64,000 bases of DNA from Candidatus Latescibacterota bacterium (GTDB lineage: Bacteria > Latescibacterota > UBA2968 > GCA-2709665), in NCBI GenBank assembly GCA_965208835.1, contig OZ242358.1:544001-608000 (forward strand), written 5' to 3'. Both the position numbers and the translations under genes were made by a program. Below the pieces are notes generated by a model, which did not search any database, was not told the origin of the DNA, and saw only the letters and a program-made list of their open reading frames with translations. Shown here one piece after another: positions 1 to 64,000 of the stretch; within the stretch, counting starts at the first letter, position 1, and each line of letters begins with the position of its first letter.

Positions 1-1569
1 TCCGACCCCGAGGGGTACGAACCGGGGACTGGCGCCGCCATGAAGAACCTGGATCCATTCCGGCACTTCGACCGCTACCGTCTGGCGCTGGAAAGCATGG
101 TCCGCATGCTGGACCCGAACCTGCAGGAACCGGTTATCGGAGACTCCAGGGAAGGGCGGAGCATCGAACCCGTCTACGCCGAGACTCTCGCCGCCCATTA
201 CGGCAGCCGCTACGCCGGTCTGGTGGAAGACTCACAGGGGGCGCCGTTGGCGGAGAAAGGGGAGGAATACGCCCTCTGGCATCGGGACCCCGATCTGAGA
301 GCGGACGACGAGACCGGCCTGCCGCACCGTACGGAATGGTTTCCCGGCTGGCACGTTGGCGTTCTGCGAGCGGGAAATCCGCGGGGGCATACCGCTTTTT
401 ATCTGAACGGCTACGCGTACGGCGGCCATCGCCACCGGGATACCCTGGGCATCATCTATATCGCCCATGGCCGGGAGATGGCGGCCGACAGGGGATATAT
501 CTGGGACGACCCCAGAAACGCGTGGACCGGCAGCACGCTTGCTCACAACATCGTCACCGTGGACGGCCGTAGTCAGGCCGGCGACAACAAGCCCGCCGCG
601 CTGGAACTGTTCGGAACGGGCGCAGGCGTTGAAGTCGTGCAGGCGTCCGCCGCACCATACGAACAGTGCGATCTGTACCGGCGCACCTGCGTGCTGGTCC
701 AGGTCCCCGGTGATCAGACCTATGTCGTCGACCTGTTCCGGACCGCAGGGGGCGCCCTTCACCAGTACGGCTTTCACAGCAACGGCCGCCTCACGGGTAT
801 TTTCGGCGCCGCCCCGGAACCCGACGACGATCAAATCGAATGGCTGTCCAATATCCGCGCGGCCCAACCCCGGGGTCCGTTCACCGCAACCTGGGACAAC
901 AACGGCGTGGGAATTGAACTCACCCTGCTCAACCCCGTCCATCGCCTGCTGCTCGTGGACGCGCCGGGCTGGCGCTCGGACCTGGGGGAGGAACTCAACG
1001 CCCCGCCCGTGCAGCAGGTCCTGGCGGAACGCCGCGGCGATACAGACCTGAAGAGCGGATTTGCCGCGGTCATTTCACCATACACGGATCGTTCGCCCGT
1101 CCTCTCGTCCAGACTCGTGCTGGACGATGCGGACACGGGCGCGATGGCGGTCGCCGTCTGTCGTCAGGGATGTACGGACTACGTCTACTCCGCGCCGGAC
1201 GGCGGCGTCCACGACATCGGTCCGCTGTCCGTATCGGGCCGGTTCGCCTTTGCGTCCGTCGATGACGACGGCCGTCTGCTGCGCGCGTGTCTGCTTTGCG
1301 GCACCGAACTCCGCTGCAACGGGCACGCGCTGACCATCGACCGGGCGGCGGTCTCCCTGGATGTCGCCCGCGTCACCGATCGTACCTACCACCTGCGGAA
1401 CGCCGTCACCGATCCCGATACCCTTCCGGGCACCAATCTTCTGTGCGGCGATACCGGGTACGAAATCGAGGACGCCACCGAAGAATCCATCACGGTTCGG
1501 GATTACCCCGCCACAGAATGCGACACCGTCACGTTGCTGAAGTGCGTGGTGTACACATGTGACGACTGA
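1..1569 (+). CDS. Heparinase II/III-like (polysaccharide lyase family) protein, 5' end outside window
   Basis: Frame open from base 1 (SDPEGYEPGTGAAM...). Motifs GGHRHRDTLG, ADRGY, TLAHNIVTVDG, YRRTCVLV are typical of the heparinase II/III C-terminal domain. Paralog of 3712-6768. Confidence 0.7.
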   Translation, partial: SDPEGYEPGTGAAMKNLDPFRHFDRYRLALESMVRMLDPNLQEPVIGDSREGRSIEPVYAETLAAHYGSRYAGLVEDSQGAPLAEKGEEYALWHRDPDLRADDETGLPHRTEWFPGWHVGVLRAGNPRGHTAFYLNGYAYGGHRHRDTLGIIYIAHGREMAADRGYIWDDPRNAWTGSTLAHNIVTVDGRSQAGDNKPAALELFGTGAGVEVVQASAAPYEQCDLYRRTCVLVQVPGDQTYVVDLFRTAGGALHQYGFHSNGRLTGIFGAAPEPDDDQIEWLSNIRAAQPRGPFTATWDNNGVGIELTLLNPVHRLLLVDAPGWRSDLGEELNAPPVQQVLAERRGDTDLKSGFAAVISPYTDRSPVLSSRLVLDDADTGAMAVAVCRQGCTDYVYSAPDGGVHDIGPLSVSGRFAFASVDDDGRLLRACLLCGTELRCNGHALTIDRAAVSLDVARVTDRTYHLRNAVTDPDTLPGTNLLCGDTGYEIEDATEESITVRDYPATECDTVTLLKCVVYTCDD

Positions 1570-1613
1570 CGTCAGCGCGGTGACCTCTCTCCCTGGCTCC
1601 TCAGAAGTGGCGA

Positions 1614-1735
1614 GAGGTGAGACGGGAGAGGGGAGAGATAACCTGCCTTGTAAGGTCTCTACTCGTGCCGGAGGCAAGAAGGAAGAAAATACCCGGCAAG
1701 GGCTTCTTCTACCGTCTACCCTCTTACCTCTACCC
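1614..1735. repeat. ~125-bp intergenic repeat (family D, copy 1) with purine-rich and pyrimidine-rich arms
   Basis: Aligns with 19363-19493: GGTGAGACGG..AGAGAT.ACC.GCCT..TGCCGGAGGCA..GAAGAAAAT..CGGCAA..TCTTCT.CCGTCT.CCCTCT..TCTACCC. Confidence 0.7.
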
Positions 1736-1739
1736 GCCT

Positions 1740-2591
1740 TTATTGCAGATTCACAAAACCCGATAACGCCCGCTTCTGTCCGGCCATGTCCAGAATCCTG
1801 CGGATGATCAGGCTCTCCTTCCTGTCGATGCCGGGTTCTCCGGATTCGAACAGGTCCAGCACGGCATCCGCGGTATTCAGAAAGATGCGGCCGGAGTCGA
1901 CCTGGAAGTACCGCGTCGCTTTGGCGGTGGTCACCGAAGCGGCAAAGGGTGTACTCGACCCGGCATATACGTTCACCACCGCGGTACGTCCTCCCGTGTA
2001 ATCCAGCAGCAGTTGTGACTGTCTTCCCGACCCCCGGCGCATGACCCGGCGCACGCCCGGTCCCAAACAGCTGACGGCCAGTTCAAGGGGATGGATCGCG
2101 TATTCTCCGAATGACCTGCCGCCGCCCCAGGTGACCATGTGCCGGACCTGGCTGTGCCCGACGGCTTCCACGTAGCCCTGCACTTCGGTATAGCGCAGCG
2201 CTGAGCTTGTCTGCATGGGCACCCGATGCCTGTCGGCGAGCGCGAAGATCCGTCTGGCCGTGCGCAGGTCCGGGGCAAAGGTTTTGTCCACGTACGTGGG
2301 TTTTCCGAAAAGAAATACCTGTTCGCACAGCTCGAGGTGCGTCTCCGGGGTGGAAGGCGCCAGTACCATGAAACAGTCCACCGCCTCGTTCAACCCGTCC
2401 GCGTTGGAGAACCAGGCAACGCCGTTCGCCTCGGCCCACTTCCTGCCGACTCTCGGACGCAACCCCGTGCACCCCGCCACCACGAAACCCCTATGCTTCA
2501 GTTCGTTCCGGAGCAGTTTCAGGTAGACGTTGGCGTGGAAGTTCTCCAGATTGTCATCCACAAACCCGATCCGTTTCTCTCCACCTGTCAT
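1740..2591 (-). CDS. Gfo/Idh/MocA-family oxidoreductase (NAD-binding N-terminal domain)
   Basis: KRIGFVDD N-terminal strand, VDCFMVLAP..H, YVDKTFA, SSALRY motifs. Start taken at ATG 2591 (MTGGEKRIG). Confidence 0.75.
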   Translation of the reverse strand: MTGGEKRIGFVDDNLENFHANVYLKLLRNELKHRGFVVAGCTGLRPRVGRKWAEANGVAWFSNADGLNEAVDCFMVLAPSTPETHLELCEQVFLFGKPTYVDKTFAPDLRTARRIFALADRHRVPMQTSSALRYTEVQGYVEAVGHSQVRHMVTWGGGRSFGEYAIHPLELAVSCLGPGVRRVMRRGSGRQSQLLLDYTGGRTAVVNVYAGSSTPFAASVTTAKATRYFQVDSGRIFLNTADAVLDLFESGEPGIDRKESLIIRRILDMAGQKRALSGFVNLQ

Positions 2592-2607
2592 TCTTCCGAC
2601 CTCCCGT

Positions 2608-3642
2608 CTACGGCCACTCGGGCGCATCCGCAACGCGCACGATGCCGCCGTTCTCGATGGACTGGTGCCAGGCGTCCAGCACGGCCGTGGCGCGCCACCC
2701 GTCCAGCGCCGTCACAAAGGGCGCGCGATCCTCGATGACGGCGTCGACAAAGCTGTTCACGCACGACGGAAACGCCCCTACCCACTTGTCGAACACCCGG
2801 TAGTTCAGCAACGACCGCGGCCACTTGAATTTCTCCTCCGTACTCATTTCGATCGCCTCGGCCTTCCGGTCCAGATTAACGTGGCCCCTCTCTCCGATCA
2901 CCTGCATGAAGGAATCCGGCATCGACGGATGGGTATTGGGGTAGATCCAGGCCGACTCGAACGTGGCGACGGACCCGCCGTCGAACTTCACGAGCCCCTG
3001 CATCATGTCGTACGCATCGATTCCCCTGGCCGCCAGCACCTCTTTGATCCCGTAGCCGTGGACCTCGACGGGACTCTGATCGAACCACCAGCATATCAGG
3101 TCGATATCGTGCGCCGACAGGAACCAGGCCGGCGAAGACTTCGCGGACCATGGCAACATCTCGGTCGGCACGGATATGGGGTTGTTCTTGCGCGCGTAGC
3201 CCATCAGCGGCCTGCCGATTTCCCCGTCACGGATCATGTTCCACGTGGCATTGTACGGCGCCAGCCACCGGTGATTGTACGAGACTTGTAGCTTCAGTCC
3301 TGTGCGTTTCACGGCATCCACGATCTCGGTGGCTTCTTCGAGGTCGGTTGTCATCGGCTTCTCGACGTGTACGTGACAACCCGCCTCCAGGCATGCGATG
3401 ACCGGGTCCCGGTGCGCCCAGTCAGGCGTGGCGATATAGACGATGTCCAGCGTCTCATTCTCCAGCATCTCGTGATAGTTCCCATACCCGGCGGAAACCG
3501 AAAACTCGTCCTGCGCCCTGCCCAGCTTTTCCGCGTCCAGCGTACAGAATGCCGCCAGCTCAACCAGCGGGTTCCGGTGCAGGACCTGCGTCACGCTGTT
3601 GCCCATAATGCCAAGGCCGATCACACCTGCGCGCTGCTTCAT
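2608..3642 (-). CDS. Gfo/Idh/MocA-family oxidoreductase
   Basis: GVIGLGIMG Rossmann motif, IATPDWAH, HVEKPM, AHDIDL. Confidence 0.9.
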   Translation of the reverse strand: MKQRAGVIGLGIMGNSVTQVLHRNPLVELAAFCTLDAEKLGRAQDEFSVSAGYGNYHEMLENETLDIVYIATPDWAHRDPVIACLEAGCHVHVEKPMTTDLEEATEIVDAVKRTGLKLQVSYNHRWLAPYNATWNMIRDGEIGRPLMGYARKNNPISVPTEMLPWSAKSSPAWFLSAHDIDLICWWFDQSPVEVHGYGIKEVLAARGIDAYDMMQGLVKFDGGSVATFESAWIYPNTHPSMPDSFMQVIGERGHVNLDRKAEAIEMSTEEKFKWPRSLLNYRVFDKWVGAFPSCVNSFVDAVIEDRAPFVTALDGWRATAVLDAWHQSIENGGIVRVADAPEWP

Positions 3643-3711
3643 ATGCTTCCCTCCTTAACTCTCAATCCTGTCCATCCAGGTTTACCCCGGTTCCCTAATT
3701 GAACGAGCTGA

Positions 3712-6700
3712 TCAAAACGCCTCAAATACCATCGGCCGTACCACACACGCGTCCCCCGGACCCAGATCGTAGATCAACGGCAGGTCGTCCGGCGCGCCGG
3801 GCCACGGAATCGGATCGCGCAGCACGAACCTGTGCCCGCCTTCCTCGCGCGGTATCACCCGCTCGATGGTGTGGAGCCGTTCTTTATAGGCCAGTCGTGC
3901 GCCTTTCAGGTAGTGGCATCCCGAGTCTTCGGTATCCTCCCATTCCCGGTGAATCCACGTCCTGGTGAGCAAGCCGTCCTCCGTCTCCGCTTCCACAACG
4001 AAACGTCCGATGTGCAGTCGCTCCGCGTCCAGCGAACACTGCCATCCGTCGCCCGACGCTTCGACCGACTTGATGGGGAAGTTGCATCCGTGTGGCGGGT
4101 TCGACACCATCAGCGTCTCGCCCGCGGGAGGCGCTTCGCCGGTCTCAGATGTCACCGTCACCCGGCAGTCTTCGGCGTCGATTCCCGCAATTCGTCCTCG
4201 CCACGTGCCGGTACCCTCCACCTCCACGCCATCGGACTTCAACCGCCTTCCCGCCAGGCATGCCCACAAAGGGCGGCCGTTCGCGTCCAGTGTCAACACA
4301 CCGAACCCCCCGTCCAGCTCAAGTCCTTCATCAAAGACCGACACGCCCTCGTCCGCCAGGGCACCGAGCAGATAGCATTTTCCACCCTGCCAGGAAATCT
4401 CGAGTCCGATCGCATCTTCGCCTTTGAGCACGTCCAGGCGCCTGACGCCCGTCAATTGAGGGTGGCTCCGATAGGCTTCGCAGACAACGGCGAACAGGCT
4501 GTTCAGGGCGTCCTGCCGGCGGCCTGCCCGATTTCGCAGGAGGACGTAGTCCAGGTGTTCGGCCGCGCCCGGCTTGTTGGGCGGCCTGCCGTGGGCCGTG
4601 ATGATTTCCTGCGCGACGCCCCCCGGGACGATTATGCGCAGTCCCATCTCCTCATCCCGCCAATCGGCCTGGAACTCGCCCGCCGGCCGCCCGCGCTTCA
4701 CGTCATAAAGGTAGGAAAAGCCGCTTCCCCGGTACGAGTGATAACTGCGTTTGCCGTCTGTCCCCGGCAGCCCCGGCAGGCTGGCGTGCCGTTCCAGTTC
4801 GGGATCGTCGTACAGCTTCCGGAACGGAACCGCCGGCCCCGCCAGCGTGCCGCCCTCCTGCGCTTGAAACGCCACACCCCGGGTTGAAAACGCTCCGTTG
4901 AACCCGTGGAATGAATAGTCGTGCGCCCAGCCGCCCCTGACGTGGAAGAGGTCCACCAGGACCTGCAGGTCGGGCGCCAGTTCCAGCAGCGTCACCCCCC
5001 GGCGATACACGTCCGCATCCAGGTAGGCCCGTGGCGCGGAAAGCTCCACGTGCTGCACGTGCGGGGCGGTCCCGAAGCGTTCCAGCCGGCCCTCGTCGGC
5101 CGTGTCCTGCCTGCTCTCGTTCACCACCACGGTGACGTGGCTGGCGGTATTCTTCTCCCAGGCCGGCGGGTCCGGATGTTCGGCGGCGTGGGTGGGATAG
5201 CCCGTATCGGGCACGACCCGTTTGTTGCCCGCGATGACCTCCAGGTTCAACCGGTCCCGATGCGCGTGGCCGGCGTTGGCGTGCCCGTACTGAAGCACCG
5301 CCGCCAGCTGGTTCTCCGCTCTGCCGCTGCGCAGGATCACAAATCCCGTTCCGCCGAGATTATCGCTCGTTTCCGGCCACTTCGGCAGGTCGCCCGCGGC
5401 ACGCTCCAGTTCGGCTTTAGTCAGCGGTACTTCGAACAGGTCATCGTAACTCCTGAACCCGCTTTCACCGGTCCCGCCCTCGTTCAGAAGCGCGCGTGCG
5501 TACTCCGGCCATCCGTAACCCCGGTAAAATCGCTGAAGCGATGAATTGTCCAGCAATGGATAGGTCACCCCGGAGCCCGTATCCGCGATTGACGGCATCA
5601 TTCCGCCCCAACACGCAAGCCGCCGGGACCAGCTGCCCAGCGAACGCACGTGTTGCCCGGGCAGCCGGCGCTTGCCCAGCCGTTTCAGTACCAGGTCCGT
5701 ATCCAGCATATATCGCGTCCAGCAGCCCGCCGAATAGCCGATCGCCACCTCGAATGAGACCCCGTCACGAAAGAGGAAATTGTCCAGCGCGTGGTCCCAT
5801 CCCTCCACGCCGTACGCCCAGACTTCCGTGGTCGGCCCGCATCCCGTGAATGTCTCAAGTTTCTCGATCGCCCAATCCGTAAATGCGTCGTCGTCGATGA
5901 CCACCAGCGCCTTTACCGCGGAGGCCTGGTGAAGTCCGTAGTTGCCCCGGATCTTTCCCTCCCAGATATCCCGCACCGACTGCCGCACCATGTTGTCTTC
6001 CACGTGCCGGATCAACGCTTCGGGTTCCTTTTTCAGAAATTCATGGATTTCAGTCTCGGACTGCAATGCCGGATACAGATTGTCGTACGCTTCGGCGTAG
6101 AGCCCGATGTTGAACGACTCCTGAACGGCGTAGAGAAAACGCCCTGTATATCCGACCTGATAATTCAGGCCGTACCAGGACTGGGAGGCGTGGTCCATGG
6201 TCGGAAAGAGTGCGGCCATCCTGTCCAGCAGGATCGCGCCCTTCCGGCCGTACCGCGCGTCTCCGGTGATCAGATACGCGCGCCCGAGGTCCTGAAGCGC
6301 CGGGATCAACCGGTGCCAGAGGCTGAAACAGTAATGCGCCACAAACCAGAACCGGGACCGCCCGTCCCCGGGGTCCCATCCCTTCCCGTCGTCCGGGTAA
6401 TCGCCGGTAAGCAGCGTGCGGTCCCCCGTCCGGTAATACGCCATGAAGTCGTTCGAGGGGTACTCCTCGCCGCCCACGGCGCACCTGATTTTCCAGGGAC
6501 GATTGAAAATATCCACCTGCCAGGGGCCGCCCGGCGCCTGAAATACCGCCTCTCTGTGGACCGGACACCCGTCGAAAGACGGCAGGAACCCGCGGTAGAT
6601 GTCCGCCGGGGGCGGCAGATCGCGAACATAGGCGTCATCCAGCTTCGCCCAGACCTCCGCCCTGCCGACAATTTCATCGGCGATCTTCCTCGCGGCCGGA

Positions 6701-6768
6701 TACCGCGCCACGTGGTCCTTCATCCTGCGGACGTCGTCGTCCGTATGCAGCGTGCGTCCGGTCTTCAT
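3712..6768 (-). CDS. Large heparinase II/III-like protein
   Basis: GHAHRDRL, PDTGYP, NTASHVTVVVN, YRRGVTL motifs after a helical N-terminal region. Start taken at ATG 6768 (MKTGRTL), downstream of a terminator. Confidence 0.75.
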   Translation of the reverse strand: MKTGRTLHTDDDVRRMKDHVARYPAARKIADEIVGRAEVWAKLDDAYVRDLPPPADIYRGFLPSFDGCPVHREAVFQAPGGPWQVDIFNRPWKIRCAVGGEEYPSNDFMAYYRTGDRTLLTGDYPDDGKGWDPGDGRSRFWFVAHYCFSLWHRLIPALQDLGRAYLITGDARYGRKGAILLDRMAALFPTMDHASQSWYGLNYQVGYTGRFLYAVQESFNIGLYAEAYDNLYPALQSETEIHEFLKKEPEALIRHVEDNMVRQSVRDIWEGKIRGNYGLHQASAVKALVVIDDDAFTDWAIEKLETFTGCGPTTEVWAYGVEGWDHALDNFLFRDGVSFEVAIGYSAGCWTRYMLDTDLVLKRLGKRRLPGQHVRSLGSWSRRLACWGGMMPSIADTGSGVTYPLLDNSSLQRFYRGYGWPEYARALLNEGGTGESGFRSYDDLFEVPLTKAELERAAGDLPKWPETSDNLGGTGFVILRSGRAENQLAAVLQYGHANAGHAHRDRLNLEVIAGNKRVVPDTGYPTHAAEHPDPPAWEKNTASHVTVVVNESRQDTADEGRLERFGTAPHVQHVELSAPRAYLDADVYRRGVTLLELAPDLQVLVDLFHVRGGWAHDYSFHGFNGAFSTRGVAFQAQEGGTLAGPAVPFRKLYDDPELERHASLPGLPGTDGKRSYHSYRGSGFSYLYDVKRGRPAGEFQADWRDEEMGLRIIVPGGVAQEIITAHGRPPNKPGAAEHLDYVLLRNRAGRRQDALNSLFAVVCEAYRSHPQLTGVRRLDVLKGEDAIGLEISWQGGKCYLLGALADEGVSVFDEGLELDGGFGVLTLDANGRPLWACLAGRRLKSDGVEVEGTGTWRGRIAGIDAEDCRVTVTSETGEAPPAGETLMVSNPPHGCNFPIKSVEASGDGWQCSLDAERLHIGRFVVEAETEDGLLTRTWIHREWEDTEDSGCHYLKGARLAYKERLHTIERVIPREEGGHRFVLRDPIPWPGAPDDLPLIYDLGPGDACVVRPMVFEAF

Positions 6769-6840
6769 TCCAACATTCCTCTCGGTTCCGTCGAAGTCAA
6801 CGTAAAATTCCTTGGCAGCAAAGTACAAAGGAAGGGGCCA

Positions 6841-6882
6841 AAACGAAAAAAAGAAAAAGACCCGGCCGAATGCGGCCGAGTC
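6841..6882 (-). terminator. Intrinsic terminator-like hairpin with long U-tract
   Basis: Minus strand GACTCGGCCG-CATT-CGGCCGGGTC followed by TTTTTCTTTTTTT. Confidence 0.65.
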
Positions 6883-7188
6883 GATTGCAATGGGGCTTTG
6901 CATATGCCACTCTGTGGTGCAAGACACGGATGCCTGAGCAAGCCGCGGCACCTACGTAATATGACGTAATGCATTGTCTTGCATGTTCAGCAGGGTTCCG
7001 GCGTCGGTTGGAAAAACAACGTCGAGACTTAAGTCGCGGGTACGTGAAGTTGCTCTGGCAGTGATCACAAGGCGGGAAAATGCCGCGGGTATTGTGTTGG
7101 AGGGACTGTTTGAGGCGACCGCGGCGGAACCGACGGATCGGCTGCGGACGCTCGTTGGAACCGAAAGATCCATGTCAGAAAGCGTCCG

Positions 7189-7302
7189 TCATTCAGACGA
7201 TCTGTACGATTGTCCTGATCGCAGCTTCGTCTTCGTATCGGCCCTTACAGGAGCAAATCCGGCAAGGGTCGCGATCAATGCGCCGGTGATCCAATTTCTC
7301 AT
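7189..7302 (-). pseudogene. Remnant of a secreted SnoaL/NTF2-like gene (signal peptide, frameshift, truncation)
   Basis: RBS GAGGGGG and ATG 7302 right after the hydrolase stop. Reads MRNWITGALIATLAGFAPVRAD, then EDEAAIRTIV in a shifted frame, then stops. Confidence 0.4.
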
Positions 7303-7314
7303 GCTTGACCCCCT

Positions 7315-8265
7315 CTACTGCAGCGTCCGGCCGAAATGATCCGCCACTGCATCGCCGGCTTTCTTCACGGCGTCGGGATCGTCATAGAAATCGAACTGCG
7401 TGACGTTTTTCAGCCAAAGCTCAGCGATGTTGCGTCCCATGCGTCGGGCGTATTCCCGGGCCCCTTGCGGAATGGCAGCAGCTTCAGAGTGCACAAGAAA
7501 CGTGGGTTTTGCAAGTTCGTCTGCCGTTTGGATCGCATCATACGTTAGCCAGCCTTCCCAGGACGCGACATTGAATCTGTTATCGTATTCCGGGATTAAA
7601 CCGCGATCCTCTTCGGTATAATACGGCACTTGATACATCACGGCTTTTTCGTTGGTTGTGCTGGCTGCTTCCAGAATGACAGGTTTCGCAGCTTGCTCCG
7701 CCTCGCGGCTGGCCTGGACAAGACGGTTCATTCCTTCGTCACCGCCATAAACCGCCTTGACGATTGGTGCATTGTGCAGCCATGGCGCCACAAGAGCCAG
7801 TGATTTTAAATGGCCATTGGCATGAGCCGCATCGCTCATGTACCCGGAAGAGGCGCAAATCCCCAATCCGCCGATCCGCTCGTTATCCACCTCGGGCCGA
7901 GTGGCCAGGTAGTTTACGGCAGCGTTAATGTCTGCGGTTTTGCGCTGGGGGTCTTCCAGATACCGGATCGTGTCCTGCGATTCGCCCCATCCCCGAAAGT
8001 CGAAGGTCAGAGCCGCATAGCCTCTTTGGGCCATTGCCGCCGCATATGTCCCTGCCATTTGTTCCTTGACTGTCGTCCAGGCACCTGTGACGACCACGCC
8101 GGGCAACTTCTGACCATCCGAATAATCACCGGGCAGGTACAGGTCGCCTACGAGAGTTTGACCCTCGCTCAGAAACGTGACGCGCTTCACTGTCGCAGTC
8201 TCCGAGTGGGCGTGACTGAATTGAGCGCCTGCAATGAGAGCAAGCGCGATGAGAAGTCTCCCCAT
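7315..8265 (-). CDS. Secreted alpha/beta hydrolase (dienelactone hydrolase-like, Cys nucleophile)
   Basis: Signal peptide; GAWTTVKEQM, FDFRGWGES, GLGICASSG nucleophile elbow. Confidence 0.85.
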   Translation of the reverse strand: MGRLLIALALIAGAQFSHAHSETATVKRVTFLSEGQTLVGDLYLPGDYSDGQKLPGVVVTGAWTTVKEQMAGTYAAAMAQRGYAALTFDFRGWGESQDTIRYLEDPQRKTADINAAVNYLATRPEVDNERIGGLGICASSGYMSDAAHANGHLKSLALVAPWLHNAPIVKAVYGGDEGMNRLVQASREAEQAAKPVILEAASTTNEKAVMYQVPYYTEEDRGLIPEYDNRFNVASWEGWLTYDAIQTADELAKPTFLVHSEAAAIPQGAREYARRMGRNIAELWLKNVTQFDFYDDPDAVKKAGDAVADHFGRTLQ

Positions 8266-8820
8266 GGAATCGGCTCCTTTTTCTAGGGATTCTCGTTGGC
8301 TATTGTTGCTTTTATTTCGTTCAATCTTATCAATATGAAAATCACTCTATATTCCCTTATTGATACCAGACCCGAATCGTCCATAAAAGTTGTATTTCCA
8401 ATACCCAAGTCACTATATTATCGTAACATTACTCACCGTAACACAATGACAAAGGAGGAAAATTCCGGGGCGGTTCAAGATAAACATCGCCGGCTGTCTT
8501 TCGCAAGTCTTTCCTGTAAACCGAAAGAGGCCATCTCTGACGGGGGCGTGTTCTGAATGGGCTCTTCGCCAACACGTTGATCGTCCCGAGATGTTCCTCA
8601 GTCGGCTGGAAGCCTTGCATCAACCCTACCATAACCTTGTCACAATCGCTTCGAATGATTGGTATAATGTGTTCAGGGATTTGATGGTATCGAGTGGATT
8701 TCTGAACAATATCCGTGAGTTCTTTGGCGACATGAAATGAAGCGTTTGCTGCTTCGCGAGATCGGCGATCGCTATACATCAGGCAGCGTTCGCAGATCAC
8801 GGATTCAACCCATTCCCGCC

Positions 8821-9597
8821 ATGAAAATCCTCATCACCGGCGCCACGGGCGTCGTCGGCAGCAGGCTGGTACCCGCGCTCGAGGGCGATCACGAGTTGCG
8901 TCTGTTGAGCCGGCGTGATTTCCCGGACGATTCCCGCTGGCGCCGGGTGGACGTGACGGATATCGAACAGGTCTGCGATGCCGCGGAAGGGATGGACGTG
9001 GCCATCCATCTGGCCATCGCCACCGGAAGGGAGGGGGACTACGAAGAGGACGCCTTCAACAGTGAGCGGATGGATATCAACGTCAAGGGAACCTATAACC
9101 TCTTCGAAGCCGCACGACGTCATCGGCTTAAGCGTGTGATCTACACCAGCAGCCTGACCGTGGTCTGGGGCTATCCATCGCCGCAATGGGTCGAAGGCGA
9201 CGCGCCCGCGAAACCCGTCGGGACCTACGCCCTTACCAAGTACATGGGCGAAAAAATCGCTGAACACTACGCAGAAATGCACGGCATCTCCACACTCTGT
9301 CTGCGCATCCCCAAACCGTTAGATATCGACGATCCAAAACTCGCGAAATCATCGATTCTGCCCCAGTGGCTCGCCTTCCCCGATCTCATCAGCGCCTACA
9401 AACTCGCCCTGACCGCACCCGACATCGGTTTCGAAATTGTCACCCTTGTCGGTGAAAGCAGCAGGCGCCGGTGGGACCTCTCCAGGGCCGAGACAGTCCT
9501 CGATTACCGCCCCCGATACCGGCTCGAGGACATGGGTTACCTCCTCCGCGAAGAACCCGCCACCTACAACCGCCCCAATATCGCCACCCCTCCCTGA
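8821..9597 (+). CDS. NAD-dependent epimerase/dehydratase (uronate dehydrogenase-like extended SDR)
   Basis: MKILITGATGVVG, HLA, YTSS, YALTK catalytic YxxxK. Confidence 0.88.
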   Translation: MKILITGATGVVGSRLVPALEGDHELRLLSRRDFPDDSRWRRVDVTDIEQVCDAAEGMDVAIHLAIATGREGDYEEDAFNSERMDINVKGTYNLFEAARRHRLKRVIYTSSLTVVWGYPSPQWVEGDAPAKPVGTYALTKYMGEKIAEHYAEMHGISTLCLRIPKPLDIDDPKLAKSSILPQWLAFPDLISAYKLALTAPDIGFEIVTLVGESSRRRWDLSRAETVLDYRPRYRLEDMGYLLREEPATYNRPNIATPP

Positions 9598-9764
9598 AGG
9601 CGGCCAACCCGTCCGTTGTCCCCGGCTCTGTTACAACTTGCCGTCGATACGTTTTTCTTCGTAAGTTACGTGCCGTGGTCACGCGTTTTTTGTGCCTGGC
9701 AGCGTTGACTTGTCAGCCTGCGATGACGTTACGCTATTGTGTCCAATTTTAGGGGATTATATAC

Positions 9765-9793
9765 TTGACACACACGATTGAATTGTGTATATT
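9765..9793 (+). promoter_or_regulatory. Sigma70-type promoter overlapping the left IR
   Basis: TTGACA (9765-9770), 17-bp spacer, TATATT (9788-9793); 46 bp upstream of the transposase ATG. Confidence 0.75.
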
Positions 9794-9839
9794 AGGGGTG
9801 TAACGAGAACGGAACGCACTCCAACCCCACGAGGCGGCA

Positions 9840-10805
9840 ATGAAGTCAGAAAAGAACAAAACGAAATACGGACCCGAAAACCCGCACCCAAGCGTTTTTC
9901 AGTTCTTTACGCGCTTTCCCGATGAGGATTCCGCAAGGGAATACCTGATTAACGCGCGTTGGCCGGACGGCGTTATTTGCGTTCACTGTGGCCATGATGA
10001 GGTCTGGAAAATCCGGCAGGGCAAGCTGTTTACCTGTAAGTGTTGCCGCAAACAGTTCACGGTGCGCCTACGAACGGTCATGGAAGATTCGCCGATTGCG
10101 CTTCGCAAGTGGCTGTTCGCCATGTATCTGTTTGAAGTCTACCCCAAAGGTATTTCCGCCACAAGTCTTCAGAAGCATTTGGGCGTGATGTACAAAACCG
10201 CATGGCATATGCTGCACCGCCTGCGCCGTGGTCACGAGTATAACGGTATCGTCCTTGACGGCGAGATCGAAGCCGATGAAACGTACCTTGGCGGCAAGGA
10301 AAAGAACAAGCACGAGGCGGACAAGCTGAAAGCCGGACGTGGTACCGTCGGAAAGCAGGCCGTTCTGGGAATTCGGGAGCGCGGCGGTCAAGTCGTTACC
10401 ATGCCGGTAGAGAAAACGGACGAGGAATCGCTTGCGGGCAATGTTCGGGCGGTCACGGCGGAAGGATCGCTTGTCTATACGGACGAAAACACAGCGTATA
10501 CTTCCCTTGCGAAAACGCACCGGCACGATACGGTTTCTCACAGTTCCGGAGAATACGCCCGCGGCGACGTTCACGTGAACGGCATCGAGTCTATTTGGTC
10601 GCTCGTGAAGCGTGCATACGTTGGCGTGTATCATCATTGGGCGCCAAAGAACAGCCATCGGTACGTGCAGGAAATCGCGGCACGGCAGGCATTGCGGAAG
10701 ATTCCGGCTTTCGACTTCAGCGACGGGCGAGGCTTGTCGCGCGTGCGGTTGCTGATGGCTGGTATTTCTGGCAAGCGGTTGACCTATGCGGAGTTGACGT
10801 CATGA
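9840..10805 (+). CDS. tnp: IS1595-family DDE transposase
   Basis: Zn ribbon CVHC...CKCCRKQF, HTH (GVMYKTAWHMLHRLR), EADETYLGG, YTDE, VNGIESIWSLVKR. Confidence 0.95.
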   Translation: MKSEKNKTKYGPENPHPSVFQFFTRFPDEDSAREYLINARWPDGVICVHCGHDEVWKIRQGKLFTCKCCRKQFTVRLRTVMEDSPIALRKWLFAMYLFEVYPKGISATSLQKHLGVMYKTAWHMLHRLRRGHEYNGIVLDGEIEADETYLGGKEKNKHEADKLKAGRGTVGKQAVLGIRERGGQVVTMPVEKTDEESLAGNVRAVTAEGSLVYTDENTAYTSLAKTHRHDTVSHSSGEYARGDVHVNGIESIWSLVKRAYVGVYHHWAPKNSHRYVQEIAARQALRKIPAFDFSDGRGLSRVRLLMAGISGKRLTYAELTS

Positions 10806-11815
10806 ACAAACACGAATCTGCACTTGCGGCGAAACTTCGGACAATGCCCGTTGACCTCGTTCCTGCGGGCATCACAACCTTTGCGGATCTATTCTGTGGC
10901 ATTGGCGGTTTCCATTATGCGGGCGAGGCGTTAGGGTTGCGCTGTGTTTTCGCCTGCGATATAGACCCCGATGTGCGGGAGCAGTATAAGCAGAATTTCG
11001 GGTTGACTCCCAAAGGGGACATTAAACAGCTGCAGGAAAACGACATTGCGAATCACGACCTTCTGTTTGCCGGTTTTCCGTGCCAGCCCTTTTCGATCAT
11101 CGGAAACATGAAAGCCCGTTCGGACGCCCGCGGAACGCTCATGGACGAAATCATCCGCGTGTTAGGGCTGAAAGCCCCACGTGCTTTTGTTCTCGAAAAC
11201 GTCCGCCAGCTGTCCACGATACAGGACGGCGAGGTCATGGACTTCCTACTTGAGAAATTGAAGTCTGTGGGATATTTCGCGGACTGGAAGGTCTTGAACG
11301 CTCTGGACTTCGACCTTCCCCAAAAGCGGGAGCGTACAATAATCGTTGGCTTCAGCGACGAAGCCACGCTCAAGCTGTTCAGCTGGCCAAAGGCAAAGAA
11401 GCTGAAAAAGACCCTTGACGACATTCTCGAAATCGATCCCGATGAAAAGTATTTCGTGAGCGACCGCATCAAGAAAAAGCGGCAAGAGGAACACACACCC
11501 GCCGTCACGCCGTCGATCTGGCACGAGAACAAGGCGGGCAACATCTCAAGCCATCCCTTTTCGTGTGCGCTCCGCGCGAACGCTTCGCACAATTACCTGC
11601 TCGTGAACGGCGAGCGGCGATTGACTCCACGGGAGCAGTTGCGGCTGCAAGGGTTTCCTGAACGCTTTTCGGTCGTGGCGAACGATAGCCAAATCCGCAA
11701 ACAAACGGGAAACGCAATTCCCGTTCCAATGGCACGGGCGACCATCCGGGAGGTCTTGCATGCCGCAGCCCAAAGTGCGAACGAAGTACCAGAAGCACGA
11801 GCCGTATCCGCTTAA
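10802..11815 (+). CDS. DNA (cytosine-5)-methyltransferase
   Basis: Motifs I FADLFCGIGG, IV GFPCQPFS, VI ENV, VIII QKRERTIIVG, IX RLTPREQLRLQGFP, X QTGNAIPV. ATG overlaps the transposase stop (ATGA). Confidence 0.95.
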   Translation: MNKHESALAAKLRTMPVDLVPAGITTFADLFCGIGGFHYAGEALGLRCVFACDIDPDVREQYKQNFGLTPKGDIKQLQENDIANHDLLFAGFPCQPFSIIGNMKARSDARGTLMDEIIRVLGLKAPRAFVLENVRQLSTIQDGEVMDFLLEKLKSVGYFADWKVLNALDFDLPQKRERTIIVGFSDEATLKLFSWPKAKKLKKTLDDILEIDPDEKYFVSDRIKKKRQEEHTPAVTPSIWHENKAGNISSHPFSCALRANASHNYLLVNGERRLTPREQLRLQGFPERFSVVANDSQIRKQTGNAIPVPMARATIREVLHAAAQSANEVPEARAVSA

Positions 11816-12488
11816 CGACCCCACCCACAACGTCATACACGGACTCTGCAAGCGTTTCGTCCACCGTCTCGCGGTTGGCCATGCCGATCTTGGCGGGAAT
11901 GACTTCTCCCGCATCTTTGCGGAGGCCATCGGCGGAGACCAATTCGCCCAGGCTGTCGGCGTGGCTGATGTTGCCTGGAACGGCTGTGCCTGGTCTGTCA
12001 AGACCGTTAAGGCAGCGTATCCGTTCCAAACGACCAGCATACGCCTGATTAGCGGACGGAACAGCCCGACCTACTCCCACGGCATTGAGAACCCGCTGGA
12101 GGACCCGCAAAAGACCGGAGAGGCCGTTCTGGAGATATACAACGCGCGCATTGATGAAGCCCGTGAGCAACATGACGATATTCGCCTTGTGGTCATGATC
12201 CGCAACTGGGAAGCGTTGGAATTCGTTCTCTTTGAGCGCCCGCTCGTGCCGGTTGTCGTGAACGAATACCAGTGGGCCGTGAACGAGCGAAACAACCTGA
12301 TAGGCTACGTGACCGATCCCCAAGTCAAGGCGTTCACGTGGCAACCGCACGGCAGTCAATTCACAGTGCATGAACCGGTTCCGCACGCTACGGCTGAATT
12401 CCGACTCCGCAAAGAACCGTCCATGTTGACTATGGCGGATGTTTTGGGATTCGTGAAATTCAAGCCAAGTTGGATTGATATTCTTTAG
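11760..12488 (+). CDS. Putative type II restriction endonuclease (PD-(D/E)XK-like)
   Basis: 242 aa, overlaps the MTase 3' end by 56 nt. VADVAWNGCAWSVKTVK resembles a PD..(S/E)xK core. Size and position fit a cognate REase. Confidence 0.6.
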   Translation: MPQPKVRTKYQKHEPYPLNDPTHNVIHGLCKRFVHRLAVGHADLGGNDFSRIFAEAIGGDQFAQAVGVADVAWNGCAWSVKTVKAAYPFQTTSIRLISGRNSPTYSHGIENPLEDPQKTGEAVLEIYNARIDEAREQHDDIRLVVMIRNWEALEFVLFERPLVPVVVNEYQWAVNERNNLIGYVTDPQVKAFTWQPHGSQFTVHEPVPHATAEFRLRKEPSMLTMADVLGFVKFKPSWIDIL

Positions 12489-12576
12489 TGTGTGTCAAGT
12501 GTATAATCCCCCAATTTTAATCCGGTGCATTTGCCAGAATACAACCGGTGTTGACACCGACATCACGGAGTCGAAC

Positions 12577-13353
12577 ATGGAATCTCTGCCTTTGCTTTCC
12601 GGTCACACGATGCCGGTGGTGGGCCACGGCACCTATCCGCTGAAGGGCGAACAGTGCAAGCGGGTGATCAAACAGGCTCTCGAGCTTGGTTACACCCACT
12701 TCGATACGGCCTGGATCTACGAGAACCAGCGCGAGATCGGCGAAGCGTTACAGGAGGCCGGCGTCGACCGGTCTGAGCTGTTCATCACGACAAAAGTCGG
12801 TCAGGACTACCTGCAGTACGACGTTGCCATCAATCAGGCGGAGGAGAATCTTCAATATCTCCAGATGGATTACGTGGACCTGCTCCTGGTACACTGGCCG
12901 CCCCCTGACGTGCCCATGGAAGAGACCATCGGCGCGTTCAACGCAATCTTCGACGCGGGCAAGGCCAGAAGCATTGGCGTCAGCAATTTTTCCGTTGAGC
13001 AGATGCGGGAGGCGTTTTCCGTTTCAAAAGCGCCGATCAGCGTGAACCAGATCAAGTACCATCCGGGTTATGAGCAACGCGACGTGCTCCAGTGGTGCCT
13101 GGAACACGACGTCGTTGTCACCGCCTACTCGCCGCTGGGCAAGAAGAACATCCTCGAGGATCTCGTCCTGACGACCATCGCCGGCAGCCACAACAGGACG
13201 TCCGCGCACGTCGCGCTCAGATGGCTGGTACAAAAAGGGATGAACGTCATCCCGAAAGCCAGTTCGGAACAACACCTCCGCGCCAATCTGGATGTCTTCG
13301 ACTGGGCGCTGTCCGAAGCCGAGATGGATGCCATCGACCGGATGGCGTTGTAA
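12577..13353 (+). CDS. Aldo/keto reductase (2,5-diketo-D-gluconate reductase-like)
   Basis: FDTAWIYENQ, LFITTKV, DLLLVHWP, IGVSNF, AYSPLG, IPKASS. Confidence 0.92.
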   Translation: MESLPLLSGHTMPVVGHGTYPLKGEQCKRVIKQALELGYTHFDTAWIYENQREIGEALQEAGVDRSELFITTKVGQDYLQYDVAINQAEENLQYLQMDYVDLLLVHWPPPDVPMEETIGAFNAIFDAGKARSIGVSNFSVEQMREAFSVSKAPISVNQIKYHPGYEQRDVLQWCLEHDVVVTAYSPLGKKNILEDLVLTTIAGSHNRTSAHVALRWLVQKGMNVIPKASSEQHLRANLDVFDWALSEAEMDAIDRMAL

Positions 13354-13442
13354 GAAAACCGCCCAATCGTCCGAAAGGCGCCGTGCGGCACGTACTCTTC
13401 CGAAATTTCGTATGTTAAATCCCATTAGACAACGGGTTAAGA

Positions 13443-14576
13443 ATGAGCTATGACGCGATCGTGATCGGCGGGGGAATCGTCGGGATGTCCACCGCCTGGC
13501 ATCTCGTCCACGCCGGCGCGAGGACACTGCTCGTGGACCGCAAGGACACGGGTCGCGCCACGGATGCCGGTGCGGGCATTCTGTCTCCCGCCACCAACAC
13601 GCGGGACCCGGACCCCTGGCAGCGTCTGGCCTCCCTTGCCGTCGAATACTATCCGGGTCTGATCGAGAATCTCGAGGCCGAACAGCCGGGGGAAACCGGC
13701 TTCGCCGTATGCGGCATGATGATCGTCGCGGTTTCCGATGACGAACTGGAACCGTTCGACATCGCCCGCCGGCACATTTTCGACCGCCGTAATCGCCGGG
13801 GAAACCCCTCCGTGGAGGAACTCGGCGAGATAACGTCCGAGGAAGCCCGCAACCGGTTTCCGGCGCTTGCCGACGTGCAGGGCGCCATTTACTACCGTAA
13901 CGCGGCCCGTGTCGACGGCCGGCTGTTGACGGGCGCGCTTCGCCGCGCCGCGGAAGCCCGCGGGCTCACCGTCAGGGAAACGGGTGTTGAAGGCCTGAGC
14001 ATGGAAAACGACGCGGTCACCGGCGTCGTCACGGATGCGGGGGCCATTTCGGCTGGCGACGTCGTCATCGCAGGCGGCGCGTGGTCGCACGCGTTCGGCC
14101 TTCAGCTGGGCGTCCAGATCCAGGTGGAGCCGCAGCGCGGTCAGATCATCCATCTGGGATTGCCTCCTGCCGCCGATACGGCGTCCTGGACAATCGTCAG
14201 CGCCGTTCGCGGCCACTATATGGTGCCCTGGCCGGACAACCGGGTGGTGGTGGGCGCCACGCGGGAAACCGGATCGGGTTTTGACGCCCGTACTACCGTC
14301 GCCGGCGTGCGGGAGGTGATCGGCGAGGCGCTGCGGGTGGCGCCCGGGCTGGCCGCGGCGGAGATTCGCGAAATCCGGGTCGGTCTGCGGCCGTACACTC
14401 AGGATCTCCTGCCCGTGCTGGGTCCGGTTCCCGGCAGGAAAAACGTCTGGCTGGCAACCGGGCATGGGCCCACGGGCCTTCAACTGGGGCCTTACAGCGG
14501 CAAGCTCATCGCCGACCTCATCAGGGGTAATGACCTGCCAATAGAACTGGACGCCTATCGGATCACACGGTTCTAA
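13443..14576 (+). CDS. FAD-dependent D-amino acid oxidase / glycine oxidase family oxidoreductase
   Basis: IGGGIVGMSTA, ATDAGAGIL, PQRGQI, VGLRP, GHGPTGLQLGP. Confidence 0.9.
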   Translation: MSYDAIVIGGGIVGMSTAWHLVHAGARTLLVDRKDTGRATDAGAGILSPATNTRDPDPWQRLASLAVEYYPGLIENLEAEQPGETGFAVCGMMIVAVSDDELEPFDIARRHIFDRRNRRGNPSVEELGEITSEEARNRFPALADVQGAIYYRNAARVDGRLLTGALRRAAEARGLTVRETGVEGLSMENDAVTGVVTDAGAISAGDVVIAGGAWSHAFGLQLGVQIQVEPQRGQIIHLGLPPAADTASWTIVSAVRGHYMVPWPDNRVVVGATRETGSGFDARTTVAGVREVIGEALRVAPGLAAAEIREIRVGLRPYTQDLLPVLGPVPGRKNVWLATGHGPTGLQLGPYSGKLIADLIRGNDLPIELDAYRITRF

Positions 14577-14768
14577 TAAGGATTTGTCGTTTTTCGGGGA
14601 CGTTAATTCGTATATGTGCAAGTTGATATAGGCGATTAAACTGCGGATTACCAGGATACACCAGGGCACTTGACGTGAACCGAAAAAACGTCCTCTTGGA
14701 CGACTTTTACGCCTCGCTTCGGGAGTTTTGTCGCGGCACTGCTTTGCTGTTTTTTTCGGATTGAGGCT
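14574..14768 (+). repeat. ~195-bp MITE-like repeat family A, copy 1 (diverged)
   Basis: Shares GACGTTAATTCG, GGCGATTA, GCGGATTACCAGGATACACC and TTGCTGTTTTTTTCGGATTGAGGCT with 41599-41794 and, inverted, with 30873-31067. Confidence 0.85.
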
Positions 14769-14837
14769 GATCCCGAAGTGCGAGGCGCCCCCGGTGACCG
14801 GGACCCGCTACCGGCGTGACAGGACAGGGAAACTTCG

Positions 14838-15845
14838 ATGTCCGACAGTGACTACAAATGCCTGGTCGTGAGCCAGGAGAATGACGGCTATATCCGCAAG
14901 GTAGTACGCCGATCCGTCGATACGCTTCCCGAAGGCGACGTGCTGATCAGGGTGCACTACTCCTCGCTGAACTACAAGGATGCGCTGTCGGCCACCGGAC
15001 ACCCGGGCGTCACCCGGCGCTATCCGCATACGCCGGGCATAGACGCGGCAGGCGTTGTAGAGGAGAGCTCCGACGGACGTTTTACCCCTGGCGATGAAGT
15101 CATCGTCACAAGCTACGATCTCGGCGCCAACACGCCGGGCGGATACGGCCAATACATCCGCGTGCCTGCCGGATGGGTCCTACCGCTTCCCCATGGCCTT
15201 ACCCTTCGCGAGTCGATGGTCTACGGCACGGCCGGATTTACCGCCGCCATGTCGCTCCACAGGCTGGAACGCCACGGCGTTGCTCCCGGCAGCGGCGAGA
15301 TACTCGTCACCGGCGCTACGGGGGGCGTCGGCAGCCTGGCCGTCGCCATCCTCTCCCGCGTGGGCTACACCGTTGTCGCGGCCACCGGCAAGCCGGACCG
15401 GGAGCGCTTCCTGCTCGGCCTCGGGGCGAACGCGGTCGTGCATCGAAACGCGGTTGACGATGAAGGCAGGCGTCCGCTGCTGGCGGAACGCTGGGCCGGT
15501 GTTGTGGATACCGTCGGAGGCAATATCCTGGCAACCGCCCTCAAGTCGACAGGGAGCAGGGGACTCGTCACGTGCTGCGGCCTCGTCGCTTCCGCGGACC
15601 TGAACTTGAGCGTGTACCCGTTCATTCTTCGGGGCGTCAGCCTGCAGGGGATCGACTCCGCCGAATGTCCCATGCCGGAAAGGGAGTACCTGTGGGAGAA
15701 AATCGCCGGCCCCTGGAAGATCGATGCAACGGACGACCTGGTAACCGAACGTACGCTCGAAACCCTCGAACCTGAGTTCCAGCGCATCCTGCAGGGCAAC
15801 CAGACGGGCAGGGTTGTGGTCGACCTGACTGAGAAGCTGTCTTAA
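14838..15845 (+). CDS. YhdH/AcuI-type MDR oxidoreductase (acrylyl-CoA reductase-like)
   Basis: YSSLNYKDAL, PGIDAAG, GTAGFTAA, VTGATGGVGS, PFILRGVSLQGIDS. Confidence 0.88.
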   Translation: MSDSDYKCLVVSQENDGYIRKVVRRSVDTLPEGDVLIRVHYSSLNYKDALSATGHPGVTRRYPHTPGIDAAGVVEESSDGRFTPGDEVIVTSYDLGANTPGGYGQYIRVPAGWVLPLPHGLTLRESMVYGTAGFTAAMSLHRLERHGVAPGSGEILVTGATGGVGSLAVAILSRVGYTVVAATGKPDRERFLLGLGANAVVHRNAVDDEGRRPLLAERWAGVVDTVGGNILATALKSTGSRGLVTCCGLVASADLNLSVYPFILRGVSLQGIDSAECPMPEREYLWEKIAGPWKIDATDDLVTERTLETLEPEFQRILQGNQTGRVVVDLTEKLS

Positions 15846-15994
15846 AATTCCCTGCGGTCTTCGCACGGCTGCAAAAGCGTCGGTCGGCGTTGGTCAAATC
15901 CACCCTTATAGACAAATATGGGCGAATTTTCCCGCCTAGACCGCCACTTTTTCGCTCGTGCTCGGGAACTCACAGGTAATTTTAACACAGCTTC
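15833..15994. mobile_element. 162-bp MITE family B, copy 1 (3-bp TGA target duplication)
   Basis: Terminal IRs GAAGCTGTCTTAAAATT / AATTTTAACACAGCTTC, with TGA on both sides. Near-identical copy at 53729-53890. Confidence 0.88.
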
Positions 15995-16000
15995 TGAGAA

Positions 16001-16123
16001 ATGAACCGCGTCAGAATCGGTGTCATCGGACTGGGACGCTTCGGCGTCCAGCACGCCTGCGTCCTCGCTCAGCTGCCGCACGCAAAGAACAGGCAGTCCA
16101 TCTATAGACAGGGAGCAAATTGA
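16001..16123 (+). pseudogene. N-terminal remnant of a Gfo/Idh/MocA oxidoreductase
   Basis: MNRVRIGVIGLGRFGVQHACVLAQLP, then unrelated residues and a stop after 40 codons. Confidence 0.65.
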
Positions 16124-17431
16124 ATGACGATGTCCAGCGATACGTACCTCATCGGAGTCGGCGGTGAAGACGTCACGCCGCCGGTCGGGATCTATCTGGC
16201 CGGGTTCGCCGCCCGCACGGAACCCTCCACAGCCGTCTACCATCCTCTGAAAGCCAACGCCATCGCGATAGACGACGGCAACGATCCGCTCATCATCGCA
16301 AGCGCTGAGATCCTGGGTTTCTACGAACACACCGAAGAGGTCCGGTCCCGCATCTCGGCACTGACCGGTGTCGTCCCTGCCAACATCGTCCTGAGCGGAT
16401 CGCATACCCACTGCGGCCCGTGCATCCGGGAAGTGGACCGGCATCGCCACGGCGACCTTGATGAAGACTATATCGAGCGACTCCTGGACAGCGTCACCCG
16501 TTGCGCGAAAACCGCGTGGGAGACCCGGTCGCCGGCCCGTCTTCGGTTCGGGCGTGGGCACTGCGATATCGCCGTATCCCGCCGTAAATCCGACGGGAAG
16601 GGCGGCGTGGAGTGGAAACCCGGTCCCGGCGCGCCCCACGACCACGAGGTGCCGGTGCTGGCCGTCGAATCTCCCGAGGGCGACCTTCGCAGCGTCATTT
16701 TCAGCTATGCGTGCCATCCCACCAGCCGGAGCGGCACGCTCATCGGCGGCGACTACGTCTGTTACGCGTATGACCACGTGGAGGCCATGCACCCCGGCGT
16801 CACCGCTTTCTTTCTACAGGGCTGCGCCGGAGACCAGAAGACGCGACCGGTCGACCCCGCCGAGGACCGTTTCATACAGAGAAACATCCAGGAAATCCGC
16901 GACATCGGCGTTCTGCTGGGGGAATCCGTGGTCCGGGTACTCGCCTCGGGCGGGCTCGATCAGGTAACCGGTCCGATTTCCGTCAGACAGGACATAATCG
17001 GACTGGAAACCGAAGCGATTGACATGGACCTCGTAAGAGCGGGACTGAAGGCCGACCAGGGGTACGTTCAGGCGTGGGCTCGACATCTGTCTGAATGCGT
17101 TGAGAATGACATACCCGTTGTCACCAATATTCCCTTTGAAATTCAGACCGTGCGTTTCGGAAACGCCCTGGCGCTGGTCACGCTCGCGGGGGAAATGACG
17201 GTGGAGCACGGCCTGCGGCTGAAACGGGAACTGGGTCCGCGCGTAGACAACGTAATGGTCCTGGCGTACACCAACGACATCGTCGGCTACGTTCCCGTCA
17301 GGCGTCAGATCCCCGAGGGCGGCTACGAAGTGTGGGCCAGCCAGCAGTACTGGAAACGGACGGGACCATACGTGGCCGAAACCGAAGACCGGATCCACAC
17401 CGCCGTAAGCCGGTCCCTCGGCATCTCCTAA
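16124..17431 (+). CDS. Neutral/alkaline ceramidase-like N-terminal-domain protein
   Basis: DVTPPVGIYLAGFAAR, SHTHCGP, YACHPT, FLQGCAGDQ, GGYE motifs. Confidence 0.8.
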   Translation: MTMSSDTYLIGVGGEDVTPPVGIYLAGFAARTEPSTAVYHPLKANAIAIDDGNDPLIIASAEILGFYEHTEEVRSRISALTGVVPANIVLSGSHTHCGPCIREVDRHRHGDLDEDYIERLLDSVTRCAKTAWETRSPARLRFGRGHCDIAVSRRKSDGKGGVEWKPGPGAPHDHEVPVLAVESPEGDLRSVIFSYACHPTSRSGTLIGGDYVCYAYDHVEAMHPGVTAFFLQGCAGDQKTRPVDPAEDRFIQRNIQEIRDIGVLLGESVVRVLASGGLDQVTGPISVRQDIIGLETEAIDMDLVRAGLKADQGYVQAWARHLSECVENDIPVVTNIPFEIQTVRFGNALALVTLAGEMTVEHGLRLKRELGPRVDNVMVLAYTNDIVGYVPVRRQIPEGGYEVWASQQYWKRTGPYVAETEDRIHTAVSRSLGIS

Positions 17432-17455
17432 TCCTGCATCCGTGACTCGGCAGCC

Positions 17456-19363
17456 ATGACTGACGCGTTGCCCGAAATCGCCCTGGTCCAGATGGACGTG
17501 AAGCCGGCGCGGCCGGACCTGAACGTCAAGACCATGCTGCATTACATCGACAATGCCAGGGCGGCCGGCGCGGAACTGATCGTCTTTTCGGAACTCTGCA
17601 TTTCCGGCTACATTCTGGGCGACCTGTGGGAGGTGGACGCGCTGGTCGAGGATTTCGCGGCGTACAGCGAGACGATCCGCGAGGCCAGCCAGGACATTAC
17701 CGTACTCTTCGGGAACGTGGCGGTGGATCGCGCGCAGATCGGCGAAGACGGCCGGTTACGGAAGTATAATGCCGTCCATGTCTGCGCCGACGGCGGCTAC
17801 GTGGCGCGGGAAAACGTCCCGGCAGGACTTCCCGCGGGCGTTCAACCCAAGACGCTGCATCCGAACTACCGGTTCTTCGACGACGACCGCCATTTCTACT
17901 CGCTTCGCAAACAGGCCGATGCCCGCGGGAAATCCGTCTACGACTGGACCGTGCCGTTCGAGGTCCGCCTGAGGGATGGACGGACGTTCCGGTTCGGCGT
18001 GCAACTCTGCGAAGATATCTGGTGCCGGGACTACAGCTATAGGGAAGAGATTCTGGATACGCTGCGCGTCTTCCACGACCGGGGGGCGCAGGCGCTGTTC
18101 AATCTGTCCTCGTCCCCATGGACGTGGCAGAAGAACGCAAAGCGAAACCGGGTCGTCACGGATATTCTGCGGCGTTCTCCCATCCCTGTCTTCTACGTCA
18201 ATCAGGTTGGCGCGCAGAACAACGGAAAGAACATCATCGTCTTCGATGGCGATACGACGGTCTATTCCCCTGACGGCGAAATCCTGCGCCGGGCGAGCCC
18301 CTGGCGGGAGCAGATGGTGCTTAGCCGCGGCGGAGACCCGCCCGCCGCTTCCCAGGACGAAATGGCCGCGATCTACGATGCCATCCTGACCGGACTGCGG
18401 CATCTGGACGATATCCGCGAGAGGGAGAACCGGTTTCTGGTTGGCGTCAGCGGAGGCATCGACTCGAGCGTCGCGGTATCCATGCTCGCGCAGGCGTTCG
18501 GAGCCGAGCGGGTGTTCGCGGTGAATATGCCCACGCGGTTCAACGCGTCCATTACGCAGAAAAACGCGCGGCAGGTCTGCCGGACGCTCGAGGTGGATTA
18601 CCTGAGTTGCCCGATCCAGGACCTGTACGAGTACCTGTCCGATAAAATCAAAGGCGTGAGCTTTTCCAGCACGACGGGCGTCTATACCCGCCTTGTTGAC
18701 GAGAACCTTCAGGCGCGCATCCGTGGTGCGGATATTCTGGCCGGACTGGCCGCCAGATTCGGGCTGGTCTTCACAAACAACGGCAACAAGACCGAGACGG
18801 CGCTGGGCTACGCCACGCTCTACGGGGACGTGAACGGCGCCGTGGCCCCGATCGCGGACCTCTATAAGGTCCAGGTGCTGCAACTGGCACGGTTCCTGAA
18901 CGAAGAGGTGTTCGGCAGGGAGGTCATTCCGGATAACCTGATCAGCGGCGAGACGGTGCCCAGCGCGGAACTTTCCGAGGCGCAGGACGTAACCCGGGGC
19001 CTTGGCGACCCTATCAAATACGGTTACCACGATGCCATGCTTCGCCAGATCATCGAATACCGGAAAGACCCGGTGGATTTTCTGCAATGGTTCGTGAACG
19101 GAATTCTGCTGGACGAGATCGGGTGGAGTGACAGGGAGAAATTCCGCGCGTGGTTTCCCGACGTAAACAGCTGGATTGAAGACCTGGAGTGGATCGCACG
19201 GCAGGTGCGGATCAACTTCTTCAAGCGCGTCCAGGCGCCGCCGATCATCGTGCTCAGCAAACGCGCGTTCGGGTTTGATCTGCGCGAAAGCCAGTTGCCG
19301 GCGTATGAGACCCGGCGCTACGGGGAATTGAAAGCGCTGGCGCTTTCCATGGAGATATCTTAG
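17456..19363 (+). CDS. nadE: Glutamine-dependent NAD+ synthetase
   Basis: Nitrilase domain (FSEL, LCEDIW) followed by GVSGGIDSS, ENLQARIRG, GNKTETALGYATLYGD, PSAEL. Confidence 0.93.
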   Translation: MTDALPEIALVQMDVKPARPDLNVKTMLHYIDNARAAGAELIVFSELCISGYILGDLWEVDALVEDFAAYSETIREASQDITVLFGNVAVDRAQIGEDGRLRKYNAVHVCADGGYVARENVPAGLPAGVQPKTLHPNYRFFDDDRHFYSLRKQADARGKSVYDWTVPFEVRLRDGRTFRFGVQLCEDIWCRDYSYREEILDTLRVFHDRGAQALFNLSSSPWTWQKNAKRNRVVTDILRRSPIPVFYVNQVGAQNNGKNIIVFDGDTTVYSPDGEILRRASPWREQMVLSRGGDPPAASQDEMAAIYDAILTGLRHLDDIRERENRFLVGVSGGIDSSVAVSMLAQAFGAERVFAVNMPTRFNASITQKNARQVCRTLEVDYLSCPIQDLYEYLSDKIKGVSFSSTTGVYTRLVDENLQARIRGADILAGLAARFGLVFTNNGNKTETALGYATLYGDVNGAVAPIADLYKVQVLQLARFLNEEVFGREVIPDNLISGETVPSAELSEAQDVTRGLGDPIKYGYHDAMLRQIIEYRKDPVDFLQWFVNGILLDEIGWSDREKFRAWFPDVNSWIEDLEWIARQVRINFFKRVQAPPIIVLSKRAFGFDLRESQLPAYETRRYGELKALALSMEIS

Positions 19364-19493
19364 AGGCGGTGAGACGGTAGACGTAAGAGGTTAGAGATCA
19401 CCCGCCTCGTTGGGTTTCAATTCATGCCGGAGGCATAGGGGAGAAGAAAATCGGCAAAGATCTCTTCTCCCGTCTCCCCTCTCCCGTCTACCC
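19363..19493. repeat. ~130-bp intergenic repeat family D, copy 2
   Basis: Aligns with 1614-1735; arms GGTAGACG / CGTCTACC are complementary. Confidence 0.7.
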
Positions 19494-19583
19494 ACTTTTA
19501 GGCTTTTCGCCGCCCGTCTCCCGGCTTACGTCTTCCCGGATCAATGCTTTATCGCATCAGCAGTCGACGTTGGTTATTTCGAA

Positions 19584-20453
19584 ATGACATCCATACAGAC
19601 CGCGATATCAGGAATCAAAGCGACCGTGGGCGTGTCGGCCCGGCACCTGGAATCCGGCAGGGAGATTCGACACAACGCGGACGACGTGTTTTTCACCGCG
19701 AGTACGCTGAAGGTCCCCGTACTCGTGGAACTCTACCGGCAGGTGGACCTCGGCATTATCGACCTGAACCGGCGCGTCGAGCTCACCGACAGCCTTCGCG
19801 TGCCCGGCTCGGGCATCCTCAAGGAAATGACAGCGGGTATCAACCCCACGGTGCATGATCTGGCCATGCTGATGATTATCATCAGCGACAACACCGCGAC
19901 GGATATTCTCTACGATCTGGTTGGCAGCGACAATCTCGACAACACGATGCGGGAACTCGGACTCCATCAGACCCGCATCCCGATGACGGTCAGGCAACTG
20001 CTCTTCAGCGTCGTCGGTCTCGACCCGGAGAATGCCGACCACACCTGCGACCTCTGCGCCCAGCGGCTGTTCAATGAGGAATACGTCTACGCCGGAGCGG
20101 GTTACGATCCCGACCGGTCCGACGTTTCCTCTCCGGCCGATATGTGCAGACTCCTCGAACTGCTTTATTCGGGTGATATCCTGTCGTCCGCGTCCCGCAA
20201 GGGCGCACTGGACATCCTGAAGCGCCAGCAACTCAGGACCGTGATCCCGTACGCGCTGCCCGTAGGGACCACGGTTGCTCACAAGACGGGTTTCTATCTG
20301 GGCGTGCGCGCAGACGCGGGCATCGTCTATTCGCCCACCGGCCCGTATACCATCGCCATCATGGCCAAACACGTCACGTGCCGTGACCGGATGGCATTCG
20401 ACCTCAGCCTCGCGGCGCTTTCGCGAGCCGTCTACGACGCGCTGGTCGAATAA
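19584..20453 (+). CDS. Serine hydrolase, class A beta-lactamase-like fold
   Basis: ASTLK (SxxK), SDN, HKTG motifs. Start at ATG 19584; no signal peptide. Confidence 0.85.
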   Translation: MTSIQTAISGIKATVGVSARHLESGREIRHNADDVFFTASTLKVPVLVELYRQVDLGIIDLNRRVELTDSLRVPGSGILKEMTAGINPTVHDLAMLMIIISDNTATDILYDLVGSDNLDNTMRELGLHQTRIPMTVRQLLFSVVGLDPENADHTCDLCAQRLFNEEYVYAGAGYDPDRSDVSSPADMCRLLELLYSGDILSSASRKGALDILKRQQLRTVIPYALPVGTTVAHKTGFYLGVRADAGIVYSPTGPYTIAIMAKHVTCRDRMAFDLSLAALSRAVYDALVE

Positions 20454-20486
20454 AAGCCTGATGGGACTACGGAGGAGAGACGCGAA

Positions 20487-21218
20487 TTGGAAAAGGCCGT
20501 TGAAACCAATCTCGACGCACTCCGGAACTCGCGATATCCGGGACGGGGCATCGTCATCGGCCGGACGCCCGACGCCAGACACTTCGTCCAGGTCTACTGG
20601 ATCATGGGCAGGAGTGCCGGGAGCCGGAACCGGGTCTTCGTCGCCGATAACGAGACGGTCAGGACCCGGGCATTCGACGAGTCCGTGCTGGAAAGCCCGA
20701 GCCTCGTCGTCTATCGTCCGATCCGAGTCCTGAACGCCTGTCACATCGTTTCCAACGGCGACCATACGGACACCATTTGCGACGCGATAAAGGACGGCGG
20801 CTCCTTCGAATCGGCCCTGAACACGCGCACATTCGAACCCGATCCTCCCATCTTCACGCCGCGTATCGCCGGCATCGTGGACCTGGACGATTCCGGGGCC
20901 GCCTACAGGATCGGCATTCTGAAAGCCCTTGCCGGGAACGGCGAATCCGCGTCCAGACAGTACTTCAGCTACGAAACGGCCGTACCCGGAATCGGCCATT
21001 GCATCACGACATACACGGACGACGGAGATCCCCCGCCGGCATTCTTCGGCGAACCGTATGCCGTCGAGCTGCATGACGGAATCGAAACGACCCGCGATTT
21101 TTACTGGAATCTGCTTGACGAAGCGAACCGGGTATCCCTGCTCGTCAAGTTTATCGATGTGGCGTCGGGAGACACCAACCTCAGAATCGTCAACAAGCAT
21201 CGCAAGCGGAAATGCTGA
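20487..21218 (+). CDS. IMP cyclohydrolase-like protein (PurO/Ntn-hydrolase type)
   Basis: YPGRGIVIG, YWIMGRSAGSRNR, IVSNGDHTD, FEPDPPIFTPRIAG. Confidence 0.85.
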   Translation: MEKAVETNLDALRNSRYPGRGIVIGRTPDARHFVQVYWIMGRSAGSRNRVFVADNETVRTRAFDESVLESPSLVVYRPIRVLNACHIVSNGDHTDTICDAIKDGGSFESALNTRTFEPDPPIFTPRIAGIVDLDDSGAAYRIGILKALAGNGESASRQYFSYETAVPGIGHCITTYTDDGDPPPAFFGEPYAVELHDGIETTRDFYWNLLDEANRVSLLVKFIDVASGDTNLRIVNKHRKRKC

Positions 21219-21916
21219 ATACCCTCAAACAATTCTGGCCCGCGATCGTCTGCGCCATCGTCGCCCTGGTGTTCTGGGACACGCCCTACGTCAAACCGTT
21301 CCGGGTCTTCATGGTGCTCATCCACGAAATGGGCCACGCGGCGGCCACCCTGGCGACGGGAGGCGAAGTCCTTGAAGTCCGCATCAACTGGGACGAATCC
21401 GGCCACGCGCAGAGCCGGGGTGGTATCTTTCCGATCATCGCCTCTGCGGGATACGTGGGATCTGCTTTTCTTGGCGCTTTTTTCATCTACGTCAGTTCCT
21501 GGCCGCTGCTGCAGCGGATTCTGCTTGCCGGAATCGGCTTCCTCTCTATAGGGATGGCGGTGCGTTATACCCCGTTCGGCAGCATCGATTTCCTGTTTGG
21601 ACTCGCGAGCGGCTTCATGCTTCTGGTGCCCGCGGTCCTGCTCCCCAGAGTTGCGCGGTGGGTGGCCACGTGGGTCGGCGTGATGCTCTGTCTCTATAGC
21701 CTCTACGACTTCCGGACCGACCTCTGGCAATATGCCGAACGCACCGACGCCGGCATTCTCGCCCGGCACTGGGATGCGCCGGTCCTGGCCTATCCGATCG
21801 CCCTGGTCTGGGCGCTGATCTCCATCTACGCGATGTATCGATCCATGAAGTCGGTCGTGCGGAGGGGCCGGATCCGGGACGCGCGCGACAACGCGGTTTC
21901 CGAGGGCGAGGTATGA
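21212..21916 (+). CDS. M50B-like membrane metallopeptidase
   Basis: HEMGH (HExxH), SAGY, TDAGILA, several TM helices. Confidence 0.85.
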   Translation: MLNTLKQFWPAIVCAIVALVFWDTPYVKPFRVFMVLIHEMGHAAATLATGGEVLEVRINWDESGHAQSRGGIFPIIASAGYVGSAFLGAFFIYVSSWPLLQRILLAGIGFLSIGMAVRYTPFGSIDFLFGLASGFMLLVPAVLLPRVARWVATWVGVMLCLYSLYDFRTDLWQYAERTDAGILARHWDAPVLAYPIALVWALISIYAMYRSMKSVVRRGRIRDARDNAVSEGEV

Positions 21917-22006
21917 GCTGAGGTCTCCCTGGCCCGCGGCGCGTGCGAAAGACCTGCCGGAAGGTCGCGCCGGTTCGGTTCATCACAATACTCGAGGTTG
22001 CCCGAA

Positions 22007-22768
22007 ATGCATACCAGTCAGGTACTTTCCGCCCGGGATTTCGAATATCGGCAACGGGACGGGTACGGTTTTCAGCGCGTGCCCTTCGAATCCTTCTGTC
22101 CCGATTACAATGAGTCGGACCGCACGGGCATCGTCTCCCCGTTTCTGGAAGACGGCATCATCCACACCTCGCATGCGATTCTGGCTCTGACCACGGCCTT
22201 TTACGACGCATGGCGCGCCCGGACGGACGACTTCTTCATCTATCCCCATCACTTCGCCATTCTCGACATTTCGGCGGAAGGGGTCAATTCGGGAAGCGGA
22301 CGCCTTCGCCTGGACAGGGATCGTCTGGGGTGGCCGTGGGGCAACCTGGACGTGTGGCCGGACTCCCAGTGGGTTCCGTCCGACGGCAGCGTGTACGGTG
22401 CGCTCAAGAGCGCTTTCGATCTCCATATCAACCGCCTGTTCTGGCCCGAGTCGTTTGTCCCCGGCGAAGGTGAAGACAAGCTGCCCGAGTACGCGCTCAA
22501 GATCATGCGGACCCGCCTCAAAGCGGTGTTCTATTACCGAACGATCGAGCCCAATATCGAGATTCGCGGCAATTCGAATGCGGATCAGGTCGCGAAGCAA
22601 AGCGTATGGCGGCTTTCTCAACTCGAGGGTCTGTCGGCGGAGCATCTGCCCGTGTCGGACGATGAGAATGAATCACGAACCGGCCATTTTTGCGTGGAAC
22701 GGTATCGCAGGGTCAACCCGGAGCAGTTTCTGGAAGACGTGGGCGTCTGCTTCGCAGGTCGTGGGTAA
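22007..22768 (+). CDS. Hypothetical protein
   Basis: ~253-aa ORF with protein-like composition in a co-directional run; family not recognised. Confidence 0.6.
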   Translation: MHTSQVLSARDFEYRQRDGYGFQRVPFESFCPDYNESDRTGIVSPFLEDGIIHTSHAILALTTAFYDAWRARTDDFFIYPHHFAILDISAEGVNSGSGRLRLDRDRLGWPWGNLDVWPDSQWVPSDGSVYGALKSAFDLHINRLFWPESFVPGEGEDKLPEYALKIMRTRLKAVFYYRTIEPNIEIRGNSNADQVAKQSVWRLSQLEGLSAEHLPVSDDENESRTGHFCVERYRRVNPEQFLEDVGVCFAGRG

Positions 22769-22812
22769 GAGGCGCCCGGACAGAAGAGACGAATTGATTT
22801 ACGAGGTGCCCG

Positions 22813-24168
22813 ATGCGAGACACACGAGGCTCACATCGGCGACCGGGGAGCGACGGTCCCGACCATCCCGTGCGCGTGGGTCTGATCGGCGCCGGGAAAT
22901 TCGGAACGATGTTTCTGGCCCAGGCCCGCCGGATTCCAGGTCTTCATGTACTGGGTGTGGCCGATCTTTCCATTGATCGTGCGCGTGACGCGCTTGCGCG
23001 CGCAGAGTGGCCCCCTTCCCAATTCGCCGCAACGGACTTCGACAACGCACTCAAGTCCGGAGGCACTCACGTCACGGACGACGCCGATTCTCTCGTCGGC
23101 GCCGGGGGCCTGGACGTTCTGGTCGAAGCCACAGGCAATCCGCTCGCCGGCATCCGCTATGCCCTGAACGCCATCCGGGAAGGCCGCCACCTGGTCATGG
23201 TCAACGTCGAAGCCGACGTTCTCGCGGGTCCCGTACTGGCGCAGCGGGCAAAGACCGCCGGCCTCGTCTACTCGCTTGCCTATGGCGACCAGCCCGCCCT
23301 GATCTGCGAACTCGTGGACTGGGCGCGTACCAACGGATTCGAAGTGGTCTGCGCGGGAAAGGGTACGAAACACCGGCCCGTGTATCACGCATCCACGCCC
23401 GATACGGTGTGGGACCACTACGGAATCGATGCGGAAACAGCGTCGCGCGGCGGGATGAACCCGAGAATGTTCAATTCCTTTCTGGACGGCACGAAATCGG
23501 CCATTGAGATGGCCGCCGTCTCGAACGCCACGGGACTCGAACCGCAGCCGGAGGGTCTGAACTTCCCGCCCTGCGGCTTCGACCGGCTCCCGGACGTCTG
23601 CCGGCCCCGGGACGAGGGCGGCGGGCTCTCTCATAAGGGAACGGTCGAGGTCGTCTCCTGCGTGTATCCGGACGGCTCGCCCGTGGACCGGCACCTGCGA
23701 TGGGGCGTGTACGTCACCATTGAAGGGTCGGGAGACTATATCCGGCGCTGTTTCACGGAATACGGGCTGCCCACGGACGCTACCGGACGGTACACCGCCG
23801 TCTACCGCCCCTATCACCTTGTGGGCATGGAACTTGCCACCAGCGTGATGCGTGCCGGGACTCACGGCGAAGCGACCGGCACTCCACGTGCGTTTGTCGC
23901 GGACGTCGCCGCCACCGCCAAGCGGGACCTCGCCGCGGGGGAGACCCTCGATGGAGAGGGCGGGTACCGTGTTTACGGGAAACTCATGCCGGCTGCAAGT
24001 GCTGTCAGGGACGGAATCCTGCCTGTCGGCCTGGCTCACCAACTCAGGCTGAAACGCCGAATTGCCGCCGGCCGGCAGATCCATAGGACCGACGTGGAAC
24101 TCGACGAAGACAGCGACGTTCTCCGCATCCGAAAAGAAATGGAACGAACGCTTTCGGATGTGGCGTGA
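22813..24168 (+). CDS. NAD(P)-dependent oxidoreductase with C-terminal SAF domain (homoserine dehydrogenase-like)
   Basis: GLIGAGKFG, MVNVEAD, GDQPA, DGTKSAIEM, AKRDLAAGETLDGEGGY. Confidence 0.88.
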   Translation: MRDTRGSHRRPGSDGPDHPVRVGLIGAGKFGTMFLAQARRIPGLHVLGVADLSIDRARDALARAEWPPSQFAATDFDNALKSGGTHVTDDADSLVGAGGLDVLVEATGNPLAGIRYALNAIREGRHLVMVNVEADVLAGPVLAQRAKTAGLVYSLAYGDQPALICELVDWARTNGFEVVCAGKGTKHRPVYHASTPDTVWDHYGIDAETASRGGMNPRMFNSFLDGTKSAIEMAAVSNATGLEPQPEGLNFPPCGFDRLPDVCRPRDEGGGLSHKGTVEVVSCVYPDGSPVDRHLRWGVYVTIEGSGDYIRRCFTEYGLPTDATGRYTAVYRPYHLVGMELATSVMRAGTHGEATGTPRAFVADVAATAKRDLAAGETLDGEGGYRVYGKLMPAASAVRDGILPVGLAHQLRLKRRIAAGRQIHRTDVELDEDSDVLRIRKEMERTLSDVA

Positions 24169-24234
24169 TGCCGTTGCCGATTTTCGGACATTCGGGAAGT
24201 CGATTTTGCGTCGCATAACGAGGAGACACCGCCA

Positions 24235-26094
24235 ATGCACGCATCTCAGGATCTCGGCAACGGGTTCCGCCACCACGGCGTCGCGACAGACATCGCCAAC
24301 AGCCGCGGGCTCGTCGCCACCGTGGACGGGCAGGGCCGGAACGTGGTCCTGTTCTGGTTGTACGATCGCAGGGGCTGCTACGGCCTTCTGCTGATCGACG
24401 CGGAGACCGGCGCCAGCGAACAGTTCCCCCTTCCTTTTCCTCCGGGCGATGACTTCAACGCGTGTCCGTTTTCGTCAATTCTCACCAGCGGCAACCTTTT
24501 CTGCACCCATTTTCACAGCCACTTCCTGGCCTTCGACGCCGTCGAACGGGCGTTTACGGTCTGCCACGAGACCGTGCCGCAGATGGCCATGGGCATGACC
24601 GAAGACGATGACGGCCGCATCTGGGCGGCTACCCACCCGGATAGCGGCGTTACGTGTTACGATCCCCGTACCGATGCCTTCAGGGACTACGGCCACGTCT
24701 ACAAGCAGAACTGGCGGCAATATCCGCGTTCGGTTGCGGCCGACGATGCGGGATGGATCTATTTCGGTATCGGCAGCACTGCCAGCCAGATTATCTGCCT
24801 GGAGCCGAACTCGGGGGCCGTGGAGCCCGTGTTGTCAGACGACGAACGCGTCCACGGTAGCGGCCACGTCTATCGCGACCTCAACGGGAAGGTCTACGGA
24901 CATAGCGGGGACAACGCCACAGGCTGGCTCGAACTCTACAAAGGCGCGCGAAGGCCGGTCGGGACGACCGAGCGACAGAACGAAAAACCGGTCGTAACAG
25001 GCAGCCAGGGACTCTTCCACCGGAACTTCCCGGACGGAAAACGCATCGTGGCCTGCGATCTGGAGGCGCGTACGCTATCGGTTGAAGATCCCGATTCCGA
25101 TGAAATCCATGAAGTCGATTTCGATTACACGACCGAAGGCGCCCACGTGATGGGCCTCGCCGCGGCGCCCGACGAAACCATCTGCGGGGGCACCACGTTT
25201 CCCGCTCGTTTCTTCTGCTACAATCCCGATTCGGACAGCTGGATCAACCGTCCCAACCTTGGCCAGTGGAACACGGTCGCCAGGCAGACGGACCGTTTTT
25301 TTGCCGGCGGTTATACCGGGGGTTTTCTTCTGGAATGGGATCCCGCCGGCACGTGGGTGCCTACGAAAAAGGAAAACCCCGGTTCCAATCCGCGTTTCCT
25401 GACCGAATGCAAACCCGCCATCAACCGGCCGCATACGCTGCTTGCCCATCCCGATGGGAAGACGGTCATCCTGGCGGGCACGCCGGACTACGGCCGCACG
25501 GGCGGCGGAATGCTGTTCTGGGACCGGGAAACCGGGTCGCGCGAACTGCTCGAACACACCGATATTCTCCCCGATCACAGCACGATGAGCCTGGTCGCCC
25601 TTACGGACGGCAACCTCCTGGGCGGCTCCACCACCAATCCGGGAACCGGCGGCGAGCAAAAGGCGGAAGAAGCCGAACTCTACCTGATGGAACTGGAAAC
25701 CCGGCGGGTCCTGTGGCGTGAGGCCGTTTTCCCCGGCGCGCAATCGTACACGGATCTCTGTTTCGCTCGGGACGGACTCGTCTATGGGGTTGTAGACCAG
25801 GAACGATTCTTTGCGTTCGATCCCGATTCCAGGGAGGTCATTCGTAGCGAACGTACGACGGAGTGCTACGGGCTGACGGCCAGACAGCAGGGCCCACGCG
25901 TCTTCGTGACCACGCCGGCAGGCAGCGTCTACATGCTCTTCGTCAGGGGAATCGTCCGCGTCAACCCGTCAGACCACAGCCTCACCATACTGGCCGCGTC
26001 TCCGGTACCTGTCAGTTTCGGAGGGGATTGGCTGAACGGACGCATCTACTTCGGAAGCGGCTCCCACGTCTACAGCTACGGGGATTGCGAGTAG
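24235..26094 (+). CDS. Beta-propeller repeat protein of unknown function
   Basis: Repeated beta-strand/DGxxY-type blades (DDDGRIWAAT, DDAGWIYFG, DGLVYGV). Confidence 0.7.
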   Translation: MHASQDLGNGFRHHGVATDIANSRGLVATVDGQGRNVVLFWLYDRRGCYGLLLIDAETGASEQFPLPFPPGDDFNACPFSSILTSGNLFCTHFHSHFLAFDAVERAFTVCHETVPQMAMGMTEDDDGRIWAATHPDSGVTCYDPRTDAFRDYGHVYKQNWRQYPRSVAADDAGWIYFGIGSTASQIICLEPNSGAVEPVLSDDERVHGSGHVYRDLNGKVYGHSGDNATGWLELYKGARRPVGTTERQNEKPVVTGSQGLFHRNFPDGKRIVACDLEARTLSVEDPDSDEIHEVDFDYTTEGAHVMGLAAAPDETICGGTTFPARFFCYNPDSDSWINRPNLGQWNTVARQTDRFFAGGYTGGFLLEWDPAGTWVPTKKENPGSNPRFLTECKPAINRPHTLLAHPDGKTVILAGTPDYGRTGGGMLFWDRETGSRELLEHTDILPDHSTMSLVALTDGNLLGGSTTNPGTGGEQKAEEAELYLMELETRRVLWREAVFPGAQSYTDLCFARDGLVYGVVDQERFFAFDPDSREVIRSERTTECYGLTARQQGPRVFVTTPAGSVYMLFVRGIVRVNPSDHSLTILAASPVPVSFGGDWLNGRIYFGSGSHVYSYGDCE

Positions 26095-26104
26095 GTGAGG
26101 AAGG

Positions 26105-26743
26105 CTAGAATTCGTACTCCCGATCCCTGATCCGAAATCCAAGAAGCGACGCGCGTCCCTCCTGGTCGATCTGCACGAGCGCGGCGAAATCCCCGGGATG
26201 CTTCCGGATATCTTCGATGATCCGCTCGCGTTTCCGCTCCGGAACGTCGCAGTAGGAGATACCGAAGTCCACGAATTCCTGCCATATAGACGCCCACGCG
26301 ACGGCTTCGTCCTTTCCCAGGGCTCCAAACGGTTTTTCCTCGTGTCCGGTCGCCACCGAATCCGCCTTCCACTCGCCCGTCGACTTCTTCCGCAGCAGTA
26401 CGTGAATGGGCATATGACGGCGGGCCGCTTTGCCACGGATCAATGCGTTCCCCGCCGATAGCTCTTGCGGCTTTTCCCTGGATGTTTTTTGGACGGTCCA
26501 CGTGGAATCCAACTGCATGCTCAGCGAAACGTAGACCGTTTCTCCCCTCTTTTGACGGACCTTGAGCCGCGCGACGTCATAGTCCAATAGGATACCCGAC
26601 CCTCGCATCACATCCCGAAGATTCGTTACCTTCGCGGAGAGCCATATCTTTCTTCCCGACTCTTCCCGGCCCAGGGGCAACGCGGCCAGGATGCCGATCT
26701 GCACGAGCAGCGCGGCGGCAAACCAGACGTATCTTTTAGCCAT
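26105..26743 (-). CDS. GDYXXLXY-family membrane-anchored protein
   Basis: N-terminal TM; RDVMRGSGILLDY is a degenerate GDYxxLxY; GETVYVSL; FGISY. Coupled to a DUF2157 gene. Confidence 0.7.
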   Translation of the reverse strand: MAKRYVWFAAALLVQIGILAALPLGREESGRKIWLSAKVTNLRDVMRGSGILLDYDVARLKVRQKRGETVYVSLSMQLDSTWTVQKTSREKPQELSAGNALIRGKAARRHMPIHVLLRKKSTGEWKADSVATGHEEKPFGALGKDEAVAWASIWQEFVDFGISYCDVPERKRERIIEDIRKHPGDFAALVQIDQEGRASLLGFRIRDREYEF

Positions 26744-28070
26744 TTTCCGCGCCCCCCTGTTTGAGATGCCGCTCGAACCGGATCCCTCCCAGAATCACCC
26801 CGATACCACAGACGATGAAGACGAATGACTTGAGAAGCAGATTGGTATCCCACTGAATAAAGTTCTGAAAGATGACCCATGCCAGAAGCAGCAGACCCGT
26901 CCAGAAGGATATCCTGCGATGGACCTTGACTGCCGTATAGAGCAGGCTGATCCCGATTGCGGCGACGGCCAGGTGAGCTGCGAGAGTAAATCCGACGGGC
27001 TGCATCGTCAACGTGCCACAAGCCAGCAGGACGCCGGCAAGAAGGACCGCTTTCGAGCGGTGTCTCAGGTCGCTCCTCTCAGGAGGCTTCCGAATCACCG
27101 ATATCCAGACCACAACGGCGGCCACACAAACCAGCCCGAACGGTACTGTCCACAAAAACCCGGTCGACTGCCACGGGCGTTCTATAAGTTCCGTCGCGAC
27201 TTCCCGAAACGACATCATGTAAGCCAGCAGCAGAGTCCCGGCCATTCCGACAGTTCTTGCAATGACCCCCATGAGCCGTGCCGGTTCGGTCCTTTCCAGC
27301 CGGAGACCCAGGCCGTAGAGCAGCGCGGCGATTACCGAAACTGCCAGAACGGCCGGCCAGGCTTCGCCGCTGTCGATGGCCGCGCAAACCGGAATTGCCG
27401 CCCCTGCCGTCAGGATAATACCGGCGAACGCCGAATTGCTGTAACGCTTCAGAAACGGAAGACCCGCGGCCCCGATCACCAGAGGATACCAGCAGAATGA
27501 GTGCGGGTTCCCCTCGGCATGGCCGACGAACCAGACAAGGCTTGTGACGCACGTCAGTAACATGCAGGGCCCGCTCATCGTCGCATAGGCGATGACCCCC
27601 GTACCGAGCGCCCAGATCCCGAATGCCCCGTACGGGTCTCCATGCAGATTGAACATCTGCGCGATCAATACGACGTTTGCGCCAAAGACCAGCCCGCCCA
27701 GCACGACGAGGGCCTCCCCCAGTTTTTTTCGGGTCCCGGATATCTTCCAAAGGTAGAACCCCGCGACCTCGAATGCGAGCAGCGTACTGAACAGGAGCGC
27801 CATTCTCAGGGGCACGGGGATCTCTTCCCATCTTGACGCCACGAAGCTGATCGCGCCGCCGCCGATCAGACAGGCGCCGATCAGATAGAGGGCCTGGACG
27901 ACCAGGCCGCCGGATTTCTGCGTCTCTTCGTTCAGCCGATATCGGTTTGAAATCGCGGCAGACTGATCGGAATCGACAACGCCTTCGTTCACCCAATCGT
28001 CGAGTTCCCGTCGAAGGGTCGTCCTGAAGGCCGGGGACACGCGCTCGCTGCCCGAATCTCTATCACCCAT
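26736..28070 (-). CDS. DUF2157-domain integral membrane protein
   Basis: LRRELDDWVNEGVV, FVASRWEEIP, GANVVLIAQMFN, many TM helices. Start at ATG 28070. Confidence 0.85.
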   Translation of the reverse strand: MGDRDSGSERVSPAFRTTLRRELDDWVNEGVVDSDQSAAISNRYRLNEETQKSGGLVVQALYLIGACLIGGGAISFVASRWEEIPVPLRMALLFSTLLAFEVAGFYLWKISGTRKKLGEALVVLGGLVFGANVVLIAQMFNLHGDPYGAFGIWALGTGVIAYATMSGPCMLLTCVTSLVWFVGHAEGNPHSFCWYPLVIGAAGLPFLKRYSNSAFAGIILTAGAAIPVCAAIDSGEAWPAVLAVSVIAALLYGLGLRLERTEPARLMGVIARTVGMAGTLLLAYMMSFREVATELIERPWQSTGFLWTVPFGLVCVAAVVVWISVIRKPPERSDLRHRSKAVLLAGVLLACGTLTMQPVGFTLAAHLAVAAIGISLLYTAVKVHRRISFWTGLLLLAWVIFQNFIQWDTNLLLKSFVFIVCGIGVILGGIRFERHLKQGGAENG

Positions 28071-28210
28071 CGCTGCCCTTTCCTTTGCAATTGCCTTTTG
28101 TGATTTGGCGCTGGAAGACACGAAAAAGTGCGAGGGCATGAACATGAGCCCGTCGAAAGAACCCAAGCTTGCTCAGGTGACTCGGAACCACGAGTACCCA
28201 ACGAAAAATC

Positions 28211-28871
28211 CTGTCCAAAAACGGGTATGAGTCACTACGAAAGTCGCGAAAATACGCGAAACGCATGGCTGGCAAAATCGTCTACAGTCATTGGCGAAAC
28301 GAGTCGGTCCTGCCATTCCGAAGACTTTCATCCCGAGGAGGCCGACAGGCGTTCGATGTGTCCGCGCACAAGTCCATCTACAAACGGCATGTAGTACACG
28401 TATAATCGAGAATACGGGAGATTCTTCGCTGCGCTGTGGTCGACGTGCCTTGCGATGACTATTCGAGAAACGCTGTACCGACATCTTTGCGTATACGGTC
28501 ATCCTGAGGAAGCCAGCGCGCTCAGAATGACATGATTTTCGATCGTAGTGCACGTGGCTTCCAGCTGTCATCCAGAGGACTTGCCCTGAGCTTGTCGAAG
28601 GGTGCCCCCCCGGCCGACGAAGGATCTACTGCAGCATCGGATCATTCTCGTGCGATTTGCACCCGTCGATACCTGAGAGGCAGCACGTCCGCCTGCAGCG
28701 CGGGACGGAAGCGGCAAAAAGTCTTTCGACTCCGCTCAGAATGAAATGCGTTACAACAAACCCGAACCGATGACAACCTGGTTTTCGTTATCCGGGTCAG
28801 GCCCGTGCAAAATCGCCAATTGAAGCCGCTCTTCGAACCTCATCTATGAGAATTTCACGGTTCTTGGACAG
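28211..28871. repeat. Cluster of palindromic REP-like units (GTCATCCTGAG/CTCAGAATGAC and CCTGAGCTTGTCGAAGG types) inside weak terminal IRs
   Basis: GTCATCCTGAG...CTCAGAATGAC hairpin near 28498-28531; GAGATTCTTCGCTGCGCT; GACGAAGGATCT; ends CTGTCCAAAAAC / GTTCTTGGACAG. Confidence 0.55.
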
Positions 28872-28883
28872 CAGTGCCCTGCG

Positions 28884-28919
28884 AAAAAACAAATCGGCGG
28901 TATTGAGTCAAACCGCCGA
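28884..28919 (-). terminator. Intrinsic terminator after DUF2442 gene
   Basis: TCGGCGGT / ACCGCCGA stem, followed on the minus strand by TTTGTTTTTT. Confidence 0.55.
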
Positions 28920-28969
28920 AACGCCGGGTGCATTTATTTTACTAATGATGGAAGGCTGAAACGACCGGC

Positions 28970-29215
28970 TCAGGCCGTAACCTTGACAATGTCATACAGG
29001 AATTCAGGCGCAAAATCCGCTTCATTATCCCACGTTAACGTATGGAAGTCAGGGTGGATTCGAAATCTCCTGAAATACTCCCTGTTCTTCAGCGGCGCAA
29101 AAACCGGGCCCCACAATTCATCCTTCAAATCTACTTCCCCTTCCACGCCATCGTTGAATCTGATCCAGATCGTATAATCGCCTGCATAACGGGCTTCAAG
29201 TACACGGGGTATCAT
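28970..29215 (-). CDS. DUF2442-family protein (putative antitoxin)
   Basis: YTIWIRFNDGVEGEVDL..L.GPVFAPLK...F..F....TLTWDNEADFAPEFLY signature. Confidence 0.85.
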   Translation of the reverse strand: MIPRVLEARYAGDYTIWIRFNDGVEGEVDLKDELWGPVFAPLKNREYFRRFRIHPDFHTLTWDNEADFAPEFLYDIVKVTA

Positions 29216-29219
29216 TTTT

Positions 29220-29255
29220 TCACTCCAGTCCAGGAAACCGACTGATCTCCGGCAT
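29220..29255 (-). pseudogene. Internally deleted DUF4160-type partner gene (MPEISRFPGLE*)
   Basis: ATG CCG GAG ATC AGT CGG TTT (MPEISRF, the usual DUF4160 start) joined to ...LE TGA, ending 4 nt before the DUF2442 ATG. Confidence 0.65.
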
Positions 29256-29332
29256 AGTTATATTTTACAGAATGTTACAGAAAAATGCAACGGCATAATC
29301 GCTTCCGTTTGAGATAGGGGCGGCAGTGGCAT

Positions 29333-29749
29333 TCAATGATCCTTACCTTCGTAGATCCACATCGGCTCCGTTTTGCCTGCCCTGGTGAAACCACACTTTT
29401 CGTAGAAATCGATCGCCCTTCCATCGGCAATCAGCACGTGCTGGTGGAAGCCTTTGTATATAGCCTTCAATCTCTTCATTAATTCCGATCCAATTCCGAT
29501 GCCCTGATATTCGGGATCCACCAGCAGGTGCGGATAATAGACAACGAGATGCCCGTCCGAAATGGCATTGCCCAGCCCGACAAGACGGGCGCCATCCCAC
29601 GCCGTCAGCAGAGCGTGGGAGTTCGTCAACGCATCGCGAAGCTCGTTCGGCTTGTTCGCGGACGACCATTCGACGGCCGAGTAGAGCCTTAAAAGGTCAT
29701 CGAGCGGAATGTCCCGGGTTTCGCTGTAGGTTATCGAAGCATTGCGCAT
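29333..29749 (-). CDS. GNAT-family N-acetyltransferase
   Basis: LLVDPEYQGIGIGSELM and FYEKCGF motifs. Start at ATG 29749. Confidence 0.9.
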   Translation of the reverse strand: MRNASITYSETRDIPLDDLLRLYSAVEWSSANKPNELRDALTNSHALLTAWDGARLVGLGNAISDGHLVVYYPHLLVDPEYQGIGIGSELMKRLKAIYKGFHQHVLIADGRAIDFYEKCGFTRAGKTEPMWIYEGKDH

Positions 29750-29778
29750 AACTTCGTTCCGCTTTCGCGGTCGACAGA

Positions 29779-30786
29779 TCAGGCTCCTGGATTCCAGCGC
29801 ATCATGTCGTCCATCTGGTCGACCCGGTCCCGTACGAATTCCGCGACGCCGTCGCGCAGGCCCGGGTTGTCGAGGCGGCCGGACATCCAGACGGCGATCT
29901 TCAGGCGGTCTGCGATCAGGAAGGAGGTCAGCATTCGCTCGTGGCCGGAATCGAGGGGTCGGACATCCCTGTATCCGTGAAGAAAGGCGGCTCGCAGCGC
30001 GGGGAAATCCTTCCGGCTGACCAGAGGGCCGAGGGTAGCACCCATATCGCCGAGGTAGTAGCCCCATCCGCAGTCGTCAAAGTCCAGCGCGCGCGCTTCG
30101 CCCTTCAGGAATACGTAGTTCATCTGGTGCAGATCGCCGTGTATCAGACCGAAGACGGACGGGGCCTCTCCCAACCGCTCCACTGCGCGGCGCGTGATTG
30201 ATTCTGCCCGATCAACGATGGCCTTTCTTGCGGGATCGAGTACCGCTTTCGCATGGGCGATCGTTCCTCCAATTACACCGCCGAGCAGCGCTTCAGCGTC
30301 CCAGCGGATTCGCGTGAATCCGGCGGGCGGCACAAACCTCTCAGAGTGGCGTTGCAGCCTGCCCATAAGGCGGCCGACCATTTCCAGATGTCGCCCGGTC
30401 AGGTCGTGCTGGCTGACAAAGCGTCCCTTCACCCACCGAAACAGCGCGCAGACTCTCGGTTTCGGGATCCCCGGCGCCGAGGCGACCGTCAGCAGATTTC
30501 CTTCCCGATCCGCGACCGGTGCGGGCACAACGAGGTCCGTCTCCCGGGCAATCGCATCCAGCCACATCAGCTCCGACCTGATGAGCGCCAGATCCCTGTG
30601 CCCCGGCCGGTTGACGCGCAGGACGTATCGGCAGCCCCCGGCCCGAACCAGGAACGTGGCGTTGTGCCGGTGTTGTATTGGCCGAAGCGTAAAATCACCC
30701 AGGTCGTAGGCCGCAAGCGCCTCGAGCGCGAGGCGACGAAGGCGGCGAAGCTGTCCTCGATACGTCAGTTCCTCGAATGGTTTCAG
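29779..30786 (-). CDS. APH/homoserine kinase II-family phosphotransferase, apparent CTG start
   Basis: LIHGDLHQMN, LDFDDCGWG. Frame extends upstream of the listed ORF to CTG AAA CCA TTC (KPFEELTYRGQLRRLR), preceded by an in-frame TAA and AGGAGG. Confidence 0.82.
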   Translation of the reverse strand: MKPFEELTYRGQLRRLRRLALEALAAYDLGDFTLRPIQHRHNATFLVRAGGCRYVLRVNRPGHRDLALIRSELMWLDAIARETDLVVPAPVADREGNLLTVASAPGIPKPRVCALFRWVKGRFVSQHDLTGRHLEMVGRLMGRLQRHSERFVPPAGFTRIRWDAEALLGGVIGGTIAHAKAVLDPARKAIVDRAESITRRAVERLGEAPSVFGLIHGDLHQMNYVFLKGEARALDFDDCGWGYYLGDMGATLGPLVSRKDFPALRAAFLHGYRDVRPLDSGHERMLTSFLIADRLKIAVWMSGRLDNPGLRDGVAEFVRDRVDQMDDMMRWNPGA

Positions 30787-30872
30787 TTATTCGGATTCCC
30801 TCCTGCCTCGTAAGAAGACCTCCAGGCTGTCCGTGCTTACAGGTTGGACCCATCATCGCAATGTGCGCAATA

Positions 30873-31067
30873 AGCCTCAATGCGAAAAAAACAGCAACGC
30901 GGCAACGCGATAAAACCCTCCGAAACGGGGCAATATCGACGTATAGAATGACGTTTTTCCCTTCACGTCCGGTGACCTGGTGTATCCTGGTAATCCGCCG
31001 TTTAATCGCCTTTATTTACAAGCACAATTTTGAATTAACGTCCCCGAAGACTTACGAATCAAGGTTA
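30873..31067 (-). repeat. ~195-bp MITE-like repeat family A, copy 2 (inverted)
   Basis: Reverse complement of the 41599-41794 element. Confidence 0.88.
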
Positions 31068-31096
31068 GCCCGGCAAATTTCAGCGTGGTTTACCAT

Positions 31097-33550
31097 TTAT
31101 TCGCATTTCAGCGAAGCGACCGGTTCTGCAGTAGCTGCCTTCAATGCGTGATAACCTACCGTTGCCGTGGCTAAGAGCAACACAGCGCAGCCGCCCCAAA
31201 AAAACGGCTCCACACCGAGATCGACGCGAAATGCAAATCGTTGAAGCCAATTCGACGCAAGATAATATGCAAGCGGCCAGGCAACCGCATTGGCAATGAC
31301 CACCCATTTTAAGGTTGCTTTGGCGAGCAGCACCACGATAGACACGACAGATGCTCCCAAGACCTTTCTGATGCCGATTTCTCTCGTCCGCTGCTCTGCA
31401 GTAAACGAGGCAAGGCCCAGCAGCCCCAGACAGGCGACAAAGATCGCGAGAAGCGCTCCGATTCCGAACATCTGTCCATGCCGGACCTCTTTTCGATATA
31501 GCGAATCGATCCGTTCATCGAGAAAGTGATAATTGAAAGGTCGATCCGGCACAAATCGCCTCCAGGTTGCCTTGAGAAAACTCATGGTTTCGATTAGCGC
31601 TTCCGTTCGAATCTTCAGTGACAGAAACCTTAATCTGGCAGCGGATACCGTTAAGACAACCGGCTCCATTCGGTGCCGCAAATCCAGATGAAAGTCTTCG
31701 ATCACGCCAATGACTCGTCCTTGCGACTGATGTCCCTTTCCCCTCAATGCTTCACCGATGGGATCCTCCCATCCCAACATTCCGGCTGTTGTTTCCGTCA
31801 GGATATAACTTATCTCAGAGTTTCCACGCCAGCTCAAGGCGTCTCTATCTGAAAACGACCTGCCAGATACAAGCTTTAAATCGAAAAATCGAATAAAGTC
31901 CAGATCTACATCAAACATCCGAACTTCAATCTCTCTGTCGTTATCTGTCGTCAGAGTCGGAGCATAACTTCCGCTTCGAAGTCCGCCGGGGATTCCACGC
32001 GAGGCTGTCGCCATCAAGACATTGGGATGTTTAAGAAATTCCTCCTTAACGATCTCGTATTTGTTCGACAGGGCGCTCTTTTCAGCTTTCATCAGTTGGG
32101 TATTGTCGAAAACAGGCATAACCAGCACGTGCTCATTATCGAAACCCAGGTCTTTTTTGTTTATGAATTCCAATTGCCGATACGCGACGAACGCACAGAT
32201 TATCAACAGTGTGGCAATCGCAAACTGTAAAACAACGAGCGATTTTCTACACCAGACGGCACTCGAGCCGGTCTTCGATATTCCACGTAGAGCGGCCGCC
32301 GGTTGAAAGCCCGACATGAAGAAAGCAGCATAGCTGCCAGAAAGAAGCCCTGCAAAAAGGGCAATTCCAATCAGCCAGATTGGCGCCGTCGAATTCGTGA
32401 TCAGACCCAGTAATAATCCTCCACCAACGAACATCGTGAAGTAGGGCAATAACAGCGCTGCAATTGACAGTGCAAGCAACATGGCCAGGCCGGACAGAAA
32501 AACGGACTCGCCGAGTAACTGCGTAATCAGTTGATGACGCTTTGCCCCCATTGCCTTTCGCATTCCGGCTTCTCGAAGGCGGTTTGTGGCGCGTGCTGTG
32601 GCGAGATTCATAAAATTGATACATGCGATGATGAGAACAAAGGCACCTATGGAAATCAATAGATACAGATCTTGTATATCGCCCCTTCCGCCCCGACGGT
32701 ATCCATAGTCGAGACCGGAGTAGAGGTGAATGCGGTTTAGCGGCTGAAGATGATAGAGATTCTCGGTGCCTTTATGTTCGCCCCTGCCCGGCCCCAGATG
32801 CATAGCGAGCAAATCGGGCAATTTGCGCTCAGTTGCCGACGCGGAGACACCTTTTGCAAGCCGTACGTACGTGTGAGCAGGGGTCGTGATTCCGTGTTTC
32901 TTCCAATCGTCCCAGAGTTGCTCCCTGCGAATGTAATCTGTCGGAGTTGCTGTTATGAAATCAAACCTGAAATGAGAATTGGAGGGCATGTCCGCCAGAA
33001 CTCCGGTGATTTTCAGGTCCACCCTCCCGAAATACAGGCGTTCTGCCGTAATGACCTTCCCAATCGGATTCTCAATTCCGAAGTATTTCTGCGCCATCTC
33101 CTGTGTGAGTACAACCGATGACGGTTCTGAAAGAACGGATTCAGGGTCGCCGAGTAGAACTTCGATACCGAAGAATTCCAGGATGTTCTTGTCCGCGAGA
33201 CAGAACTTCTGTTTGAATCCCGTGTCACCGGAACTCACCCAGCTGGAAACCGCCCAGAATCGCGTTGCATCTTCCACATCTCCGAAGTCTTCGCGCAGGG
33301 CCGAGGCAAGCGCACTTTTCTGACCTGTTGACCATTGAATGCGTCCACTCGGCCACCGTGTCTCCCTGAGAATTCTGTAGATCCGGTCGGAATGGGGTCG
33401 AAACCGATCATAGCTCAATTCAGATTGTACATAGAGTACGATCATCAGCGCAGGGGCCATACCAAGGGCCAATCCTGAAAGGACGATAAACGTATAGCCC
33501 TTGTGCCTCAGCAGGTTTCGGAGAGCAACGACAAGATAGTTCTTGAACAT
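31097..33550 (-). CDS. ABC transporter permease (MacB/FtsX-type, duplicated domains)
   Basis: MFKNYLVVALRNLLRHKGY, IACINFMNLATA, LVVLQF, RTREIGIRKVLGAS. Confidence 0.93.
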   Translation of the reverse strand: MFKNYLVVALRNLLRHKGYTFIVLSGLALGMAPALMIVLYVQSELSYDRFRPHSDRIYRILRETRWPSGRIQWSTGQKSALASALREDFGDVEDATRFWAVSSWVSSGDTGFKQKFCLADKNILEFFGIEVLLGDPESVLSEPSSVVLTQEMAQKYFGIENPIGKVITAERLYFGRVDLKITGVLADMPSNSHFRFDFITATPTDYIRREQLWDDWKKHGITTPAHTYVRLAKGVSASATERKLPDLLAMHLGPGRGEHKGTENLYHLQPLNRIHLYSGLDYGYRRGGRGDIQDLYLLISIGAFVLIIACINFMNLATARATNRLREAGMRKAMGAKRHQLITQLLGESVFLSGLAMLLALSIAALLLPYFTMFVGGGLLLGLITNSTAPIWLIGIALFAGLLSGSYAAFFMSGFQPAAALRGISKTGSSAVWCRKSLVVLQFAIATLLIICAFVAYRQLEFINKKDLGFDNEHVLVMPVFDNTQLMKAEKSALSNKYEIVKEEFLKHPNVLMATASRGIPGGLRSGSYAPTLTTDNDREIEVRMFDVDLDFIRFFDLKLVSGRSFSDRDALSWRGNSEISYILTETTAGMLGWEDPIGEALRGKGHQSQGRVIGVIEDFHLDLRHRMEPVVLTVSAARLRFLSLKIRTEALIETMSFLKATWRRFVPDRPFNYHFLDERIDSLYRKEVRHGQMFGIGALLAIFVACLGLLGLASFTAEQRTREIGIRKVLGASVVSIVVLLAKATLKWVVIANAVAWPLAYYLASNWLQRFAFRVDLGVEPFFWGGCAVLLLATATVGYHALKAATAEPVASLKCE

Positions 33551-33584
33551 GTCGGCGTGAACGAGGTCGAGCAGGCCAGGAATG

Positions 33585-33773
33585 TCAATACATGATACAC
33601 TTGACCGGACGCAGGGGCCGGAGCGCCAGTTCTTGCCTCGCCTGTTCGATCGTCTTCGGGAAGTAACAAATGACGCAGTGCTCCGGAACGTCTCGATGCC
33701 TGATCGTTTTCGACGGCTCGATGACGGCTTCCCGTTCCCCGTCGAACTCCAGAATCGGGTATGTTTTCGGCAA
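33585..33773 (-). pseudogene. N-terminal remnant of a nucleoside phosphorylase-like gene
   Basis: YPILEFDGEREAVIEP...PEHCVICYF resembles the N-terminus of PNP/UDP phosphorylase-like proteins. Truncated just before the ABC permease start. Confidence 0.5.
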
Positions 33774-33826
33774 TTTGGGCGCCGCTCCTGAATTTGGGGT
33801 TTTCAATTCCCTTATGGATCTCGACG

Positions 33827-35167
33827 TCACTCGCTCAGGCGCTTCAGGATAGCTCTGGCGACCTGATCTGCCAGGCGCCTGGAGCCCTCTTTTGTGAAGT
33901 GAACGTCTTGCGGTAGCTGGATTTCCTTCAGTCGCGGCAGGGCGAAGGCATAGAGATCGTTAATCGTAATGCCAGGCTGATTCATGATCTCCTTCGCGAC
34001 GGCGTTATAGTTCGCCGCGTCTCCCTTCTGCCGACCGTTGGCCCCCGCCGGCACGGGTGTCGTCGTCGCCCAGATCAGCTTCGCTCCCGTCGTCTTCAGC
34101 CTCGACACCAGCTTGTCCAGATTCTGCTTATATTGATCGACAGACGTGAAATGTCTACCCTTTTCCGCGTCGGTGAGTCTACCCTCGTCATCGACAAATT
34201 TCAGGTCATGCAGGCCCCAATTGAAGTGGATGACATCCCACTTCCGAGTGCCCAGCCATACTTCCAGCTCCGCGAGCCCGCGGCTCGTCGGACCGCAGTT
34301 CCGAGATGGACGGTGGACGTTCGCCTTACCTCCGAGCCGTTCTCGAGTCGGAATCGTATATCCCATCGAAATCGAGTCACCGATCAGGAGCACGGCCGGC
34401 AGGTTGGGCTCGCCGGTTATCTCTACAAATGAAGCCTGGCGTAGGGCAGGGTTCGTATCTTGCATAGAGCGCTCCTTAGATTGAATCAGATTCGAGATTA
34501 CGGCTTGAGGACGTCCGTTATAGTGGCGAATCCTCGGGTCCCTGAATCGGGCAACCGCGTGATGTCCCCAGGTGCCCAGCCCAACCGCACCTTTCGGATT
34601 CGCTTCGAGCGTCAACCGGTTGACGAGCTTCCCGTTTACGTAGGTCGTGACGGAATGTCCCCGCACAGCCAGAACAAGATCGAATTCCCGACCTCCCTCA
34701 AGGACCAGATTGACAACGTCGAGTTTGGCGACGCCGCGTTTACCGCGCTCGTAGGTGCTGATCGCCAGCGCCTTCCAGCCACCGAGGTAATCGACCATAT
34801 ACTCCCGGCTCTCGTCGGTAATGCCGAAGCGGATCTGCACGTTGGCGCCCTCTACCCACATAACCTGGACCTTGAACTCATAGTGTGACCATGTACTGTC
34901 TCCCTGCACGAGTCTGGTTGCGCCATCCTTTCCGGCCGCTTGCGCGATTATGGTGTCTCCCTCCCGGGACCATACCGCTTCGTTGCCCGGCTTCCAGCCC
35001 TCCAGACCCTCGCCGTGAAGCATCGACTCCCACTTTATTTTGCCCTTCATGCCGCCAATCCTGGCGCGTCCGTAATCGTTTTCCGAATTTAGCCCCTCAT
35101 TCGCAAATGCGGGTGTCATCGCGGATTGAAGAATAAGGATGAAAGAGAGTACTGCGGATGCCGTCAT
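33827..35167 (-). CDS. DUF1080 (3-keto-disaccharide hydrolase-like) domain in frame with an SGNH/GDSL hydrolase; possibly two genes
   Basis: Signal peptide, WESMLHGEGLEGWK...FRDPRIR; then LLIGDSIS, FNWGLHD, DVHF. Internal AAGGAG RBS and ATG at 34465. Confidence 0.78.
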   Translation of the reverse strand: MTASAVLSFILILQSAMTPAFANEGLNSENDYGRARIGGMKGKIKWESMLHGEGLEGWKPGNEAVWSREGDTIIAQAAGKDGATRLVQGDSTWSHYEFKVQVMWVEGANVQIRFGITDESREYMVDYLGGWKALAISTYERGKRGVAKLDVVNLVLEGGREFDLVLAVRGHSVTTYVNGKLVNRLTLEANPKGAVGLGTWGHHAVARFRDPRIRHYNGRPQAVISNLIQSKERSMQDTNPALRQASFVEITGEPNLPAVLLIGDSISMGYTIPTRERLGGKANVHRPSRNCGPTSRGLAELEVWLGTRKWDVIHFNWGLHDLKFVDDEGRLTDAEKGRHFTSVDQYKQNLDKLVSRLKTTGAKLIWATTTPVPAGANGRQKGDAANYNAVAKEIMNQPGITINDLYAFALPRLKEIQLPQDVHFTKEGSRRLADQVARAILKRLSE

Positions 35168-35235
35168 CGATTTTCCTCCGTACGAATAACGGTTCGTTGC
35201 CGAAATCGAACACGTCCCGATGGTCCGGCCGAAAT

Positions 35236-35259
35236 GGCAGGTTTTAAACCTGCCCCTAC
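35236..35259 (-). repeat. Single GTAG-type REP
   Basis: Minus strand GTAGGGGCAGGTTTAAAACCTGCC: GTAG foot plus palindrome. Confidence 0.65.
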
Positions 35260-35311
35260 ATTCCCATGCCAACGGAGGTCGTGCGACAAGGGCCCCGTCG
35301 CGATTCCCTAT

Positions 35312-36349
35312 TCACAGGTCCTCCATCCACTCGAGGACGAACGGTTCGCCTTCGAGATATTTCCGGCAGGCGCCTTCAACGAAACGGGGCAGTGTCGAGA
35401 AATCTTCTTCAGGACTCTCCGTACGCCAGGATAGGAGTCGAATGCAGGACTCGATATGGAAACTTTCGATTATTCGCAGATGGTTATCTGGCAGATTGTG
35501 CTGCCGTTCGTACCCGTTCAGAAAAGCCTGGCATAGCGCCGGTCTCATCGGATTTACGGCGAAGCACCAACCAACGTCTGCCAGTAAATGCCCGAACCGA
35601 CACCAGTCGAAATCAATGGGACGGATCTCGCCCAGATGTACGATGCAATTGCCGCATGAGAAATCGCCGTGAAGCAGTCCCCGGGATTTCGGTGATCCGT
35701 TCATTTTCGCTAGGTCCTCGATAATCTGGCGCACCGTCAGTTCCAGAACCGGGAAATCATCGGTGGCGATCCGTCCGTCCTCCGCGGCCGGACGCAGGCG
35801 GTTCAGGTCGAGTTGCAGGTCTTCATGTTCGCTCCCGGGACGAAAGAAGCCTTCGGGAAGGGTCCACTGACTGCCGTGCCGGTGGATTTTGCCGAGGACC
35901 GTTCCGACGTTGTAAAGTGTTTCCGCCGGCAGGTCAACGAACACCTCGTCCCCGTAGTTGTCCCAGACCAACTCGCCGCCAATCCAGCGAAGAAGGGTCA
36001 CAAGAAGGGACTGATTGCCATCGGACGGGACGTCTGTGATGAGATCGCCTGACAGATTGCGGACGGGTTTCTGTATGACCATATCGGTGTCGCGGTCCAT
36101 GGCTTCGAGCCAGAGAAGGTGGGACCGGATTGCTGTTCGATAATCATGGATGTCTCCGTCTACCCTGGCATAATACACGGTGACGAGCCAACTCCCGGAT
36201 GCGCCGTCCGCACGGAACTTGACCATGCGGTAACCGGAAAAGCCTATATGGCCCACTTGCTTGCGCTCGTGAATGCGGACTTCCCCGATATCGTAGTATT
36301 CCAGGGCTCGATCGGCGGCTTGCAGATAGTGCTGAAGATGCTCACTCAT
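35312..36349 (-). CDS. APH-family phosphotransferase
   Basis: LLHGDFSCGN and IDFDWCRFG motifs. Confidence 0.85.
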   Translation of the reverse strand: MSEHLQHYLQAADRALEYYDIGEVRIHERKQVGHIGFSGYRMVKFRADGASGSWLVTVYYARVDGDIHDYRTAIRSHLLWLEAMDRDTDMVIQKPVRNLSGDLITDVPSDGNQSLLVTLLRWIGGELVWDNYGDEVFVDLPAETLYNVGTVLGKIHRHGSQWTLPEGFFRPGSEHEDLQLDLNRLRPAAEDGRIATDDFPVLELTVRQIIEDLAKMNGSPKSRGLLHGDFSCGNCIVHLGEIRPIDFDWCRFGHLLADVGWCFAVNPMRPALCQAFLNGYERQHNLPDNHLRIIESFHIESCIRLLSWRTESPEEDFSTLPRFVEGACRKYLEGEPFVLEWMEDL

Positions 36350-36379
36350 TGGATTGGGAACTCAATCGACGCTTGAATT

Positions 36380-36510
36380 ACTCCCCCCTTGAGGGGGAGT
36401 CGCAGAAGCTGAGCCGGTCCCTGAGCTTGCGGCCCCTGAGCCTGTCGAAGGGTCAAAAGGCTGTTGAATAGCGGGCATTTCGACAAGCTCAATGACCACG
36501 CGTTATTCAG
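36380..36510. repeat. Palindromic REP-like cluster
   Basis: ACTCCCCC-TTGA-GGGGGAGT hairpin; CCCTGAGCCTGTCGAAGGG and TTCGACAAGCTCA, related to the unit at 28583-28601. Confidence 0.6.
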
Positions 36511-36597
36511 TTCATTGGACGTAATGAAGCCGCTGTCAGGAGACCCTTAACCTGCCCTGAGCCGTTGTCCTGAGCATTCCTGAAGCAATTCAATACC

Positions 36598-37272
36598 CTA
36601 CCGCCTGCGTCCCACCAGGAGCGTATTGGGCGGGTCCTGCCACGTGCATTCGGCAACGAACCCGGCCTCACGCATCGCGTCGAGTTCTTCTTCGACGGGG
36701 AAGTACGTGTCTTCGGAGGACCACTCTTCGAAGTGCTCGCGGGCCCGCTGTTCGTCGATGCCGCGCGAAACGAGGTGAGCCGTCCAGATTCGGTAGCACC
36801 GCTCCCTTGCCTCGGGGTCTGCGGTCATCGTCACGTCGGCGGTCACGAACACCCCTCCGGGGCGGAGCGCACGGAAAATATGCTTGTACAGGGTACGCTT
36901 GCGTTGCATCGCCGGAATATGGTGCAGGGCCAGGCAGGCGGCCACCGCGTCGCACGCGGGGAGCGGCGCCTCGAATGAACATTCGCGGAAACGCACCCGG
37001 GCACCGAAACGCACCAGCCGGGTGCGGGCCCGATCCAGCATCTCCGGATCGACGTCGATGGCTTCCACGGCGCCCACGCTTTCGTGCTCGAGCATCGCTT
37101 CGGCGAGGGCGCCCGTTCCGGTGCCGAGGTCCAGCACCAGGGCGGGTCGGATCGCGGCGACCTTGCAGGCAATTCTCTTCAGGCCTTCCTCGTAGCCCGG
37201 GATGAACTGGCGGATGGCTTCGTCGTAGGCATCAATCTCAAGACGAAGGTGGCTGCGGACGGAATGACTCAC
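36598..37272 (-). CDS. Class I SAM-dependent methyltransferase (CmoA-like)
   Basis: VLDLGTGTG, IDVDPEML, LALHH, LRPGGVFVTAD. Confidence 0.88.
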   Translation of the reverse strand: MSHSVRSHLRLEIDAYDEAIRQFIPGYEEGLKRIACKVAAIRPALVLDLGTGTGALAEAMLEHESVGAVEAIDVDPEMLDRARTRLVRFGARVRFRECSFEAPLPACDAVAACLALHHIPAMQRKRTLYKHIFRALRPGGVFVTADVTMTADPEARERCYRIWTAHLVSRGIDEQRAREHFEEWSSEDTYFPVEEELDAMREAGFVAECTWQDPPNTLLVGRRR

Positions 37273-37401
37273 TTGCGTTTCCCGATCCGGGGTTATGCGT
37301 CAACATCATGCAAACGGGTCGACGGCTCAGGTATCAGCCTTCAATATAACACACTCTCGTGGACAGCTCAGATCGCTCGTCAAGGAAGCCGTCCGATTCA
37401 A

Positions 37402-37800
37402 TCACACAAGATGGAACTCGACTTTCATTCCGTCCGGATCGTAGCAGAAAATCGCTGTCCCACCAAAGTCGTCATTTGTAATGCCCCCATCTTCCATTTC
37501 TATGTCCTCTGCTCGAAGCCGTTTTTCGATGGCCTGTAATTCCTCTTCTGTCTCGACCCCAAAGGCAAAATGGTCAAGGCCGATTCGATTTCGATCGAAC
37601 ACATTGTCTGTGACGTGATAGTCTCTTGGCGTACCAATGACAAACAGGAAGTGTTTTCCGCCGGGGTCGTCCGAAGGGACGAATTCCGTATAATTCTCCG
37701 CCTGTTCCCTGATCTGCCAATCGGAAATTTTACTGTAAAAATCCGTCGATTTCTTGACATCACTCACCGTTAAAACAATGTGGTGGATACATTGCTTCAT
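37402..37800 (-). CDS. VOC/glyoxalase-family protein
   Basis: IHHIVLTVSDVKKSTDFY, GLDHFAFGV, YDPDGMKVEF. Start at ATG 37800. Confidence 0.88.
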   Translation of the reverse strand: MKQCIHHIVLTVSDVKKSTDFYSKISDWQIREQAENYTEFVPSDDPGGKHFLFVIGTPRDYHVTDNVFDRNRIGLDHFAFGVETEEELQAIEKRLRAEDIEMEDGGITNDDFGGTAIFCYDPDGMKVEFHLV

Positions 37801-38063
37801 AAGCCTATCACCATTGGTGTTTAAGGAACCACGGATTTCGAGCATACAGCGTCGTAAAACGGCTTGATCCGAATAATGCCATGGAGCAAGCCTGATGGGG
37901 AAGGCAACGGTTATGTGTAGCGTTTCACCAGTCTGTTGATACAAGCTTGGCCGCGGAGCCTGAACCCTTAGTCTGTCTGCATTGCGTGTGCTGTTTGCAC
38001 TGTTGAAGTGTGGGAATTTCCTGGCGGTTCTCGTAGTACACCCGTAGAATATTGCAGTGTCGA

Positions 38064-39293
38064 TCAGCCTGCGAATATCCCCGCTTCAATCGCCTTTACC
38101 GCCGCTTGATTCACATAGCTCTGGTCGTGAAATCGAACGGCGTATTCAATCGGTGTCACCTCCCTATATTCACGTACGGCTTCATCGGGTGTTGACTTAA
38201 GGCCCTTTCGGAGGGACGCTCGATGGGACGGGTCCGCTCCCCTTTCGAGGAGCACGACAGCCATTCTGTCCTCCTTCCGGCCTTTCTTGACGACACAGTT
38301 GAACAGCGGCGTGTGCCCCCCAAAGCCGTCGACATCGATGTCGGCAACGGCGTTCGCGTCCGCGCCGTTATCGATAACCCAATCGAAAATTTCATCCTCG
38401 TCAAATTCGATAGCCATGTGCAGGAGTGTTGTGCCATCCAGCGGTGTACCGTGGAGACCGGTGTCGTCGCCCACGCGGAAGTCGGAAGGATAGATATCGT
38501 CATACTGATATCTGCGGGAAATAAGGCCGGGATCCCCGTCCAGATGACGCTCCAGCAAATCGATCCGCCCAAAATGGAAGGCCATAGCGGGGGTGTCCGG
38601 AAATTCCACGCCACTTTCGGCCAGAATTCTCAGACACTCATGTTTTCCGGCCGGGCTGCGGCTGTAGGTCTCAAGAACCATCGCAGCCGGCGCGGAAAAA
38701 TCCCCGTCTTCGTCGCAAAGTTCGCCGCCGAGATCAAGAACCATCTGCAGTCCCCTGCTATTCAGGGTTTCACAGGCTCCCATCGCGACCCCGCGCTCTA
38801 CCTTTGCGCCTTTCTTTACCAGCGCGCGAACCGTATCGGCATTTCCCTGCAGGATGGCTCGCCCGAAAGCGTGTTGGATCTCCGGACTACCCAGGTCGGC
38901 CAGCATCTCTACAATCTCGGTCTTGCCCAATTCAGCAGCAAAGCCCATCGCAGCGCCCCAGTGTGAACCCCGTCCCCGAGCCCCTTCTGTCAGGAGTTCG
39001 GGGTGCTTCACGACCAGATCACGTACGGATTTCAGGTCGTCGCGAGACACAGCTGCGCACAGTCTGGCCGCAATCTGCATTCTGGGCCAGCTTGGGTATC
39101 GATACGATCGCGCGAGTACGAGTTGGGCGTCGGCCAGCCTGGCGCTTTCTGCGGAAACGTCTCGTGGATGCAGACTCTCAAATGCGGAAATCGCCTCAGG
39201 ATCGCCCGTCCGAAAGGCGTCCAGAAGCGATTTAGCCTGCTTCCTGAGGTTCTCGATGTTGGGTCTAACGGGAAGACTTCGACGGCGGGGCAT
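38064..39293 (-). CDS. Ankyrin-repeat protein with N-terminal 'LRKQAK...AQLVLARSY' domain
   Basis: GTTLLHMAIEFD, GHTPLFNC, LLERGADP ankyrin repeats. Confidence 0.85.
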   Translation of the reverse strand: MPRRRSLPVRPNIENLRKQAKSLLDAFRTGDPEAISAFESLHPRDVSAESARLADAQLVLARSYRYPSWPRMQIAARLCAAVSRDDLKSVRDLVVKHPELLTEGARGRGSHWGAAMGFAAELGKTEIVEMLADLGSPEIQHAFGRAILQGNADTVRALVKKGAKVERGVAMGACETLNSRGLQMVLDLGGELCDEDGDFSAPAAMVLETYSRSPAGKHECLRILAESGVEFPDTPAMAFHFGRIDLLERHLDGDPGLISRRYQYDDIYPSDFRVGDDTGLHGTPLDGTTLLHMAIEFDEDEIFDWVIDNGADANAVADIDVDGFGGHTPLFNCVVKKGRKEDRMAVVLLERGADPSHRASLRKGLKSTPDEAVREYREVTPIEYAVRFHDQSYVNQAAVKAIEAGIFAG

Positions 39294-39430
39294 AGCAGCC
39301 TCCTCTCGCAGAGTCGCCCGGCGTCCGCAATATCGGGCAGAAAGAAGGTGCTATTGGAATTTCAAAATCTGGTGAGGAGGGTGGGCTGAGCCCTTTCCGC
39401 GGACCGGAGGCTCCCTGTCGAGCACGACAG
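39294..39430 (-). promoter_or_regulatory. Structured 5' leader sequestering the RBS of the ankyrin gene
   Basis: Transcript CCUUCUUUC (39358-39350) pairs with GAGAGGAGG (39307-39299), enclosing a GCCCG/CGGGC stem; upstream hairpin CUGUCG-UGCU-CGACAG. Confidence 0.5.
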
Positions 39431-39576
39431 CTATGATAATCATAACCGGGCTCCATGGCAAGCCGACTCTCTGAGTATCTCCATCAGGGAGTCCGAACGA
39501 ACGCTGTTCCGGCGGTTTCGTGATAATCCAGGTCACGCGGGCGTTCTATCTGTTGCTGCCTTCCGGCGCCGGGAAA

Positions 39577-39855
39577 TCAGGTGAGGACGATGCGGAGCTG
39601 CTTTCCCAGGGCCCGCGCAGCGCGGTCCATGGTACGCAACGTTACGGAGGAATTCGAGGAGTCGAGCAGACGGTCCAGCGCCGAACGGCTTGTCTGCATG
39701 CGCCTGGCCATCGCCGACTTGGACAGTTTGTTCTCCTCCATAAATTGACTCAACTGATACGCAATTACCCGTTTCGTTGCTGTGGCTTCCGCTTCACCGA
39801 GAAGGCCCTCTTCGGTGAGGAAATCGTCAAAGTTGCTGCCGGAATGTTTTTTCAT
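39577..39855 (-). CDS. XRE-family HTH protein (orphan antitoxin type)
   Basis: HSGSNFDDFLTEEG, AMARRMQTSRSALDRLLD, TLRTMDRAARALG. Confidence 0.85.
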   Translation of the reverse strand: MKKHSGSNFDDFLTEEGLLGEAEATATKRVIAYQLSQFMEENKLSKSAMARRMQTSRSALDRLLDSSNSSVTLRTMDRAARALGKQLRIVLT

Positions 39856-39890
39856 CTTGCCTCCCATAGCTTCCTTAGTCTGCTGCGTGC
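39852..39890 (-). pseudogene. 3' stub of a RelE/Gp49-like toxin gene (ARSRLRKLWEAR*)
   Basis: 12 codons ending in a TGA that overlaps the antitoxin ATG (ATGA); resembles the 'ARxRLKxL' toxin C-terminus. Confidence 0.45.
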
Positions 39891-39891
39891 C

Positions 39892-40701
39892 CTACTTCTC
39901 CACGACGAAGTGAACGTGGTTCGTCGCATCTCTGAACTGCGGCGATTCCGAAGTTTCAGCCGCGAATTCCAGGACATTTTTGTATGCCTCTGGTTCGTTC
40001 GTCCTCAGCGCCTCGAGAAGCGGCGCCATGCCTTCCAAAAAGCCCTCAGCGCCGGCATAGCTTACAATTCGCAGCCCTGCATCCAGGAGTTCTTCGCGGG
40101 CGATCTCCGGGTTGGACCAGTGACATTCGGTGAAATTGGGACGCTCATGACCTTCGAAGGTTGTCTCACCGAGCAAGCTTCGAAGAAAGGCGGGATCGAT
40201 GAAGCGTTTCGGGAACCCGGTTATACCGCTTCGGAGCATGCCCCACGAATTGAGGAAGGCGACAATCCCCCTGCCGCCGGGCCTCAATATGCGGAACATC
40301 TCGCTCAAAGCCCGTGATCGATCGTCCCTTTCGATGAGATGATATAGAGGACCGAGAAGCAGGGCGGCATCGAAAGATTCGTCCTCGAAGACGCCCAGAT
40401 CAAGTGCATCTCCCTGAAAAAACCGATCGGCGGGTGTTCCTTCCGATGCAAAAGCCCTCTCTGCTCTCTCCAGCAGCTTCTCCGAGAGGTCGCACAGCGT
40501 CATCCGGTACCCGCGCCTGGCGAGTTCGATGGCGTAACGACCCGGTCCGCAACCGATGTCACAAATCGCGCCGTTCGAGGGAAAGTATCTCTCAATCAGG
40601 CGCAGGGTGGACGCGAATTCGATTCTCGGAAGCCCGGCATCCAGCCGTTCCCACTCGCGTTCTGGCGCCGAGTCGTAGAAAGTTCTGACTTGCTTTCTCA
40701 T
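39892..40701 (-). CDS. Class I SAM-dependent methyltransferase (paralog 1)
   Basis: CDIGCGPGRY, LLLGPLYHL, LRPGG. Confidence 0.9.
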   Translation of the reverse strand: MRKQVRTFYDSAPEREWERLDAGLPRIEFASTLRLIERYFPSNGAICDIGCGPGRYAIELARRGYRMTLCDLSEKLLERAERAFASEGTPADRFFQGDALDLGVFEDESFDAALLLGPLYHLIERDDRSRALSEMFRILRPGGRGIVAFLNSWGMLRSGITGFPKRFIDPAFLRSLLGETTFEGHERPNFTECHWSNPEIAREELLDAGLRIVSYAGAEGFLEGMAPLLEALRTNEPEAYKNVLEFAAETSESPQFRDATNHVHFVVEK

Positions 40702-40769
40702 TCATCCGATGATTTCAGAATACGGCTTCACTGACTCCAAATCACGAAAGCGATCTGGCGAAGGGGCCT

Positions 40770-41516
40770 TCAGAGGCAATCTTTCCCTGCCTCGGCTGGT
40801 GCATTTCTTCTACCGAACAATGACTGGTAGATAAAATGCCGGTGGGGAACGTCGCGGCTCTCAAACTGCTCGAACAGAGCACGATCATCGTACGGAACGT
40901 GCCGCATTTTCAATTCGTAACTCCCGGAATCACATTCCACAATGACGAAACGGGCGATCGGTTCGGAATGGCAGCCAAGAGAACCGGGATTCACGTATCT
41001 GGCCTTCCCGATCAAGTCTGACGGCCAATGATCGTGGCCATAGAATACGAGATCGGACTCGATGTCCGCAAAGAGTCTGTCCAGGTCGGCAGGACGTGGC
41101 TCCCGGACGACGGACGCGAAATCATCCCGGGACGCTGTGAGTGCGTAATGAAGGAACGATATTCGAACACCTTCGAATACGCCTTCAATCAGGTGGGGCC
41201 ACTGTCTTATTGAATTGCGATATTCTGGTTCAAGGCTGGAATGTACCCACTTCTGGTGTTCCAAATCACCGTCGCTCATCCACGTCGGCGTCGGTTCCGG
41301 AAGTCCGTCCGCAAACCAGGAATCATGATTCCCGCGGATGAGTTTCATGCCGGGCGTGCGCAACATCAGTTCGAGGCATTCTGCCGGAAATGGTCCAATG
41401 CTTATTGCATCGCCCGTATGATATACCGCATCGACGCCCTCACGTCGAATTGTCCTCAGGGCAGCCTGAAGCGCAGGCAGATTGCCGTGCACGTCTGTCA
41501 TTACAGCGATCTTCAT
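40770..41516 (-). CDS. Metallophosphoesterase
   Basis: DVHGN, GD, RGNHD, GHDH, NPGSLG. Start at ATG 41516. Confidence 0.9.
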   Translation of the reverse strand: MKIAVMTDVHGNLPALQAALRTIRREGVDAVYHTGDAISIGPFPAECLELMLRTPGMKLIRGNHDSWFADGLPEPTPTWMSDGDLEHQKWVHSSLEPEYRNSIRQWPHLIEGVFEGVRISFLHYALTASRDDFASVVREPRPADLDRLFADIESDLVFYGHDHWPSDLIGKARYVNPGSLGCHSEPIARFVIVECDSGSYELKMRHVPYDDRALFEQFESRDVPHRHFIYQSLFGRRNAPAEAGKDCL

Positions 41517-41598
41517 ATTCCGTCCAGTGCCGTTTTTAGTCAAGCGACTGGCAATTCTCAATCCCGTATCTTGCCATTGAGGCCGCGATCCGTGAGCC

Positions 41599-41794
41599 TA
41601 ACCTTGATTCGTAAGTCTTCGGTGACGTTAATTCGAATATGTGCTTGTAAATAAAGGCGATTAGACAGCGGATTACCAGGATACACCGGGTCATTGGCCG
41701 TGAAGGAAAAAAATGTCCTTCTATACGTCGAAAACGCCCCGTTTCGGAGGGTTTTATCGCGTCGCCGCGTTGCTGTTTTTTTCGGATTGAGGCT
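41599..41794 (+). repeat. ~195-bp MITE-like repeat family A, copy 3
   Basis: Imperfect terminal IRs AACCTTGATTCG / CGGATTGAGGCT; copies at 14574 and 30873. Confidence 0.88.
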
Positions 41795-41818
41795 AAGCCT
41801 CGAGATCATCGACGTGCG

Positions 41819-42628
41819 TTATTTTTCAACGACGAAGTGAACGTGGTTCGTTGCATCTCTGAACTGGGGCAACTCCGACGTTTCAGCCGCGAACTCCAGG
41901 ACGTTTTCGAATGCCTCCGGTTCATCCTTCCTGAGTGACTCGAACAGCGGCGCCATGCCTCCCAGGAATCCCTGCGCACCCGCATAGCTGATGATTCGCA
42001 GCCCCGCATCCTGAAGTTCCTCGTTGGCGATATCGGGGTTGGACCAGTGACATTCGGTGAATCCGGAGAGTTCATGGTCTTCAAATGCCTGTTCGCCGAG
42101 CATGCTCCGCAGAAAAGCGGGATTTCGGAAACGCTTCGGGAAATCGACGACACCACTTCTGAGCAGCCCCCACGAATTGAGAAAGGCTATTATTGCCCTG
42201 CCGCCCGGTTTCAGTATGCGGACCATCTCACGCAAGGCCTTTGATCGATCATCCCTCTTGATCAGGTGGTACAGAGGACCGAGAAGCAGTACGGCATCGA
42301 ACGATTCGTCGCGAAAACATGCAAGGTCGCGTGCATCACCCTTAATAAAGCGTTCCGCGCTGATTCCTTCCGATGTAAACGCTTGTTTTGCTCTCTCCAG
42401 CAGTTTTCCGGAAAGGTCGAACAGCGTCACCCGGTACCCGCGTCTGGCGAGTTCGATGGCGTAACGACCCGGTCCGCACCCGATGTCGCAAACGTCCCCG
42501 TTTTCGGGAAAGTATTTCTCAATCAGGCGCAGGGTGGCTGCGAACTCGACTCGCGAAAGCCCGGTATCCAGCCGTTCCCACTCGCGTTCAGGCGCCGCGT
42601 CGTAATAGTTCCTGACGTGCTTGCTCAT
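41819..42628 (-). CDS. Class I SAM-dependent methyltransferase (paralog 2)
   Basis: Same length (269 aa) and colinear with 39892-40701. Confidence 0.9.
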   Translation of the reverse strand: MSKHVRNYYDAAPEREWERLDTGLSRVEFAATLRLIEKYFPENGDVCDIGCGPGRYAIELARRGYRVTLFDLSGKLLERAKQAFTSEGISAERFIKGDARDLACFRDESFDAVLLLGPLYHLIKRDDRSKALREMVRILKPGGRAIIAFLNSWGLLRSGVVDFPKRFRNPAFLRSMLGEQAFEDHELSGFTECHWSNPDIANEELQDAGLRIISYAGAQGFLGGMAPLFESLRKDEPEAFENVLEFAAETSELPQFRDATNHVHFVVEK

Positions 42629-42760
42629 TCAGGGTTCAATACAACAAAACGGTTCCTGTCTGCAAGAACCGCGAATGCGAATTGGCGACCGGGCGCATGC
42701 GTCGAAACCTGCGTTATGGTATCACAGGCTGCCTGGCCGGGAGCAGGTCTGAGCGGATGT

Positions 42761-43051
42761 TCAAGCGCTCAAGGACTGGGCGACTGCTGCTGGGTTTTCG
42801 GAAGCGATCTTGAGAAGGGCACGGGCGGGACCCCTGGGACGGCGGCGCCCCTGCTCCCAATTTTGCAGAGTAGAGACGCTGACACCAATCATCAGCGCGA
42901 ACTCAGATTGGGATTGATTCAGTCTCTTTCGGATCAACCTGATATCTGCCGGATCCATCTGCGTCGTGCGCCCTGGCTCCAACGCTCCTCGCTTGATCTC
43001 TCCGGCCTGTTTGACGCTGGCCGCCAGTCGGGCAAAGTCGTGCTCATTCAT
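42761..43051 (-). CDS. HigA/NadS-like HTH antitoxin
   Basis: IRKRLNQSQSEFALMIGVSVSTLQNWEQGRRRPRGPARALL. Confidence 0.9.
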   Translation of the reverse strand: MNEHDFARLAASVKQAGEIKRGALEPGRTTQMDPADIRLIRKRLNQSQSEFALMIGVSVSTLQNWEQGRRRPRGPARALLKIASENPAAVAQSLSA

Positions 43052-43365
43052 GCCAGATACTCCTTTACGAGTCTACCAAGCTGCCTGCACTGTTGAGGAG
43101 TGAGATCCTCCTGTCGGCTCTTGCGATACACCCACAACATATAAATGACTTCGGCCGGCCCATCCCAATAGTAAATCACCCGGAGACCACCCTGTTTGCC
43201 AGCGTGCGGCAATTTCCATCTAAGCTTTCGCAATCCACCACTGCGTTGAATGACCTCTCCTGACTCCGGGCGGAACAGGAGCGCCAGTTGCATCTTGCGG
43301 TAGCCGTCGTCGGGCACCAGAGTGACGATCTCCTTTGTGAAGATTGGCGTTTCAACAAAGATCAT
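43048..43365 (-). CDS. RelE/HigB-family toxin
   Basis: MIFVETPIF, GGLRKLRW, GKQGGLRVIYY, YRKSRQEDLT. Stop overlaps the antitoxin ATG. Confidence 0.9.
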   Translation of the reverse strand: MIFVETPIFTKEIVTLVPDDGYRKMQLALLFRPESGEVIQRSGGLRKLRWKLPHAGKQGGLRVIYYWDGPAEVIYMLWVYRKSRQEDLTPQQCRQLGRLVKEYLA

Positions 43366-43374
43366 GATAATGAT

Positions 43375-43403
43375 AGTATACGCCAATGGCGTATAAAATG
43401 CAA
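43375..43403 (-). promoter_or_regulatory. Sigma70 promoter with perfect palindromic operator for the higBA-like operon
   Basis: TTGCAT-17 bp-TATACT; palindrome TATACGCCA-N-TGGCGTATA at 43377-43395; -10 lies 9 nt from the ATG. Confidence 0.8.
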
Positions 43404-43499
43404 GGTCTTTACTCAAGCAGCACGACTAATTTCGCTATGTCCGAACCGCGAATACGTACATCGGTTTGTGGACGTCGTTGGCGTGACTACGGTAGGGTC

Positions 43500-44282
43500 T
43501 CAGAGGAAGTTGCGCAGCTCCAGCAGATTCCCGATCTCCGCAAATGGCTGGATCTCGCCGGGATCCCTGTCTTTCCGATTCACCCAGATTCCCCTGATTC
43601 CGGCCTCTTGCGCGCCGCCGATGTCTCTTCGGATATTGTCTCCTACCATCAGTATCTGCTCAGGTCCGGCATCAGCAAGTCGAAGCGCGTTCTCAAAGAA
43701 AAATGGATGGGGTTTGGCGAATCCGATGTCAGCCGAGACAAGCACGTCGTCGAAAAAATCCGTCAGACCGCTGGTCTCGAGTTTCAGTCGCTGCAGATCG
43801 GATGCGCCGTTTGTGGCCAGAACCAATCGAACCGCTCCTTCAAGTTCATCCAGTATCTCGGCTGTCTCCGGAAAACACTCGAACAGTCCCGTCCGGGTCT
43901 CGACAAATTCGTCAGCAAGGATCCGGGCCAGCCGTTCGTCATCGACACCCAGATCTTTCAGAGCCCGTGACCACGACTCGAACCGGTACGTTGGAGCCCA
44001 CTCCCGCAGCCAGACGAGGTTCTCATCCTCCCCGGCGAACCCGGCCCACAGGCCCTCCCAGGAACTGATCCCGACCCGGCGGCAGTAGTCGATTACCGGC
44101 GTTGAACGCCAGAGTTCGCCGGCCTGCTCCAGGACCCTGTCCCGGAGTTCAGGCGGATGGACGCCGGCGGCAGCGTTCGCGCGTTGTCCGGTCTGTTCGA
44201 GCGCCTTGATCGCAATCGGTTTTTCGAGAATGAGGGTTTCGTCAAGGTCGAATAGAATCGCTTGAACCGCAGTTCGGACCAT
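43500..44282 (-). CDS. HAD-family hydrolase
   Basis: LFDLDETL, ATNG, KPHP, MVGDNIRRDIGGA. Confidence 0.9.
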   Translation of the reverse strand: MVRTAVQAILFDLDETLILEKPIAIKALEQTGQRANAAAGVHPPELRDRVLEQAGELWRSTPVIDYCRRVGISSWEGLWAGFAGEDENLVWLREWAPTYRFESWSRALKDLGVDDERLARILADEFVETRTGLFECFPETAEILDELEGAVRLVLATNGASDLQRLKLETSGLTDFFDDVLVSADIGFAKPHPFFFENALRLADAGPEQILMVGDNIRRDIGGAQEAGIRGIWVNRKDRDPGEIQPFAEIGNLLELRNFL

Positions 44283-44337
44283 TAGTTTTCTCGATTTCCA
44301 CCATCTTGAATGATGTCCGGCCGATTGCAAACTTGAA

Positions 44338-45138
44338 TCAGCCCGCAGGTTGACGCTGCGCGGCTTCCCATAGTGCCGGCACGTCCTGGGCACTTTCGAT
44401 TTCGGGGAAATACCGTGCCATGTTGTCAGCGCAGATCGATTGGACCATGTCGGCGACGTAGGACGGATCGACGAGAGACTCGATTCGTTCGTGCCAGGTA
44501 CTGCGGTTCTGATGTCCGCTTCCCGCGTCGAGCGTGTCCACGGGTATCTGCAGGAAGTCTGCCAGTCGCCGATGCGAACAGGCCAGTTCGTGGGTCCTGA
44601 TCACCAGCCGCCGGTCCGGCGGGATTGAATGGCACCTGTCCACGTGCCCGTTCCATGTATGAAGGAAGGCCTCAGCCGAATCCAGCCCTCTCTCCGCAAG
44701 GGCGCGATCGTGACGCGAGTGGGGATATCGTTCCGGTTTGGTCCACCAGGGGAGGAAGTCCAGGATTTCAGAGGGCATCTCGCGGCTGACGAGGTGCCCG
44801 ACGGCCGATTGAAGCCACGAATAACAGTCGCGAATGAGAACGATGAACTTCGCGGCAGGGAAGACGTCCAGCAAGTGGCCGATGATGAACTGGTTCGCCC
44901 ACGAGACATCGTATTCCAGGTTGAGCCGGTCATCGCGCTCGACGAGAAACTCTCGAAATGCGAGGGCTGAGACTTCGCCTCGGGATTCTCCGAGTATCAT
45001 ATCAAGCAACTCCGGTCGCTCTGGTTCGTGTGCCGCGCGGTAATTCGCTGAAAGCAGACCGACGAGAGATGCCGTACCGGACTTCGCCTGCCCGACGCAG
45101 AAGGCCTTGACCCGAACTGGCCTGTGATTAACGGTCAT
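44338..45138 (-). CDS. Sulfotransferase-family protein
   Basis: FCVGQAKSGTASL (5'-PSB) and LIRDCYSWLQS (3'-PB). Confidence 0.8.
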   Translation of the reverse strand: MTVNHRPVRVKAFCVGQAKSGTASLVGLLSANYRAAHEPERPELLDMILGESRGEVSALAFREFLVERDDRLNLEYDVSWANQFIIGHLLDVFPAAKFIVLIRDCYSWLQSAVGHLVSREMPSEILDFLPWWTKPERYPHSRHDRALAERGLDSAEAFLHTWNGHVDRCHSIPPDRRLVIRTHELACSHRRLADFLQIPVDTLDAGSGHQNRSTWHERIESLVDPSYVADMVQSICADNMARYFPEIESAQDVPALWEAAQRQPAG

Positions 45139-45224
45139 GGAATTCCCGAGAGTGCTTGTATCGGTAACGATGTTGTCCTCGAATATCGTACATCGAAACC
45201 AAATGTCGCGCCGAATTTCCCAAG

Positions 45225-45869
45225 TCACGATTCAAGCGGTGGAAGGTCAATTGGGGTCAGCACGCCGAAAAAGCCATACTTGATTCCAGAAGGATCTCCT
45301 TTGCCGGGTGGAAAGTACTCCTCTATCAGTTCCAGGAGCCGACGGTTGAATTCGGCCGCCTGCCGTTCCGAAAGTCGAGCGCGGTTATGGTTGACGGAGC
45401 TTTGAAATCTCGGCCCGAATATGCCGTCCGCACTCTCCCGAAACGCCTGGTTGAACTGGCAGGCCACTTCTGAAGATACCGCCTCAGTGGATTCGGCATC
45501 ATTGTCGCCTGGGTCCGGGAATCGGATTCTGGCTGCCGCCGGGAGACAACGCCAGGCCCTCGGGTCGCCACCGTTCTGCTGAAGATGTACGATATCTGAT
45601 TCCGCAAGTCGCTCCAGGTGGCGGAGGATGCGGGAATCAGTCACACCCAACGTCGACGAAATCTCCGCCACGGTCTTCCCTTCCCCGAGAGTTTCCAGGA
45701 TGCGCCGGCGAAGGGGGTCAGCGAGCAAACGGACTCGTTCGTCATCGACGACAAGCAGAGATTCCCTTCCGGTTTCAACCGTGAATGTCAATTCGATCCA
45801 ACCCACCATCCGGATCCTCCATCGGAATGTCGTTGCCGTTGTGGTACTCCAGCTGAGGATTAACTCCAC
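45225..45869 (-). CDS. ArsR-like winged-helix transcriptional regulator (start uncertain)
   Basis: LLADPLRRRILETL..KTVAEISSTLGV....LRHLERL. Confidence 0.75.
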   Translation of the reverse strand: MELILSWSTTTATTFRWRIRMVGWIELTFTVETGRESLLVVDDERVRLLADPLRRRILETLGEGKTVAEISSTLGVTDSRILRHLERLAESDIVHLQQNGGDPRAWRCLPAAARIRFPDPGDNDAESTEAVSSEVACQFNQAFRESADGIFGPRFQSSVNHNRARLSERQAAEFNRRLLELIEEYFPPGKGDPSGIKYGFFGVLTPIDLPPLES

Positions 45870-45884
45870 GACAATGGCGCGAGA

Positions 45885-46583
45885 TCATCTGCGACCGACC
45901 CCTAATAGTGGAGGCAGGTCCGCCAACGAAGTAATCTCGTAATCAGCCTGTATCCAGGAGTCGTTTCTCCGGCCTTCGCGATTCAACCACACGGTAGGCG
46001 CTCCGGCATGTCTCGCTCCCGCAACGTCGTTTTCCAGAGAATCTCCCACGTGCAGAAGCTGCTCCAGCTGACAGCCCGCACGTCGCGCGGTGATCTGAAA
46101 GATCCGTGGATCGGGCTTCTCAAAACGCACATCCTGGGAGTATACAACAAAGGCGAATCGTCCTTCAAGTCCGCATTGTTCGGGGTAGCTGTTCCCGTTT
46201 GACAGAAGTCCGATCTTGAAATGCGGCGATAGAATGTCGAGAGCCGGCGCCACGTCCGGATACAACTCGATGTCTTCAAAACGGTGCTTCCGATATACCT
46301 CATTCAAATCAATTGCCAGGCTGCTGTCGTGACAGCCAACCCGCTCGAGCGTCCTCTCAAATGCAATCCGTCGGATCTCCGAGAGATTCCAGACCTTGCC
46401 CCGCAGTTCCTCGGCAATCTGATCGCGAATGCCAATCATTTCGTCTACGGTGAGACGCGATGCGTGTTCTGTAGGCGCCATTCTGCGCAATTCCACCAAT
46501 GCGTGTTTCAGTGAATGTCTCATGACCTTATGAAAGTCCCACAGGGTCATGTCCCCATCGAATGAAATCGCTGAAATGCGCAA
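45885..46583 (-). CDS. HAD-family hydrolase
   Basis: SFDGDMTL, LSNGN, KPDP, HVGDSLENDVAGA. Confidence 0.9.
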   Translation of the reverse strand: MRISAISFDGDMTLWDFHKVMRHSLKHALVELRRMAPTEHASRLTVDEMIGIRDQIAEELRGKVWNLSEIRRIAFERTLERVGCHDSSLAIDLNEVYRKHRFEDIELYPDVAPALDILSPHFKIGLLSNGNSYPEQCGLEGRFAFVVYSQDVRFEKPDPRIFQITARRAGCQLEQLLHVGDSLENDVAGARHAGAPTVWLNREGRRNDSWIQADYEITSLADLPPLLGVGRR

Positions 46584-46607
46584 GGTTTGCGCCTCCTGAT
46601 ATCTTAT

Positions 46608-47054
46608 CTACGCCGCATCTCCGCTGGCGCCGCGCAACGCACCCATCTTCGCCATCCTGGCAATCAACGCGGTTCCGACCGCCGAGGCTGAACTCAGTAT
46701 CGTCACGGCGCCGACGGTTACAACGCCCCACAACCAGAGCGGAAGGGCGGGATTCACCGTCCCTACCAGAAAGGGAAGTACGCCTACCAGTAAGCCACTC
46801 GCGGCTCCCCACGCACCGACTCGCGATAGCGTCAACGCATCGAGCCTGCGCCGGCTCTCCGCGATTCTGACCACCGCGGAAAAGACCGCCCCGCAAAGAA
46901 AGCCCGGGTACGACCCGATCGCCACCCACATTTCATCCATGGAACCGCCTGGGTCCACGATGATCCCTGTCAGCACGCCAACGGGCGACCATACCACGGC
47001 CCAGCCCACGGCTACGAGGACGACAACGACGATGCGTCTGAAGTACACATTCAT
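46608..47054 (-). CDS. Small 4-TM membrane protein
   Basis: 148 aa with four hydrophobic segments; RBS GGAG. Confidence 0.65.
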   Translation of the reverse strand: MNVYFRRIVVVVLVAVGWAVVWSPVGVLTGIIVDPGGSMDEMWVAIGSYPGFLCGAVFSAVVRIAESRRRLDALTLSRVGAWGAASGLLVGVLPFLVGTVNPALPLWLWGVVTVGAVTILSSASAVGTALIARMAKMGALRGASGDAA

Positions 47055-47155
47055 CGGCTAACTCTCCGTTTGCGCTTGTTCGTTTTTCGCGATTACTTCT
47101 GTCATTCTCGAGTCTGGCGTCGCGTGTTGAAGCGGTTCCGGCAGCTTCTGAATGC

Positions 47156-47539
47156 CTAAATATCCACTTGGTAGTTCAACGCGGCTTCGTCCCCCGTCAT
47201 TCCGCGGAATCCCCAATTGCCGGCAGGAGTCTCGAACAGGGTGATCTCCACGTCAATCGTCGCAATACCCAAATTCTCCTCAATTCGGTCGAACAAAAGG
47301 CGGATGAGCTTCTTCCTGGCTTCGGCTGACCGTCCTTCCATCAGAGAAATCTCAATTACCGTGTACGCATCCGTACGGCCATCGGGATAGAAAAAGTCCT
47401 CAGGATCCATTGGAATGAAGCGATGAGCGCGCTTGTCACCCGGAAATGACAGGGCGTCAACCATACATTCGTTGATCACATCAGATAACTTCGCCTTGAT
47501 TGGATCCAGATGGTTTCTCAGTCCGTAGACTCGAATCAC
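47156..47539 (-). CDS. Tautomerase-family protein
   Basis: EISLMEGRSAEARKKLI, DVEITLFETPAGNWGFRG. Confidence 0.85.
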   Translation of the reverse strand: MIRVYGLRNHLDPIKAKLSDVINECMVDALSFPGDKRAHRFIPMDPEDFFYPDGRTDAYTVIEISLMEGRSAEARKKLIRLLFDRIEENLGIATIDVEITLFETPAGNWGFRGMTGDEAALNYQVDI

Positions 47540-47835
47540 GCGGTACCTCCGTCCGAGTGAATGTATCAGCGAATCCGTCAGGCTTCGCTTTCACCCGGAA
47601 TCAACTCGCCGGCTGTCTGGTGCCGGATCGTTCCAACACAACCGGCAGATTCCTGCTTTCTTGACTGCTCTCGTCGAGTCGAGACAATTTACTTGGGAGC
47701 TTTTTCGTGTTCCTATGCGTTTTTTTGGTCCCGAATTTCGGTATCGTCGGACCTGTGTGACAATCGGGTGCAGGTTAATCGATATACCAATATTCATGAT
47801 CGTATCGACCTGTAATGATCGTATTCCCAATATAT

Positions 47836-47858
47836 AAAAAATGCCCCAAAGGGGGCAT
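47836..47858 (-). terminator. Intrinsic terminator after hicA
   Basis: ATGCCCC / GGGGCAT stem followed by TTTTT on the minus strand. Confidence 0.6.
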
Positions 47859-47888
47859 CATCTTGTTTCGAATTCGACTGACGGAATC

Positions 47889-48116
47889 TTACGTTCGAAG
47901 GAAGTCTTCCGTCGTTACTCCGGCTTGTTTTAGAATCGAGGCTAATGTACCCTCCGGCAGATCTCCAGAGTGATTGGGAATCGTCGTTCGACGTCGAGTG
48001 ACGGGATTCCACCAAATCTCATGACTGCCTCGTGCGTGTCGGTCAAATGTGAATCCCAACCGCCTCAATCTTCGGATTAACTGTCTATATGTGAAACCCG
48101 CGAGCCGGCCCATCAA
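47889..48116 (-). CDS. hicA: HicA-family toxin
   Basis: LRRLGF...ARGSHEIW...TTIPNH..DLPEGTLASILKQAG. Confidence 0.9.
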   Translation of the reverse strand: MMGRLAGFTYRQLIRRLRRLGFTFDRHARGSHEIWWNPVTRRRTTIPNHSGDLPEGTLASILKQAGVTTEDFLRT

Positions 48117-48358
48117 ACACCTACGGGAATATCCAACTCCACGACGTCCATATTTATCGCATGCAAACCATCCGGCAGCGGGTCGCCATGTTCCCTGCAG
48201 GATTCGACAAGCTTCCTGGCAACATCTTGAGCGATTTCAACCGTCTCGGCCACTGTTCGTCCCTGCGCCACAAGTCCGTCGAAATCTTCGGAGGTAGCCA
48301 GGAATTGACCGTTTTCTACTCGCCTGATTTGAAGACGAAGCCGGTATTCCACTGACAT
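48113..48358 (-). CDS. hicB: Short HicB-family antitoxin
   Basis: FLATSEDFDGLVAQGRTVAETVEIAQDVAR...GDPLP; coupled upstream of hicA. Confidence 0.82.
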   Translation of the reverse strand: MSVEYRLRLQIRRVENGQFLATSEDFDGLVAQGRTVAETVEIAQDVARKLVESCREHGDPLPDGLHAINMDVVELDIPVGV

Positions 48359-48537
48359 TTTCTGCTCCTGTTGGATGCGATGTACCCGATAAGATAGACT
48401 CTACGTTCTGTAATATTTCAGGTTTGAGGGGTTTTGGGCAGGGCCCCTGTGTATGTCTTCAAGCGGACCGAAGGTGGCTACGATGTGAGAAGCCCGATAT
48501 TGCGCCAATCGTAAAGCAATGTTCTCCATTCGATCCC

Positions 48538-51500
48538 CTAAACAATCAGCGCGGTGGCTTTTTCCTTGAGCGCGGGCAGGAGTTCGTCCGCCGCTCGTTC
48601 GAGCGCGGCGAATGCCTCATTCACGTCTTCCAGGTCCCCTACGCGCGCCATGTCTTCCAGCCTCAGCGCCGCCTCCACGGTAGAATTGGCTAGAAACACG
48701 GCCGCCGAGCCCTTCAGCGTGTGCGCCGCGCGCCGCAGCAGGGTGCTGTCGCCGTGGCCGATCGCCCGTTTCATTTCTTCAATGTGCCTGGCGTATTCGG
48801 TAACAAAAAGCCCGGCAAGTTCAGCCAGAATCGCCTCGTTGCCGCCAACCTGCTCCAGCGCACCCTGCCAGTCCAGCGTGCCGTCGTTGGCGACGGGTTC
48901 CGCCGGCGGTGCATCGTCCGATGGGACGTTGTTCTCCACGATATCGTAGAGGTCTCCCGCACGGATGGGTTTGGGGAGATAATCGTCCATCCCCTCTTCC
49001 AGACACCGTTCTCTGTCGCCCTGCATCACGTGGGCCGTCATCGCCGCAATTCGAACGTGCTCGCCCGACGACCGTTCGCCTTCCCTGATAATCCGCGTTG
49101 CCTCCAGCCCGTCCATCTCCGGCATCTGGATATCCATGAGGATCAGATCGAACGTCTCGTTCTCCAGCGCAGCGAGTGCTTCCTTGCCGTTGTTGACGGC
49201 CGTAACCTGATGGCCGCGCGGCTCGAGCAGGTCCACAATCACTTTCCGGTTGACCAGGCCGTCCTCGGCCAACAGGACGCGACGCCTGTCGGCGGGCGGT
49301 ACCGGTTCCAGGATTCTCGGGACGTCCACGGTTTCGACAACGCTTACCTCCAGGGCTTCCAGCGCGGCATCGAGCAGATCGGACTGCTTGACCGGCTTCG
49401 TCAGACTTCGGGCAAGCCCCAACGCGTCACATCGCACGGCGTCGTGGGTTCTTCCAGCCGAAGAAAGAATCAGTATCGGTACATCCTTCGCCGCGGGATC
49501 TTCCCGAAGGCGCTCCGCCAGCGCGAATCCGTCCATATCCGGCATCACCGCGTCCAGAAGAAACAGATTAAACGGCTGATTCGCTTTGCCGGCCCTCCGA
49601 AGCGTGTCGAGCGCCGCCGGACCCGAGTCCGCGACCTCGATATCCATGCCCCAGGTTCCCAGCATCTCCTCAAATATGAACCGGTTTGTACGGTTGTTGT
49701 CCACCACCAGCGCGCGAAGGCCCACCAGGGTCTGCAGGTCGGCCGCGGACCGTTTCGCCAACGGGGGTTGCGCCTCGAAGACTGCCGTAAAATAAAACGA
49801 ACTCCCCTTGTCCGGTTCGCTTTCCACCCACATCCGTCCGCCCATCATCGCGGCGAGCTGCGATGAAATCGCCAGGCCCAGCCCCGTGCCGCCGAACCTC
49901 CTTGAAGTGGAAGAGTCGACCTGGCTGAACGAGTCGAAAATCAATCGCTGATCTTCGGGCGCGATGCCGATGCCCGTGTCGCGCACAAAAAACCTCAGAC
50001 TGACGGTGTCTTCCTCACGGGCGTCCACTTTCACATCGACCAGCACGTCGCCGTTCGCGGTAAACTTGATGGCATTGTCCACCAGGTTGATCACGATCTG
50101 CCTAAGACGGCCGGGGTCGCCGACGAGCCGGTCCGGAACGTCGGGTGCGATATGGCACGCCAACTCCAGTCCCTTTTGCGTTGCTTTGACCGCGAGCGTC
50201 TGCACGGTATCCCCAAGCGTATCCCGGAGGTCGAAGCCGATCGACTCCAGATCCAGCCGGTTCACCTCCAGCTTGGAAAAATCGAGGATATCGTTCAGCA
50301 GCGCCAGCAGCGCCTCGGAAGACTGCCTCGTCAACTTGAGATACTCGCGCTGCTGGGGCGTCAGGTCCGTGTTGCCCAGCAACTCCGTCATCCCCATGAT
50401 GCCGTTCATCGGCGTGCGGATCTCGTGGCTCATATTGGCCAGAAATTCGCTTTTTGCGCGATTCGCCTTCTCCGCGGTGTCTTTTGCCGTCTGCAGCTCC
50501 GCGCCCGAACGCTCCAGGGCGACGGTGCTCGTCTTCAGCGCTTCGTTGGCTTCGCGCTCGGCGGCTGCCGTATTCTCGAGTTGCCGGTTCTTTTCCTGAA
50601 GCTGAATCTCAGCGCGCTTGCGCAGCGTGATATCCCGAACCGTGCCGATCATATGTACGGACTGCCCCGCCCTGTCGCCGAAAATGCGGCCCTTGTTGCC
50701 GAGCCATCGAATCTTCCCGTTCGGCCAGACCACCCGGTGCTCCACTTCAAAGCCCACCCCTTCCTTGATCGTGCGCCGCACCGAGCCGCGGACCATCTCC
50801 CGGTCTTCGGGATGCACGAGTTCGTAGAACGCCTCGCGCGTGCCTTCGAATTCCTCCGGTTTCAGGCCGAACAGCGGCGCTACCAGGTCCGACCATACGA
50901 GTTCTCCGGTGAGCAGATTGGAGTCCCAACTGCCCATATGGGCGGCTTCCATTGCCAGCTTCAGACGGGCTTCACTTTCCCGCAACGCCTCCTCCGAACG
51001 CTTCCGTTCGGAGTCCAGATAAGCGAGCGAGCGGGCGTACCACCAGATCAGGATATTCAGTGCGACGATCACCCCCAGAGAGAACAGCGACATCCCAGAC
51101 TCGAACCCCAATATCACTTCTCCATGAGGCCAGAGCCAGCCCAGCGCCAGTGGAATCAGGAAAGCGGCAGGCAACAGCCGGCGCGCCATTGACCCTCCGG
51201 CCGTCGAACTGACGATTGTGGTGGTCGGTTCAAGGTCTGGCCGGGACAGAAACACACCGATGCACAACAGCCCGAAAGTGAGCGTTGTTACGGCGCTCAT
51301 CTGGAGATCCCAGGTCACTTCTCTCGGGGAAAGCGCCAGGTAAAAGTGTCCGACCGCATAACCGCACGATACGATCGATGCAATAGACAGACACGTCTGC
51401 GCCGGCCAGGCGTTCCCGCGCACCCTGAAATGCCAGAGAAACAGCGCCAGGCCGATCAGCGCGAAGTTACACGCTTCATTGCGCAGCATATGCCCGGCAC

Positions 51501-51810
51501 CCGCGCCGAAACCGATAAACACGGGTCCCGCGCCAATCAGCTCCAGAATCCCGAAGACCACGACGACCGCGGCGATTGCCTTCCCCAGGAACTGCCTGCG
51601 CGCGGAAGACCCGCCGCTACGCAGCAGCCACAGCGCCACGCCGGTGAGTACGAACATGCCAGCCGTCAACAAAGACATCCATTCGGCCACGGGCGCGCTG
51701 ACCAGCCATCCGGAGAATACCAGGATGGACAGCATGACGACGATCAGATTGGCGGTCTGCGCGGCAATCGCGGCGATTCGCACCAGACGCGGGTCTGCGT
51801 AATCGTCCAT
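48538..51810 (-). CDS. Hybrid sensor histidine kinase (TM-PAS-HisKA-HATPase-REC-REC-Hpt)
   Basis: FLANMSHEIRTPMN, NLVDNAIKFT, DTGIGI, GGTGLGL, two REC domains (LLDAVMP, LMDIQMP), Hpt AAHTLKGS. Confidence 0.95.
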   Translation of the reverse strand: MDDYADPRLVRIAAIAAQTANLIVVMLSILVFSGWLVSAPVAEWMSLLTAGMFVLTGVALWLLRSGGSSARRQFLGKAIAAVVVVFGILELIGAGPVFIGFGAGAGHMLRNEACNFALIGLALFLWHFRVRGNAWPAQTCLSIASIVSCGYAVGHFYLALSPREVTWDLQMSAVTTLTFGLLCIGVFLSRPDLEPTTTIVSSTAGGSMARRLLPAAFLIPLALGWLWPHGEVILGFESGMSLFSLGVIVALNILIWWYARSLAYLDSERKRSEEALRESEARLKLAMEAAHMGSWDSNLLTGELVWSDLVAPLFGLKPEEFEGTREAFYELVHPEDREMVRGSVRRTIKEGVGFEVEHRVVWPNGKIRWLGNKGRIFGDRAGQSVHMIGTVRDITLRKRAEIQLQEKNRQLENTAAAEREANEALKTSTVALERSGAELQTAKDTAEKANRAKSEFLANMSHEIRTPMNGIMGMTELLGNTDLTPQQREYLKLTRQSSEALLALLNDILDFSKLEVNRLDLESIGFDLRDTLGDTVQTLAVKATQKGLELACHIAPDVPDRLVGDPGRLRQIVINLVDNAIKFTANGDVLVDVKVDAREEDTVSLRFFVRDTGIGIAPEDQRLIFDSFSQVDSSTSRRFGGTGLGLAISSQLAAMMGGRMWVESEPDKGSSFYFTAVFEAQPPLAKRSAADLQTLVGLRALVVDNNRTNRFIFEEMLGTWGMDIEVADSGPAALDTLRRAGKANQPFNLFLLDAVMPDMDGFALAERLREDPAAKDVPILILSSAGRTHDAVRCDALGLARSLTKPVKQSDLLDAALEALEVSVVETVDVPRILEPVPPADRRRVLLAEDGLVNRKVIVDLLEPRGHQVTAVNNGKEALAALENETFDLILMDIQMPEMDGLEATRIIREGERSSGEHVRIAAMTAHVMQGDRERCLEEGMDDYLPKPIRAGDLYDIVENNVPSDDAPPAEPVANDGTLDWQGALEQVGGNEAILAELAGLFVTEYARHIEEMKRAIGHGDSTLLRRAAHTLKGSAAVFLANSTVEAALRLEDMARVGDLEDVNEAFAALERAADELLPALKEKATALIV

Positions 51811-51879
51811 TTCAGTGCTTCCTGTCGTTTTGTCCCGGAGACAGTTCGTCGAATGGGAACAAATCCAGGGGACGGGACA

Positions 51880-53529
51880 CTACGGAAACAATCCTCTCAG
51901 GAGTTTCGCCTGGGTCACGCGGTGTATTCCTTCTATCAGCGCTGCGGTGCGTAGATCCAATCCATCGCGTTCGGACCGTTGAGTGGTCCGCTGGAACGCG
52001 TTGAGCAGAATCTGCCTGAGTCGATCGTTGATCTCCTCCAGCGTCCACATATAATTCTGCGTGTCCTGTACCCACTCGAAATAGGAAACCGTAACCCCTC
52101 CGGCATTGCCGAGTACATCAGGCAGAATGAACACGCCTCTTTCCTGCAGGATCTCATCCGCTTCCAGGGTTGTGGGTCCATTGGCGCCCTCGGCCAGGAT
52201 TCTGCACGAGATCCTCTCCGCGTTGTCGGCGCTGATCTGATTCTGTATCGCGGCGGGAACGAGTACGTCGCAGGGCAATTCCAGCAATTCCCGGTTGCTC
52301 ACGGCGTCCCCGCCCTTATATCCTTCCAGAACCCGGTTATCATCCACGTGACGCAGCAGCGAATCCACGCTCAGACCATCGGGATTGTAAATGCCGGTGG
52401 TCACGTCGCTTACGCCCACAACCCGGACGCCGCAGGCCTCGAGGAATCTCGCCGCGCTGCTTCCCACGTTTCCGAATCCCTGGACGACGGCGGTCGCGCC
52501 GCTCAAATCCATACCAAGATGTCTGGCCGCTTCTTCAACCAGATACACCAACCCCCGTCCCGTCGCTTCGCGGCGGCCTTCGGAGCCGCCAAGCACAACC
52601 GGCTTGCCGGTCACGACCGCGGGCACTGTATGACCCATCTGATGGCTGTACGTGTCCATCATCCACGCCATCACGTTTTCGTCCGTGCCCATGTCCGGCG
52701 CGGGGATGTCCTTCTGCGGTCCGATAACGTCGATGATCTCAGACGTATACCGGCGCGTCAGGCGCTGCAGTTCGCGACGGGAGAGCACGGTTGGATCAAT
52801 GCGCACGCCGCCCTTGGCGCCGCCGAACGGGAGGTCCATCAGGGCGCACTTCCAGGTCATCCACATGGCCAGGGCGGTAACCTCGCCCAGGTTCACGTCG
52901 TGATGGTAGCGGACGCCGCCTTTCGTGGGCCCCATCGTCAACAGATGTTGAATCCGATAGCCGGCAACCGTCTCCACGTATCTGTGCTCGTCCCGCCGGA
53001 ACGGAAAGGTGACCACGTGGGTGCGCTGTGGAAACAGCAGCCGCTGCCGGATGTTATCGTCCAGCCCCATCAGGTGGGCGGCCTTCAGGAACTGCTGCTG
53101 TGCCAGGCGGAACATCGGCGATTCCCACTCGGCGTGCTGCGCCCGGCTGCGTTCCACGGCGTATCGGATCGACCTCACCAGAAGCGGGCTGTCCAGCTGG
53201 GATTTTACCAGATAGTCCTGCGCTCCCGCCTCAACCGCCCGTGCGGCCAGTTTGATGTCCTCCACGCCGGAGAGGATGACAACGGTCAGGTCCGGATACG
53301 CGGCGCGCACACGCAGGTATGTTTCGAGTTCCTCGCTGTCCGGCAGTACCAGGTCCAGCAGCAACAATTCGTATCCGTCCGCCGCAAGCCGATTGAGCCC
53401 TTCCGCGAGCGTACCCGCCGAATCCACCTCGAATTCGGGGCCCTCGGATTTGGCAAGCAGTTCCTGAATCAGACGGCTGTGAAGCGGATTGTCCTCAATC
53501 AACAGCGTTTTCAGCTGTGTGCCTGGCAT
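51880..53529 (-). CDS. Response-regulator receiver domain fused to Glu/Leu/Phe/Val (glutamate) dehydrogenase
   Basis: REC: LLIEDN, LLLLDLVLPD, ILSG, DYLVK. GDH: GPTKGGVRY, MTWKCA, GGAKGG, DIPAPDMGT, VQGFGNVG, EGANGP, NAGGVTVSYFEWVQ. Confidence 0.92.
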   Translation of the reverse strand: MPGTQLKTLLIEDNPLHSRLIQELLAKSEGPEFEVDSAGTLAEGLNRLAADGYELLLLDLVLPDSEELETYLRVRAAYPDLTVVILSGVEDIKLAARAVEAGAQDYLVKSQLDSPLLVRSIRYAVERSRAQHAEWESPMFRLAQQQFLKAAHLMGLDDNIRQRLLFPQRTHVVTFPFRRDEHRYVETVAGYRIQHLLTMGPTKGGVRYHHDVNLGEVTALAMWMTWKCALMDLPFGGAKGGVRIDPTVLSRRELQRLTRRYTSEIIDVIGPQKDIPAPDMGTDENVMAWMMDTYSHQMGHTVPAVVTGKPVVLGGSEGRREATGRGLVYLVEEAARHLGMDLSGATAVVQGFGNVGSSAARFLEACGVRVVGVSDVTTGIYNPDGLSVDSLLRHVDDNRVLEGYKGGDAVSNRELLELPCDVLVPAAIQNQISADNAERISCRILAEGANGPTTLEADEILQERGVFILPDVLGNAGGVTVSYFEWVQDTQNYMWTLEEINDRLRQILLNAFQRTTQRSERDGLDLRTAALIEGIHRVTQAKLLRGLFP

Positions 53530-53728
53530 AGTCCCATCGTCTGCGACTGGCGCGATTCAAGATGTGAGGGTGTACATCGGATATTTAGTCCTATTGCCGA
53601 TACGAGTCAAGTCCAACGCGCTGCAAGAGGCGCATTTATGCGATTTGTTGCGGTATTTCCCGTCGAAACGGCAAGGGATGTTTCAATGCCCTCCTTGATT
53701 TCATCACGAAACCGATCCCAAGGATTTA

Positions 53729-53890
53729 GAAGCTGTCTTAAGATTCCCAGCGGTCTTCGCGCGGCTGCAAAAGCGCCGGTCGGCGTTGGTCAAACCCACC
53801 CGTATAGACAAATAGGGGCGGGTTTTCCCGCCTTGACCGCTACTTTTTCGCTCGCGCTCGGGAACTCACCGGAAATTTTAAGACAACTTC
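53729..53890. mobile_element. 162-bp MITE family B, copy 2 (3-bp TTA target duplication)
   Basis: IRs GAAGCTGTCTTAAGATT / AATTTTAAGACAACTTC; TTA at 53726-53728 and 53891-53893. Confidence 0.88.
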
Positions 53891-53928
53891 TTAGACGAAT
53901 AGACCGGTTTCGGGTTGCACGTTATCCT

Positions 53929-54900
53929 TCACCGGCGCTCGCTCCTCAGGTCAAGCCAGTCCAGCTCATCCGGCGTCAGCCGGATTTCCATCGCCTCACG
54001 GTTCAGGCGGCTTTCCTCGACCGACCTGCAGCCCGACACGGTAAAGACGTTCTGGGGCTGGTTGAAGAGGTACGCCAGCGCGATCTGCGCCACGGTCTTT
54101 CCGCGATCGCCGGCAAGTTCCGTCGCGCGTTCCAGCCGGTTGAAGTTCTCTTCGTACCCGTAAACCTGCGCGCAGCCAACCGTCAGTGTATTTGCCGTCT
54201 GGTTGATGTTCTCGCGCGTCAGGAGACCGGAGAAGAATCCCTGCGCCAGGCTGGACCAGGAAAACACAGGCATCTGCGACTCCCGGTACCAGGCTCGTTC
54301 CCCGGCTGCGCGGGGGCCGGAGATACTCAGGCAGCCCTCCCAGATCTCATTCATCCGCACGGCCAGACTGAAATTCGGACTGCTGGCCACAAACGGCCTC
54401 AGGCCGCGTTTCTCCGCATACAGGTTTGCTTCCCGGATTCGATTCACCGTCCAGTTGGACCCGCCGAACGCGCGGATGCGCCCTTCGGACATGTGCTCGT
54501 TCAGTGCCTCCACGAGCGGCCCCACCGGCACCCCCGGATCGTCCCGGTGAAGCAGGTAGAGGTCGATATAATCCGTTCTGAGCCGCGCCAGGGAGTCGAA
54601 GAGGTCCGAAGCGATGTCGAAAACCGTCACCCGGCGGTCCCGGTCCGCATTGGGATGCCCGCCTTTACTCAGAATGAACACATCGCTGCGGTTGTTTCGC
54701 CGGTCCATCCAGGCGCCCAGCGCACGCTCCGACTCTCCGTTTCCATAAACGGGCGCGGTATCGAAACTGTTGCAGCCAAGCGCCCTGATCCCGTCGAGGA
54801 AATCGATGCTCGCCTCGAGATCGTCCGTCGAGACCATCAGCGTACCTTGAACCAGCCTCGAGACCGGTTTGTCAATGCCCTCGACCCGGCCGTATTTCAT
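53929..54900 (-). CDS. Aldo/keto reductase
   Basis: FDTAPVYG, ILSKGGH, DLYLLHRDD, FGGSNW, WSSLAQGF. Confidence 0.92.
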   Translation of the reverse strand: MKYGRVEGIDKPVSRLVQGTLMVSTDDLEASIDFLDGIRALGCNSFDTAPVYGNGESERALGAWMDRRNNRSDVFILSKGGHPNADRDRRVTVFDIASDLFDSLARLRTDYIDLYLLHRDDPGVPVGPLVEALNEHMSEGRIRAFGGSNWTVNRIREANLYAEKRGLRPFVASSPNFSLAVRMNEIWEGCLSISGPRAAGERAWYRESQMPVFSWSSLAQGFFSGLLTRENINQTANTLTVGCAQVYGYEENFNRLERATELAGDRGKTVAQIALAYLFNQPQNVFTVSGCRSVEESRLNREAMEIRLTPDELDWLDLRSERR

Positions 54901-54985
54901 AGGGACTCCATATTAAATATGATATATAGGATATGCTATATATAGTATAAATCGCAGTGTTGAAAGGAAGCTATCAGATAAAGGC

Positions 54986-55415
54986 GGGCGCCCACAAGGG
55001 ACGCCCCTACAAATTCATCTTCGGCGCGGCACGCAGGACGTTCAGTTCGTGGAATATTGGTATTGTAGGGGTGTGCCTTGTGGGCGCCCGTCCCCGGACA
55101 TAGATGCGGGCCGCCGATGGCAAGTCCCATTATCCGCACCACGACGAGGGCACCACAAGGGTTGCCCCTACGAATTCAACGTCGACGCGAAACCTAGGAC
55201 GTTCAATTTCGTAGAAATCTGGTTTTGTAGGGGCGCCCCTTGTGGGCGCCCGTCCCCCGGACATAGATGCGGGCCGCCGATGGCAAGTCCCGCAATCCGC
55301 ATCGCGACGAGATTACACACAAGGGACGCCTGTACGAATTCAACAACGATGCGGAAGGCAGATGCCTGCGATTCGTGGATGCGTGGTCTTGTAGGGGCGT
55401 CCCTTGTGGACGCCC
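54986..55415. repeat. Array of six alternating GTAG-type REPs (BIME/REPIN-like)
   Basis: GTAGGGGCG.CCCTTGTGGGCGCCC units at 55065, 55227, 55391 and inverted units ending at 55010, 55171, ~55335; ~162-bp period with a repeated spacer. Confidence 0.88.
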
Positions 55416-55428
55416 AGTCTCCCCGAAA

Positions 55429-56415
55429 TCATTCCATCGGAAATTTCAGCCCGATCCGGTCGCGGATCGTGTCCATCGTCCCCATGATGTCAACGGTCTC
55501 ATCCAGCGGGATCTCCTCGCTTTCCAGTTTCCCTTCGCGCAGGTAACGGCCGACCGCTTCCGCCTGGCAGTTGTACCCGTTCCCGTCGTACTTGCGCTCG
55601 ACCGGCGTCTCCTTGCCGTCTCGCACCAGAGTCGCGGTCGTTCCGCGCCAGTACGGCGGATGAATGCGGATTACCCCCTTGGTACCCATAATGTGAGCCC
55701 AGTGAGACGTGCCGCACTGAATGGACGTGAACAGCATGGCCATCTCTCCCGCGTCGTATCCGAGCATCATCCCCGCCTGCTCGTCCACCTCCAGTTCTCC
55801 GATATGCCCCATACTCATCACCCGGGACGGCACGCGGCGGTACACCATCGACGCGAACGAGAGCGAATAGATGCCGACGTCCATGAGCGCCCCGCCGCCC
55901 AGGGCAGGGTCATAGAGGCGGGACTTCGTCGTGCCGGGACTGGATCCGAACCCGAAGTCCGCCGAAACCATGCGCACCTCGCCGATCTGGCCGTCTTGAA
56001 GCCATTGCCTCACCTGATACATGATGGGCAGGAAGCGCGTCCACATGGCCTCCATCAGAAAGAGCCCTTCCTCCCGGGCAGCCGCGACGATGTCCGCGGC
56101 TTCAGAACAATTGATCGCGAACGGCTTCTCGCACAGTACCGGTTTGCCCGCTCGCAGACAGAGGATACTGTTCTCTCTGTGGAGAGAATGCGGCGTTGCA
56201 ACGTAGATGACGTCCACGTCCGGATCGTTCGCCAGGGCCTCGTAGCTGGGGTGCCGCCTGGAAATACCAAATTCGTCTCCGAACGCATCGGCAGCCTGCT
56301 GCGTCCGCGAACCTACTGCGACCGGTTCCGCGTCCGGAACCGCACTCAGGCCCTTCACGAACGACCGCGCAATGGCCCCCGTGCTCAGGATACCCCATCG
56401 GATGCTCTCGCCCAT
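55429..56415 (-). CDS. Gfo/Idh/MocA oxidoreductase (dihydrodiol dehydrogenase-like)
   Basis: RWGILSTGAIA, YVATPHSLH, LCEKPF, MEAMWTRFLP, GGGALMDVGIY. Confidence 0.92.
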   Translation of the reverse strand: MGESIRWGILSTGAIARSFVKGLSAVPDAEPVAVGSRTQQAADAFGDEFGISRRHPSYEALANDPDVDVIYVATPHSLHRENSILCLRAGKPVLCEKPFAINCSEAADIVAAAREEGLFLMEAMWTRFLPIMYQVRQWLQDGQIGEVRMVSADFGFGSSPGTTKSRLYDPALGGGALMDVGIYSLSFASMVYRRVPSRVMSMGHIGELEVDEQAGMMLGYDAGEMAMLFTSIQCGTSHWAHIMGTKGVIRIHPPYWRGTTATLVRDGKETPVERKYDGNGYNCQAEAVGRYLREGKLESEEIPLDETVDIMGTMDTIRDRIGLKFPME

Positions 56416-56487
56416 CTCCTTTTCCTCCCTGTTATTCCCATATCCAACGCGACCTTGCGATCTGTCCCGGCGGAACGACGGCACCGA

Positions 56488-58344
56488 CTACGCGCCCGTG
56501 CCGCGGGATGTTCCGCCATCGCCCGCGGTCAACACGCGGGGCGACAGCGCCTCGAGCCGCGAGAGCGGCTCCTCCAGGCTGCGAATCGCCTGCACCCAGA
56601 AGTCCGACTTTTCGAGGTCGCTGCCGAGGCTGCGTTTCGCCACGTTCTCGGCGGTGTCACTGCCGGTTAACCGAAGGAAGCTTTCATACCGGGGCAGGAA
56701 GTCCGGCCCCTCCTTCCGGAACATGGCATAGAGCCCCCGGCTCAACAGATAGCCGAAGGTGTACGGAAAATTGTAAAACGTGACTCCCGTTATGTAGAAA
56801 TGCAGCTTGGATGCCCAGAACCAGGGGTCTTCTTCCCCCTCCTGAAGCACGTCGCCGAGTACGCCGCGCTGCTTCTCCGTCATCAGCGCCTTCAACTGAG
56901 AAACGCTCAACTCACCGTTGCCGCGTTCCTCGTAAAGCGCCTTTTCAAACTCGAAACGGACCGGAATGTCCAGAAGATAGGTACCCCCGTGGCCCACCTC
57001 CGAATCGAGGACCACCGCTTTCTGCAGGTCGCCCACGTCCGGGTTCGAAAGGACCCCGTCGGCCAGGATCATCTCGGCGAACGTGGAGGCGGACTCCGCC
57101 AGCGTCATCGGGTAATGTCTCGCAAACGGCCGCAGATCGCGCATCACGTGGCTGTGAAACGCGTGGCCCGCCTCGTGCGCGAGCGTCAAGGCGTCGCCCA
57201 TGGTGCGGTTGTACGTCATGAATATCCGTGACTCGGAGATCATCGGGGATCCTGTGCAAAAGCCGCCGGGTCGTTTTCCCGCACGCGGCTCATAGTCAAT
57301 CCATCGCCTGTCGTACATATCCTGCGTAAACCTTCCCAGCGCAGGATAAGCCGTGGCGAACGCACTCTGCACCAGGGATTTCCCCTCATCCCAATCCATG
57401 GGCGACACATCGGGAAAGGGCAGCGGGGCGCCAAGATCGTACCAGGCCACCTTTTCCTGGCCCATCGCCTTCGATCTGAAACGCTGGATACGGCGCCCCA
57501 CATCGATTTCGGAGAATATCGCGTCGAACATCGCGTCCAGCGTCTTCCGCGAAATAGCGGACTGGAACAGGGCCACCTCGAGAAAATGCGGGACCTCGCG
57601 GTAGCGATTCATCGTCAGCCGTGTGCCGGATATCGCGTTCAGCGCGGCCGCCGCTACGTCTTCAACGCTTTCCCATGCCGCGTTGCCCCCCTCGAACGCG
57701 GCCCGCCGTACCCGCCGGTCCGGATTTTCCATCAACGACCGCCGCTGGGAGATGGGCACCTTTTCCTCCCGGCCGTCGGGAAACCGCATATCGAATTCCA
57801 GCTTCCCGGACAGGGTATCGTAAAGCCGGCCCCACGCCGAGATGCCGTCCACCCTCAGGTCGGCTGCGAGCGCCTCGCGCGCCGAGTCCATGGTATAGCG
57901 GGCCTCGCGGCGCATGCGACCCAGGAGATAACCGGCGTCCGAAAGCGACTCCCGGCGTGTGAGCGCCTCGAAGTTGCCGTCGGACGCCGTCTTCAATCCC
58001 CGCAGCAGTTCCGTCTGAAGCTTGGTGGCTTCTGCGTATTGCAGCGTCAACGCGGCCTCTTCCTTCAAATAGGCCTCGTTTCGCGCGTCGGCTGCCGTCA
58101 GGCATCCCACGTAGGAGGCCACGTGTCGCAGACGCGTGAACAGGTCCTCGCTGCGGAGGAGGAGATCCTCCCAGGTCTCGACATTACCCTCGTCCAGCGG
58201 CTCCAGAGCCCTCGCCAACTCCAGCAAATCCCGCGTATCCGTCTCCAGGGCGTTCTTGAACTTCACCATCTCCGGCCCGTTGAACGTCGGGAAGTAGCTT
58301 TTCAGATCCCAGTCCATTCCTGCTTCGGCAACAGTCTCCACCAT
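56488..58344 (-). CDS. pepF: Oligoendopeptidase F (M3B)
   Basis: TLAHEAGHAFH, LAESASTFAE, GKRPGGFC, FYNFPYTFG. Confidence 0.92.
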   Translation of the reverse strand: MVETVAEAGMDWDLKSYFPTFNGPEMVKFKNALETDTRDLLELARALEPLDEGNVETWEDLLLRSEDLFTRLRHVASYVGCLTAADARNEAYLKEEAALTLQYAEATKLQTELLRGLKTASDGNFEALTRRESLSDAGYLLGRMRREARYTMDSAREALAADLRVDGISAWGRLYDTLSGKLEFDMRFPDGREEKVPISQRRSLMENPDRRVRRAAFEGGNAAWESVEDVAAAALNAISGTRLTMNRYREVPHFLEVALFQSAISRKTLDAMFDAIFSEIDVGRRIQRFRSKAMGQEKVAWYDLGAPLPFPDVSPMDWDEGKSLVQSAFATAYPALGRFTQDMYDRRWIDYEPRAGKRPGGFCTGSPMISESRIFMTYNRTMGDALTLAHEAGHAFHSHVMRDLRPFARHYPMTLAESASTFAEMILADGVLSNPDVGDLQKAVVLDSEVGHGGTYLLDIPVRFEFEKALYEERGNGELSVSQLKALMTEKQRGVLGDVLQEGEEDPWFWASKLHFYITGVTFYNFPYTFGYLLSRGLYAMFRKEGPDFLPRYESFLRLTGSDTAENVAKRSLGSDLEKSDFWVQAIRSLEEPLSRLEALSPRVLTAGDGGTSRGTGA

Positions 58345-58355
58345 ACGTTTTTCCC

Positions 58356-59492
58356 TCAAGAAGTAAGTTCCAAACCAAGAATCCTTGCCGTGGTTCCCCC
58401 CATGATCATCCTCTGGTCGTCCGCGCTCAAGAATGCGCAGTATTTCTCAATCCACCGCCTCGACTGCCTGTACGTACAGAACCGGTTCTGAAACGGCATA
58501 TCCGTTCCCCAGTTCAGGTGTTCCGCGCCCACATTGGCGACCATGGCTTCCATCACCGGCCACACCTCACGGTACGGAAAGTCGAACCAGTCTCCGATTC
58601 GGACGGGGAAGCAGACCTCCAGATTGCAGTTCGGGTTCTCGAACGGCAGCCAGATCTCCCCCGGCATCGGCAGGAACTTTCCGTCCGAAACGAATGCGCG
58701 CCAGGGGAAACCGTGCGTCAGATTCACGACGACATCAGGATAGCGTTCCATCCAGCGGACCAGGACCTTCTGTTCGTCCAGGTAGCCCTGACGTGCCCCT
58801 TCGGGCGTCATCCGCCGCCTCACGTCGCCCGGTCCGGATCCCAGCGTAAAGAAAACCGGCACGCCCAGCGACGTCGCCGCATCCCAGAACGGCCGGCAGG
58901 ATGCCGCGTCCCACGGCTCGGTGGCGCCGAGGTACGCCGGCCGCGCGTTGAACTTGATCGCGTGGAGCCCGTGTACCCGTATCGCTGTGTCGAGTTCCTC
59001 GATCACCGCATCCGTCTCGGTACGGATGCGCCACTCGTCAACAGGGGCCATGGACCGGAGCCGGTCCGGGTACTGACGCACGCACTCGGCCAGGAATTCG
59101 CTGTTGCGGGTCAACATCGGGTTCGTGTGGATGAGCGCCATGTCGACGTACGCGTAGTCCATTTCCGCGATCAGGCTGTGCGGCGTAAATTCCAGGTTCC
59201 GCAGGTTCGGTGGATAAAATTGCTTGGTATAGTCCTCCCCGTCGATCGTCCAGACCACCCGCCCCTTCTCTTTGTCCACGCGGAAGTTCGCGTCGGGCAG
59301 GTCGCTCCAGGACTCGTAATCCGTGGGGATCAACCCGTCCGACGTCGCCGGCGCCCGGTCCCGCACGCGCCAGGCCGGCTGGTGGTGGAGGCCCTGGGCC
59401 TCCTGGACCCACTTCAGGTGTTCCTCGCTGTTTTCGAACCCGGCCGGATCGTCACCCGGCTCGAAGCAATAGGCGTGGGAGTCGAAGATCAT
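58356..59492 (-). CDS. Amidohydrolase_2-family protein
   Basis: MIFDSHAY, THG, WGTDMPF, IMGGTTARIL. Confidence 0.82.
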   Translation of the reverse strand: MIFDSHAYCFEPGDDPAGFENSEEHLKWVQEAQGLHHQPAWRVRDRAPATSDGLIPTDYESWSDLPDANFRVDKEKGRVVWTIDGEDYTKQFYPPNLRNLEFTPHSLIAEMDYAYVDMALIHTNPMLTRNSEFLAECVRQYPDRLRSMAPVDEWRIRTETDAVIEELDTAIRVHGLHAIKFNARPAYLGATEPWDAASCRPFWDAATSLGVPVFFTLGSGPGDVRRRMTPEGARQGYLDEQKVLVRWMERYPDVVVNLTHGFPWRAFVSDGKFLPMPGEIWLPFENPNCNLEVCFPVRIGDWFDFPYREVWPVMEAMVANVGAEHLNWGTDMPFQNRFCTYRQSRRWIEKYCAFLSADDQRMIMGGTTARILGLELTS

Positions 59493-59509
59493 CGAATGAA
59501 ACCCTCGTG

Positions 59510-60310
59510 TTATGCTGCGACCTGTTCGGGCATCAATGCGTCCTCTCCGAAGATCATTGAGAAGGACGATTTGCGACTGGACCGGGTCCGCGCGTCGATA
59601 TAGCAGACGCTGAATGCCCGCCTGGGAATATCGACCCGGTTCAGACCCGAGCGGTGCAGGAGCCAGTTGTGCAGTATCACAACCTCGCCCGGCTCCATCG
59701 TCAGGTCCACGATCCTGTCTTCGGGACAGAATTCCCGCTCCTGCTCGTCGGTAATGGTGTGTCCCTTCTCGCTCAGAATCCCCAGTTGATGCGACCCCGG
59801 CACCACCTGCACGCATCCGTTTTCAGTTGTGGCCGGGTCCAGCGCCGTCCAGACCGTGACCAGCGGGTCCCGGTCCACGTACCACGAACTCCCGCCGTCC
59901 TGGTGCCAGGGCAGGTCGGAGCCCTGTTGTGCCGGTTTGTTCATGAACATCGCCCTGAAACAGGCCACAGACGCGTGTGCGCCGTAGATGTACCCGCAGA
60001 TTTCCCTGAAAACCGGCTTCTTCATATACGCCAGAAACAATGCATCGAACTCCAGTCCCTGAATCTTCCGATACCCCAGACTGGCGCCCTGATGGCCGAT
60101 TCCGCCGCCCTTCACCTGGTCATACCGATCGGTGTTCGAATCCAGCTGCATCGTCAGCCGTCCATAGTCCAGTGGCGCCCGGCCCAGCATGACTTCGTCG
60201 ATACGCTGCTGCAAATTCGCGAGTTCCTCCCGGCCGGACTGTCTCCCGATTTTCAGGAAACCGTCCCGGTGGTAATCGCTCCACTGGTCCTGTGAAATGA
60301 TCCGTTGCAT
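59510..60310 (-). CDS. Phytanoyl-CoA dioxygenase (PhyH)-family Fe(II)/2OG dioxygenase
   Basis: PWHQD, WTALDPAT.ENGC..V.PGSH, LHRSG.N. Confidence 0.9.
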   Translation of the reverse strand: MQRIISQDQWSDYHRDGFLKIGRQSGREELANLQQRIDEVMLGRAPLDYGRLTMQLDSNTDRYDQVKGGGIGHQGASLGYRKIQGLEFDALFLAYMKKPVFREICGYIYGAHASVACFRAMFMNKPAQQGSDLPWHQDGGSSWYVDRDPLVTVWTALDPATTENGCVQVVPGSHQLGILSEKGHTITDEQEREFCPEDRIVDLTMEPGEVVILHNWLLHRSGLNRVDIPRRAFSVCYIDARTRSSRKSSFSMIFGEDALMPEQVAA

Positions 60311-60381
60311 GAGGTATTCCCCCGGTAGAGATTGAAAAAATGCGCGGTTACCCTCGGTTGATTCCGCGTGAGTTCCTGACG

Positions 60382-61956
60382 TCACGACACGGTTGCCAGG
60401 CGGTCCCGTACGACCTGCTTCTGAATCTTGCCGACCGATGTCCTGGGCAACGCATCCACGAACTCGATCGTGTCCGGGACCTTGAACGCCGCGAGCCGCC
60501 GGGCGCAATAAGCCCGTATTCCTTCCTCGTTCAGATCCGCGCCCGGTACAGGCACAACCGCCGCGACGACCCGTTCGTCCCGAATCTCATCGGGCACGCC
60601 CACCACGCAGACATCCGCGACGCCTTCGCATTCCTGGATCACGCCCTCTACTTCGATACTGGAGATATTTTCTCCCGCCCGCCTGATCAGGTCCTTGCCG
60701 CGGTCCATAAAATACAGAAATCCGTCTCCATCCGCCCGTACCGTATCCCCGGAATACAGCCAGGTCCCGTCCGAATGGCTTCGCAGGGTTTCGGCCGTTG
60801 CGGCGGGGTTCTTAAGGTACCCCAGCATGATCGTCCGTCCCGGGATCCCCTTCACGATCACCTCGCCAGGCGTGCCCGCACCCACCTCCTGATCCTGTTC
60901 GTCAACCACCTTCACTTCGTATCCCGGCACCGGTTTTCCCATTGCCTCAAGGTTGCGTTCGCCCGTCAACGGACTCATCACGGGGAGCCCGCACGTCTCC
61001 GTCATTCCCCATAGCTGCTGCAGCGGCGCCCTGAACCGTCGATGCCAGGTCGCATACTGCGCAGCGGTCAGATTCTGGGCGAACGTGATGTTGCGGATCC
61101 CGTGCGCCGCGTCGGTGTTTCGCTCCGGCTGGTTCAGCAGCATCCGCAGCAATGCACCGAACACGGCGGCCATGGTGCAACCGTATTCAACGGCCTGCTC
61201 GAAGAACCGGCTCGCGCTGAAACGGGCCATCACCGCCACACTCGCACCGGTTACCACGGACGGCCACAACGCGTGGCATTGCGCCCCGGCGTGAAAGAGC
61301 GGGAGCGTCACCAGGTGCCGGTCGTCACGTCGCAGGCCGGAACCCGCGGCGAACACTTCAGCGCCGTAGACGAAACATGCATCGGTCAGCATCACGCCCT
61401 TCGGCCGCGAGGTGGTGCCGGACGTATAGAGGAGTTGCACCACACGGTCCGCCCCTCCGTGCCCGTTCGGCGGTTCGGCCTTCTGCCCGGACAGCGCTGC
61501 TTCGTAGACCGGGTATCCGTCTGGCAACGATTCTCCGGTATCGCATACCACCGTGAGGATTTCCGAATCCGCCGCAACCCCGTTTGTCACCTTCAGGCAT
61601 TCCGCTTCCGTAAATATCGCCTTGCTTTCCGAATGGGCGACCAGATACGCCAGTTCGTCCGTTGTAGAGGCCGGATTCGTGGGCATCGCCGTCGCCCCCA
61701 GGTAAGACGAGGCAAGGATCAGCTGTGCGTAGGCCGGATGGTTGGACAGGTGCAGATTGAAGACGTCTCCACGGCGAATTCCCAGTTCCCGCAACAGATT
61801 GGCCGCCTGATGTACGCTCTTCAGGAACGCGGCGTAAGACCACCGGAAGACCTGCCCGTCTCCCCGTTCGTACACCATCCACTCACGGTCCGGATGTTTC
61901 CCGGCGAAACCTGCGAAATCGCGGTAGAGCGTCCGGTCCGGCGCAATTTCGATCAT
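60382..61956 (-). CDS. Acyl-CoA ligase (CaiC crotonobetaine/carnitine-CoA ligase-like)
   Basis: YTSGTTSRPKGV, WGMTET, SGD, GENISSIEVE, PRTSVGK. Start at ATG 61956. Confidence 0.88.
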   Translation of the reverse strand: MIEIAPDRTLYRDFAGFAGKHPDREWMVYERGDGQVFRWSYAAFLKSVHQAANLLRELGIRRGDVFNLHLSNHPAYAQLILASSYLGATAMPTNPASTTDELAYLVAHSESKAIFTEAECLKVTNGVAADSEILTVVCDTGESLPDGYPVYEAALSGQKAEPPNGHGGADRVVQLLYTSGTTSRPKGVMLTDACFVYGAEVFAAGSGLRRDDRHLVTLPLFHAGAQCHALWPSVVTGASVAVMARFSASRFFEQAVEYGCTMAAVFGALLRMLLNQPERNTDAAHGIRNITFAQNLTAAQYATWHRRFRAPLQQLWGMTETCGLPVMSPLTGERNLEAMGKPVPGYEVKVVDEQDQEVGAGTPGEVIVKGIPGRTIMLGYLKNPAATAETLRSHSDGTWLYSGDTVRADGDGFLYFMDRGKDLIRRAGENISSIEVEGVIQECEGVADVCVVGVPDEIRDERVVAAVVPVPGADLNEEGIRAYCARRLAAFKVPDTIEFVDALPRTSVGKIQKQVVRDRLATVS

Positions 61957-62705
61957 CGGTCTTTCTTTCGCGCAATGAACGCCTCCAGGTTCGCGCGGGC
62001 CTCGTCCGTTCCGAAACAGGCCTCGAACGCTTTCGAGGCCGCGGCGTCCCACCTTGCGTCGCGAGCGGATGATATCCGGTTCAGCAGCGCCCGGGTCTCT
62101 CTCAACGCCGCCGGGGGAAACGACGCAAGACGCAGCGCGAATGTCCTGACCCGGTCTTTCAACGCGTCGTCGGCGACACACTCGTGCACCAGGCCGATTG
62201 CCTTCGCTTCGCCGCCGGTCAACGTTTCGCAGCCCATCGCGATCCACCTCGCGGCCGCGCCGCCAACCACGTCGACCAACCGGCCCAATCCCCAGGGCGG
62301 CGTCCATCCCAGTTCCACTTCCGGCATCCCCAGCCGTGCCGACTCCGATGCGATCCGGAAGTCATGGTACACCGCCAGCCCCACCCCGCCGCCAAGGACG
62401 TGGCCGTGCAGCATCGCGACGGTGGGTTGGGGGATGTCGTCGAGTAGCGCGAAGGCATCGGCATGCACCCGTTCCGCCTCCGTGGCGCGCTCCGGTGTCA
62501 ACGGCGCCAGCTCTTTCAGGTCGCTGCCGGCGCAAAACGCCCGGCCCGCGCCACAGGTGACCACAACCCGCACGTCTTCATTGCCGCGAATCCCTTCGAG
62601 GCGGGCGCCGTACGCGCGCACGCTTTCGAGATCCATCGCATTCAACACCTCGGGCCGGTTCAACGTCAGCCAGGCGATTCCGTCTTCAATCGTCAGGTCG
62701 ATCAT
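61953..62705 (-). CDS. Enoyl-CoA hydratase/isomerase
   Basis: LNRPEVLNAM, FCAGSDL, GGG, GMPEVELG. Confidence 0.9.
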   Translation of the reverse strand: MIDLTIEDGIAWLTLNRPEVLNAMDLESVRAYGARLEGIRGNEDVRVVVTCGAGRAFCAGSDLKELAPLTPERATEAERVHADAFALLDDIPQPTVAMLHGHVLGGGVGLAVYHDFRIASESARLGMPEVELGWTPPWGLGRLVDVVGGAAARWIAMGCETLTGGEAKAIGLVHECVADDALKDRVRTFALRLASFPPAALRETRALLNRISSARDARWDAAASKAFEACFGTDEARANLEAFIARKKDR

Positions 62706-62711
62706 TGCAAT

Positions 62712-63206
62712 CTACGCGTGTTTTTTGGGATAGTCGTACGATACCATCATTCCGAGACCGGCCGTTACGCTCATCCAGGAATCAACATCCAGATCCACGC
62801 AATAGACGGCGCAGGTTGGCATATAAACTGTGGAATCCGATGCAAGGTACCCGGCCAGATCCGAGAAGCCCGGATTGTGGCCCACGATGATCACTTCGCC
62901 GCAGGCGTCCGGGATCTTCCGTACGACGGCAATCAGGTCATACAGGCTCGCCTCGTAGATCGTCATTTCCTCGACGATCTTTCCGGCAGGGAAGTCCAAT
63001 GCCTTCGCGATCTCGCGGGCTGTCTTGACGGCACGTTTTGCGGGACTGGAGACGATCATGTCGGGCTTCGCGCCGCCTTTTTTCAATCGCGCGCCCATAA
63101 ACGGCGCGTCCCGCTTGCCGCGCTTGTTCAACGGGCGATCGAAATCGCCGAGCGCCGGATCGCTCCAACTGGACTTCGCGTGTCGAATCACATATAGCCG
63201 CTTCAT
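62712..63206 (-). CDS. sixA: SixA-type phosphohistidine phosphatase
   Basis: RHAKSSW, DFDRPLNKRG, SSPAKRA, VGHNPG. Confidence 0.88.
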   Translation of the reverse strand: MKRLYVIRHAKSSWSDPALGDFDRPLNKRGKRDAPFMGARLKKGGAKPDMIVSSPAKRAVKTAREIAKALDFPAGKIVEEMTIYEASLYDLIAVVRKIPDACGEVIIVGHNPGFSDLAGYLASDSTVYMPTCAVYCVDLDVDSWMSVTAGLGMMVSYDYPKKHA

Positions 63207-63227
63207 ACGCTAACGCCTCCAAAACCA

Positions 63228-63326
63228 GGAGAGAGGAGTGAGGAGTGAGGAGAGAGGAGTGAGGAGTGAGGAGAGAGGAGTGAGGAGTGAGGAGAGAGGA
63301 GTGAGTAGAGAGGAGTGAGGAGTGAG
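63228..63326. repeat. Heptamer tandem repeat (GAGGAGT/GAGGAGA, 21-bp superperiod)
   Basis: Directly visible, about 14 heptamers. Confidence 0.9.
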
Positions 63327-63376
63327 TAACGATAAGGAGCGGATCGGGAAACGCGAATGGAAAGAGGAGTGAGTGG

Positions 63377-63560
63377 CCTTTGCCTCTCCTTCTCTTTTCT
63401 CACTACTCTTCACTCACTCCTCGACAATTGCCTTCTCTCTCTTCTCACTACTCTTCACTCACTCCTCGACAATTGCCTTCTCTCTTTTCTCACTACTCTT
63501 CACTCACTCCTCGACAATTGCCTTCTCTCTTTTCTCACTACTCTTCACTCACTCCTTGAC
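63377..63560. repeat. 45-bp tandem repeat, about 4 copies
   Basis: TCGACAATTG recurs at 63421, 63466 and 63511 (TTGAC at 63556); a degenerate copy also lies at 63935-64000. Confidence 0.9.
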
Positions 63561-63913
63561 TTCTTTCCCCTGTTCCTGCGACGCATCGTCGTTAACATCC
63601 GACTCACTTCGTCCAGCAGCGAGCGTAGTGTCTGGGTTTCCTTCGTTGGGAACCAACCCAGATCTTCGCATAGTGTCAGCAAGGTTTCCGTCTCGGCTAG
63701 GGACCCCTGAGCGATTGCCAGAAAATTCGCTTTGTCCTTCGCAGTCTCCCGCGTCCAACCTTCCGCGATGTTCGCTGGAATCGAGACTACCGAGCGCGTG
63801 ATCTGAGAGCGCATTCCGTATGTCTCTTCCTGAGGTAGCCGTGGCGTCAGACGATACACTTCACGTGCTGCCTTCATCGCCTTCCGCCACAGAATCGTCT
63901 CTCGATAGTGCAT
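63545..63913 (-). CDS. Four-helix-bundle protein (23S rRNA IVS-protein / Avd-like family)
   Basis: WRKAM, LPQEETYGMRSQITRSVVSIPANIAEG, FLAIAQGSLAETETLL; RBS AAGGAG and ATG 63913. Confidence 0.9.
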   Translation of the reverse strand: MHYRETILWRKAMKAAREVYRLTPRLPQEETYGMRSQITRSVVSIPANIAEGWTRETAKDKANFLAIAQGSLAETETLLTLCEDLGWFPTKETQTLRSLLDEVSRMLTTMRRRNRGKKSRSE

Positions 63914-64000
63914 GCTCAACTCCTTCCCCCTCCTGCCTCGACTTTCCCCCTATCTTTTCTCACTTCTCTCCGCTCTCTCCTCGACTATTGCCTTTTCTCT

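Follow-up and report, generated by a model that had tools for sequence, protein, structure and literature searches.

Two adjoining genes, one for a glutamate dehydrogenase (GDH) fused to a receiver (REC) domain and one for a hybrid kinase, were found in a 64,000-nucleotide stretch of DNA from Candidatus Latescibacterota bacterium (the window, that is, the whole stretch that was analysed). They probably form a phosphorelay cassette that ends on an active GDH of the hexamer type as the response regulator, its activity being switched by phosphorylation of the REC domain. To judge by the sequences, it is most likely the adjoining multi-step kinase that switches the enzyme. The wiring of the kinase to REC-GDH, which the sequence-only reading had proposed, is well supported by conserved synteny, the conservation of the relay residues, variants with a split Hpt and the presence of the genome's only Hpt domain in this kinase. 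We infer that this kinase is the phosphodonor of REC-GDH and that phosphorylation directly controls GDH activity, as well as how it does so. Receiver-fused GDHs are widespread and already catalogued, and would place a central carbon-nitrogen enzyme under direct signal control. One novel element here is a small sister branch in which the canonical receiver is retained and the GDH catalytic residues are gone.

The features of the cassette are as follows:

51880..53529, minus strand: REC-GDH gene, 549 aa (open reading frame list, Pfam domains, best homologues)
53125..53529, minus strand: REC domain, residues 1-135, phospho-acceptor D59 (PF00072)
51883..53124, minus strand: complete GDH core, residues 136-549 (alignment to 1b3b, Foldseek, key residues)
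51811..51879, minus strand: intergenic gap between REC-GDH and kinase, 69 bp (sequence reading, RNA fold, terminator scan)
48538..51810, minus strand: hybrid sensor histidine kinase gene, 1090 aa (open reading frame list, Pfam, orthologues)
51001..51810, minus strand: polytopic membrane sensor module, about residues 1-270 (hydropathy scan)
50638..50901, minus strand: PAS_3, residues 304-391 (Pfam, 75.9 bits)
50266..50457, minus strand: HisKA, residues 452-515, H462 in SHEIRTP (Pfam)
49786..50121, minus strand: HATPase_c, residues 564-675 (Pfam, 104.6 bits)
49366..49710, minus strand: kinase REC1, D753 (PF00072 match, alignment of 11 orthologues)
48937..49278, minus strand: kinase REC2, E849-D850, D893, T925, K947 (Pfam/PF00072, orthologue alignment)
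48580..48822, minus strand: Hpt, residues 997-1077, H1030 in AHTLKGS (Pfam)
53817..53832, minus strand: terminator-like hairpin in the interval that separates REC-GDH from the aldo/keto reductase gene upstream (terminator scan)

Domain composition of the fusion and the kinase

The layout first read from the DNA was borne out by the open reading frames, Pfam matches and hydropathy. The gene for the 549-aa fusion lies 69 bp upstream of the co-directional gene for a membrane-PAS-HisKA-HATPase-REC-REC-Hpt kinase, both on the minus strand. The statement that the window holds no further response regulator also stood: of the 24 PF00072 matches that the genome yields at E<=0.001, the window contains three, all accounted for by the kinase (two) and the fusion (one). 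The terminator scan found no terminator-like hairpin in the 69-bp gap (RNA fold z-score -0.34), and a Shine-Dalgarno-like AGGAAG stands 7 nt before the kinase ATG; these may be taken as signs of an operon. The hairpin upstream of REC-GDH might mark the start of the transcription unit, and it is only suggestive because the seven sites of the scan in total are not above shuffles (5.2 +/- 1.9).

The receiver of the fusion matches Response_reg (PF00072) over residues 9-111 with 57.4 bits, against a curated cut-off of 30.2. All the canonical residues that had been named for it were found, namely the acidic pair E12-D13, D59 in LLLDLVLPD, S87 and K109 in DYLVK. In the AlphaFold2 model of the fusion (pTM 0.74; block pLDDT mostly 85-93 over the receiver), the domain shows the canonical alternating receiver fold: a helix comes after each of the five strands (6-11, 33-38, 55-59, 82-87 and 105-108), the last of these helices, alpha5, spanning residues 114-132. 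The solved chains nearest to it by sequence are 1zy2 (E 8.7e-10), 1qkk (1e-09) and 1ny5 (6e-09), and 3eq2 is also among the nearer ones.

The remainder of the protein is a complete GDH, as had been claimed. ELFV_dehydrog_N (PF02812, residues 167-296, 176.8 bits) and ELFV_dehydrog (PF00208, residues 314-546, 267.8 bits) score above their cut-offs, and the alignment of residues 136-549 with the solved GDH 1b3b runs end to end, over its residues 2-415 (E 7.8e-140). The top Foldseek matches of the model are free-standing GDHs with target-normalised TM scores of 0.84-0.89, among them 3aoe/3aog, 3k92/3k8z and 7mfm. The motifs TKGG (at 202), WKC (226), GGAKGG (236), IPAPD (275) and GFGNVG (351) were located, and K203 (TKGG), K227 (TWK), K239 (GGAKGG), D279 (APD), G351/G353/G356, N450 and S482 are all present and invariant in a 60-sequence alignment. 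The roles given to these substrate and catalytic residues and to the dinucleotide glycine motif are those of the GDH literature. The core is presumably hexameric, like homologues that were deposited as six chains. The fusion scores below the cut-offs of two GDH equivalogs, GdhB_Halo (NF041398; 500.2 against 620) and GdhA_Arch (NF040817; 482.3 against 750).

The kinase carries the HisKA histidine, HATPase_c, the receiver aspartates and the Hpt histidine in the order of a phosphorelay kinase, and H462, D753, D893 and H1030 are conserved in its orthologues. The H-box SHEIRTP is identical in 11/11 orthologues, and the Hpt histidine is kept in all nine that have a fused Hpt. Response_reg matches in two Pfam stretches, the best at 845-958. 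REC2 is canonical in its acidic pair, D893, T925 and K947 in 11/11 orthologues; the acidic pair of REC1 is D-N in the window kinase and D-D in the 10 others. By hydropathy, the strongly hydrophobic 19-residue segments of the kinase number five, all of them within residues 23-256. No family was found for this membrane sensor module in Pfam at E<=10 or in NCBIfam at E<=1, and its Atlas matches are unnamed clusters only. It is shared at 36-47% identity by loci L002, L004, L082, L083, L164, L166 and L167, and residues 191-220 contain a motif that is invariant among the loci that have it.

Conservation of the fusion and of its kinase neighbour

A chimera confined to this assembly would have undermined the sequence-only reading, and the fusion is no such chimera. 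The REC-ELFV_N-ELFV architecture is found in the best 120/120 database hits, at 69-96% identity, and its recurrence is far beyond chance. Members of the family also occur in the cultured bacteria Gimesia maris, Roseiconus nitratireducens, Halomonas stenophila, Lujinxingia vulgaris and Pontibacterium granulatum. All nine key GDH residues and all five REC residues are kept in 190 of 206 fused sequences.

Gene neighbourhoods were compared at 26 fused loci including the window, of which six lay on contigs too short to be read, leaving 20 informative ones. The expectation that homologues of the fusion adjoin an Hpt-bearing kinase was confirmed. An orthologous HisKA-HATPase-REC-REC-Hpt kinase adjoins the fusion in the same direction at 15/20 loci (11 downstream, 4 upstream), or 13/18 after near-duplicates are collapsed; one of the other loci has a REC-Hpt gene and four have no kinase. 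No Hpt match was found at any of the 68 unfused GDH loci. This conserved adjacency and co-orientation, in both gene orders and across distant genomes, is the pattern of a cognate pair. At two loci, L009 and L085, Hpt forms a gene of its own, placed between the kinase and REC-GDH. The transmitter core is constant, and it is joined to different sensor modules (membrane plus PAS, GAF-PAS, CHASE, dCache-HAMP-PAS, REC-REC). Distances in the kinase core correlate only moderately with those in REC (Spearman 0.36, reached by 24/2000 permutations) and in GDH (0.43, reached by 63/2000).

The receiver might instead be vestigial, the GDH constitutive and the kinase a partner of some unlinked response regulator, so that the adjacency would be functionally meaningless. 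Such a reading could draw on the loci without an adjacent kinase, which make up 4/18 distinct informative loci and include two with a canonical receiver (L168 and L169), on the further acceptors offered by the 24 receiver matches of the genome, and on the closest unfused relatives, L013 and L015, which do without a receiver. It is nevertheless very improbable, given the residues and the synteny together. Among 133 family members, E12, D59 and K109 are invariant (133/133 each), and D13 (130/133) and T/S87 (129/133) nearly so. The kinase adjoins in both gene orders, in records labelled with several different phyla and at none of the unfused loci, and a separate Hpt gene lies beside the fusion at two loci. 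Furthermore, in the L010-L012 subclade the receiver is degenerate (D13 to G/S, T87 to I), and the two of these loci with informative flanks, L010 and L011, have no adjacent kinase. Receiver degeneration thus correlates with kinase loss.

Proposed phosphate route and control of the enzyme

In the favoured phosphorelay model, autophosphorylation of the membrane/PAS kinase at H462 would be followed by transfer of the phosphate to D893 in REC2, one of its two internal receivers; REC1 might have a modulatory role. From D893, the phosphate would move through H1030 of Hpt to D59 of the GDH-fused receiver. The resulting change at the alpha4-beta5-alpha5 face of REC would most likely be passed mechanically into the GDH core, because alpha5 enters the first GDH helix after only five residues. 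In the AlphaFold2 model, alpha5 (114-132) and GDH alpha1 (138-154) are set this far apart, and the output carries no inter-domain contacts. The transmitted change would alter the packing of hexamer subunits or the closure of the cleft and so switch GDH activity. No REC-contact surface was detected on the GDH, because most positions that mark the fused clade recur in the unfused L013 and L015.

The receiver could also set the amount or location of the enzyme rather than its activity, through phosphorylation-dependent proteolysis, higher-order sequestration or membrane recruitment to the kinase. An intact, kinase-linked receiver is compatible with this, one of its nearer solved relatives, 3eq2, is presumably an RssB-type adaptor, and the computed results agree with control of abundance as well as with control of activity. 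We consider it quite unlikely. No conserved protease, adaptor or anchoring gene was seen beside the cassette in the neighbourhoods, and the five-residue connection in the model suggests direct mechanical coupling instead of a freely exposed module.

Control of activity by phosphorylation would make the cassette a fast, post-translational and signal-dependent regulator of the glutamate/2-oxoglutarate node, because the fusion is the only GDH of this genome and GOGAT is present. One PF00208 match and no PF05088 match were found in the genome, and the single PF01627 (Hpt) match in its 5.18 Mb is that of the kinase.

A different role for the GDH body has to be weighed in view of eight of the 206 fused sequences (P0122, P0134, P0136, P0215, P0245, P0271, P0272 and P0311). 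They have all five receiver residues and the junction motif, and they have lost GDH substrate or catalytic residues, with at most six of nine remaining. P0136, P0271 and P0272 are to all appearances an evolving lineage and not sequencing noise, because their substitutions coincide even though the identity of P0271 and P0272 to P0136 is no more than 58-60%. Therefore, the scaffold can seemingly persist without catalysis. By extension, the GDH body of the fusion might serve mainly as a metabolite sensor or oligomeric platform, a signalling scaffold or "trigger enzyme" whose catalysis is not regulated by phosphorylation. It would then combine two inputs, the phosphorelay and the glutamate/2-oxoglutarate/NAD(P)H state, either by serving as a phosphate sink gated by metabolites or by binding another protein in a phosphorylation-dependent manner. 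GDHs of the same class do occur in solved regulatory complexes, by their titles (7mfm, glutamate synthase with GDH; 9a5j, DnaK-GudB). For the window protein, this seems unlikely. It and 190/206 relatives keep all the scored catalytic and substrate residues, its GDH part is 69-73% identical to the unfused enzymes L013 and L015, and the neighbourhoods of the fused loci showed no third gene conserved as a partner. In addition, the fusion must supply the GDH function in genomes G000, G168 and G169, because it is the only GDH there.

A broader and tentative idea, which we regard as possible but doubtful, is that the GDH fold itself has become a signalling device driven by phosphorylation. The phosphorylated receiver of the main family would switch the assembly or activity of the sole GDH within seconds of an environmental cue, as a post-translational valve between carbon and nitrogen metabolism, many lineages having wired in different sensors. 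In the sister branches, where catalysis is lost and a canonical receiver is kept, the oligomeric GDH body would serve as a non-enzymatic, phospho-dependent output. If so, the sister branch would be a trigger enzyme part-way to a pure signalling protein. The interchangeable sensors and the putative pseudo-enzyme branch offer a useful case of metabolic enzymes recruited into signalling and later repurposed. The REC-GDH family is large, carries several phylum labels and occurs in cultured bacteria, so it is amenable to ordinary biochemistry.

Comparison with known systems

The novelty suspected in the sequence-only reading stood in part. No characterised example or experimental study of a REC-GDH was found in the literature searched, and no solved REC-GDH chain was found by sequence or Foldseek. 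The architecture, on the other hand, is already catalogued: the P2CS paper (2009, PMC2716373) tables GDH (EC 1.4.1.3) among the enzymatic outputs of response regulators, with the label "probable", and this is the same architecture class as the window fusion. The entry is one line of a catalogue; its table passage offers nothing on synteny, mechanism or experiments. Standard metabolic enzymes with an attached REC domain are known from bacteria, according to Galperin et al. (2018, PMC5847659).

Among signalling enzymes, CheB (REC-methylesterase) and PleD/WspR (REC-GGDEF) resemble the fusion in having an N-terminal receiver with all its residues on an enzyme domain and in being fed by histidine kinases. 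A CheB gene of the REC-methylesterase layout lies near the cassette in L005. CheB works by relief of active-site occlusion and PleD by dimerisation. The output of the fusion is not a signalling enzyme but a hexameric oxidoreductase of central metabolism. The solved chains nearest to the fusion REC by sequence (1zy2, 1qkk and 1ny5) represent receivers of the NtrC1/DctD type. In these, as in the fusion, alpha5 leads straight into an output domain that forms ring-type oligomers, and NtrC1/DctD-type receivers control the assembly of the oligomeric output through the alpha5 linker. Their similarity to the fusion REC is weak and generic (about 40 bits), and their output is an AAA+ ATPase rather than a dehydrogenase; assembly control may thus be offered as an analogy and not as family membership.

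The window kinase shares the order HisKA-HATPase-REC-Hpt and the conserved His, Asp and His with kinases of the BarA/TorS/ArcB type, and in NCBIfam it scores highest against BarA (492 bits) and TorS (471 bits). None of the three names applies to it, because its scores are under the equivalog cut-offs (BarA, 492.4 against 890; TorS, 470.6 against 676.5; ArcB, 357.6 against 838). Unlike them, it has two receivers before Hpt and a membrane sensor module without a family match, and its likely terminal partner is an enzyme, not a transcription factor.

GDH is a meeting point of carbon and nitrogen metabolism, and its bacterial controls among the solved relatives are, by entry titles, allostery and partner proteins. 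Thermus thermophilus GdhA/GdhB (leucine allostery) and Bacillus subtilis RocG/GudB (partner proteins) are of the same enzyme class as the fusion; they answer to small molecules or separate partners, whereas the fusion bears a covalently attached two-component receiver. A phosphorelay that ends on GDH would, if confirmed, control it at another level and more quickly, and in this bacterium it would govern the only GDH of the genome.

The two genes and their genome

The cassette formed by the fusion of a receiver with glutamate dehydrogenase (REC-GDH) and the adjacent Hpt-bearing kinase is real, conserved and kinase-wired. Its two genes lie on the same strand, separated by 69 bp (ORF listing, with Pfam domains):

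51880..53529, minus strand: REC-GDH gene, 549 aa; Response_reg at residues 9-111, ELFV_dehydrog_N at 167-296, ELFV_dehydrog at 314-546
48538..51810, minus strand: hybrid kinase gene, 1090 aa; PAS_3, HisKA, HATPase_c, two Response_reg stretches and Hpt

The Response_reg domain of the fusion scored 57.4 bits in Pfam against a cut-off of 30.2. In the kinase, five strongly hydrophobic segments were found by a hydropathy scan within residues 23-256, with none C-terminal of these. The sequence-only reading, which placed a REC-GDH frame beside a co-directional Hpt hybrid kinase across a 69-bp gap, is thus borne out by the ORF listing and Pfam, and all the receiver and GDH motifs that it quoted are present in the protein. 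Its statement that the window has no further response regulator also holds: three of the 24 PF00072 matches of the genome fall inside the window, namely the two kinase receivers and that of the fusion.

Inside the gap, the kinase ATG is preceded at 7 nt by AGGAAG, and RNA folding revealed no stable hairpin there (z = -0.34). REC-GDH is preceded by a terminator-like hairpin at 53817-53832; in the promoter/terminator scan, the window-wide site counts did not exceed those of shuffles. The other neighbours in the window (HAD hydrolases, a sulfotransferase-like protein, an ArsR-type regulator, a tautomerase, an aldo/keto reductase, a GFO/IDH/MocA oxidoreductase and an M3 peptidase) showed no evident link to the cassette. 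A 988-aa open frame at 51979-54945 on the plus strand, opposite the genes for REC-GDH and the aldo/keto reductase, is in all likelihood an antisense artefact of high GC content.

The genome is a single contig of 5.18 Mb and is 97.8% complete. Its one PF00208 match is the fusion, no match to the large GDH family PF05088 was found in it, and there are three Glu_synthase matches, one of them in a 1543-aa frame. Its sole Hpt domain belongs to the kinase next to REC-GDH. Genomes G168 and G169 likewise have the fusion as their sole ELFV-type match; in G170-G172 it occurs alongside further ELFV-family matches.

The fused family, its spread and an apparent pseudo-enzyme branch

The domain order REC, ELFV_N and ELFV recurs in 120 of the 120 best homologues from a collection of 5.8 billion proteins (identity 69-96%, coverage 98-100%, length 539-566 aa), so the architecture is not unique to this assembly, as the sequence-only reading had asked to be checked. 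Together with its occurrence in 15/15 genomes of the window's genus (89-100% identity), this rules out an assembly chimera. The sources named among the best homologues are members of Planctomycetes, Latescibacteria, Gemmatimonadota, Oceanospirillaceae and Rhodobacterales, and fused forms were also named from Gimesia maris, Halomonas stenophila, Microbulbifer and Lujinxingia vulgaris.

The receiver residues are nearly invariant across 133 members (E12 in 133, D13 in 130, D59 in 133, T or S at 87 in 129, K109 in 133). Residues were also scored in 206 fused sequences, comprising the window's protein and 205 proteins of at least 470 aa. All nine GDH key residues and all five receiver residues are kept in 190 of them, one further sequence has nine and four, and seven have eight and five. 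Judged by these residues, the REC-GDH of the window is a typical and intact member of its family.

Eight of the 206 sequences (P0122, P0134, P0136, P0215, P0245, P0271, P0272 and P0311) retain at most six GDH key residues, yet all five receiver residues. The first five are full-length fused forms at 35-54% identity, found by an exhaustive search of 50%-identity representatives. Pfam finds all three domains in them, with low GDH scores, and neither the receiver motifs nor the junction motif deviates from the canonical form. The position of K203 is occupied by L, M, F, V or L and that of K227 by Q or R; both are presumably substrate lysines. The catalytic lysine K239 is kept in P0122 only. The dinucleotide-binding glycine motif is also missing from P0134 and P0245, and P0271 and P0272, 58-60% identical to P0136, carry the substitutions of the latter. 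These eight proteins are apparent pseudo-GDH response regulators, a minor branch with no member found among the 168 genomes of the window's phylum. They make it plausible that in some relatives the GDH body serves as a signalling scaffold or trigger enzyme, which is the main rival to direct control of GDH activity. Such a role is less likely in the window, given an intact enzyme that is the sole GDH of the genome. Other fusions among the representatives join GDH to a CTP_transf_1 domain (P0138, 607 aa) or to phosphoglycerate kinase and HHH (P0268, 1103 aa).

Within the phylum, the fused form is present in 23/168 genomes and 6/49 genera. Three genomes from two other genera of the same family carry it at 76-78% identity, and it was not found in four genomes from two additional genera of the family or in 19 genomes of the neighbouring family. 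Fused copies from records that carry the label of another phylum keep 65-71% identity, which suggests that the cassette has spread laterally. A FastTree phylogeny of 186 GDH domains places every one of the 48 fused rows together with two unfused loci, L013 and L015, in one clade of 50 (support 99); the unfused pair falls inside the fused sequences (support 79), as secondary loss of the receiver could have produced. In IQ-TREE, fused monophyly is not rejected: the tree constrained to it was better by 14.2 log-likelihood units (p-AU 0.765). The sequence data are compatible with a single origin of the fusion.

Kinase adjacency and relay anatomy

Adjacency was assessed at 26 fused loci (the window, 12 from genome_contigs, 5 from metagenome_contigs and 8 from genomes of the window's phylum) by tblastn with the window kinase and its Hpt part and by Pfam on neighbouring ORFs.

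Kinase adjacency at fused loci
Orthologous kinase adjacent, co-directional, downstream of the fusion: 11 loci (window, L002, L004, L007, L014, L082, L083, L164-L167)
Orthologous kinase adjacent, co-directional, upstream of the fusion: 4 loci (L005, L009, L085, L086)
269-aa REC-Hpt gene only, overlapping the end of the fusion gene: 1 locus (L162)
Kinase absent, flanks of at least about 3 kb on each side: 4 loci (L010, L011, L168, L169)
Contig too short for a call: 6 loci (L003, L006, L008, L012, L084, L163)

When the near-duplicates L004/L082 (98.9% identical) and L166/L167 (96.9%) are collapsed, the kinase is adjacent in 13/18 distinct informative loci, and the check asked for in homologues thus supports an association with an Hpt-bearing hybrid kinase. 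By comparison, no Hpt match was found near the unfused GDHs at any of the 68 genome_contigs loci, five of which had only weak kinase-like matches; the comparison is confined to these 68, as 75 unfused metagenome loci lay outside the kinase search (5/80 entered). Between the kinase core on one side and the receiver or the GDH part on the other, pairwise identities are moderately correlated (Spearman 0.36 and 0.43; 24 and 63 of 2000 permutations, respectively, did as well or better).

Some loci depart from the common arrangement. The 269-aa REC-Hpt protein (L162:8678-9487) has no kinase core nearby; the locus resembles a reduced version of the cassette. In the L010-L012 subclade, where the two loci with sufficient flank lack a neighbouring kinase, the receivers are degenerate (D13 to G/S, T87 to I, D105 to C/S), with D59 and K109 retained. 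L168 and L169 keep canonical receivers but have no kinase beside them. Elsewhere in their genomes, hybrid kinases 40-49% identical are encoded; among kinase-less genomes, such possible orthologues occur in G154, G155 and G017.

Several further gene arrangements were observed. Upstream of kinase-less copies lies a conserved cluster of amine oxidase, DUF1365, cyclopropane-fatty-acid synthase and DUF1295 genes (L010:1149-6843, L011:1575-6909, L168:9310-11319). Peptidase genes recur, with M20-family members near the cassette (L002:13713-15113, L004:13986-15356, L009:8911-10209, L162:5638-7008) and an M3 oligopeptidase at 56488-58359 of the window, 3 kb from it; this may hint at a connection with the catabolism of peptides or amino acids, or be coincidence. 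In a record titled Gaiellaceae, a separate 212-aa receiver-like ORF stands just upstream of an unfused 429-aa GDH gene (L057:6995-9278), an arrangement that may be analogous to the fusion.

Relay residues are conserved in 11 kinase orthologues: the H-box SHEIRTP, the Asp and Lys of REC1, and the acidic pair, Asp, Thr and Lys of REC2. The Hpt histidine is kept in 9/9 orthologues with a fused Hpt. The acidic pair of REC1 is D-N in the window kinase only (residue 705; 49696-49698, minus strand) and D-D in the 10 others, a substitution that might make metal binding weaker. The kinase ORFs of L009 and L085 end before Hpt, and a separate Hpt gene with its own ATG and Shine-Dalgarno-like site (L009:6590-6943, L085:4588-4941) lies between kinase and REC-GDH, giving a three-gene relay of a CHASE-HisKA-HATPase-REC-REC kinase, Hpt and REC-GDH. 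The inputs vary.

Sensor regions of the kinases
Window: membrane module and PAS_3
L002, L004: homologous membrane module only
L007: GAF and PAS
L009, L014, L085: CHASE
L086: dCache-HAMP-PAS
L005: two extra N-terminal receivers

Such a combination of a constant transmitter and output with interchangeable inputs is to be expected in a signalling module that works. Directly upstream of the L005 kinase are genes for a CheA-like protein (Hpt-HATPase-CheW-REC) and CheB (L005:570-3946), which suggests input from a chemosensory-type pathway. Eight kinase orthologues have a polytopic membrane sensor module in common, with one invariant motif (P-x2-E-P-x2-T-x-V-S-x2-A-G-G-x-M-A-R-R-L-L-P-A-x-F-x-I-P):

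51151-51240, minus strand: invariant membrane-module motif, kinase residues 191-220

The module had no Pfam or NCBIfam match, and its atlas matches were unnamed clusters; MASE3, at 0.84 in the atlas, is a lead. Its AlphaFold model is poor (pLDDT 63.6).

The GDH core, its junction and the proposed control

Residues 136-549 of REC-GDH match residues 2-415 of the solved GDH 1b3b end to end (E 7.8e-140). The NCBIfam equivalog cut-offs for GdhB_Halo and GdhA_Arch were not reached, and the protein is therefore filed at family level only. An AlphaFold2 model (mean pLDDT 82.5, pTM 0.74) gives the receiver the canonical alternating strand-helix fold, with five residues between its alpha5 (114-132) and the opening helix of the GDH (138-154). 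Structurally, the model comes closest to free-standing GDHs of some 410-420 residues, from Thermotoga maritima, Thermococcus profundus, Thermus thermophilus (GdhB), Bacillus subtilis (RocG, GudB) and plants. Since the longest alignments do not exceed 432 columns, no solved chain among these best matches contains a receiver with GDH.

The closest unfused GDHs (L013, L015, L016, L017) carry the junction motif EW-x2-P-M at their N-terminus as well, which makes it a trait of the GDH lineage rather than a fusion-specific linker. Similarly, the 18 clade-specific positions of fused GDHs were rejected as a REC-contact surface: 12 occur in both L013 and L015 and 16 in at least one of the two, which identifies them as markers of the lineage rather than of the fusion.

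In the best-supported reading, phosphate would pass from H462 of HisKA to D893 of REC2, to H1030 of Hpt and finally to D59 of the fusion. The signal could then travel through the short connection between alpha5 and the first GDH helix to the oligomerisation core or the cleft of the enzyme. This control hypothesis is sharp, amenable to work in cultured hosts and located at a central metabolic node.

The REC-GDH architecture is already catalogued and of a known general kind. An entry in P2CS (PMC2716373) gives EC 1.4.1.3 GDH as a 'probable' response-regulator enzyme, and REC domains on standard metabolic enzymes are known in bacteria according to a passage in Galperin et al. 2018 (PMC5847659). 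The sequence-only reading knew of no characterised example, and likewise no experimental study of REC-GDH was found in the full-text literature, a scope that leaves out subscription journals and supplements. The nearest solved sequence relatives of the fusion receiver are NtrC1- and DctD-type receivers (E about 1e-9). Receivers of this type govern the assembly of an oligomeric output via alpha5, and they may serve, by analogy only, as a model for REC-GDH.
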